From: an uncultured Bacilli bacterium
Lineage (GTDB): Bacteria; Bacillota_I; Bacilli_A; RF39; UBA660
Assembly (NCBI GenBank): GCA_947632625.1
Contig: CANRPZ010000003.1
Location: 1 to 34,412 of the forward strand
Length of the DNA: 34,412 nt
Direction: 5' to 3'
Position numbers and translations under genes: made by a program. Position 1 is the stretch's first letter, and each line of letters begins with the position of its first letter. Below are positions 1 through 34,412 of the stretch, one piece after another. Below the pieces are notes generated by a model that was not told the DNA's origin, did not search any database, and saw only the letters and a program-made list of their open reading frames with translations.

Positions 1-725
1 ATTCTTTTGACTATTATAGTTTATGGGAAGAAATTAACAATGAAAATTTTAATTCCGTGGAATCCCACAGAATTAAAATTGCTGAAGTTCCATATAATAG
101 ATTTACTATGACCCCAAATAAATGGCAAAAAAATTTTAATGCTATTGGCATTATTCCAAGTAGTGGAAAATATAGTAAAGGTACTTTTGCTCATCCAGAT
201 ATTGCTTTTGAATTTGCCAGTTGGCTATCACCCGAATTTAAATTATATTTAATAACTGAATTTGAAAGATTAAAAACGAATGAAGCTTATCAATATAAAG
301 TTGAGTGGAATGCTACTAGACTTTTATCAAAAGTTAATTATGTAGTTCATACAGATGCAATTAAGAAATGCATAGTTCCAACTTTATCTGAAAAACAAAA
401 ACAGTTAGTTTATGCAGAAGAAGCTGATGTATTAAATGTTGCATTATTTGGAATGACCGCAAAAGAATGGCGAGAAAATAATCCGGAACTTGCAGAAAAT
501 GGAAATTTAAGAGATTATACAGATTTACTTCATTTAGTAATTTTAAATAATTTACAAAACACAAATGCAGAATTAATTGAAGAAAAAGTCCCTCAAAGAG
601 AAAGACTTATTAGATTAAACAATTCAGCAAGAAGACAAATGGAAGCATTAAAAGATAATAAAAGTCTTAAAGATTTAGAATTATTACAAAAGCAAGTTAA
701 TAAGAATAAGTTGATTGAACAATAA
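1..725 (+). CDS. KilA-N domain DNA-binding protein, 5'-partial
   Basis: The frame is open from base 3 (SFDYYSLWEEINNENFNSVE...), so the gene starts left of the window and the GTG at 57 is probably internal. Motifs FTMTPNKW...NAIGII..SGKY..GTFAHPDIAFEFASWLSPEFKLYLI and YAEEADVLNVALFGMTAKEWR...GNLRDY match bacterial KilA-N proteins. Confidence 0.85.
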   Translation, partial: SFDYYSLWEEINNENFNSVESHRIKIAEVPYNRFTMTPNKWQKNFNAIGIIPSSGKYSKGTFAHPDIAFEFASWLSPEFKLYLITEFERLKTNEAYQYKVEWNATRLLSKVNYVVHTDAIKKCIVPTLSEKQKQLVYAEEADVLNVALFGMTAKEWRENNPELAENGNLRDYTDLLHLVILNNLQNTNAELIEEKVPQRERLIRLNNSARRQMEALKDNKSLKDLELLQKQVNKNKLIEQ

Positions 726-764
726 AAAAATTATATAATTAAGTTGGTAAAAGAATGTTGAAAA

Positions 765-846
765 TTTCCTCATATATACCTCATTTTATTAAAAAATGAG
801 GAAAAATACCTTGCAATTTCCTCAATATCAATATTATATGAGTAAA
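765..846. repeat. Cluster of TTTCCTCA/TGAG(G/T)AAA direct and inverted motifs, possible operator
   Basis: tttcctcat 765-773, cctcatttt 779-787, atgaggaaa 796-804, tttcctca 817-824, tgagtaaa 839-846. Confidence 0.4.
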
Positions 847-876
847 ATTGTGAGAAAAATGAAAGGTGGTTTTGGT

Positions 877-1464
877 ATGAATAAAGAAATATTACAACAA
901 ATAAAACGAGAGTATCACTTATTAAGCTTAAATGAGTCATTAGATAAAATAGAGAATTGTTATAAAGAATCTTACATTCTTGAAAAAATTATTAATAAAT
1001 ATGGTAAGGGATTAATTGAGGAAACCAACAACTTATGGTTCTGGTTTTTAGATGTTTCCATAAGTCAATACGAAAAGATATTTAGAAAAACATTAGAAAA
1101 AACGGATAAAGATAGAATGGTGTCTGTATATTTAGACCTTGAAAATTCTCAAAGAATACTTGTCATTTCTTTAGAAGAACAAGTGGCTTTTGAAACTAAA
1201 AATAAAGTAATAAGAGGTAAAAGAACAATAGAGGATGCCGAGGATCGTTATTTTAATACAAGATTTGAATATTTTAATTTATGTATTCATGAAGGACAAG
1301 AGATAGCGATAAAAACAATATTACATGAAGAAGATTGTCGACTTGAGGAAGCTAAAAAAATTAGAAATGAAAAGATAAAAAAGCTAAATGACGTATTGAA
1401 ATATCATTTAATTTCCAAAGATGAATATGAAAAAGAAAGACAACTTGTTTTATCAAAAAAATAA
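877..1464 (+). CDS. Hypothetical protein with SHOCT-like C-terminal helix pair
   Basis: Start moved to ATG 877, which follows the RBS GAAAGGTGGT (861-870). C-terminus KIKKLNDVLKYHLISKDEYEKERQLVL resembles the SHOCT pattern. Confidence 0.6.
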   Translation: MNKEILQQIKREYHLLSLNESLDKIENCYKESYILEKIINKYGKGLIEETNNLWFWFLDVSISQYEKIFRKTLEKTDKDRMVSVYLDLENSQRILVISLEEQVAFETKNKVIRGKRTIEDAEDRYFNTRFEYFNLCIHEGQEIAIKTILHEEDCRLEEAKKIRNEKIKKLNDVLKYHLISKDEYEKERQLVLSKK

Positions 1465-1500
1465 GTAAAAATATTAAAAGAGAAAAGGATGGATTTAATT

Positions 1501-2193
1501 ATGGAAAGACCTATCACAACTTTATTTATGTTAGAATCTTTGGATGGTAAAATTAATAGCGGTAATAATGATGCATTAGATGCAGATAAAGATTGGTGCA
1601 AAATAGATGGAGTAAAAGAAGGATTACCACAATATTATGATATTGAAGCGACCACAGATATTTATTCCTTAAACACAGGACGTGTTATGGCTAAAATTGG
1701 TGTTAATGAAAGAAAAGAATTTCATGAAAAAATAGACATAAGATTTATAATTATAGATAATAAGCCTCATTTAAATGAAAATGGAATTAATTATTTATGC
1801 TATTGGGTAGAAAAATTAATTTTGGTAACCACTAATAAAAATCATATTGCCTTTTCATTAAAAGAAAAATATGAGAATTTAGATATAATTTATTACAATA
1901 ACTTGGATTTAAAAAAATTATTATTTGATATAAAAGAAAAATATAACGCTGAAAGAATTACAATTCAATCTGGTGGAAATTTAAATGGTTTATTTTTAAG
2001 AGAAAATTTAATCGATTATGTTAATATAGTAATTGCTCCTTTATTAGTTGGAGGGCATGATACATCAACTTTGATTGATGGAGAAGCAATAAGTAAAGTT
2101 GAAGATTTAAACAAATTAAGAGCATTAGAATTGATTGAATGTAATAAACTAAATAATTCGTATATTCAGTTAATTTATAAAGTAAAAAAATAA
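1501..2193 (+). CDS. RibD C-terminal (pyrimidine reductase/DHFR-like) domain protein
   Basis: RPITTLFMLESLDGKI, ITIQSGGNLNGLFLRENLIDYVNIVIAPLLVGG. ATG 1501 follows AAGGATGG; ATG 1489 is an alternative start. Confidence 0.8.
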   Translation: MERPITTLFMLESLDGKINSGNNDALDADKDWCKIDGVKEGLPQYYDIEATTDIYSLNTGRVMAKIGVNERKEFHEKIDIRFIIIDNKPHLNENGINYLCYWVEKLILVTTNKNHIAFSLKEKYENLDIIYYNNLDLKKLLFDIKEKYNAERITIQSGGNLNGLFLRENLIDYVNIVIAPLLVGGHDTSTLIDGEAISKVEDLNKLRALELIECNKLNNSYIQLIYKVKK

Positions 2194-2459
2194 GGTATTC
2201 TATAAATATAGCAAGAGAAATTATGAAATTATATAATCAATTTTTTAGTAGTTTTAAAAATGCCAAGTAAGAACGTAGGATTATGATAAAATTTTTAAGG
2301 CAAATCATAACATGTTCTTAATTCTTAGAGGTTGATTAAATAAAAAAGTAAAGCAAGATTATAAGATTGTTTAATTATAAGAATGATAGTATACTTTATT
2401 TAGTAAAATAAAAAATAAAGAAAGGAAAGTAATCGATTTTAAGATTACTAAAACATACC

Positions 2460-3549
2460 ATGGACAAAAAAGAATTATTAAATACTTTAAATCAATTGTT
2501 AGAAAAAGTAGATGAATTAGGGAGGGGACTTTGACTTACCCCAAAAAGAAAAAAGAATACAAGAATTAGAACAAAAAGTTAATGATGAAAATTTTTGGCA
2601 AAACGTTGAAGAATCGACCAGCGTGAATCAAGAATTAACAGCTTTAAAAAAAGAAAGAGATTTTTTTATACAAACGAAAAAAAGTTTGGAAGAAGATATA
2701 GAACTTATTGATATTATAGAAGAACATGAACTTGAAAACTTAAAAAAAGAAATAGACGTTTTAGAACAAGAAATAAAAAATCTAGAAATCAATTGTTTGT
2801 TAAGTAAAGAATTTGACCAATTAAACTGTTATCTAGAAATTCATCCTGGCGCTGGTGGAACAGAGTCTTGTGATTGGGCAAGTATGCTAGCTCGTATGTA
2901 TACAAGATTTTGTGAAAGCAATCATTATAATTACGAAATTATAGAAAGTCAAAAAGGTGAAGAAGCGGGGCTTAAAAGTTTTACTATGTATATAAAAGGA
3001 TTATATGCTTATGGTTATTTAAAAAATGAAAAAGGAATTCATAGATTGGTACGTATTTCTCCTTTTGATTCAAATAAAAGACGTCATACCTCTTTTGCAT
3101 CTGTTTTAGTAACCCCTGAATATAAACATACCATTTCGGTGGACATTAAAGAAAGTGATTTAAAAATAGATGTTTATCACTCAAGTGGAGCTGGTGGTCA
3201 AAGTGTAAACACATCAAATTCAGCTGTTAGAATTACCCACTTACCAACCAAAATTGTTGTGACTTGTCAAAATGAACGAAGCCAAATGCAAAATAAAGAG
3301 CAAGCTATGAAAATGTTAAGAAATAAACTTTATGAATTAGAATTACAAAAACAAGAACAACAACAAAATAATTTAAAAGGAACAATCCAAAATATTGAGT
3401 TTGGTAATCAAATTCGTAGTTATGTTTTAGAACCTTATAAATTAATAAAGGATCATCGTAGTGGCTATGAAACTAGCGATGTTTTAAAAGTACTAGACGG
3501 TGATTTATTGCCAATTTTAGAATCCGTTTTAAAAAATAAAAAAGAATAA
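2460..3549 (+). CDS. prfB: Peptide chain release factor 2, programmed +1 frameshift (join 2460-2531, 2533-3549; 362 aa)
   Basis: ATG 2460 reads MDKKELLNTLNQLLEKVDELGRGL to CTT TGA C at 2529-2535. The +1 frame continues DLPQKEKRIQELE...FW into the listed 2623 ORF, which has the SPF (ISPFD) and GGQ motifs. Confidence 0.97.
2520..2535 (+). promoter_or_regulatory. RF2 autoregulatory +1 frameshift cassette
   Basis: GGG AGG GGA CTT TGA C: internal SD-like sequence followed by the canonical CTT-TGA-C shift site. Confidence 0.95.
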
Positions 3550-3600
3550 ATTGCATTTTTCATTATTTCGTTTTACAATAAGACAAATCTAGGTGGTAAT

Positions 3601-4944
3601 ATGAAAAACACATTAGAATTTATAAGAAAAATATTAGAAAAAAATTCAACAATTGTCTTGGGACTTTCTGGAGGTCCTGATTCAATGTGTCTTTTTAACA
3701 TTCTTTTAAAATTTAAAGAAGAATATAATTTAAAAATTATTTGTGCTCATGTAAATCACAACGTAAGAAAAGAAAGTAAAGAAGAAGAAGAATTTGTCAA
3801 AAAAATTGTTTTAAAAAATAATTGCTTATTTGAAACCACAAAATTAAATCTTAATCATAAAAATTTTGAAGCCAATGCCAGAAAAGAAAGATATGCCTTT
3901 TTTAATGAAATGGTAAAAAAATATCAAGCAAAATATTTAATGACGGCTCATCATGGCGATGATTTGGTAGAGACAATTTTAATGCATATGACTAGAGGAA
4001 GCCATTTTTATGGATATTGTGGATTTAAAAAAATTACTCATTTTGATAATTTTTCTTTAGTAAGACCCCTAATATATCTAACCAAAGAGGATATTTTAAA
4101 CTATTGCAAAGAAAATAAAATTTCTTATTGCCTTGATAAAACAAATGATAGCGATGTACACACAAGAAATCGATATCGAAAAGTTATTTTGCCATTTTTA
4201 AAAAAAGAAAATAAAAATGTTCATTTAAAATATTTGCAATTTAGTGAAGAAATTGAAACTATAGAGGATTATTTACAAAAAAAGACATTAGATGCCTTGA
4301 CGAAAATTAGGAGTTTTGATAAAGTAAATTTGCACGAATTAAATAAGCTTGAACCGCTTATAAAAAAACGTGTCCTTGAGTATATATTAAAAGAAGAGTA
4401 CCAAAACGATATTATACTTATAACGAATAAACATATTAAAGCGATAATTGCTCTATGCACATCAAATAAAGCCAATACTAGTATCGATTTACCTCTTCAA
4501 AAAAAGGCTATAAAAGAATACAACCTACTATACTTTAGTAATAAAAAAAATCCAAAAAGAGAAGAATATATATTAGAAGATGAAATAATATTAAATGAAC
4601 ACGAAAAAATTATAAAAGTAAAAGATTCTGATATTTTGAAAAGTAATTATTTAATAAGATTAAATTCTCAAGAAATTTCTCTTCCCTTAAAAGTCCGATT
4701 TAAAAAAGATCAAGATAGGATGGCAGTAAAAAATTTAAAAGGACATAAAAAATTGAAAGATATTTTTATAGATGAAAAAGTACCTTTAAGTAAGAGAAAT
4801 CAATATCCTATAGTAGTAGATAATAAAAACACGATTCTTTGGGTACCAGGTTTAAAAAAATCAAAGTTTGATAAAAATAAAGATGAATTTTATGATATAA
4901 TATATAAGTATGTAATTGATAAGGAGGATTATAATGAAAAATAA
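3601..4944 (+). CDS. tilS: tRNA(Ile)-lysidine synthetase
   Basis: PP-loop [38 protein letters not shown] and the C-terminal [13 protein letters not shown] domain; adjacent to ftsH. Confidence 0.96.
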
Positions 4945-6913
4945 TAACAATACAATTAAAAACTTATTCCCTTATTTGGTATTAATAGTAGTTATCTTTT
5001 TTGTATTAACTGTATTAAACTTTGGGGGGACAATAAATCATAGTTTAACAACTGGAGAACTTTTAAGTGAATTAGAAAAAAGTAACGTTACAGAAATTAC
5101 AATTACACCTAAAAGTAATGATTCTGTATATTATATTGAAGGAAAATTAGCAAACTATAAAGAAAAAGAAAGCTTTTCTGCTAAAGTTGTCGAAGAGGAT
5201 TTAACAGAAATAACCAATTATGCTAAAGAACATGATTTAGAGGTTTATGAAACCAATAAAGATCCAGGTTCTATATCTTTAATTTATATAATTGTGAATT
5301 TCTTACCTTTAGTCCTTATTATTGGAGCTTCTTACATTTTAATTACGAAAATGGCTGGAAGCAATAAAAATTCTATGGACTTTGGAAGAAGCCGTGCTAG
5401 ACTATCTGAAGATGGTGGTTCAACTAAATTTAGTGATGTAGCAGGACTTAAAGAAGAAAAAGAAGAGGTTGCTGAACTAATTGATTTCTTAAAAAATCCT
5501 AAAAAATTCCAAAAGTTAGGAGCAAGAATTCCGAAAGGTGTTTTATTAGTTGGTCCTCCAGGAACAGGTAAAACTTTACTTGCAAAAGCAGTTGCAGGAG
5601 AAGCCAATGTACCTTTCTATTACATTAGTGGATCTGATTTTGTGGAATTATTTGTCGGTGTTGGTGCAAGTCGTGTAAGAGATATGTTTAAAGAAGCCAA
5701 AAAGAATGCACCATGTCTAATCTTTATAGATGAAATTGATGCCGTAGGTCGTCAACGTGGAGCAGGTCTTGGTGGAGGTCACGATGAACGTGAACAAACA
5801 TTAAACCAATTGCTTACTGAAATGGATGGATTTGGAGCGAATGAAGGAATTATTATTATTGCTGCAACCAATAGACCGGATGTTTTAGACCCAGCTCTAT
5901 TGAGACCAGGAAGATTTGATAGACAAGTTACTGTTAATTTACCAGATACAAAAGAACGTGAAGCAATTTTAAAAGTTCATGCTAAAAATAAAATTCTTGA
6001 TAAATCAGTAAGTTTAGAAAATGTTAGTGCTAGAACTCCAGGCTTTAGTGGTGCTGATCTTGAAAACTTACTTAACGAAGCCGCTTTACTTGCTGTAAGA
6101 AAAGATGAAGAAGCCATTACAATGGATGATATTGATGAAGCAACGGATCGTGTATTAATGGGTCCAGCCAAAACAAGTCGTAAAATAACAGATAAAGAAA
6201 AGAAACTTGTAAGTATTCATGAATCTGGTCATGCAGTTATAGGTATTAAATTAGAAGATGCCAACGAGGTTCATAAAATAACGATTATTCCACGTGGTAT
6301 GGCTGGTGGTTATACGATGATGCTTCCAAAAGAAGAAAAAATATCTGTTATGACCGAAAAAGAATTACTCGCAACAATTACTGGTTTACTTGGTGGTCGT
6401 GCTGCTGAAGAATTATTTTTAGGAGAAATAACAACTGGAGCAAGCGATGATTTTAAAAAGGCTACCAATATAGCACGTAGTATGGTTTCTGAATATGGTA
6501 TGAGTGAACTTGGTCCAATGCAATACGAACAAAAAAGCGAAGGTGTCTTTTTAGGTAGAGATTATAATAAAACGAAAAATTATTCTGATCAAGTTGCTTT
6601 AGAAATTGATAGAGAGGTTCGTAAAATTATTGAAAACTGTTATAAAGATGCTAAAAGAATTTTAAGTGAAAATGAAGATTTAGTAATGACATTAAGTAAA
6701 GCTTTAATTGAAAAGGAAACGTTAACTAAAGAAGAAATTGAATCACTTGTAACCACTGGTAAAATAGAAGAGAATTTAGAACCTTTGAAAGAAGATGAAC
6801 CTTCCTTACTAAAATTAAGAGAAATTGCTAAAGCTAATAAAATTAAAGGTTATACAAAAATGACCAAAGAAGAATTAGAAGAAGCTATTAAAGATTTAGA
6901 TAGTTTAAAATAA
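4934..6913 (+). CDS. ftsH: ATP-dependent zinc metalloprotease FtsH
   Basis: Two TM helices, Walker A GPPGTGKT, Walker [34 protein letters not shown] zinc motif. Start set to ATG 4934 after AAGGAGG. Confidence 0.98.
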
Positions 6914-6928
6914 TCTAAATCTTTTTTT
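6890..6928 (+). terminator. Intrinsic terminator of tilS-ftsH
   Basis: 12-bp stem aaagatttagat (6890-6901) / atctaaatcttt (6913-6924) spanning the stop codon and running into a T tract. Confidence 0.7.
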
Positions 6929-6937
6929 CTGATTTAA

Positions 6938-6966
6938 TTGCAAAAGTAAAAAGAGTTTAGTATAAT
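6938..6966 (+). promoter_or_regulatory. sigma-A-type promoter of the putative DGR target gene
   Basis: TTGCAA (6938-6943), 17 nt spacer, TATAAT (6961-6966); RBS AGGAGG at 6978-6983 and ATG at 6994. Confidence 0.75.
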
Positions 6967-6993
6967 TAAATTAACATAGGAGGAAAAAGAATT

Positions 6994-8803
6994 ATGAAGA
7001 AAAGAAATAGAATCCTCCCAACCGAAACTAGCTTCGGGGGGGGGGTTATTAGAAAGTAATAATAAACCAACGGAGCTACAAAGGTATAAGAAAAATACAA
7101 AGCAAAAGAAAATTTTAATTGGAGCAATAGTATTATTTATATTAATCATTGGCGGTATAAAACTATATCGCACTTTTGCATTGTATAAAGAAGAAAAATC
7201 CTTTAATGTATTAAAAGGAATAGTACCGGATTTTGTCGGAGGAGATGTAATACTCGCATTCACTGTAAATAATAAGGAAACAAATCACTTATCTTTCCCA
7301 AATAAAGGAGAAGGATATAAAGTAGATAAAGTAACTTGTGAGAATGATGTAAAAGCAGATTGGAATAACAATTCTTGGAGTCTAGAAATAAAGGATAGTA
7401 ACAAACAAAGAAAAATAAAATGTACAATTAATTTTAATAAGTATCAAGAAAGTATATTAAATGAAGCAGACCCAGTATTAAAAGAAGGATTAGTAGCAGT
7501 AAAAGTTGATAAAGATACAGGTGCAGTAACCAAAGCAGATACAACAAAACAATGGTATAGCTATGAGAATCAAGAATGGGCAAATGCGGTAATACTAACA
7601 AATGGTAAAACAGCAGATAACTACCAAGATAATGACCCGATACCAGAGGCAGATATCGAAAGTTATTTTGTATGGATACCAAAATATAAATATCAAATAT
7701 TCGATATGGGAAATTATACAACGAGAGAAGAAGATAGTAGTTATCAAGATAATGAACAAGCTATAGAAATAAAATTTGGCTTAACGAATACTATAGACGA
7801 TGAGGAAGAATGCATTGCTCCACCAAGTGGAGAGAATGGTACTTGTGCTGTAAATAAATGGATGACGCATCCAGCGTTTACTGCTTTTGATACAAACGGA
7901 ATCTGGGTTGGAAAGTTTAAGACAGGATACAAAGGAGCAAATAGTAAAACCGAAGCTGAACAAGATGGAGATGCATCTAAAATCATCATAAAACCAAATG
8001 AATATAGTTGGAGAGGTATAACTATAGGAATAATGTATCAAAATAGTTTAAATTATAATAAAGATTTAAATAGTCATATGTTAAAAAATACCGAATGGGG
8101 AGCAGTAGCTTATTTAGCCAACTCTATTTATGGACGATGTGACAAAAATACAAAGGAGTGTAGTGAAATACATGTCAATAATAATTCTGATTTTTTAACA
8201 GGTTATGCCGCAAAGCACAAATTTACAATAGGTTTTACTAGTACAAATGAGTCTTGTACAGAGCACTCTGATGCTTGTAATGAATATGGAGGATCAAGCA
8301 AAGGGCAAGACGGAACTTATAACTATCAATATTTTAGTCCAAAAAGTGTTAAGGCAAGTACCACAAATAATTACACTGGTATTTATGATATGAGTGGAGG
8401 TTCATGGGAATACGTAATGGGTGTGATGGTGGATGCAAATGATAATCCAATATATTTAAATAGTGAGTTAAGTGCAGATGATTTAAAAGACGAGAGATAT
8501 TATGATGACTATAAAAATGGTGTCGAATTCCAATATACAAGTCGAATATTAGGAGATGCAACAGGAGAGATGGGACCATTTATTCAAGAACAATATACGG
8601 GAACAACAACTACTGCAGTAGAACAAACTAGAACAATTAGTGGATGGTATCATGATGAAGGTTGGTTTGTCTTGACTGGCAGTCCTTGGTTCCTGCGTGG
8701 TGGCGTTTACGATCACGGGTTTGAGGGCGGTGTTTTCACTTTCGTTCGCGGCGCAGGTGAGGCGTACGCGTACCGTGCTTTTCGCCTTGCTCTTGCCTTT
8801 TAG
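6994..8803 (+). CDS. Membrane-anchored surface protein with C-terminal CLec/FGE-sulfatase-like domain; putative DGR target; out of frame at a G10 tract (602 aa if G9)
   Basis: ATG 6994 reads MKKRNRILPTETSFGGGVIRK* (stop 7057-7059). The +1 frame after the G run reads LLESNNKPTELQRYKKNTKQKKILIGAIVLFILIIGGIKLYRTFALYKEEK... into the listed 7181 ORF. Motifs FVWIPKY, THPAF, GIWVGKF, KNTEWGAVAYL, GIYDMSGGSWEYV and WFLRGG...AFR resemble FGE-type CLec domains. Confidence 0.8.
7036..7045 (+). repeat. G10 homopolymer, candidate slipped-strand phase-variation tract
   Basis: Ten consecutive G in an AT-rich window, at the exact junction between the start-codon frame and the main frame. Confidence 0.8.
8660..8803 (+). 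other. Putative DGR variable region (VR) plus IMH-like 3' end
   Basis: Hand count for 8661-8800: 11 A in 140 nt (8%) and 79 G+C (56%), versus 29 A in 60 nt at 8581-8640. Only 1 of the last 47 sense codons ends in A. Encodes the RGG...G.F...FR lectin-fold tail. Confidence 0.72.
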
Positions 8804-8858
8804 TTCAATCAATTAATCCAAACTTTATAAATACTCATATACTATAAAGAGGTGTATT

Positions 8859-9941
8859 ATGAGTAAACTTAAAGTATATGTTTATGCCATTTGTAAAAAT
8901 GAAAGTAAATTTGTTAAAGATTATATTGCTAGCATGAGTGAAGCAGATGGCATTTATGTATTGGATACTGGTTCACAAGATGATACTGTAAAATTACTAA
9001 AAAAATATAAAAATGTTCATGTAAAAGAAGAAAAAATAGAGCCTTTTCGTTTTGACGTTGCTAGAAATAAATCTTTAGAAATGGTTCCTAAAGATGCGGA
9101 TATTTGTGTTTGTACAGATTTTGATGAGGTCTTTCAAAAAGGATGGCGAAAGAAATTAGAAGAGGTTTGGGTAAAAGAAAATCCAACTCGTGTAGAATAT
9201 TTATATAACTGGAGTTTTAATGAATATGGAAAACCAGCTACAACCTTTTATATGTCTAAAATTCATAAAAGAGATGCTTATATTTGGCATCATCCCGTTC
9301 ATGAGGTTTTAAAATGTTTAATTCCTAATGAAAAAAGTGTAATTGCTGAAGGCATAGTTTTAAATCATCATCAAGATTTTAAAAAACCAAGAACAAGTTA
9401 TTTATCACTTTTGGAATTAAGTGTAAAAGAGGAACCTGAAGATGATCGAAATATGCATTATTTAGGCCGTGAATATATGTATTATCAAAAATGGAATGAA
9501 GCTATTGATACATTAATTCGTCATTTAAATCTAAAAAGTAGTACTTGGAAAGATGAAAGAGCGGCTTCTATGCGATTTATTGCTCGATCTTATATGGGAT
9601 TAAAAAGACCATTAGAAGCTAAAATGTGGTATTTACAAGCCATAAAAGAAGCTCCTTATTTAAGAGAAGCTTATGTTGAACTTGCAGAAATTTATTATAA
9701 TGAGCAAGAATATGATAATAGTTATTACTATTTAACGGAAGCTAATAAAATAAAAACGAAACCAATTAGCTATATTAATGAAGATTTTTGTTGGAATGCT
9801 TATTTTTATGATTTATATAGTGTTGTTTGTTATTATACAAAACATTATGAAGAGGCCATTATAAATGTTAAAAAAGCTATTGAGTTAGACCCTAATAATG
9901 AAAGATTAAAAACCAATTTACAAATAATGGAAAAAAAATAG
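8859..9941 (+). CDS. GT2 glycosyltransferase with C-terminal TPR repeats
   Basis: VYAICKNE, VLDTGSQD, FDVARN, DxD motif CTDFDE, PVHEVL; TPR-like helices (YYLGREY-like HYLGREY, AIELDPNNERL). Confidence 0.88.
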   Translation: MSKLKVYVYAICKNESKFVKDYIASMSEADGIYVLDTGSQDDTVKLLKKYKNVHVKEEKIEPFRFDVARNKSLEMVPKDADICVCTDFDEVFQKGWRKKLEEVWVKENPTRVEYLYNWSFNEYGKPATTFYMSKIHKRDAYIWHHPVHEVLKCLIPNEKSVIAEGIVLNHHQDFKKPRTSYLSLLELSVKEEPEDDRNMHYLGREYMYYQKWNEAIDTLIRHLNLKSSTWKDERAASMRFIARSYMGLKRPLEAKMWYLQAIKEAPYLREAYVELAEIYYNEQEYDNSYYYLTEANKIKTKPISYINEDFCWNAYFYDLYSVVCYYTKHYEEAIINVKKAIELDPNNERLKTNLQIMEKK

Positions 9942-9952
9942 TCTGATTTTTA

Positions 9953-11503
9953 TCAGGCTATTAATTTGGCATGTACAACTAATCTTTCCGTATAATTTGT
10001 ACAAGTTGATAATGTTAAGATTTTATCCCCAGGTTTTACCTCAATATTAAAATCTTCTATGCTTCTTTCTTTAATTAAACTTACAAAATCATTAAAATCT
10101 TCATCAGTTTCAAAATAATTTTGTAGATAATCGGTAGTTTTGGGAACTTTATAAATAGAAAAAATCTGATACTTATGACTTTCGTAAATTGTGTCAAAGG
10201 TAATAATTAAATTTTCTGTATTGCTATACCAACTTTTCTTAAGAGCATTCGATAATGTTCCGAACATAACACTACTATAGTACATAGTATGACCAAATAT
10301 TATTGTATTATCATCCATTTCATAATCATTATTTCGATAATCCATAAAAATCCAACCGTTTTTATCCTCTTCATTATAAAGATTATGTTTTAAATAATAC
10401 TCATTATCTTTGGCTTGGACAACAGGATAGTCAATATTTGTGTCGTTTACTTTAAGCCATCCCACTACATCTGGATTTATAGATAAAATAGATGCAATAT
10501 AATTATTTTTAATTTCTCGTTGGGGATCAATTTCGTCTATTAAAGCAGGTGGCGTTTGATTATCTCGAATCGTTTCCCGAATATTTTCTTGAATTTCATT
10601 AACCTCTTGTAGTGATTTATAATTTGTAATAACAATATATAAAATAATTCCGGAAACGAGTATGACTAAAATTGAACCAATAATTTTTAATGTATTCATC
10701 ATGATTTGAATGAAAAGATTATTATTTAAGTATTCTTTGGAATAGACTAGTTCAATTTTGATTTTATTTTTGCGAATTTTTTTATTTAATTTTTTTAAAT
10801 ATTCAATCGATTTACTATCTTTAATATTAGAATAGATTAAGATTTTAATATTGCGCAAGCGATTATCACATAAAATTTCTAGAATAGTTTCTAAATCTTG
10901 TTTGTTATAAACATCCAAATGAATTGTTTTTAAATATTTGTTAATATTACAAAAAGCTAAAAAGTCATCTTTGTCATCTTCATCTAATAAAGTATCAATA
11001 TGAACATTCATTTTATAAAATATTTTAGAATAACTTGTTAAATTATTGCTTTGCATAAAATGACTAAGGTAAAATAGCTCGGTTCTCGATTCAGAATGAA
11101 TGCCCTTTTTATCTAACATTTCAATCATATAGGATGGAATATGTTCGGCTTCTATGTAGTTAATATTTTTATTTTCTAGAATTTTTTCATATAACTCATA
11201 GGATAGGGGAGCATTTTCTCTTATACATACCGCTGTAATATAAGGATTTTTTCTTAATAAATCTAATATGAAGATTGCAAGTTCATTATTTTCAAATGTA
11301 ACTCGATACACTTTTTTTTCTTGGCATATTTCATTAATAAATAAAGAAACTAGCTTTTCATTATCTAATATATAGTTTGGCGTAAAAATAAGTTCACTAT
11401 CATTAATTATATTAGTGTTTGATAAATTTGGTTTAACCGAAGGGGCATTTTTATATGCAAAAATAAGGGAATCATTGTAAATACTAATTTGAATTTTTTG
11501 CAT
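9953..11503 (-). CDS. srtB: Class B sortase with large N-terminal extension (516 aa)
   Basis: Encoded on the minus strand: + strand tcaggctattaatttggcatgtacaac at 9953 is the reverse complement of VVHAKLIA*, so the ORF-track strand label is wrong. Motifs NPDVVGWL, IDYPVVQ, GWIFMD, IIFGH, MFGTL, LTLSTC, ERLVVHAKL. ATG at 11503 follows AAAGGTGGTG. Confidence 0.9.
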   Translation of the reverse strand: MQKIQISIYNDSLIFAYKNAPSVKPNLSNTNIINDSELIFTPNYILDNEKLVSLFINEICQEKKVYRVTFENNELAIFILDLLRKNPYITAVCIRENAPLSYELYEKILENKNINYIEAEHIPSYMIEMLDKKGIHSESRTELFYLSHFMQSNNLTSYSKIFYKMNVHIDTLLDEDDKDDFLAFCNINKYLKTIHLDVYNKQDLETILEILCDNRLRNIKILIYSNIKDSKSIEYLKKLNKKIRKNKIKIELVYSKEYLNNNLFIQIMMNTLKIIGSILVILVSGIILYIVITNYKSLQEVNEIQENIRETIRDNQTPPALIDEIDPQREIKNNYIASILSINPDVVGWLKVNDTNIDYPVVQAKDNEYYLKHNLYNEEDKNGWIFMDYRNNDYEMDDNTIIFGHTMYYSSVMFGTLSNALKKSWYSNTENLIITFDTIYESHKYQIFSIYKVPKTTDYLQNYFETDEDFNDFVSLIKERSIEDFNIEVKPGDKILTLSTCTNYTERLVVHAKLIA

Positions 11504-11642
11504 AAGTTCACCACCTTTTTTTACTCTTATGATACTATAATAACACAAATTTACACTTTTTTATAAAAAAATGTAGCATTTAGGTATTTTTATGTTATAA
11601 TTAAGACATAATAAAAGTAAAGTAGAAAGAGGTAAGAAAAAA

Positions 11643-12272
11643 ATGAAAAGAGTTTTAGGCTTAATCGTTTTAGCAATGATGGTAGTTTTACCAATGAAAG
11701 TAAACGCTGCTTTAGATTTTTCAGGATTTACCTGTGATGATAAAGTTACAGCAGCAGATGGAAGTGTCACAAAGACATGTTATATTACAGGAAAGGCAAC
11801 AAATGGTAGTTCAATTTCAACATTTACTGGAACTTTGACATTACAAAATATGTCAATTAAAACAGTAACAGCAAGTTCTCCTTGGACAAATGAATCAAGT
11901 GGAACAAGTTTGAGATTTACATCACAAACACCTGTATCAAGTTCAAGTTTTACAATTGCAACTATAGTTTTTAGTGTTGATAATACGGCAGAAAAATGTG
12001 CTGTACAATTGATTCCATGCTATGATGAAAGTGGAAACTTTGGTTGCGGTAATGCTGTTGAGGTTACAGAAGAACAATTTTGTAAAGTAGTAGATGGTAC
12101 TTATTATGGTAAAGATGGAAGCGTTGTTACTGCTGATGTTTATAACGCACAATGTGTAACAAATCCACAAACTGGTAATTTTGTACCTTATGTAGTAATC
12201 ATTGCTGGAATTGCTTTAGCTGTAGGTGTATTCGTAATTTCAAGAAAAAATACAAAATTATATAGAATATAG
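11643..12272 (+). CDS. Secreted Ser/Thr- and Cys-rich surface protein with NPQTG sorting signal
   Basis: Signal peptide ending VNA, 7 Cys, then NPQTG (12162-12176), hydrophobic helix and basic tail RKNTKLYRI. Confidence 0.85.
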   Translation: MKRVLGLIVLAMMVVLPMKVNAALDFSGFTCDDKVTAADGSVTKTCYITGKATNGSSISTFTGTLTLQNMSIKTVTASSPWTNESSGTSLRFTSQTPVSSSSFTIATIVFSVDNTAEKCAVQLIPCYDESGNFGCGNAVEVTEEQFCKVVDGTYYGKDGSVVTADVYNAQCVTNPQTGNFVPYVVIIAGIALAVGVFVISRKNTKLYRI

Positions 12273-12307
12273 TTACAAAAAAATCTATTCTGATTAAGAA
12301 ATAATTT

Positions 12308-12337
12308 AAAAGAAAGTTCTAAACAACTTTCTTTTTT
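12308..12337 (+). terminator. Intrinsic terminator-like hairpin, overlapping a possible sigma-E promoter for spoIVA
   Basis: aaaagaaagtt (12308-12318) / aactttctttt (12325-12335); CATAGTTT at 12338-12345 resembles a sigma-E -10. Confidence 0.55.
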
Positions 12338-12377
12338 CATAGTTTTAAATAGAATAATTGGAAAGGATAGTAAAAAA

Positions 12378-13856
12378 ATGGAAAAAAGTGAAATTATAAA
12401 ATCGATTGCGACGCGTGGCAATGGAGAAATTTATTTAGGAGTAGTAGGGGCGGTAAGATGTGGTAAAAGTACTTTTATTAAACGTTTTATTGAAAATTTA
12501 GTAGTACCTAATATAGAGGATGAGTACGAAAAAAGAAAATGTTTGGATGAAATACCACAAAGTGCTGAAGGAAAAGCTATTATGACTACCGAACCTAAAT
12601 TTGTTCCTTCTAGTGGAGCAACCATTAAAGTAGATGAATTTGAAACTAAAATTAAATTAGTAGATTGTGTTGGATATGTCATTAAAGGCGCAACAGGACA
12701 TATTGATGAAGATGGTAACCCAAGGATGGTAAAAACACCATGGTTTGAAGAGTCAGTACCTTTTTACGAAGCTGCAGAAATTGGTACGGAAAAAGTCATC
12801 AAAGATCATGCTACAATTGGTATTGTTATGACCTCTGATGGAACTTTTGGCGAAATTCCTCGCGAAAATTATTTAGAGGCTGAAGAAAAAATTATTGGAG
12901 AATTACAAGAATTAGGAAAACCTTTTATTGTTATTTTAAATACCAAAAATAAAGAGAGTGGTAGTGCAATAACTTTATCAAATGAACTTAGAAATACTTA
13001 TAATGTGCCTGTTATTCCACTTAATGTTGCAGAAATGACAGAACCAGAAATTTTGAATGTTTTAAAAGAGGCTTTATATGAATTCCCAGTTTTAGATATA
13101 AAAGTAAACATTCCAAAATGGGTTCATGTATTAGATAATCATCATGAAATCAAAAAACATTATTTAGAAAAAATGCAAGAAAGTGTTATTTCTGTTAATA
13201 AAATTCGTGATGTAGAAAATATTCTAAATTCCTTTAATGAGTCAAACTATATTTCTAAAAGTTATATTAGTGATGTTGATACCTCAACCGGAAATGTAAC
13301 AATTGCTTTAGAAAGTAGCGATGAATTATACAATACCGTTTTAAAAGATTTAATGGGAGATATGGTAACGACAAAAGCTGGTTTATTAAAAATATTTACA
13401 ACGTATAAAGAAGGAAAAGAAGAAATGGATGGTATACGAGATGCCCTTAAAATGGCTAAAAGTACTGGGTATGGAATTGTATATCCTAACCTAAAAGATA
13501 TGACGCTTTCAACGCCAGAAATTATTAAGCAAGGCTCTCGCTATGGTATTAAATTAAAGGCCGTTGCTTCTAGTATTCATTTAATGAAAGTTAATGTTGA
13601 ATCCACATTTGAACCAATTATTGGAACAGAAATGCAAAGTAAAGAGTTAATTAATTATATTATGAAAGATTATGAAACAGATCCATCAAGTATTTGGAAA
13701 AGTGAAATCTTTGGACGTAGCCTTGATGTAATTGTAAAAGAAGGAATCCAAGCCAAACTTTCAGTTATGCCAGAAAATGTTCGCTATAAAATGAGCCAAA
13801 CAGTAACAAAAATTGTCAATAAGGGATCAAATAATTTAATTACGATTGTCCTATAA
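12378..13856 (+). CDS. spoIVA: Stage IV sporulation protein A (spore coat ATPase)
   Basis: 492 aa; GEIYLGVVGAVRCGKSTFIKRF, MTTEPKFVP, VDCVGY, IWKSEIFGRSL; upstream of HU as in Bacillus. Confidence 0.97.
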   Translation: MEKSEIIKSIATRGNGEIYLGVVGAVRCGKSTFIKRFIENLVVPNIEDEYEKRKCLDEIPQSAEGKAIMTTEPKFVPSSGATIKVDEFETKIKLVDCVGYVIKGATGHIDEDGNPRMVKTPWFEESVPFYEAAEIGTEKVIKDHATIGIVMTSDGTFGEIPRENYLEAEEKIIGELQELGKPFIVILNTKNKESGSAITLSNELRNTYNVPVIPLNVAEMTEPEILNVLKEALYEFPVLDIKVNIPKWVHVLDNHHEIKKHYLEKMQESVISVNKIRDVENILNSFNESNYISKSYISDVDTSTGNVTIALESSDELYNTVLKDLMGDMVTTKAGLLKIFTTYKEGKEEMDGIRDALKMAKSTGYGIVYPNLKDMTLSTPEIIKQGSRYGIKLKAVASSIHLMKVNVESTFEPIIGTEMQSKELINYIMKDYETDPSSIWKSEIFGRSLDVIVKEGIQAKLSVMPENVRYKMSQTVTKIVNKGSNNLITIVL

Positions 13857-14024
13857 AAACCAATTGATTTGTCAATTAAAGGTAAAAAAGAGGTTTAAAT
13901 AGTGTATAATCTTACTAAAAATTTAAAAAATAATGTTTTTTTCTTGCTTTTCTAAATTATTTTTGCTATTTTTAGTATGTAAGGGTATAGACGACCTTAT
14001 AAAAATAATTGGAGGTAAGAAAAA

Positions 14025-14297
14025 ATGTCAAAACAAGAATTAGTAGAAATTATTGCTACAAAAACTGGTTTAACAAAAGCTGATGCAGCTCGTGCATTAG
14101 ATGCAACACTAGAAGGAATTACTCAAGGACTTAAAAAAGAAGGAAAAGTTACTTTTGTAGGATTTGGTACTTTCAGTGCTAAAAAAAGAGAAGCACGTAA
14201 TGGAATTAATCCATTAACAAAACAACCAATTTCAATTCCTGCCAAAACAGTTGCATCATTTAAAGCTGGAAGCAAATTAAAAGATGCTCTTAACTAA
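14025..14297 (+). CDS. hup: DNA-binding protein HU
   Basis: 90 aa; VTFVGFGTF...REARNGINPLT...FKAGSKLKDA. Confidence 0.97.
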   Translation: MSKQELVEIIATKTGLTKADAARALDATLEGITQGLKKEGKVTFVGFGTFSAKKREARNGINPLTKQPISIPAKTVASFKAGSKLKDALN

Positions 14298-14314
14298 TTT
14301 GAAAAAATTGGTTT

Positions 14315-14348
14315 AAAAAAATTAGCACATTGGTGTTAATTTTTTTTT
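14315..14348 (+). terminator. Intrinsic terminator after hup
   Basis: attagcac (14321-14328) / gtgttaat (14333-14340) followed by a T run. Confidence 0.7.
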
Positions 14349-14424
14349 GAAACTTTACATAAAAATAATGGGAACAAATTGACTTTTAAAGTAGTGGTGC
14401 GTATACTTAATATGAGGTATAAAT

Positions 14425-15216
14425 ATGAAAGAACGTATTATAGGTGCGGTACTTATTCTATTAATTGGAATTCCACTCATCATGATTGGTGGAAAAGTCT
14501 TTACATTAAGTTGTTCTTTATTTGCTGTTTTAGCATTAAAAGAAATTATGGAATTAAAAGAACATCATAATCAAATTCCTAAAGGAATCTTTTTCATTTG
14601 TGTAATAGATCTAGTGTTGTTCTTGTTTTCTTCTTTAAAAAATGATTCCTTATTTTTAAATTTACCTTATAAGTATTTGCTTTTTACGTTTTTATCCCTA
14701 TTTGTTCCAACATTGCTTTATAAAAAAGAAAAGTATACTACTAAAGAAGCAATGTATTTACTGGGTAGCGTTTTATTTTTAGCCCTTGCTTTTTATAGTA
14801 TTATTTTTGTAAGAAATTATAATATTTATATTTTTGTTTACTTATTATTTATTTCTATATTTACGGATAGTTTTGCTCTATTTGTGGGAAAACTAATAGG
14901 GAAACATAAATGTAGTCCTATTATAAGTCCTAAAAAAACGTGGGAAGGCTGTATTGGAGGATGTTTTTTTGGTGTTGTTTTATCCCTAATTTATTATTTT
15001 TGGTTTATTGAGGCGTTTAGTCTACCGATTGTATTCTTAACGATATTCTTATCTATTATTGGTCAGGTAGGAGATTTGGTCTTTAGTAAAATAAAAAGAG
15101 AAAATAAAATAAAAGATTTTAGTCATTTAATTCCAGGGCATGGAGGAATTTTAGATCGTTTTGATAGTTTCATATTTATTGTGATGACTTATATACTATT
15201 TATAGGGATTCTTTAA
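14425..15216 (+). CDS. cdsA: Phosphatidate cytidylyltransferase
   Basis: Polytopic membrane protein; SPKKTWEG and KIKDFSHLIPGHGGILDRFDS signature. Confidence 0.95.
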   Translation: MKERIIGAVLILLIGIPLIMIGGKVFTLSCSLFAVLALKEIMELKEHHNQIPKGIFFICVIDLVLFLFSSLKNDSLFLNLPYKYLLFTFLSLFVPTLLYKKEKYTTKEAMYLLGSVLFLALAFYSIIFVRNYNIYIFVYLLFISIFTDSFALFVGKLIGKHKCSPIISPKKTWEGCIGGCFFGVVLSLIYYFWFIEAFSLPIVFLTIFLSIIGQVGDLVFSKIKRENKIKDFSHLIPGHGGILDRFDSFIFIVMTYILFIGIL

Positions 15217-15229
15217 GGAGGAAAAAAAT

Positions 15230-16279
15230 ATGTGGTTTTTAACAATACTTGTATTAATTTTAATATTAGGAATTATTATTTTGGTGCATGAATTTGGACA
15301 TTTTATTTGGGCGAAAGCTTTTAAAGTTCATATTTATGAATTCTCAATTGGGATGGGGCCTGTTGTTCATACTCATAAGGGCAGGGATGGCATTAATTAT
15401 AACATACGTGCTTTTCCAATTGGTGGCTTTGTTTCTATGGCTGGAGAGGTATACGATGATGATGACAAAATCGATAAAAAGAAATTAATGTGTAATAAAC
15501 CTTGGTTTCAACGATTAATCATATTAGTAGCAGGCGTTGTTAACAATTTTATTTTAGCAATTTTGATTTTGTTTTTTATGGGATTGTTTCTTGGATCTAC
15601 GACGACAAAACCGATTGTTGGAACTGTTTTAGAAAATTCAGCAGTAGCCGAATCTGGAATAGAGGTTGGCGATCAAATTTTGGCGATTAATGATATAAAA
15701 GCAAATTCTTGGGATAAATTACAAATTGCTTTATATCGTAAGAATGAAAGTGGTACTTACACTTTTAAAATTAAAAAAGCAAATGGAGAAGAAAAAACGG
15801 TTTCGGTAACTCCTAAAAAAGTTACAAATGAAGATGGAACAGAAACTATGCAATTTGGTTTAGGATTAGATACGACAAAACATTACGGATTCTTTGCTAG
15901 TTTAAAATATGCCTTTTTAAAGTTTGGTAGTATCGTTTCTTCTATGATGTTAACCATTACAAGTTTATTTACGGGAAAAATATCTTTAAATGCCTTATCT
16001 GGACCAGTAGGAATTTATGGGGTTATTGGTGAATCTTTAAGTATAGGATTTTCTCAAATTGTTTATATTATAGCCTTTTTAAGTATTAATGTTGGTTTTA
16101 TTAATATTTTGCCATTCCCAGCCTTTGATGGTGGTAGAGTTCTATTCTTGCTTATCGAAAAAATAAAAGGAAAACCGGTAGATGCAAAGTTAGAGAATGC
16201 TTTTCATACCATTGGATTTTTCTTGTTAATGATTTTGATGCTTTATATAACAATTCAAGATATTATCAAGTTATTTTAA
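15230..16279 (+). CDS. rseP: RIP metalloprotease RseP/RasP (M50, PDZ)
   Basis: HEFGH, FPIGGFV, PDZ-like SGIEVGDQILAIND, NILPFPAFDGG. Confidence 0.95.
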   Translation: MWFLTILVLILILGIIILVHEFGHFIWAKAFKVHIYEFSIGMGPVVHTHKGRDGINYNIRAFPIGGFVSMAGEVYDDDDKIDKKKLMCNKPWFQRLIILVAGVVNNFILAILILFFMGLFLGSTTTKPIVGTVLENSAVAESGIEVGDQILAINDIKANSWDKLQIALYRKNESGTYTFKIKKANGEEKTVSVTPKKVTNEDGTETMQFGLGLDTTKHYGFFASLKYAFLKFGSIVSSMMLTITSLFTGKISLNALSGPVGIYGVIGESLSIGFSQIVYIIAFLSINVGFINILPFPAFDGGRVLFLLIEKIKGKPVDAKLENAFHTIGFFLLMILMLYITIQDIIKLF

Positions 16280-16308
16280 GAAATCTTTTCAGGTTTCTTT
16301 TTAAATGC

Positions 16309-16337
16309 TTGTGTTTTTTTTCTTTTTTTTATATAAT
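16309..16337 (+). promoter_or_regulatory. Putative sigma-A promoter for ftsA-ftsZ
   Basis: TTGTGT (16309-16314), 17 nt T-rich spacer, TATAAT (16332-16337). Confidence 0.5.
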
Positions 16338-16364
16338 GTTTAGTAGTAACAATAGGAGTAGCGT

Positions 16365-17609
16365 ATGAGAAGAATATTAGCGAGTATGGATATTGGTTCA
16401 AATTCAATTAAATTAATTGTAGCAGAACTTGTTAAAAGAAAAATCAATATTTTAGCTGTTGCTGAAACTGAAACAAAAGGAATCAAAAATGGCTTGGTAG
16501 TGAATAAAGAGTCTTTTTGCTCAACTTTAAAAGAAACTCTAAAAAAAGCCGAAGATATTCTTGGTTTAAAGGTTAAAAAAATAATTATTACAGTGCCTTC
16601 TTTTCATACAGAATTTTTATTAAGTGAAGGAAATACTACGATTACAAACGAAAGTAAAGTTGTTAAAGGAATAGATATTGTCCGTGCTATGCAAGCTTCT
16701 ATTTATAATAAAATTCCTGATACTTATGAAATGGTCGATCTTGTTCCAACTGGTTTTAAAATTAATGAAAAAGAGATTGTTAAAAATCCTTTAGAGCAAA
16801 CGGCAGAAAAGTTAATGGTAAGAACAATGATTACGAGTGTTCCAAAAGAAAATTTAGCTCCAATATTAGAATGTTTTAAAAAGCTAGAGGTAGAGGTCAT
16901 TGGTACGAATTTTTCAACAGTTGGAGATTATTATGCTTTTAAAAATGAAAAATTGAATAATGAAATAGGGGCAGTTATAAATATTGGGAGTGCCACCACA
17001 ACCGTTTCCATTTTTAATAAAGGCATTCTAATTAATACAAATACGATTGAAATGGGTGGACAAAATATCGATAATGATATATCATTTATATATAAAGTAA
17101 CCAAGATGGATGCGAAAAAGATTAAAGAAAGTTTAGGTCTTGCTCATAATAGACAAGCCTTGGCTAGCAATCAAATTGTGGTTACGAATAAATTAGGAGA
17201 AGATGTTTCAATTAATCAATATGAATTAAGTGAAATTATCATGAGCCGTTTGGAAGAAATATTAAATATTGCGAAAAAACAAATTAATTACTTAACAAAA
17301 AAAGAAATTCATTATATAATAGTATCGGGCGGCGTAAGTGAAACCGCAGATTTTCAATTAATACTAGAAAGTGTTTTTGGAAAAAGTGCTAAACTTATGA
17401 ATGTTCAAGAAATTGGAGTTCGCGATAATAAATATTCTGCGGCGTTAGGTATTCTTAAAAATTTTGATAGTAAATTAAGATTACGTGGTAAAGATTTTTC
17501 GATTTTTTCACCAGAAGAAATGGAAGAATTAAGTGGTAAACATAGAAAATTAAATATATCGGATAATTCTGTTCTAGGAAAATTATTTGGATATTTTTTT
17601 GATAATTAA
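16365..17609 (+). CDS. ftsA: Cell division protein FtsA
   Basis: Actin-like DIGSNSIK and NIGSATT motifs, SGGVS, C-terminal amphipathic helix LGKLFGYFFD; directly upstream of ftsZ. Confidence 0.94.
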   Translation: MRRILASMDIGSNSIKLIVAELVKRKINILAVAETETKGIKNGLVVNKESFCSTLKETLKKAEDILGLKVKKIIITVPSFHTEFLLSEGNTTITNESKVVKGIDIVRAMQASIYNKIPDTYEMVDLVPTGFKINEKEIVKNPLEQTAEKLMVRTMITSVPKENLAPILECFKKLEVEVIGTNFSTVGDYYAFKNEKLNNEIGAVINIGSATTTVSIFNKGILINTNTIEMGGQNIDNDISFIYKVTKMDAKKIKESLGLAHNRQALASNQIVVTNKLGEDVSINQYELSEIIMSRLEEILNIAKKQINYLTKKEIHYIIVSGGVSETADFQLILESVFGKSAKLMNVQEIGVRDNKYSAALGILKNFDSKLRLRGKDFSIFSPEEMEELSGKHRKLNISDNSVLGKLFGYFFDN

Positions 17610-17621
17610 GGAGAGTGTATT

Positions 17622-18713
17622 ATGGACGGAGTAGGAACAAATGGACTTAAGTTAAATCCAATTGCTAAAATTAAAGTATTTGGTGTTGGTGGCGGTGGAT
17701 GTAACGCCGTTAATCGAATGGTAGAAGAAGGAGTACAAGGTGTCGAGTTTTACGTAGTAAATACGGATAAACAAGTATTAGATACCTCTAAAGCAGAACA
17801 TAAAATCCAAATTGGAGAAAGTATTACAGGAGGACGTGGAGCTGGATCTAATCCAGAGGTAGGACGCGAAGCCGCATTAGAGAATAAAAGTGAGATTGAA
17901 AATGCAATTCGTGGAGCTGATATGGTCTTTATTGCTTGTGGTTTAGGTGGTGGTACTGGAACGGGTGCTGCACCAGTCGTTGCAGAAATTGCCCAAGAAT
18001 TAGGAGCTTTAACCGTTGGAATTGTAACAAAGCCTTTTCGCTTTGAAGGAACAACGAGAATGGAACATGCTTTAGTTGGTTTAGAGGAATTAAAAAAACA
18101 TGTGGATACTTTAATCATTATTCCAAATGATCGTTTAAGAGATATTATTGATAAAACCACAACTTTTGAAGATGCCTTTAAAGAGGTCGATAATGTTTTA
18201 CATAGAGGAGTACAATCTATTTCAGATTTAATTGCTGTAACTGGACTTATTAACCTTGATTTTGCGGATGTTAAAACAGTAATGCAAAACTCTGGTACGG
18301 CTTTAATTGGAATTGGTATGGGAATTGGTGATAATCGTGCAGTGGATGCTGCAGAACAAGCTGTATCAAGTACACTATTGGAAACAACAATAGAAGGAGC
18401 AACCGATGCTATAGTAAACGTTACTGGTGGAGCCTCTTTAGGAATGTTTGAAACGGAAGAAGCCGTTGAAGCTGTACGAGCAGCAGCAGGGAATGATGTA
18501 AATATTATCTTTGGTGCAATTAAAAATGAAAATTTAAATGATGAGGTAATCGTTACCGTTATAGCAACAGGATTTGATGGAGCCAAAAAAGAAAGAGAAA
18601 ATCGAGATGAAATGAATACCTCTCGTGAACAAAAAATGAAGAGAAGCTTCGATGAAGATATGGATTCTGAATATGATATCCCACCATTTTTAAGAAATCA
18701 TGATGATTTTTAA
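17622..18713 (+). CDS. ftsZ: Cell division protein FtsZ
   Basis: [10 protein letters not shown], tubulin signature GGGTGTG, NLDFADV, C-terminal DIPPFLR. Confidence 0.99.
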
Positions 18714-18717
18714 TAAA

Positions 18718-18759
18718 GGACAAAAAATGACATAAAAAAATGTCTTTTTTTTTTATAAT
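18718..18759 (+). promoter_or_regulatory. Putative Spo0A-dependent spoIIG promoter overlapping the ftsZ terminator
   Basis: GACA at 18719-18722 and 18729-18732 (10 nt apart, reverse 0A-box cores); ATGACA (18727-18732) is 21 nt from TATAAT (18754-18759); gacat/atgtc hairpin plus T10. Confidence 0.55.
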
Positions 18760-18774
18760 TTTTAGGGTGATTCT

Positions 18775-19560
18775 ATGACGGTTTATGTGGATATGGTTTT
18801 CCTTTTAAATTTTTATTTGGACTTTCTAATTTTAATGACAACCTGTATTACTTTAAAAAGAAAAACAACCATTAGAAGAATAGTTTTAGGGGCTTTCATT
18901 GGGAGTTTATCTATTTTCTTTCTTTTCTTTGCTATTCCGTCCTTTCTTTTATTCTTTTTTAAATTATTTATCGCAATTCTTATGGTTATTTCGACCTTTC
19001 ACTATAAAGACTTAAAATATACTTTAAATAATTTAGGCTATTTTTATATGATTAGTGTTATTTTAGGAGGCTTCTTTTATTATTTGAATATTGAATTTTC
19101 CTATCAATCGGTTGGTTTGGTCTTTTTTCATAAAAAAGTGAATGGCAATCTTTTATTTTTGTGCATACTTTCACCTGTAGTTTTATATTTTTATAATAAG
19201 CAATCGAAACAATTTAAAAAAATGTATCAATTTATTTATGATGTGGAAATTGTTTTAAAAAAAGAATCTATTAAAATAAAAGGATTTTTGGATACAGGAA
19301 ATAAATTAATTGATCCTATTACCAACAAACCCATTCTTTTGTTAGAAAAAGGATTAATTCAGTTAAAAGAAGAAAAGGTTTATTATGTTCCTTATAATGG
19401 GTTAAATGAACATAAATTACTAAAATGTATTAAACCTAAATATGTTCTGGTTGATAAAAAGAAATATAAAAATGTTCTTCTCGGTATAAGCGACAAAAAA
19501 TTTCATTTAGAGGGTGTAGAATGTTTATTGAATAATAAAATGATGGAGGATTTGTTATGA
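18775..19560 (+). CDS. spoIIGA: Sigma-E processing aspartic protease
   Basis: MTVYVDMVFLLNF start, multiple TM helices, catalytic GFLDTGNKLIDP; between ftsZ and sigE. Confidence 0.93.
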   Translation: MTVYVDMVFLLNFYLDFLILMTTCITLKRKTTIRRIVLGAFIGSLSIFFLFFAIPSFLLFFFKLFIAILMVISTFHYKDLKYTLNNLGYFYMISVILGGFFYYLNIEFSYQSVGLVFFHKKVNGNLLFLCILSPVVLYFYNKQSKQFKKMYQFIYDVEIVLKKESIKIKGFLDTGNKLIDPITNKPILLLEKGLIQLKEEKVYYVPYNGLNEHKLLKCIKPKYVLVDKKKYKNVLLGISDKKFHLEGVECLLNNKMMEDLL

Positions 19561-20240
19561 TAAAAAAATTACTTTTATGGTTAAAAACAAAATATCAAAA
19601 TTGTTTCTTTGTGGGAAGCAGTGATAAATTACCACCACCGTTAAGTAAAGAAGAAGAGCTCTCTCTTTTAATTCGTTTAAAAGAAGGGGATGATACAGCA
19701 AGAGAAAAATTAATTGAACATAACCTTCGTTTAGTGGTTTTTTTAGCAAAGAAATATGAGGGTAGTGGTTATGATATAGAAGATTTAGTAAGTATAGGTT
19801 CCATTGGTTTAATAAAAGGAATCAATACGTATAAAATTGATAAGAATATTAAACTTGCTACTTATGCTTCTCGTTGTATTGCTAATGAAATTTTAATGTT
19901 TTTAAGAAAAAATAAACGACGTAAAACCGAAATTTCCTTTGAAGATGCCCTAAACTATGATTCAGAAGGAAATGAACTCCATTTAGAAGATATTTTAGGA
20001 ACCGATGAAGATGTGGTCATTAAGGAATTTGAATCGGCGATGGATAAAAAAATGTTGGCAGATGAAATTAATAAATTGGATAAAAGAGATCGCCAAATCA
20101 TGATTTTAAGGTATGGATTAAATAATACGGAAGAATATACCCAAAAAGAGGTAGCAGAAATGTTGGGTATTAGTCAATCCTATATTTCTAGAATAGAAAA
20201 AAAAGTGATTAAAAATTTAAAAAATTTATTAAAAACTTAA
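19557..20240 (+). CDS. sigE: RNA polymerase sporulation sigma factor E (pro-sigma-E)
   Basis: Short pro-sequence then VGSSDKLPPPLSKEEE, LIEHNLRLVV, IKLATYASRCI, TQKEVAEMLGISQSYISRIEK; ATGA overlap with spoIIGA. Confidence 0.95.
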   Translation: MIKKLLLWLKTKYQNCFFVGSSDKLPPPLSKEEELSLLIRLKEGDDTAREKLIEHNLRLVVFLAKKYEGSGYDIEDLVSIGSIGLIKGINTYKIDKNIKLATYASRCIANEILMFLRKNKRRKTEISFEDALNYDSEGNELHLEDILGTDEDVVIKEFESAMDKKMLADEINKLDKRDRQIMILRYGLNNTEEYTQKEVAEMLGISQSYISRIEKKVIKNLKNLLKT

Positions 20241-20267
20241 AATATACTTATATTAAGTTTGGTAAAT

Positions 20268-20298
20268 GAATAAAAAAACTCTTTTTATAGCAAAACTA
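20268..20298 (+). promoter_or_regulatory. Putative sigma-F/sigma-G promoter of sigG
   Basis: GAATA (20268-20272), 18 nt, CAAAACTA (20291-20298). Confidence 0.55.
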
Positions 20299-20317
20299 GT
20301 ATGAAAGGAGTTTTTTT

Positions 20318-21094
20318 ATGAGTAAATACAAAGTAGATATTACGAACTTAAATACTAATGATATAAAAGTTCTTAAACAAAGTGAAATGAATGAATTATT
20401 TAAACAATATCAACAAGGTGATTTAACAGCAAAAGAAGAACTAATAAACGGAAATTTAAAGTTAGTATTAAGTATTTTAAAGCGTTTTAATAAAGAAAAG
20501 TATAATATGGATGATTTGTTTCAGGTTGGAGTTATTGGATTAATAAAAGCGATTGATAATTTTGATTTGTCTTATGATTTAAAATTATCTACGTATGCTT
20601 GTCCATTAATAATAGGAGAAATCAAGCGATATATTCGGGATAATACTCCCATTCGTGTCAGTCGGAGTATTAAAGATTTAGCTTACTCTATTATTAAATT
20701 TAAAGAAGAATACATAAAAACATATGGGGTTGAACCTACCAACCAAAAAATTAGTGAAGAACTAAATATATTAGAGTATCAAATTAATTTTGCTTTAGAA
20801 TCTTTACGAGAACCGATGAGTATTTTTGAACCTATTTATAATGATGGGGGAGATACTATTTATTTACAAGATCAAATTGCCGATAAAAAAGAAACAAATC
20901 AGGATAAGGATATGTTGATTTCTTTACGAAAAGCTTTAAATAAAATTAAAGAAAGAGAAAGAAATGTTTTAGTCTCTCGATTTATTATTGGTAAAACCCA
21001 AATGGAGATTGCCGAGTCTTTAGGTATTTCGCAAGCTCAAGTGTCTCGAATTGAAAAAAATGCTATTAATAATGTTAGGCGTTTAATTAAATAA
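20318..21094 (+). CDS. sigG: RNA polymerase sporulation sigma factor G
   Basis: MSKYKVDI..., DDLFQVGVIGLIKAIDNFD, IRVSRSIKD, SIFEPIYNDGGDTIY, GKTQMEIAESLGISQAQVSRIEK; follows sigE. Confidence 0.96.
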   Translation: MSKYKVDITNLNTNDIKVLKQSEMNELFKQYQQGDLTAKEELINGNLKLVLSILKRFNKEKYNMDDLFQVGVIGLIKAIDNFDLSYDLKLSTYACPLIIGEIKRYIRDNTPIRVSRSIKDLAYSIIKFKEEYIKTYGVEPTNQKISEELNILEYQINFALESLREPMSIFEPIYNDGGDTIYLQDQIADKKETNQDKDMLISLRKALNKIKERERNVLVSRFIIGKTQMEIAESLGISQAQVSRIEKNAINNVRRLIK

Positions 21095-21131
21095 TTTTTT
21101 TTGGTATAATAGTAGCAAGTGAGGTAGAAAA

Positions 21132-21578
21132 ATGAATAGTGAAAAAGTAAATGTTAAAAAAGTAAATGTTAAGGCGAAGATTCCAACTTATGGAACCCAA
21201 TATGCAGCAGGAGCAGATCTTTATGCTTGTATAGAAGAGTCTTTAAGTTTCAATCCCCATGAAACAAAGTTAGTTCCGACTGGTCTTTCTTTTGAAATAC
21301 CTTCTGGCTATGCCGGATTTATTTATGCAAGAAGCGGACTTGCTAGCAAAAGACATTTAGCACCAGCCAATAAAGTAGGGGTAGTTGATTCCGATTATCG
21401 TGGAGAGGTGATGGTCGCTTTACATAACCACAGTAATGAAACACAAACGATTGAACCAGAGGAAAGAATTGCTCAATTTGTTATTGCTCCTTATTTAAAA
21501 GCGGAATTTAATTTAGTAGAAGAATTAGATGAAACGACGCGTGGTAGTGGTGGTTTTGGTTCAACAGGAACGAAATAG
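21132..21578 (+). CDS. dut: dUTP diphosphatase
   Basis: AAGADL, ARSGL, GVVDSDYRGE, RIAQ, RGSGGFGSTG motifs. Confidence 0.97.
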   Translation: MNSEKVNVKKVNVKAKIPTYGTQYAAGADLYACIEESLSFNPHETKLVPTGLSFEIPSGYAGFIYARSGLASKRHLAPANKVGVVDSDYRGEVMVALHNHSNETQTIEPEERIAQFVIAPYLKAEFNLVEELDETTRGSGGFGSTGTK

Positions 21579-21644
21579 GTGAAAAAGAATTTTATAAAAG
21601 TTCTTTTTTTTTAACTTTTTAATACAATAAAGTAAGGTGGTAAT

Positions 21645-21866
21645 ATGCGAGTGTCCGATTTACAACTTAAAGATGTTGTCAGTTTACTAGATGGAAAAAA
21701 ATTAGGCAGAATTGTGGATATTGAACTAAATAACGAGGGACAAGTAAAATATTTTGTTGTTGAGCCTAAACATTTTTTTAATTTTTTTAAAAGTAATAAT
21801 GAAATTAATGTGGGAATGAAAGAAATAAAAAAAATTGGGGAAGATGTCATATTGGTTGAAATATAA
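21645..21866 (+). CDS. ylmC: YlmC/YmxH family sporulation protein (PRC barrel)
   Basis: MRVSDLQLKDVV...DGKKLGRIVDIEL...IKKIGEDVILV; near sigG. Confidence 0.88.
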   Translation: MRVSDLQLKDVVSLLDGKKLGRIVDIELNNEGQVKYFVVEPKHFFNFFKSNNEINVGMKEIKKIGEDVILVEI

Positions 21867-21907
21867 TCTTTTTTTTTTTATAATATAAGAAGAAAGAAAG
21901 GATGTTT

Positions 21908-22369
21908 ATGAATAAAAAAATTTTTTTAGTGGCTATTCTTTCTTTATTAATTGACCAAATCAGTAAAATTGGAATTGGTATTTTTTTAACTTTTAATGAA
22001 AAAAAGATTCTTATTAAAAATTTTTTTTCTTTACAGCTTATTCAAAATTATGGAGCTGCCTGGAATATTTTAAATAATAAAGTAGATTTTTTAATCCTTA
22101 TTTCCTTACTTGCTATTTTTATTCTTTATCGTTATATGTATAATTTTAAACACAATAAAAGAAACAATTTGGCTTTTGGTTTGATTTTAGGTGGTGTAGT
22201 AGGGAATTTAATCGATCGAGTTTTTCTAGGGTATGTAAGAGACTTTTTAGCATTTAAAATTATAAATTATGATTATCCGGTGTTTAATTTCGCCGATGTG
22301 TTTATTGTAATAGGAGTATTTCTTTTAATTTTTGCAATATTAAAAGGAGAAGACAGAGATGAAATTTAA
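21908..22369 (+). CDS. lspA: Signal peptidase II
   Basis: DQISK, NYGAAW, GNLIDR, VRDF, VFNFAD. ATG 21908 is better spaced from GAAAGGA than ATG 21902. Confidence 0.95.
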   Translation: MNKKIFLVAILSLLIDQISKIGIGIFLTFNEKKILIKNFFSLQLIQNYGAAWNILNNKVDFLILISLLAIFILYRYMYNFKHNKRNNLAFGLILGGVVGNLIDRVFLGYVRDFLAFKIINYDYPVFNFADVFIVIGVFLLIFAILKGEDRDEI

Positions 22370-23243
22370 TAGTGAGGTAGAAAAAATTCGTATTGATAAG
22401 TATTTAAGTGATAAATTGGCTTTTTCACGTAGTTGTATTGCTAAAATGCTTCAAGATGGTAGTATTTTGGTCAATCAAAAACAAGTAAAACCGAGTTATA
22501 TCGTTTCTTTAAATGATCAAATTGAAATTGTTAAAGAATATAAAAAAGAATCGGATTTAAAACCGGAAGAAATGCCTTTAGATATTGTTTATGAAGATGA
22601 TGATATTATGGTTATTAATAAGCCTAGTGGGGTTGTTGTGCATCCTGGAGCTGGGAATTCTTTTAATACCCTTGCTAATGGGCTTTTATATTACACCCAA
22701 AATTTAAGTGATGTAAATGGTGAAAAAAGGCCCGGAATTGTTCATCGCTTGGATAAAGATACCTCTGGATTAATGTTAGTTGCTAAAAATAACAAAGCTC
22801 ATGAAATTTTATCCGAAGATTTTAAAGTTCATGCGGTAAAAAGAGAATATGTTGCTCTTTTGTGTGGAGTACTACCGCATAACGAAGCTAAAATTGATGC
22901 TCCGATTGGAAGAGATACTAAAAATCGTAAAAGAATGGCTGTTACGGATAAGAATTCTAAAAATGCCGTTACGTATTTAAAAGTGTTAAAGCGTTATAAA
23001 AACTATACTTTAGTAAGCCTTCATTTAGAAACGGGAAGAACCCATCAAATTCGAGTTCATATGAAATATATTGGCTATCCGGTTTTTAATGATCCTCTTT
23101 ATGGATGTGAAAGTAAAAAAAATATTGGGCAATTTCTACATTCTAAAACGATTTCTTTTAAGCATCCAATTACTAAAAAAGAAATGTTTTTTTCCTCTGA
23201 ATTACCTAGTTATTTTACCGAGTTTTTAAATACTTTAGAATAG
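22359..23243 (+). CDS. rluD: RluA-family (RluD-like) pseudouridine synthase
   Basis: S4-like RIDKYL start, INKPSG, HRLDKDTSG, TGRTHQIRVH; conserved lspA-rluD pairing. Confidence 0.9.
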   Translation: MKFNSEVEKIRIDKYLSDKLAFSRSCIAKMLQDGSILVNQKQVKPSYIVSLNDQIEIVKEYKKESDLKPEEMPLDIVYEDDDIMVINKPSGVVVHPGAGNSFNTLANGLLYYTQNLSDVNGEKRPGIVHRLDKDTSGLMLVAKNNKAHEILSEDFKVHAVKREYVALLCGVLPHNEAKIDAPIGRDTKNRKRMAVTDKNSKNAVTYLKVLKRYKNYTLVSLHLETGRTHQIRVHMKYIGYPVFNDPLYGCESKKNIGQFLHSKTISFKHPITKKEMFFSSELPSYFTEFLNTLE

Positions 23244-23567
23244 AAAAAGCATGAAAATATGCGCAAATGTATAAACACATAAAAAGAAATAGGGGAGACT
23301 GAAAAGATGATAGTTTCCATAAATATTTTTAATGTGATATACAAATAGATAGGAAAAAATCATTAAAAATAAAGAAATAAAGAAAGTACAGAAAAGGTTA
23401 TTTACAAAAAGGAAAAAATAAAAAAACGCTAAAAGTAAAATTAAATTACTTATGTAAATAAATAAAAAATCATTGTCAATTTTTTCCATTAGAATAATTT
23501 TTCGAATGGGAATGAATAAAAGAATATGACTCAAAATAAAACATAGGGTTATTACTAGTGTTTTTAT
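23235..23567 (-). CDS. Small hydrophobic membrane protein, divergent TspO/MBR-like
   Basis: Fills the whole rluD-rhomboid gap on the minus strand. RBS AAGAGGTG (23573-23580) is followed by in-frame ATA at 23567; the track's TTG at 23534 is the alternative. C-terminal SLPYFFLCVY resembles the TspO LxPYLxW helix. Confidence 0.55.
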   Translation of the reverse strand: MKTLVITLCFILSHILLFIPIRKIILMEKIDNDFLFIYISNLILLLAFFYFFLFVNNLFCTFFISLFLMIFSYLFVYHIKNIYGNYHLFSLPYFFLCVYTFAHIFMLFLF

Positions 23568-23629
23568 AAACTCACCTCTTTACTTAATTTAAGAAATATA
23601 CTAAAATATATACTTAAGGAGTTAGAAAT

Positions 23630-24769
23630 ATGAATACAATAACGATTACCCCCAAAGATGAAATAGTGATGCGTTTAGTCCATTTTTTTATAACGGAAGC
23701 AAATTATACGCCGATTATAGTAAATGGGGTAAAGGATGAGGTTTGGTTAGAAAATAGCGAAGCCAAATACAAAATTGTTCGTATTAATTCCAATTACATT
23801 CATAATGAGGAGCAATTTCGTACCGATTTATTTAAAATTAAAAATGTTATGCATCAAATTAAACGAAAAACCGTTTCTTTTACGATGAATACATTTAATA
23901 TTTTTTTGGATGTAAATGAAAATGTTAAATTGGAAGACGAAAAACATATTAAATCAATTGTGATTCATAATATGGAAGATGTTGAAAAAAATAAAATGGA
24001 AAAATATTTTCCTGGAATTGAGAATAAACTATTAAAAAATACGGAGGGGTTAGATTTAATTATCAATGTAACGGAAGATATTAATGCTAAAACAGCCGAA
24101 AATAATAAAATATATGAAGGTACTTTTAAGCCAAAGAAAATCATTGTTACGTATTTTTTGATGGCTTTATGTGTTTTTATCTTCTTTTTAAGTTTTATTA
24201 TTGGTAAAGGAAATTTAGATGCTTATACCCTTTATAAATTAGGAGCTGTTAGTCGAACTGCCATAAGAAATAAAGAGATTTGGCGCTTACTTACGGGGAC
24301 ATTTTTGCATACGGGCTTGCTTCATTTGTTGGTCAATGTTTATTCGCTATGTGTTATAGGTGTACAATTAGAAAATTTTGTAGGAAAAAAGAAATTTTTA
24401 GTTATCTATCTTATTAGTGCAATTAGTGGTAGTTTAATGTCTAGTTTATTTAATAGTGGTATTTCGGTTGGAGCAAGTGGTGCTATATTTGGATTATTAG
24501 GTAGTATGCTATATTTTGGATATCATTATCGCTTGTATTTAGGAAATGTTTTAAGAGCTCAAATTATTCCTATTATTTTATTAAACTTATTTATTGGTTT
24601 TACAATTCCTGGTATTGATAATGCTGCTCATATTGGGGGATTAGTCGGAGGGTACTTATCGACAATGGCCATGGGAATTAACGGAAAATCAAGTAAGACA
24701 GATGAAATAAATGGTTATATTGTCCTTGTGATCTATTTAGCTTTTTTATGTATTATGTTATTTCGATAA
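23630..24769 (+). CDS. Rhomboid family intramembrane serine protease (GluP-like, N-terminal soluble domain)
   Basis: WRLLTGTFLH, catalytic GASG, AHIGG; about 170-aa soluble N-terminal region. Confidence 0.92.
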   Translation: MNTITITPKDEIVMRLVHFFITEANYTPIIVNGVKDEVWLENSEAKYKIVRINSNYIHNEEQFRTDLFKIKNVMHQIKRKTVSFTMNTFNIFLDVNENVKLEDEKHIKSIVIHNMEDVEKNKMEKYFPGIENKLLKNTEGLDLIINVTEDINAKTAENNKIYEGTFKPKKIIVTYFLMALCVFIFFLSFIIGKGNLDAYTLYKLGAVSRTAIRNKEIWRLLTGTFLHTGLLHLLVNVYSLCVIGVQLENFVGKKKFLVIYLISAISGSLMSSLFNSGISVGASGAIFGLLGSMLYFGYHYRLYLGNVLRAQIIPIILLNLFIGFTIPGIDNAAHIGGLVGGYLSTMAMGINGKSSKTDEINGYIVLVIYLAFLCIMLFR

Positions 24770-24877
24770 AAAATCATTATTCAAGATATCTAATCTTGAA
24801 AAGATTTTTTTTTTTTGCTATAATGAACATGCTTTTTAAAACTTTTAAAATTTAAATTAGAAAGAAGAGATTTATTT

Positions 24878-26512
24878 ATGAGTAAAATAAAAATTTTTAG
24901 TTTGGGCGGTTTAGATGAAAATGGTAAAAATACCTATGTTATAGAAATTGATAAAAACATTTATGTTTTTGACTGTGGACTTAAATATGCTACGGGAAAT
25001 ATGTTAGGTATTGATTATATTATTCCGGATTTTGATTATCTAATTAAAAATCAAAAAAGAGTAAAGGGAGTATTTTTAACGCATGGTCACTATGAAAACA
25101 TGGGTTCAGCCGCCGATTTAGTTAAAAATATTCCGTCCATTCGCTTGTTTGCAACAAAGTTTACGAAATATGAACTTATAAATTCGGGGGTACCTGAAAA
25201 AAATATTATTGAGATTACCCCTCATAAGAAATTAAACTTTGGCAGCGTAAGTATTTTCCCGATTACCGTTTCTCATAGTTGTCCAGATGCGGTTATGTAT
25301 GTTATTAATACAAAAGATGGAGCTATTTGCTATACGGGAGATTTTATTATTGATTCTAAAATGACCGGACATTATGATATGGATTTAGGTCGTATCGCGT
25401 ATGTTGGAAAACAAGGAGTTTTGTGTTTACTTTCAGAATCTACTTTTTCTGATCGACCAGGACATACCTCTCCTTCTCATCGATTAGAAGATTTCTTTAA
25501 AGATATTATTAACAAATATAATGAACGTCTTTTATATTTGGTTTTACCAACGCATCTTTATACGATTCAAGATATCTTTAATAGTGCTTTAAATAAACAT
25601 CGTAAAGTTGTTTTAATGGGGAAAACTTTACAAAATGTTGTTAATTTTGCCAAAAGAGAAGGCTATTTAACTTTTCCTGATGATTTGTTAGGGGATTTAT
25701 CAAATATTGCCGATAAAGATGCTATCTTGCTTCTATGCGATGATAAAGAAAACCCTTATGCCTCTATTAGTAAAGTCATGAACGGTTATGATCGATATAT
25801 TACTTTAAAACCAACAGATACTGTAATCTTTGCAGAACCAAGATACGATAGTAATGAAAAGTTACTTGTTAAAATTGAAAATGAACTTGCCATGTTTGGC
25901 TGTCGTATTATTTCGATTCCCAAAGATAAAAATATTTTGCATCATGCATCTAGTGAAGATTTAATGTTAATGTTAAAACTTACCAATCCAAAATATTACA
26001 TGCCTGTTAAAGGGGAATATCGTTATTTAGTTTTAAATGCTGATTTAGCTAGTTCTCTTGGAATTCCTAAAGAAAACATTATTTTAAAACAAAATGGGGA
26101 TGTTGTTCTTTTTGAAGATGGTTTATTAAAAGAATCAAATGATCACATTAAAGTAAATGAGTGTTTAATTGATGGAAAAAGTAGTGATGATGTTGGGGAA
26201 CTTGTTATTAAAGACCGAGAAATGTTAAGTGAAAATGGAATTGTTTTAATTAGTGCTACTTTAAGTAAGAAAACGAAAAAATTATTAGTTGGACCTGAAG
26301 TAACCACTAGAGGTTTTATTTATGTTAAAGATTCTAAAGAAATTATTCACGAAATAAAAAGAATTTCTGAAGATGTCATTACTCGTAATATTGTTGATAA
26401 TTTTGTAGATTTTAATAAAATTAAAACTGACATTCGCACCGAGTTAAGTAAATATTTATATGAAGAAACCGAATGTAAACCAATGATTATTGCTGTTGTT
26501 CAAGAGGTATAA
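24878..26512 (+). CDS. rnjB: Ribonuclease J, J2-like
   Basis: LGGLDENGKN, DCG, THGHYENMG (degenerate relative to J1 HGHEDHIG, like J2), YTGDF, RGFIYV. Confidence 0.85.
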   Translation: MSKIKIFSLGGLDENGKNTYVIEIDKNIYVFDCGLKYATGNMLGIDYIIPDFDYLIKNQKRVKGVFLTHGHYENMGSAADLVKNIPSIRLFATKFTKYELINSGVPEKNIIEITPHKKLNFGSVSIFPITVSHSCPDAVMYVINTKDGAICYTGDFIIDSKMTGHYDMDLGRIAYVGKQGVLCLLSESTFSDRPGHTSPSHRLEDFFKDIINKYNERLLYLVLPTHLYTIQDIFNSALNKHRKVVLMGKTLQNVVNFAKREGYLTFPDDLLGDLSNIADKDAILLLCDDKENPYASISKVMNGYDRYITLKPTDTVIFAEPRYDSNEKLLVKIENELAMFGCRIISIPKDKNILHHASSEDLMLMLKLTNPKYYMPVKGEYRYLVLNADLASSLGIPKENIILKQNGDVVLFEDGLLKESNDHIKVNECLIDGKSSDDVGELVIKDREMLSENGIVLISATLSKKTKKLLVGPEVTTRGFIYVKDSKEIIHEIKRISEDVITRNIVDNFVDFNKIKTDIRTELSKYLYEETECKPMIIAVVQEV

Positions 26513-26536
26513 AATATAGAAAATTGCCCATATTAG
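26507..26536 (+). promoter_or_regulatory. Putative sigma-G promoter
   Basis: GTATA (26507-26511), 18 nt, CATATTA (26530-26536), matching the sigma-G consensus. Confidence 0.65.
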
Positions 26537-26554
26537 AAATGGGTGATTTTTTAG

Positions 26555-26989
26555 ATGAAAGAAAATAAAAATATTAACTTTTTAAATGATATTTATAAAA
26601 TTGTTGAAATGGGTGTTATCGGGATAAACGATGTGATTAATAAAGCTAAAAAAGAAAAATTTCGCGAGTTATTAGAACACCAAAGAGATGAATACAACAC
26701 TATATTAAAAGAAAGTGAACAAATTTTTTTAGCTTATGGAGCCAAAGAACGTGAATTAGGTAAGATGGTAAAAATGAATAGTAAAATGATGAGTGAAGCC
26801 AAGTTATTTAAAAAGGATGATGATAGTACAATTGCTAAAATGATGATAGAAGGAACAATGAAAGGCATAAAAAAGTTAGAAAGTTGTATTAGTACTTATA
26901 ATGAGGAAGATGAAGAGGCCTACGATCTTTCTTTAAAGCTATTAGATATGCTTAAGCATAATATTCGTGATTTAAAAATATACTTATAA
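26555..26989 (+). CDS. Hypothetical helical (ferritin-like) protein, probably forespore-expressed
   Basis: 144 aa all-helical with EMG and IAKMMIEG motifs; RBS GGGTGA; sigma-G-like promoter upstream. Confidence 0.7.
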   Translation: MKENKNINFLNDIYKIVEMGVIGINDVINKAKKEKFRELLEHQRDEYNTILKESEQIFLAYGAKERELGKMVKMNSKMMSEAKLFKKDDDSTIAKMMIEGTMKGIKKLESCISTYNEEDEEAYDLSLKLLDMLKHNIRDLKIYL

Positions 26990-26991
26990 TG

Positions 26992-27020
26992 AACATTAAA
27001 TGAAATATTTAATGTTTTTT
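26992..27020 (+). terminator. Intrinsic terminator
   Basis: aacattaaat (26992-27001) / atttaatgtt (27007-27016) plus T tail. Confidence 0.6.
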
Positions 27021-27060
27021 ATTTTATATTTTGCTATAATGTTTAAGAAAGGATTCTGCT

Positions 27061-28095
27061 ATGAAAAAAAATTTGCCAAATCTTTTGACTCTTTCTCGAA
27101 TATTAGCTATTCCTTTAATTCTTTATTTTGGAATAAAAGGGCAATTTGTATGGTTGATTATTTGGGGGTCTTTGATTGCCTTAACGGATTATTTAGATGG
27201 AAAATTAGCAAGAAAGTGGCATGCAACAAGTAAACTAGGTGCCAAATTAGATGCTGTTGGAGATAAATGCTTTGCTTTTTCTTTACTTGCTATACTAATC
27301 TATTATACTCATAGTTTTTTTTATGTACTGGTTTTAGAAGGTTTAATTGCCTTATTTAATATATACGTTTTTTTAAAGTACAACGTTGTTCAATCTTTAA
27401 TTGTAGGAAAAATCAAAACTTGGATTATTTTTAGTACGATTTTAATTGGTTTTTTAAATTTATTAATCGATAATAAGCTTCCTATTTCTTTGTTTGTTTT
27501 TATTGCGGTTTTATTTCAAATTGTAAGTTTAATACAATATATACATGCTTATGTTTTATTAAAAAAACAAAAGAATAGTGAAAAACTTTTAAATCAAGAA
27601 TATATCGAAATCGTAAGCCCAATATTAAAAAGTGAAGAATTTTTAAAAAGAAAACATTTTTCACACCATTACAATGAAAGTGTTTACGATCATGTTTTAA
27701 GAGTTTCATACGATTGTTATAAAATTGGTAAAAAATTAAAATGGGATTATAAAGCCTTGGCCATTGCTGGTTTGTTACATGATTTTTATGAGAAACCTTG
27801 GCAAGAGGATTTTTTAAAGAAACCTTTCTTTCAAAAACATGGTTTTACCCATGCAGAGAATGCGAGATGTAATGCCTTGAAATATTTTCCAGATTTAATG
27901 AATGAAAAAATAGAAAGTATGATCAAAACTCATATGTTTCCGTTAAATATAGCTTTACCAAAATATAAAGAAAGTTGGTTATTAACATTTGTGGATAAAG
28001 TAAATTCTATTGACTTTCTATTTCATCCTACTTTGATGATGCCGCGTATACGAAAAAAAAAATTAAAACAAAAAGATACAGAGAATAAGAAATAA
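27061..28095 (+). CDS. CDP-alcohol phosphatidyltransferase (PgsA-like) fused to an HD-domain hydrolase
   Basis: N-terminal NLPNLLTLSRI and DYLDGKLAR...LGAKLDAVGDK; C-terminal HVLRVS...AGLLHDF...HAE...THMFP...VDK; one continuous ORF. Confidence 0.85.
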   Translation: MKKNLPNLLTLSRILAIPLILYFGIKGQFVWLIIWGSLIALTDYLDGKLARKWHATSKLGAKLDAVGDKCFAFSLLAILIYYTHSFFYVLVLEGLIALFNIYVFLKYNVVQSLIVGKIKTWIIFSTILIGFLNLLIDNKLPISLFVFIAVLFQIVSLIQYIHAYVLLKKQKNSEKLLNQEYIEIVSPILKSEEFLKRKHFSHHYNESVYDHVLRVSYDCYKIGKKLKWDYKALAIAGLLHDFYEKPWQEDFLKKPFFQKHGFTHAENARCNALKYFPDLMNEKIESMIKTHMFPLNIALPKYKESWLLTFVDKVNSIDFLFHPTLMMPRIRKKKLKQKDTENKK

Positions 28096-28156
28096 TTTCT
28101 TTCAACCCATGCTAATTTTTGCTATAATAAAATTAGAATCATGGGGGAGGGATTAT

Positions 28157-31060
28157 ATGTATATACCATTAAAGATTACGACTGATTATAGTTTACTTAA
28201 AAGTACGATACAAATAGATGAATTAATCAGTTTTTTAAAGCAAAAAGAAATTCCTGCCTGTGGAATTGTGGATGAAAATCTATATGGGGTTATGGAATTC
28301 TATAATAAATGTATCTTGAATCATATAAAACCTATTATTGGGCTAGATATTTTAATTAATGAGAAACATTTTTATTTATACCCGACAAATTATCAAGGGT
28401 ACCAAAACTTATTAAAAATACATACGATTAAAACCGAAAGAGATTTAAGTTTTTTAGATTTAGAAATTTATAAAGCCAATTTAATTCTGGTTATTCCATA
28501 TGATTCATTATCTTTCTATAATGAATTGGCTAAAATTTTTTCGAATGCTTATGTAAGTTACCAAAATGAGTATGAAAAAACAAATGCCTTACTAAAAACT
28601 AAAAATATTGTGTATTTAAATGATATTCGTTCTTTAAAAAAGGAAGATACCCTTTATTTGGATTATTTAAATATGATCCGTTTCGATTGTAAAGTAAATG
28701 AATACCAAAAAGAAAATTATGAAAAGAACTATTATAGAGAAGAAATTGCTGCTAAAGATGGCGAAACAACTATCCAATTTGCAAATTGCATTCAAATTGA
28801 AATTCCAAAACATGAAAATTATATTCCAAAGTATAATTCTAAAATAGAAGATTCCTTTTTGTATTTAAAGAATCTAGCTTTAAAAGGTTTACAAAAACGT
28901 TTAAATGGTACAATTCCTAAAACCTATTTCGAAAGACTTAATTATGAATTAGACGTAATTCATAAAATGGGTTTTTCGGATTACATTTTAATTGTTTACG
29001 ATTATGTACTTTTTGCTAAAAAAGAGCATATTTTTGTTGGACCTGGTAGAGGAAGCGCCGCAGGGTCTTTGGTTTGCTATACACTAGGAATTACCGATAT
29101 TGATCCTTTACAATATAATTTGTTGTTTGAAAGATTTTTAAATCCTGAACGTATAACCATGCCCGATATTGATATCGATTTTGATAATACTAGACGAATA
29201 GAGGTTATTTCTTATATACGAAATCGTTATGGAAATGAAAAAGTTGCTTCTATTCTTACTTTTGCAACTTTAAAAAGTAAATTGGTTTTAAGAGAGATTG
29301 CTCGCATTTTAGATTATAATGATCGAGATTTTTCTTCTTTTATGAATGAAATAAATTCTAACTTAAATTTATATGAGAATTTAAAAAATGGCAAAATAAA
29401 AAATAGACTTGAAAAAAATAAAACATTGCAAAAAATATATAAAATTGCCTTAAGACTAGAAGGACTTAAAAAAAATATTTCCACTCATGCCGCAGGGGTG
29501 GTCATTTCTAAAGTAAATTTAGATGATGTTATTCCTATTGTAAAACAAAATGATACGATTTTAACAGGAATTACAATGGAATATTTAGAAGAACTTGGAT
29601 TATTAAAAATGGATTTGCTGGCGATTAAAAATTTAACCATTATTTCCAATATTTTGAATTTGATAAAAAAGGATAAAAAAGAAGAGGTGGATTTAAATAA
29701 AATTGATTTAAATGATTCACAAGTTTTAGCGGTTTTTGCGAGTGGAGATACAACAGGAATATTTCAATTTGAAAGTAATGGTATCCGTAATTTTTTACAA
29801 AAATTAAAACCTTCTTGTTTTAATGATTTAGTTGCTACTATTGCTTTGTATCGTCCAGGCCCAATGGATAATTTAAATACTTTTGTAAAAAGAAAAGAAG
29901 GTAGGGAAGCCATTACTTATTTGCTTCCTGTATTAAAGCCTATTTTAGAAGAAACTTATGGCATTATTGTTTATCAAGAACAAGTAATGCAAATTTTAGT
30001 GACGGTTGCGAATTATAGTTATGCTGAAGCAGATATTATAAGAAGAGCCATGAGCAAGAAGAAAAAAGAGATCATTGAAAATGAACGAGAAAAGTTTGTT
30101 AATCAAGCGTTAAAAAATGGCTATGAAGAAAAAAAAGTCAACGAGCTTTACGATTTAATATTAAAGTTTGCGGGGTATGGATTTAATAAATCGCATTCCG
30201 TTTCTTATGCATTAATTGGATATCAAATGGCTTATTTAAAGGTAAAATATAAAAATTATTTTTTAACCAATCTTTTAAATATGAGTATTGGTAGTGAAAT
30301 AAAAACGAAAGAATACTTAAATGAAGCCAAAAGCCATGGACTAAATCTTGTTCATCCCTCTGTAAATTTAAGTTTAAGTACCTATTTTATTCAAAACAAT
30401 TCTTTATATTTACCCTTATCCATTATAAAGGGGCTTAATACAACTACAATCGATTGTATAATTGAAGAAAGACAAAAAAATGGTGTATATAAAGACTTTA
30501 CTGATTTTGTTACTCGTACCCTTGATAAATTTGTAAATGAACGTATTTTAGAAATTTTAATTCATGCCGAAGCCTTAAAGGAATTTGGCAATATTACTAC
30601 TTTAAGAGAAAATCTGCCTACCGTCTTAAATTACGCCGAACTTGCCAAAGATGTGGATTCGCCTTTACTTTTAAAACCAATATTAAAAGAATACGAAGAA
30701 AATGAAAATAAAAATAAATTGGAATTGGAAAGCTATGGATTTTATATAACGAACCATCCAACTAGTATTTATAATGATGCGAATATAACAAAATTAAATA
30801 CGATACAAAAATATTTTGACAAATATATTAAAACCGTGGTATTAATAGAGAGTATAAGGAAAACAAAAACTAAAAATAATGAGGATATGGCTTTTATTGA
30901 GGCAAGTGATGAAACAGAAAGTGGCCTATTTGTTGTTTTTGCTAAACAAATAAAATTATTAGATGAAATAAAAGTTAAAGATATTGTTTTAATTAATGGA
31001 AGAGTAACAAAACGATATGATAAATATCAGATCAATGTAAACAATATGATAAAAAAATAA
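28157..31060 (+). CDS. dnaE: DNA polymerase III alpha subunit, DnaE type (967 aa)
   Basis: GPGRGSAAGS, LFERFLNPER, MPDIDIDF, STHAAGVV, GLLKMDLL, YGFNKSH. Start set to ATG 28157 after GGGAGG. Confidence 0.96.
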   Translation: MYIPLKITTDYSLLKSTIQIDELISFLKQKEIPACGIVDENLYGVMEFYNKCILNHIKPIIGLDILINEKHFYLYPTNYQGYQNLLKIHTIKTERDLSFLDLEIYKANLILVIPYDSLSFYNELAKIFSNAYVSYQNEYEKTNALLKTKNIVYLNDIRSLKKEDTLYLDYLNMIRFDCKVNEYQKENYEKNYYREEIAAKDGETTIQFANCIQIEIPKHENYIPKYNSKIEDSFLYLKNLALKGLQKRLNGTIPKTYFERLNYELDVIHKMGFSDYILIVYDYVLFAKKEHIFVGPGRGSAAGSLVCYTLGITDIDPLQYNLLFERFLNPERITMPDIDIDFDNTRRIEVISYIRNRYGNEKVASILTFATLKSKLVLREIARILDYNDRDFSSFMNEINSNLNLYENLKNGKIKNRLEKNKTLQKIYKIALRLEGLKKNISTHAAGVVISKVNLDDVIPIVKQNDTILTGITMEYLEELGLLKMDLLAIKNLTIISNILNLIKKDKKEEVDLNKIDLNDSQVLAVFASGDTTGIFQFESNGIRNFLQKLKPSCFNDLVATIALYRPGPMDNLNTFVKRKEGREAITYLLPVLKPILEETYGIIVYQEQVMQILVTVANYSYAEADIIRRAMSKKKKEIIENEREKFVNQALKNGYEEKKVNELYDLILKFAGYGFNKSHSVSYALIGYQMAYLKVKYKNYFLTNLLNMSIGSEIKTKEYLNEAKSHGLNLVHPSVNLSLSTYFIQNNSLYLPLSIIKGLNTTTIDCIIEERQKNGVYKDFTDFVTRTLDKFVNERILEILIHAEALKEFGNITTLRENLPTVLNYAELAKDVDSPLLLKPILKEYEENENKNKLELESYGFYITNHPTSIYNDANITKLNTIQKYFDKYIKTVVLIESIRKTKTKNNEDMAFIEASDETESGLFVVFAKQIKLLDEIKVKDIVLINGRVTKRYDKYQINVNNMIKK

Positions 31061-31074
31061 AGGAGTCGTAAAAA

Positions 31075-34000
31075 ATGGAAGAAGAATTAGAACGTTTTTT
31101 TAAAAGTATTCATTTTGAAGCAAAGGATACGGATTTTCAAAAGGCCTATGTAAAAAAAGTTATCTATTTAAAACAAAAAGATGTTTTTGAAATTTATTTA
31201 CATTTAGAAAAAGTCCTACCAATTTCTACAGCAAAAGCCTTATTTGAAGCTGCTAAAAATAAAATAAATCAAGTAAAAGATTGTGTTATTTATTTAGAAT
31301 ATGAAAAAGTTTGTAATGAGGATGTTTTGTTATACTTAAAAGATATTTTAAAAGATCTTACTAAAAAAAGACCTTCTTTGGTTAATTTATGTGATTCTTT
31401 GATTTCTATTGAAGATGAAATTATTACCATTGATGTCTCTACTAAATTAGAAGAACAAGAGGTTAAAAAAGAGGGTAAGAATATTACTACAAAACTTTTT
31501 CTATATGGTTTAGGAGAATTTGAATTAACGAGTAAGGTAAATGAAGAGTTAAATAAAGAATTAAATGATGAGATAAAAAAGGATTTAGTAAAAGAAATTC
31601 CTAATGAATTACCAATTAGTAAAGAGATAAATACAGCACTATCAATTGAAGGGGAAATAAGTTCTATTTCTAATATTTTAGGGGATATGAAAAACGTTAT
31701 TGTAGAAGCTTATGTGTTTGGTATAGATTCTATGGAACATGAAAAAATTAATATTATTACTCTAAAAATAAGTGATAAAACCAATAGTTTACTTGCCAAA
31801 CTATTTAAAAAAGATAAAAATGAATATAAAAATGCTTTAAAAGATTTTAAAATTGGAAATTGGTATCGTATTCAAGGAAAAGTAGAATTTGATACGTTTA
31901 GTAAAGATTTAGTTTTATCCATTCGCCGTTATGAACAAATAGAATCTAAAGATAATGTAATAAGGGAACAAACAGATACTCCTAGAGTAGAATTACATAC
32001 GCATACGATGATGAGTGCTATGGATGGGGTAATCGATGCCAAGACTCTTGTAAAACATGCTATTAAAATTGGTCAAAAAGCCGTTGCTGTAACGGACCAT
32101 AACTGTGTTCAAGCTTTTCCAGATCTTTATCATGCTGTTTGTGATGCGAATAAAGGTAAAGAGGAAAGTGAGCATTTTAAAGTTCTATATGGAGCTGAAA
32201 TGAATGTTGTAAATGATGATGTGGACATTATTTTTAATAATCGTACCTATAATCTATTAGAAGATACTTATGTCGTATTTGATACCGAAACGACTGGTTT
32301 TTATGCTGGAAGCGACCAAATGATTGAAATTGGTGCAGTCAAAATTAAAAATGGTAAAATTATTGATCGATTTGATGAACTTATTGATCCAAAAAGACCG
32401 ATTCCTAAAAAAATTACGGAACTTACCTTTATAACGGATGAAATGGTAAGTGGTAAAGATACCGAAGAAAATGTTACAAAAAGATTTTTAGAGTGGGCCC
32501 AAGATTTTCCTATGGTTGCACACAATGCAAAATTTGATATTTCTTTTATGCGCGCGGCTTGTAATAAGTATAATTTAGGTGAATTTGATAAAACCGTTTT
32601 AGATACGATGAGTATGGCTCGTATGTTACATCCCGAATGGCCAAATCATAAACTCCAAACGCTAACAAAAAGGCTAGATATTCCATGGGATGAGGAAAAA
32701 CACCATCGAGCTGATTATGATGCCGAAGGAACGGCTTTAGCTTTTTATAAAATGGCTAAAACTTTCTATGATCAAAATATAAGTACAACAGATGATATTT
32801 TAGCTAATATTGATATGGAATCTTTAGTACGTTTTGCTTATCCTTTTCATGCGACAATGATTGCGCAAGATAGAGAAGGTTTAAAAAATTTATTTAAAAT
32901 TATTTCTATTGCCAATACCAAATATTTATATAAAAATGAACAACCAAAGATTCCAAGAAAGGAAATCGAAAAATTACGTAAAGGCTTGTTTATTGGTTCC
33001 GGTTGTATTAATGGAGAGATTTTTGAAAAAGCTGGAAGCAAAGAAGATGAAGAACTTGTAAACATGATGAGTTTTTATGATTATATTGAGGTTCAACCGA
33101 TTAGTGCTTTTTCGCATTTAATTGGTGCAGGAGCTAAATTTCAAACAACCACGCAAGCCGAAGAATATTTAAAACGTATTATTAGGGTTGCTAAAGAAGC
33201 AGGAAAACCAGTTGTTGCAACGGGTGATGTACACAACTTAACAAAAGAAGATAAAATCTATCGAGAAATTATTATTAATCAAAAATTTAACGGAAAACTC
33301 CATCCTTTAAAAAGAAAAGGATTGGAAATCCCTAATCAATATTTGAAAACAACGGAAGAAATGCTTGAAGATTTTAAATTTTTAAGTGATGAAGAAGCTT
33401 ATGAAATCGTAGTTGAAAATCCCAACAAAATTGCTAGTCAAGTGGAAGAAATTGAGGTAATTATCGATACACCAAATCCATTCGCTCCTAGAATTGAACA
33501 TTCAGTGGAAACGATGATCGAGCTTGTATATGAAAAGGCCGATTTGTTGTATGGTAATCCTTTACCTATTAATATAGAAGAGCGACTTGCAAAAGAACTT
33601 TATGGGGATGCTTTAATCAAAGCTTGTAAAACAGAAAAAGAAGAGGAAAAAGAAGCCTATGCCCTTGTTCATGAAACTATTTTAAAAGGAAAAGAAGCCG
33701 TTAAAGATATGGTAAAAAAACATTTAGAAGAAGAGGGTACAGAGGAAGAATTAGATAAAATGGCATATAAAAAGCTAGGTGGTATTATTGGAGCAAATTA
33801 TGACGTTATTTATTTGATTGCTCAAAAATTGGTGAAACACTCAAATGATGAAGGCTTTTTAGTCGGTTCTCGAGGATCCGTCGGTTCTAGTTTCGTTGCC
33901 AATATGATGGGAATTACAGAGGTGAATAGTCTCCCAGCTCATTATCGTTGTCCTAAATGTAAATTAAGTATTTTTAATGATGAAGATGGGACATCTCTTG

Positions 34001-34412
34001 GGGTTAAATATTCTTGTGGTTTTGATTTGCCGGATAAAAAGTGTCCTAATTGCGGATCTAAAATGGATAAAGATGGCCATGATATTCCATTTGAAACATT
34101 CCTTGGATTTAATGCCGATAAAGTTCCTGATATCGATTTAAATTTCTCTGATTTAAACCAAGCAAGTGCGCATGAATATACGAAAGTTTTGTTTGGTGTT
34201 GATAATGTGTATCGTGCCGGAACCATAGGTACAGTTGCAGATAAAACGGCTTTTGGTTATGTAAAAGGGTATTGTGAAGAAAAAGGTATTATCATGCGTA
34301 ATATTGAGGTTGAGCGTTTAGCTATTGGTTGTACTGGTTGTAAAAGAACGACTGGTCAACACCCAGGAGGAATTGTTGTTATTCCTGATTATATGGAGGT
34401 ATGTGATTTTAC
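31075..34412 (+). CDS. polC: DNA polymerase III PolC, 3'-truncated by the window edge
   Basis: Absent from the ORF track, probably because it has no stop in the window. ATG 31075 after AAGGAG; PHP RVELHTHTMMS...VTDH, exonuclease FDTETTG...AHNAKFD...HHRADYD, GSRGSVGSS, Zn finger CPKC/CPNC, catalytic PDIDLNF, TTGQHPGG. Confidence 0.97.
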   Translation, partial: MEEELERFFKSIHFEAKDTDFQKAYVKKVIYLKQKDVFEIYLHLEKVLPISTAKALFEAAKNKINQVKDCVIYLEYEKVCNEDVLLYLKDILKDLTKKRPSLVNLCDSLISIEDEIITIDVSTKLEEQEVKKEGKNITTKLFLYGLGEFELTSKVNEELNKELNDEIKKDLVKEIPNELPISKEINTALSIEGEISSISNILGDMKNVIVEAYVFGIDSMEHEKINIITLKISDKTNSLLAKLFKKDKNEYKNALKDFKIGNWYRIQGKVEFDTFSKDLVLSIRRYEQIESKDNVIREQTDTPRVELHTHTMMSAMDGVIDAKTLVKHAIKIGQKAVAVTDHNCVQAFPDLYHAVCDANKGKEESEHFKVLYGAEMNVVNDDVDIIFNNRTYNLLEDTYVVFDTETTGFYAGSDQMIEIGAVKIKNGKIIDRFDELIDPKRPIPKKITELTFITDEMVSGKDTEENVTKRFLEWAQDFPMVAHNAKFDISFMRAACNKYNLGEFDKTVLDTMSMARMLHPEWPNHKLQTLTKRLDIPWDEEKHHRADYDAEGTALAFYKMAKTFYDQNISTTDDILANIDMESLVRFAYPFHATMIAQDREGLKNLFKIISIANTKYLYKNEQPKIPRKEIEKLRKGLFIGSGCINGEIFEKAGSKEDEELVNMMSFYDYIEVQPISAFSHLIGAGAKFQTTTQAEEYLKRIIRVAKEAGKPVVATGDVHNLTKEDKIYREIIINQKFNGKLHPLKRKGLEIPNQYLKTTEEMLEDFKFLSDEEAYEIVVENPNKIASQVEEIEVIIDTPNPFAPRIEHSVETMIELVYEKADLLYGNPLPINIEERLAKELYGDALIKACKTEKEEEKEAYALVHETILKGKEAVKDMVKKHLEEEGTEEELDKMAYKKLGGIIGANYDVIYLIAQKLVKHSNDEGFLVGSRGSVGSSFVANMMGITEVNSLPAHYRCPKCKLSIFNDEDGTSLGVKYSCGFDLPDKKCPNCGSKMDKDGHDIPFETFLGFNADKVPDIDLNFSDLNQASAHEYTKVLFGVDNVYRAGTIGTVADKTAFGYVKGYCEEKGIIMRNIEVERLAIGCTGCKRTTGQHPGGIVVIPDYMEVCDF

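Follow-up and report, generated by a model that had tools for sequence, protein, structure and literature searches.

Large surface-protein families whose genes each carry a repeat switch are known from reduced-genome Bacilli: in the vlp family of Mycoplasma hyorhinis and the vlhA family of M. gallisepticum there is one simple-repeat switch per gene, the repeats lie in promoters, and diversity arises from repeat number or from recombination. Intragenic poly-G/C contingency loci, which bring about phase variation at the level of translation, are outlined for Campylobacter jejuni, Neisseria meningitidis and Haemophilus influenzae in PMC8355987 and PMC5084427. Diversification of binding proteins by DGRs is represented by the TvpA family of Treponema denticola, in which a multi-target DGR serves seven remote targets, and more widely by the MSL-type DGRs, which include that of Legionella (outlined in PMC5758913). 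A frame can also be altered in RNA: for the transposase of an IS630 element of Roseiflexus, by the outline given in PMC5009743, a stem-loop adjoining a T5C5 run on its 5' side leads to transcripts that are one C short. Slipped-strand switching and the DGR are each textbook subjects when taken alone, and we found no paper that pairs them; a literature search, with supplements outside its scope, returned no description of a DGR target placed under a simple-repeat switch, neither 'phase-variable' nor 'poly-G tract' occurs in the DGR papers that it brought up, and a preprint surveying DGRs globally has no occurrence of 'phase vari', 'homopolymer' or 'frameshift'.

We report the analysis of a gene in which the two appear to be joined. 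It lies in a stretch of DNA of 34,412 nucleotides (the window), which belongs to a fragmented MAG of 1.04 Mb in 91 contigs (G000). An original prediction, made from the window, held that a poly-G ON/OFF switch at the 5' end and DGR diversification at the 3' end act on a single gene, and our comparisons of paralogs, of genomes of the genus, of start codons and of variable regions (VRs) lend that interpretation support at the level of sequence. Slipped-strand ON/OFF switches placed on a DGR-diversified family are the best reading of the locus and, in our judgement, a rather likely one. The elements of the gene are as follows.

6938 to 6966, forward strand: sigma-70-type promoter, TTGCAA-17 nt-TATAAT, 10/12 matches
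6978 to 6983, forward strand: ribosome-binding site (RBS) AGGAGG, 10 nt 5' of the ATG, by direct reading
6994 to 7059, forward strand: leader ORF as assembled (G10), 21 codons from the ATG at 6994 and then TAA (stop at 7057-7059)
7014 to 7019, forward strand: CCTCCC element, conserved at the nucleotide level in 33/33 unique leaders
7014 to 7045, forward strand: predicted hairpin (MFE, z = -2.5) pairing CCUCCC with six G of the tract, with an inner stem CCGAA/UUCGG that takes up the first two G
7036 to 7045, forward strand: G10 homopolymer, the proposed slipped-strand switch, in frame if G9 or G12
7046 to 8803, forward strand: coding sequence (body) of the variable protein, 585 codons and a stop; with the ATG at 6994 as frame 0, it is open in +1 alone
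7097 to 7180, forward strand: predicted N-terminal signal anchor formed by a basic stretch and one transmembrane helix (residues 18-45, numbering from 7046), from the model helix 18-45 and the sequence
8662 to 8796, forward strand: DGR variable region, which pairs with the TR at positions 616-750 of contig C25 of G000 (VR/TR alignment)
8777 to 8796, forward strand: GC-rich 3' end of the VR, GCTTTTCGCCTTGCTCTTGC, a candidate IMH-like priming or homing segment (alignment columns 132-151)

Translation from the ATG at 6994 gives MKKRNRILPTETSFGGGVIRK, and paralogous leaders match the window sequence from about position 6956 onward. In the +1 frame a stop at 6995-6997 is followed by 602 open codons, up to the stop at 8801-8803; the first ATG, GTG or TTG in this frame is the TTG at 7181, which lies 3' of the basic-plus-hydrophobic segment KQKKILIGAIVLFILIIGGI. 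The predicted fusion comprises 14 + 3 + 585 = 602 amino acids for G9 and 603 for G12, such that one length class of the tract opens the full-length ORF and the other lengths run into a stop soon after it. On each of these points our reading agrees with what had been claimed from the letters, namely a promoter and AGGAGG site that lead into only 21 codons, a main frame that has no start codon until after the anchor-coding stretch, and two frames that meet exactly at the tract and would be fused by G9 or G12. An internal start independent of the tract, which the original prediction had named as evidence against itself, was sought and rejected, there being no candidate codon before 7181 and that codon lying past the membrane anchor. 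In a genome of 28% GC the chance of a stop-free, out-of-frame body of 585 codons is about 1e-22 by arithmetic, and its intactness therefore speaks against a decaying pseudogene. A search of Rfam gave only a sub-threshold match, on the 5' side of the leader at 6865-6921, to Spd-sr07 (27.3 bits, where the gathering score is 55), and no tRNA genes were found within the window.

The tract is longer than composition would provide. Runs of G8 or more occur in the window at this site alone, against an expectation of 0.10 (100 shuffles, none as high as observed), which places the G10 among 5' coding homopolymers of about 8 nt or more that exceed composition. Over the whole assembly (28.3% GC) the lengths of G/C runs are bimodal, with 155 runs of length 5, nine of 6, one of 7, none of 8 and 22 of 9-11. 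Some of the long runs belong to other genes of the same genome: G/C tracts sit between the -35 and -10 boxes at C4:25479, at C20:329 and on contigs C50 and C23, an in-frame G9 is found in an acyltransferase-like gene, and G11 occurs in duplicated membrane genes. Judged by their positions, these tracts outside the receptor family appear to be placed where only a change in DNA length could be exploited, and since they too are G9-G11, a length of G10 is near what is usual for a tract in this organism. Both MutS and MutL are encoded, which removes absent mismatch repair as the source of instability and because of which slippage rates may be below those of Campylobacter or Helicobacter.

In these respects the locus is close to the contingency loci of C. 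jejuni, N. meningitidis and H. influenzae, in so far as the outlines in PMC8355987 and PMC5084427 describe them: a tract of G9-G11 stands in the 5' part of a gene for a surface protein, a single length class keeps the frame, the others stop within a few codons, and the genome holds more tracts, in promoter spacers and surface-sugar genes. Unlike those loci, the tract described here is part of a repeated cassette, found on 15-19 paralogs per genome with a conserved predicted hairpin of which the tract is a part; the genes that it gates are targets of a DGR, the genome encodes MutS and MutL, and the organism is an uncultured gut bacterium of the Bacilli whose genome is very small (about 1.1 Mb).

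The original prediction had allowed that paralogs might share the layout, and in G000 we find 15 leader-plus-tract copies, five with G9 (two of them at contig edges), nine with G10 (one at an edge) and one with G11 (at an edge), together with four further leader copies in which the contig ends within the tract. Gene bodies reaching the C-terminus are present on 25 contigs; as the leader is where contigs break, the linkage of leader to VR is seen in the window copy alone. The leaders on C84 and C6, both with G9, are respectively 96% and 98% identical to the G10 leader of the window and only the tract length differs, and such unlike lengths in near-identical leaders imply that the DNA state does change. 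Paralogs that lack the leader, with a promoter, an RBS and an ATG of their own (MKLQRYKK...) set immediately ahead of the anchor, are found on C43 of G000 and at the loci L038, L057, L059 and L066. Homologues in other taxa begin at this same point, from which it follows that the leader is an add-on control module and that the anchor must be translated. Short or interrupted tracts, which may be regarded as 'locked', hold the 3n frame at L037, L007, L075 and L083.

Of 24 further genomes of the genus, 15 matched the cassette. Five genomes, G000 among them, provide 70 tracts, every length being read from the consensus of a MAG, in which a homopolymer may be off by one: 47 are G10, 13 G9, four G11, four G8, one G6 and one G7. 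Outside G000 these divide into 17 in G006 (one G6, three G9, twelve G10 and one G11), 13 in G016 (two G9, nine G10 and two G11), 16 in G023 (four G8, two G9, nine G10 and one interrupted G7) and the tracts of one further MAG (eight G10 and one G9). Wherever the downstream sequence sufficed, the in-frame length was 9 or 12 (or 6), with three exceptions, L081, L092 and L147, in which the flank is shifted by one base. The length thus varies from G6 to G11 among paralogs and MAGs with multiples of three in frame, as had been anticipated, and the invariant tract that would have told against a switch is contradicted by the same spread. At the window locus itself, the assembled Logan contigs of four of 13 DNA runs, examined over 5000-9500, gave no indel at 7036-7045 and no contig of the window copy spanning the tract, a result that has no bearing on heterogeneity; one contig of 148 nt, from another run, matches 6999-7058 with G10 and no gaps and then continues as a paralog. 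No match to an exact 27-nt unique-flank pattern or to a 32-nt leader pattern was found in public metagenome contigs, and a protein search had no other assembly of the same species among its results.

At the other end of the gene, diversification by a DGR had been proposed from the letters as a putative feature, and the comparison with TR now bears it out. The VR differs from TR at 22 positions, 20 of which are TR adenines (20/31 A), two are C and none is G or T; the 20-nt segment GCTTTTCGCCTTGCTCTTGC is identical in TR, in the window VR and in a VR adjacent to the cassette, and the sequences diverge immediately after it. Five more VRs have a near-pure adenine-mismatch pattern, and several others in the family have drifted from TR at non-A positions. 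The window holds no RT gene and no TR-like direct repeat; both are on contig C25, a different contig from that of the gene, where Pfam matches to MutS_I (6.2e-11), bAvd (2.5e-23) and RVT_1 (6.8e-16) accompany the TR. The RT, the only one in the assembly, matches over its full length a solved RT of 328 amino acids (PDB 8ub7, 4.5e-49), which we take to be that of the Bordetella phage DGR. Pfam and NCBIfam hold no family for the variable protein. Its AF2 model (pLDDT 87.3) is placed by Foldseek closest to the Thermus DGR variable protein TaqVP (5vf4, E 1.7e-7, probability 1.0), with weaker matches to Mtd, FGE and TvpA, and the protein is accordingly predicted to have a C-type-lectin or FGE-like fold with the VR at its C-terminal end. 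By its pattern of mismatches the window gene qualifies as a real DGR target.

The arrangement is like that of the TvpA family and of the MSL-type DGRs, to the extent that PMC5758913 outlines them, in having one cassette of RT, Avd and MutS-like protein, C-terminal VRs on proteins of C-type-lectin fold, targets away from the cassette and mismatches at adenines. It is unlike them in its scale, with at least six near-pure adenine VRs and about 25 paralogs in a genome that is one third as large. With the Mycoplasma vlp and vlhA families it has in common a reduced genome within the Bacilli, large families of surface-protein paralogs and a repeat switch for each gene, and it is set apart from them by a tract that is translational and by a diversity that would be generated through retroelement mutagenesis.

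The mechanism that we propose combines these elements. A portable 5' cassette, consisting of promoter, RBS, ATG, about 14 codons, hairpin and G tract, heads most genes of a large family of paralogs, whose products are predicted to be anchored in the membrane at the N terminus and to have a C-type-lectin fold. With a 3n tract (G9, G12 or G6) the leader ATG would be fused to the anchor and ectodomain and the gene would be ON; with G10 or G11 translation would end 3-5 codons past the tract and the gene would be OFF, or at most leaky. Slippage during replication would alter the length of the tract, so that each cell lineage would make few members of the family. Independently, the single DGR on C25 (TR, MutS-like protein, bAvd and RT) would rewrite in trans the C-terminal VRs of at least six members, the window gene among them. 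The changes of length would be frequent, reversible within a lineage and stochastic; the G10 state would be silent, and the variable protein presumably serves as a binding receptor at the cell surface.

One property of the leader goes beyond this scheme. In the CCTCCC element the leucine codon is invariably CTC, which makes up 1.3% of leucine codons in the genome, and the codon before it invariably ends in C despite a varying amino acid. The predicted hairpin has its 3' boundary at the last G of the tract, with UUAUUAG next, and folds of the single sequences give the same architecture in 33/33 unique leaders, from several species, with differing inner-stem sequences. When the inserts were shuffled the mean z was -2.1 and in 20/33 leaders no more than 5% of shuffles did better, these figures being uncorrected for relatedness. 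An RNAalifold analysis of 32 leaders aligned with MAFFT returned the invariant outer stem only, with no compensatory pairs, because the alignment left the inner stems out of register. A conserved hairpin that pairs with the tract is, as predicted from these folds, newly described here. Plain slipped-strand switching neither needs nor explains it, and together with the excess of G10 (47/70) it may leave room for an additional layer at the level of RNA.

Such a layer could even be the whole of the matter: in programmed recoding G10 would be the designed state, expressed with no change in DNA, and the DNA length would merely modulate the level. We regard this as unlikely, although it is the alternative that survives best. 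Two routes can be envisaged. In the first, the inner stem forms, CCUCCC then invades the rG:dC hybrid, and RNA polymerase realigns on the C-run to give some G9 transcripts; in the second, tRNA-Gly slips by +1 on a run of rare GGG codons, GGG being a minor glycine codon (9.4%). The prevalence of G10 across five genomes, a stable hairpin predicted in every unique leader immediately 5' of the run and overlapping it, its inner stems varied, and the retention of CCTCCC despite codon bias all speak for recoding. So does the Roseiflexus precedent, in the outline that PMC5009743 gives of it, where a hairpin likewise stands beside a slippery run of 10 nt and the loss of one RNA base would restore the frame. 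The organism, moreover, already employs +1 frameshifting at prfB (RF2), within the window at 2529 (GGGAGGGG-A-CTT-TGA-C), which resembles the leader in its upstream Shine-Dalgarno-like run, rich in G, and in requiring a +1 shift. Programmed use of G10 would equally give the bias observed, in which G8 is represented by just four tracts.

Several observations weigh against recoding. In Roseiflexus, following the same outline, the out-of-frame DNA is fixed and the run comes after the hairpin; here 23/70 tracts depart from G10, 13 of them being in frame as G9, and the run is itself the 3' arm of the predicted hairpin. Near-identical leaders with unlike lengths show changes of DNA state, and the non-coding tracts of promoters are also G10-G11, so that an excess of G10 can be a mutational equilibrium. 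The alignment yielded no compensatory inner-stem pairs, with the caveat of register noted above. A prfB-like shift site was looked for after the tract and rejected: the zero frame reads GUU AUU AGA AAG UAA, with no CUU-UGA-type site and no stop adjoining a slippery codon, the stop lying 4-5 codons downstream. A compromise, in which the leader works at two levels and the hairpin, its inner stem together with CCUCCC vying with the template for the RNA of the G-run, either corrects the frame from G10 to G9 in some molecules, through the polymerase or through the ribosome on rare GGG codons, or tunes the rate of DNA slippage, seems to us about as doubtful as recoding by itself.

We consider it very improbable that the tract is in truth G9, the gene being intact and constitutive, and that G10 is an artefact of assembly or sequencing. 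Short reads are prone to errors in homopolymers of 9-11 and the MAG is fragmented, in 91 contigs; against this, one assembly calls G9, G10 and G11 at separate copies of a near-identical leader, four other MAGs have the same mixture of lengths, the tract is itself conserved against a background of 28% GC, and the gapless Logan contig from another run has G10 in the same leader. Least probable of all is a dead copy, a redundant paralog inactivated by a frameshift that is fixed and does not switch. The family is large and redundant, and several VRs have drifted from TR at non-A positions, so that some copies may be decaying; on the other side, 585 codons of the body can be read without a stop, VR and TR differ almost wholly at adenines, the GC-rich 3' segment, promoter and RBS are intact, and the out-of-frame state recurs at the same hypermutable tract in most members of the family in every genome examined.

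Slipped-strand switching of a DGR-diversified family remains the reading that we prefer, and under it the cell probably selects a receptor for expression and afterwards mutates the binding site of that receptor. This logic, in which tract length makes a stochastic choice among family members and a single retroelement would then diversify the tip of the chosen one, resembles receptor choice followed by hypermutation. By arithmetic (25 genes of about 1.8 kb), some 25 receptor-like genes make up about 4% of the genome of a gut bacterium of about 1.1 Mb. If the leader does act at two levels, every paralog would be sampled at a low level and DNA slippage would shift single genes between low and high expression; in that case, or if the hairpin tunes slippage, programmed recoding, simple-repeat switching and retroelement hypermutation would come together within a single cellular gene. 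The family offers a tractable system in which to ask why DGR targets form families, whether silent copies receive mutagenic cDNA and what effect a hairpin has on slippage.

The leader of the variable-protein gene in the window consists of the following features:

6938-6966, plus strand: promoter match (TTGCAA, 17 nt, TATAAT)
6978-6983, plus strand: AGGAGG ribosome-binding site, by sequence
6994, plus strand: leader ATG, by sequence, followed by 14 codons and then the tract
7036-7045, plus strand: tract of exactly ten G, by sequence

The original prediction held that this promoter, ribosome-binding site and ATG lead, with G10, into an early stop, and the sequence agrees, the frame of ATG 6994 meeting a TAA at 7057-7059. 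The +1 frame has a stop at 6995-6997 and thereafter 602 open codons up to 8803; its earliest ATG, GTG or TTG is, as had been claimed, TTG 7181, downstream of the basic-plus-hydrophobic anchor. The frame reading also matches the proposed fusion, with a predicted product of 602 aa for G9 and 603 aa for G12. The tract is the only run of G8 or longer in the window, for which shuffles expect 0.10.

The neighbouring genes include:

8859-9941 and 9953-11548 (-): GT2 glycosyltransferase with TPR repeats and class B sortase, immediately downstream of the variable gene
12378-13856: full-length SpoIVA (ATPase domain, 345.8 bits)

The sortase is 531 aa long with a long N-terminal extension. A sporulation gene such as SpoIVA is unexpected in a genome of this size (about 1.1 Mb), the relatives of which carry the label Bacilli or Tenericutes. 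The window also holds prfB (RF2; 2461-3549), with a classical +1 programmed frameshift at 2529-2535: from ATG 2461 a short frame ends GGGAGGGG-A-CTT-TGA-C, with the PCRF/RF-1 body continuing in +1, the ORF listing giving the body from GTG 2623 only. On reading the sequence after the G tract, a prfB-like shift site is absent.

Runs of G/C in the window's own assembly (G000; 1.04 Mb, 91 contigs, 91.8% complete, 28.3% GC) are bimodal in length, with 155 of length 5, nine of 6, one of 7, none of 8 and 22 of 9-11. The paralogs with a 5' G tract, a search for which had been proposed as a check, are present, as 15 of the long runs lie in leaders of the window's type: five G9 (contigs C6 and C71, at contig edges, C22, C31 and C84), nine G10 (C3, C21, C37, C49, C54, C56, C59, at an edge, C79 and C88) and one G11 (C30, at a contig edge). 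Four additional leaders end inside the tract at contig ends. The C84 and C6 leaders are 96-98% identical to that of the window, yet carry G9 rather than G10. Gene bodies reaching the C-terminus occur on 25 contigs; because contigs break at the shared leader, leader, body and variable region (VR) are contiguous in the window copy alone. In tandem members (C43:10350-10459; locus L038 in genome G006) the leader or start lies a few to tens of bases past the preceding stop, and a joint from 8663 to 6954 in a Logan contig of sequencing run X5 may reflect such an arrangement.

A 271-nt query, from promoter to anchor, was searched against 24 other genomes of the genus and 16 outside it, matching 15 of the former and, in weak and short stretches, two of the latter. 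The best-match loci are mostly G10, a selection biased by the G10 query; for three genomes all listed matches were taken. In G006, 18 loci gave 17 tracts (one G6, three G9, twelve G10, one G11), in G016, 17 loci gave 13 (two G9, nine G10, two G11) and in G023, 17 loci gave 16 (four G8, two G9, nine G10, one interrupted G7), while a further MAG, with leaders unlike those of the four tabulated genomes, has eight G10, one G9 and one cut site. Tabulation across MAGs, which the original prediction had proposed, shows that tract length varies among paralogs and genomes, from G6 to G11 over five genomes, the 70 tracts comprising 47 G10, 13 G9, four G11, four G8, one G6 and one G7. The in-frame length is 9 or 12 (or 6) wherever sufficient downstream sequence is present, except at L081, L092 and L147, where the flank is offset by one base. 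Among the matches listed for the cassette pattern in species-representative genomes, the true ones all come from rabbit and wild-mouse gut, under the record titles 'uncultured Bacilli' and 'uncultured Tenericutes', and the others are chance matches in GC-rich genomes. Two pattern scans of public metagenome contigs gave no match, and no assembled contig of the sequencing runs bridges the tract of the window copy.

Some copies have no leader. In the C43 paralog of G000, which has its own promoter, ribosome-binding site and ATG, MKLQRYKK... immediately precedes the anchor, with neither leader nor tract. Four leaderless copies are found in G006 and G016, gene calls of homologues in other taxa start at the same point, and short (G6) or interrupted tracts keep the 3n frame; together these imply that the anchor must be translated and that the leader peptide is dispensable. 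The leader is, on this comparison, an add-on module. Short direct or palindromic repeats lie alongside the leaderless promoters (L040 on C43, about 1540-1640, with repeated tatacgtat-like units, for example; L057, L059 and L066 in G016), and their resemblance to operator sites suggests that these copies may be controlled by a regulator instead of a tract.

The claim that the gene is a target of a diversity-generating retroelement (DGR) is borne out by its adenine pattern and by a cassette elsewhere in the assembly. The window itself contains no template repeat (TR) and no reverse transcriptase (RT); G000 supplies both on contig C25, where the end of a paralogous target gene is followed by the repeat and then by MutS_I, bAvd and RVT_1 ORFs (Pfam, 6.2e-11, 2.5e-23 and 6.8e-16):

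C25 616-750: TR, a 135-nt repeat of the adjoining target's VR

The assembly has no second RVT_1 match. This RT aligns over its full length with a solved 328-aa RT (4.5e-49). The window VR (8662-8796) differs from the TR at 22 positions, 20 at TR adenines (20 of 31) and two at C, with none at G or T, and the two share an identical GC-rich segment of 20 nt at the 3' end. Five further VRs (C25, C59, C10, C24 and C76) have the near-pure adenine pattern; 11 additional TR matches are more diverged. An AlphaFold model of the protein, from 54 aligned sequences (itself and 53 homologues), has a pLDDT of 87.3 and predicts a large ectodomain after an N-terminal helix. Structure comparison ranks the DGR variable protein of Thermus aquaticus first (5vf4, E 1.7e-7), ahead of Mtd, formylglycine-generating enzymes and TvpA. 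Neither Pfam nor NCBIfam has a model for the protein, the best 120 of its more than 6,500 homologues carry no Pfam family, and no C-terminal sorting signal is visible.

Eight long runs in G000 lie outside the family, the functions in the last three lines being assigned by eye from N-terminal sequences:

C4:25479-25488, C20:329-339, C50:8515-8524 and C23:1-7: promoter-type tracts, G7-G11, between or directly beside -35/-10 boxes
C20:13455-14561: acyltransferase-like gene with G9 in frame at codons 12-14
C29:9808-12733: two G11, each splitting one of two identical tandem membrane-protein genes (88 + 391 aa)
C14:4108-4737: G10 within a sugar-aminotransferase-like region, capsule-type genes adjoining

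The four promoter-type tracts (at C4:25479, TTGACA, 18 nt including G10, TATAAT) precede genes for membrane and secreted proteins and are candidate promoter-spacer phase switches. Such tracts can act only through the length of the DNA, and their lengths (G9-G11) place G10 near the length usual for tracts in this organism. G000 has both MutS and MutL.

A set of slipped-strand switches would be the simplest account of the tract, family and VR data. The main alternative, that G10 is subject to programmed recoding, we consider rather unlikely; it is kept alive by the excess of G10 (47/70) and by a conserved predicted hairpin. All 33 unique pre-tract sequences give the same fold, in which CCUCCC pairs with six of the tract G's, leaving an AA bulge; the inner stem closes on the first G's and varies in sequence by lineage (for example CCGAA/UUCGG, CCAUUG/CAAUGG, CCAGA/UCUGG, CAGG/CCUG). 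Shuffling the variable insert gave a mean z of -2.1 over the 33 leaders, and in 20 of them at most 5% of shuffles fold as well, a figure that is not a probability because the leaders are related. CCTCCC is conserved as a nucleotide sequence: Leu is encoded in it by CTC throughout (1.3% of the genome's Leu codons), and the codon before this one has C in third position in all cases, though the residue may be Ile, Asn, Ser, Asp or Thr; C-ending codons account for 8.5-17% of these families. From a MAFFT alignment RNAalifold returned the invariant outer stem and nothing more, and Rfam holds no family matching the leader. A second leader type (L011, L012 and L014, from G024, G017 and G003; atgaagaaa...gacaaa/gacgaat-G10-ttattagaaact) has G10 at the same place without CCTCCC, and the hairpin is therefore not universal in the genus's tract-bearing leaders.

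For recoding, the inner hairpin would lie just behind the RNA-DNA hybrid as the polymerase completes the run, and CCUCCC could then pull the G-run off the template. A review (PMC5009743), in its passage on a Roseiflexus IS630 element, describes a nascent stem-loop 5' of T5C5 that yields transcripts lacking one C; in the window leader, by contrast, the run does not lie downstream of the hairpin but itself makes up its 3' arm. Recoding of G10 is further opposed by the 23 of 70 tracts that are not G10 and by the differing lengths in near-identical leaders. An assembly or sequencing artefact is very improbable, and a dead copy is more improbable still.

Literature searches, with supplementary files outside their reach, returned no paper that describes a DGR target carrying a simple-repeat switch. 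The DiGReF paper merely contrasts DGRs with repeat switching in its background section; none of the strings 'phase vari', 'homopolymer', 'frameshift' and 'paralog' appears in the text of a global DGR survey preprint; and a 2018 survey (PMC5758913) reports accessory genes of the MSL type and gives seven as the largest number of non-adjacent targets of a single DGR.

Judging from the sequences, we think it probable that the family is a set of slipped-strand switches: a few members would be in frame, the majority would be out of frame, and each would have its tip diversified by the DGR.
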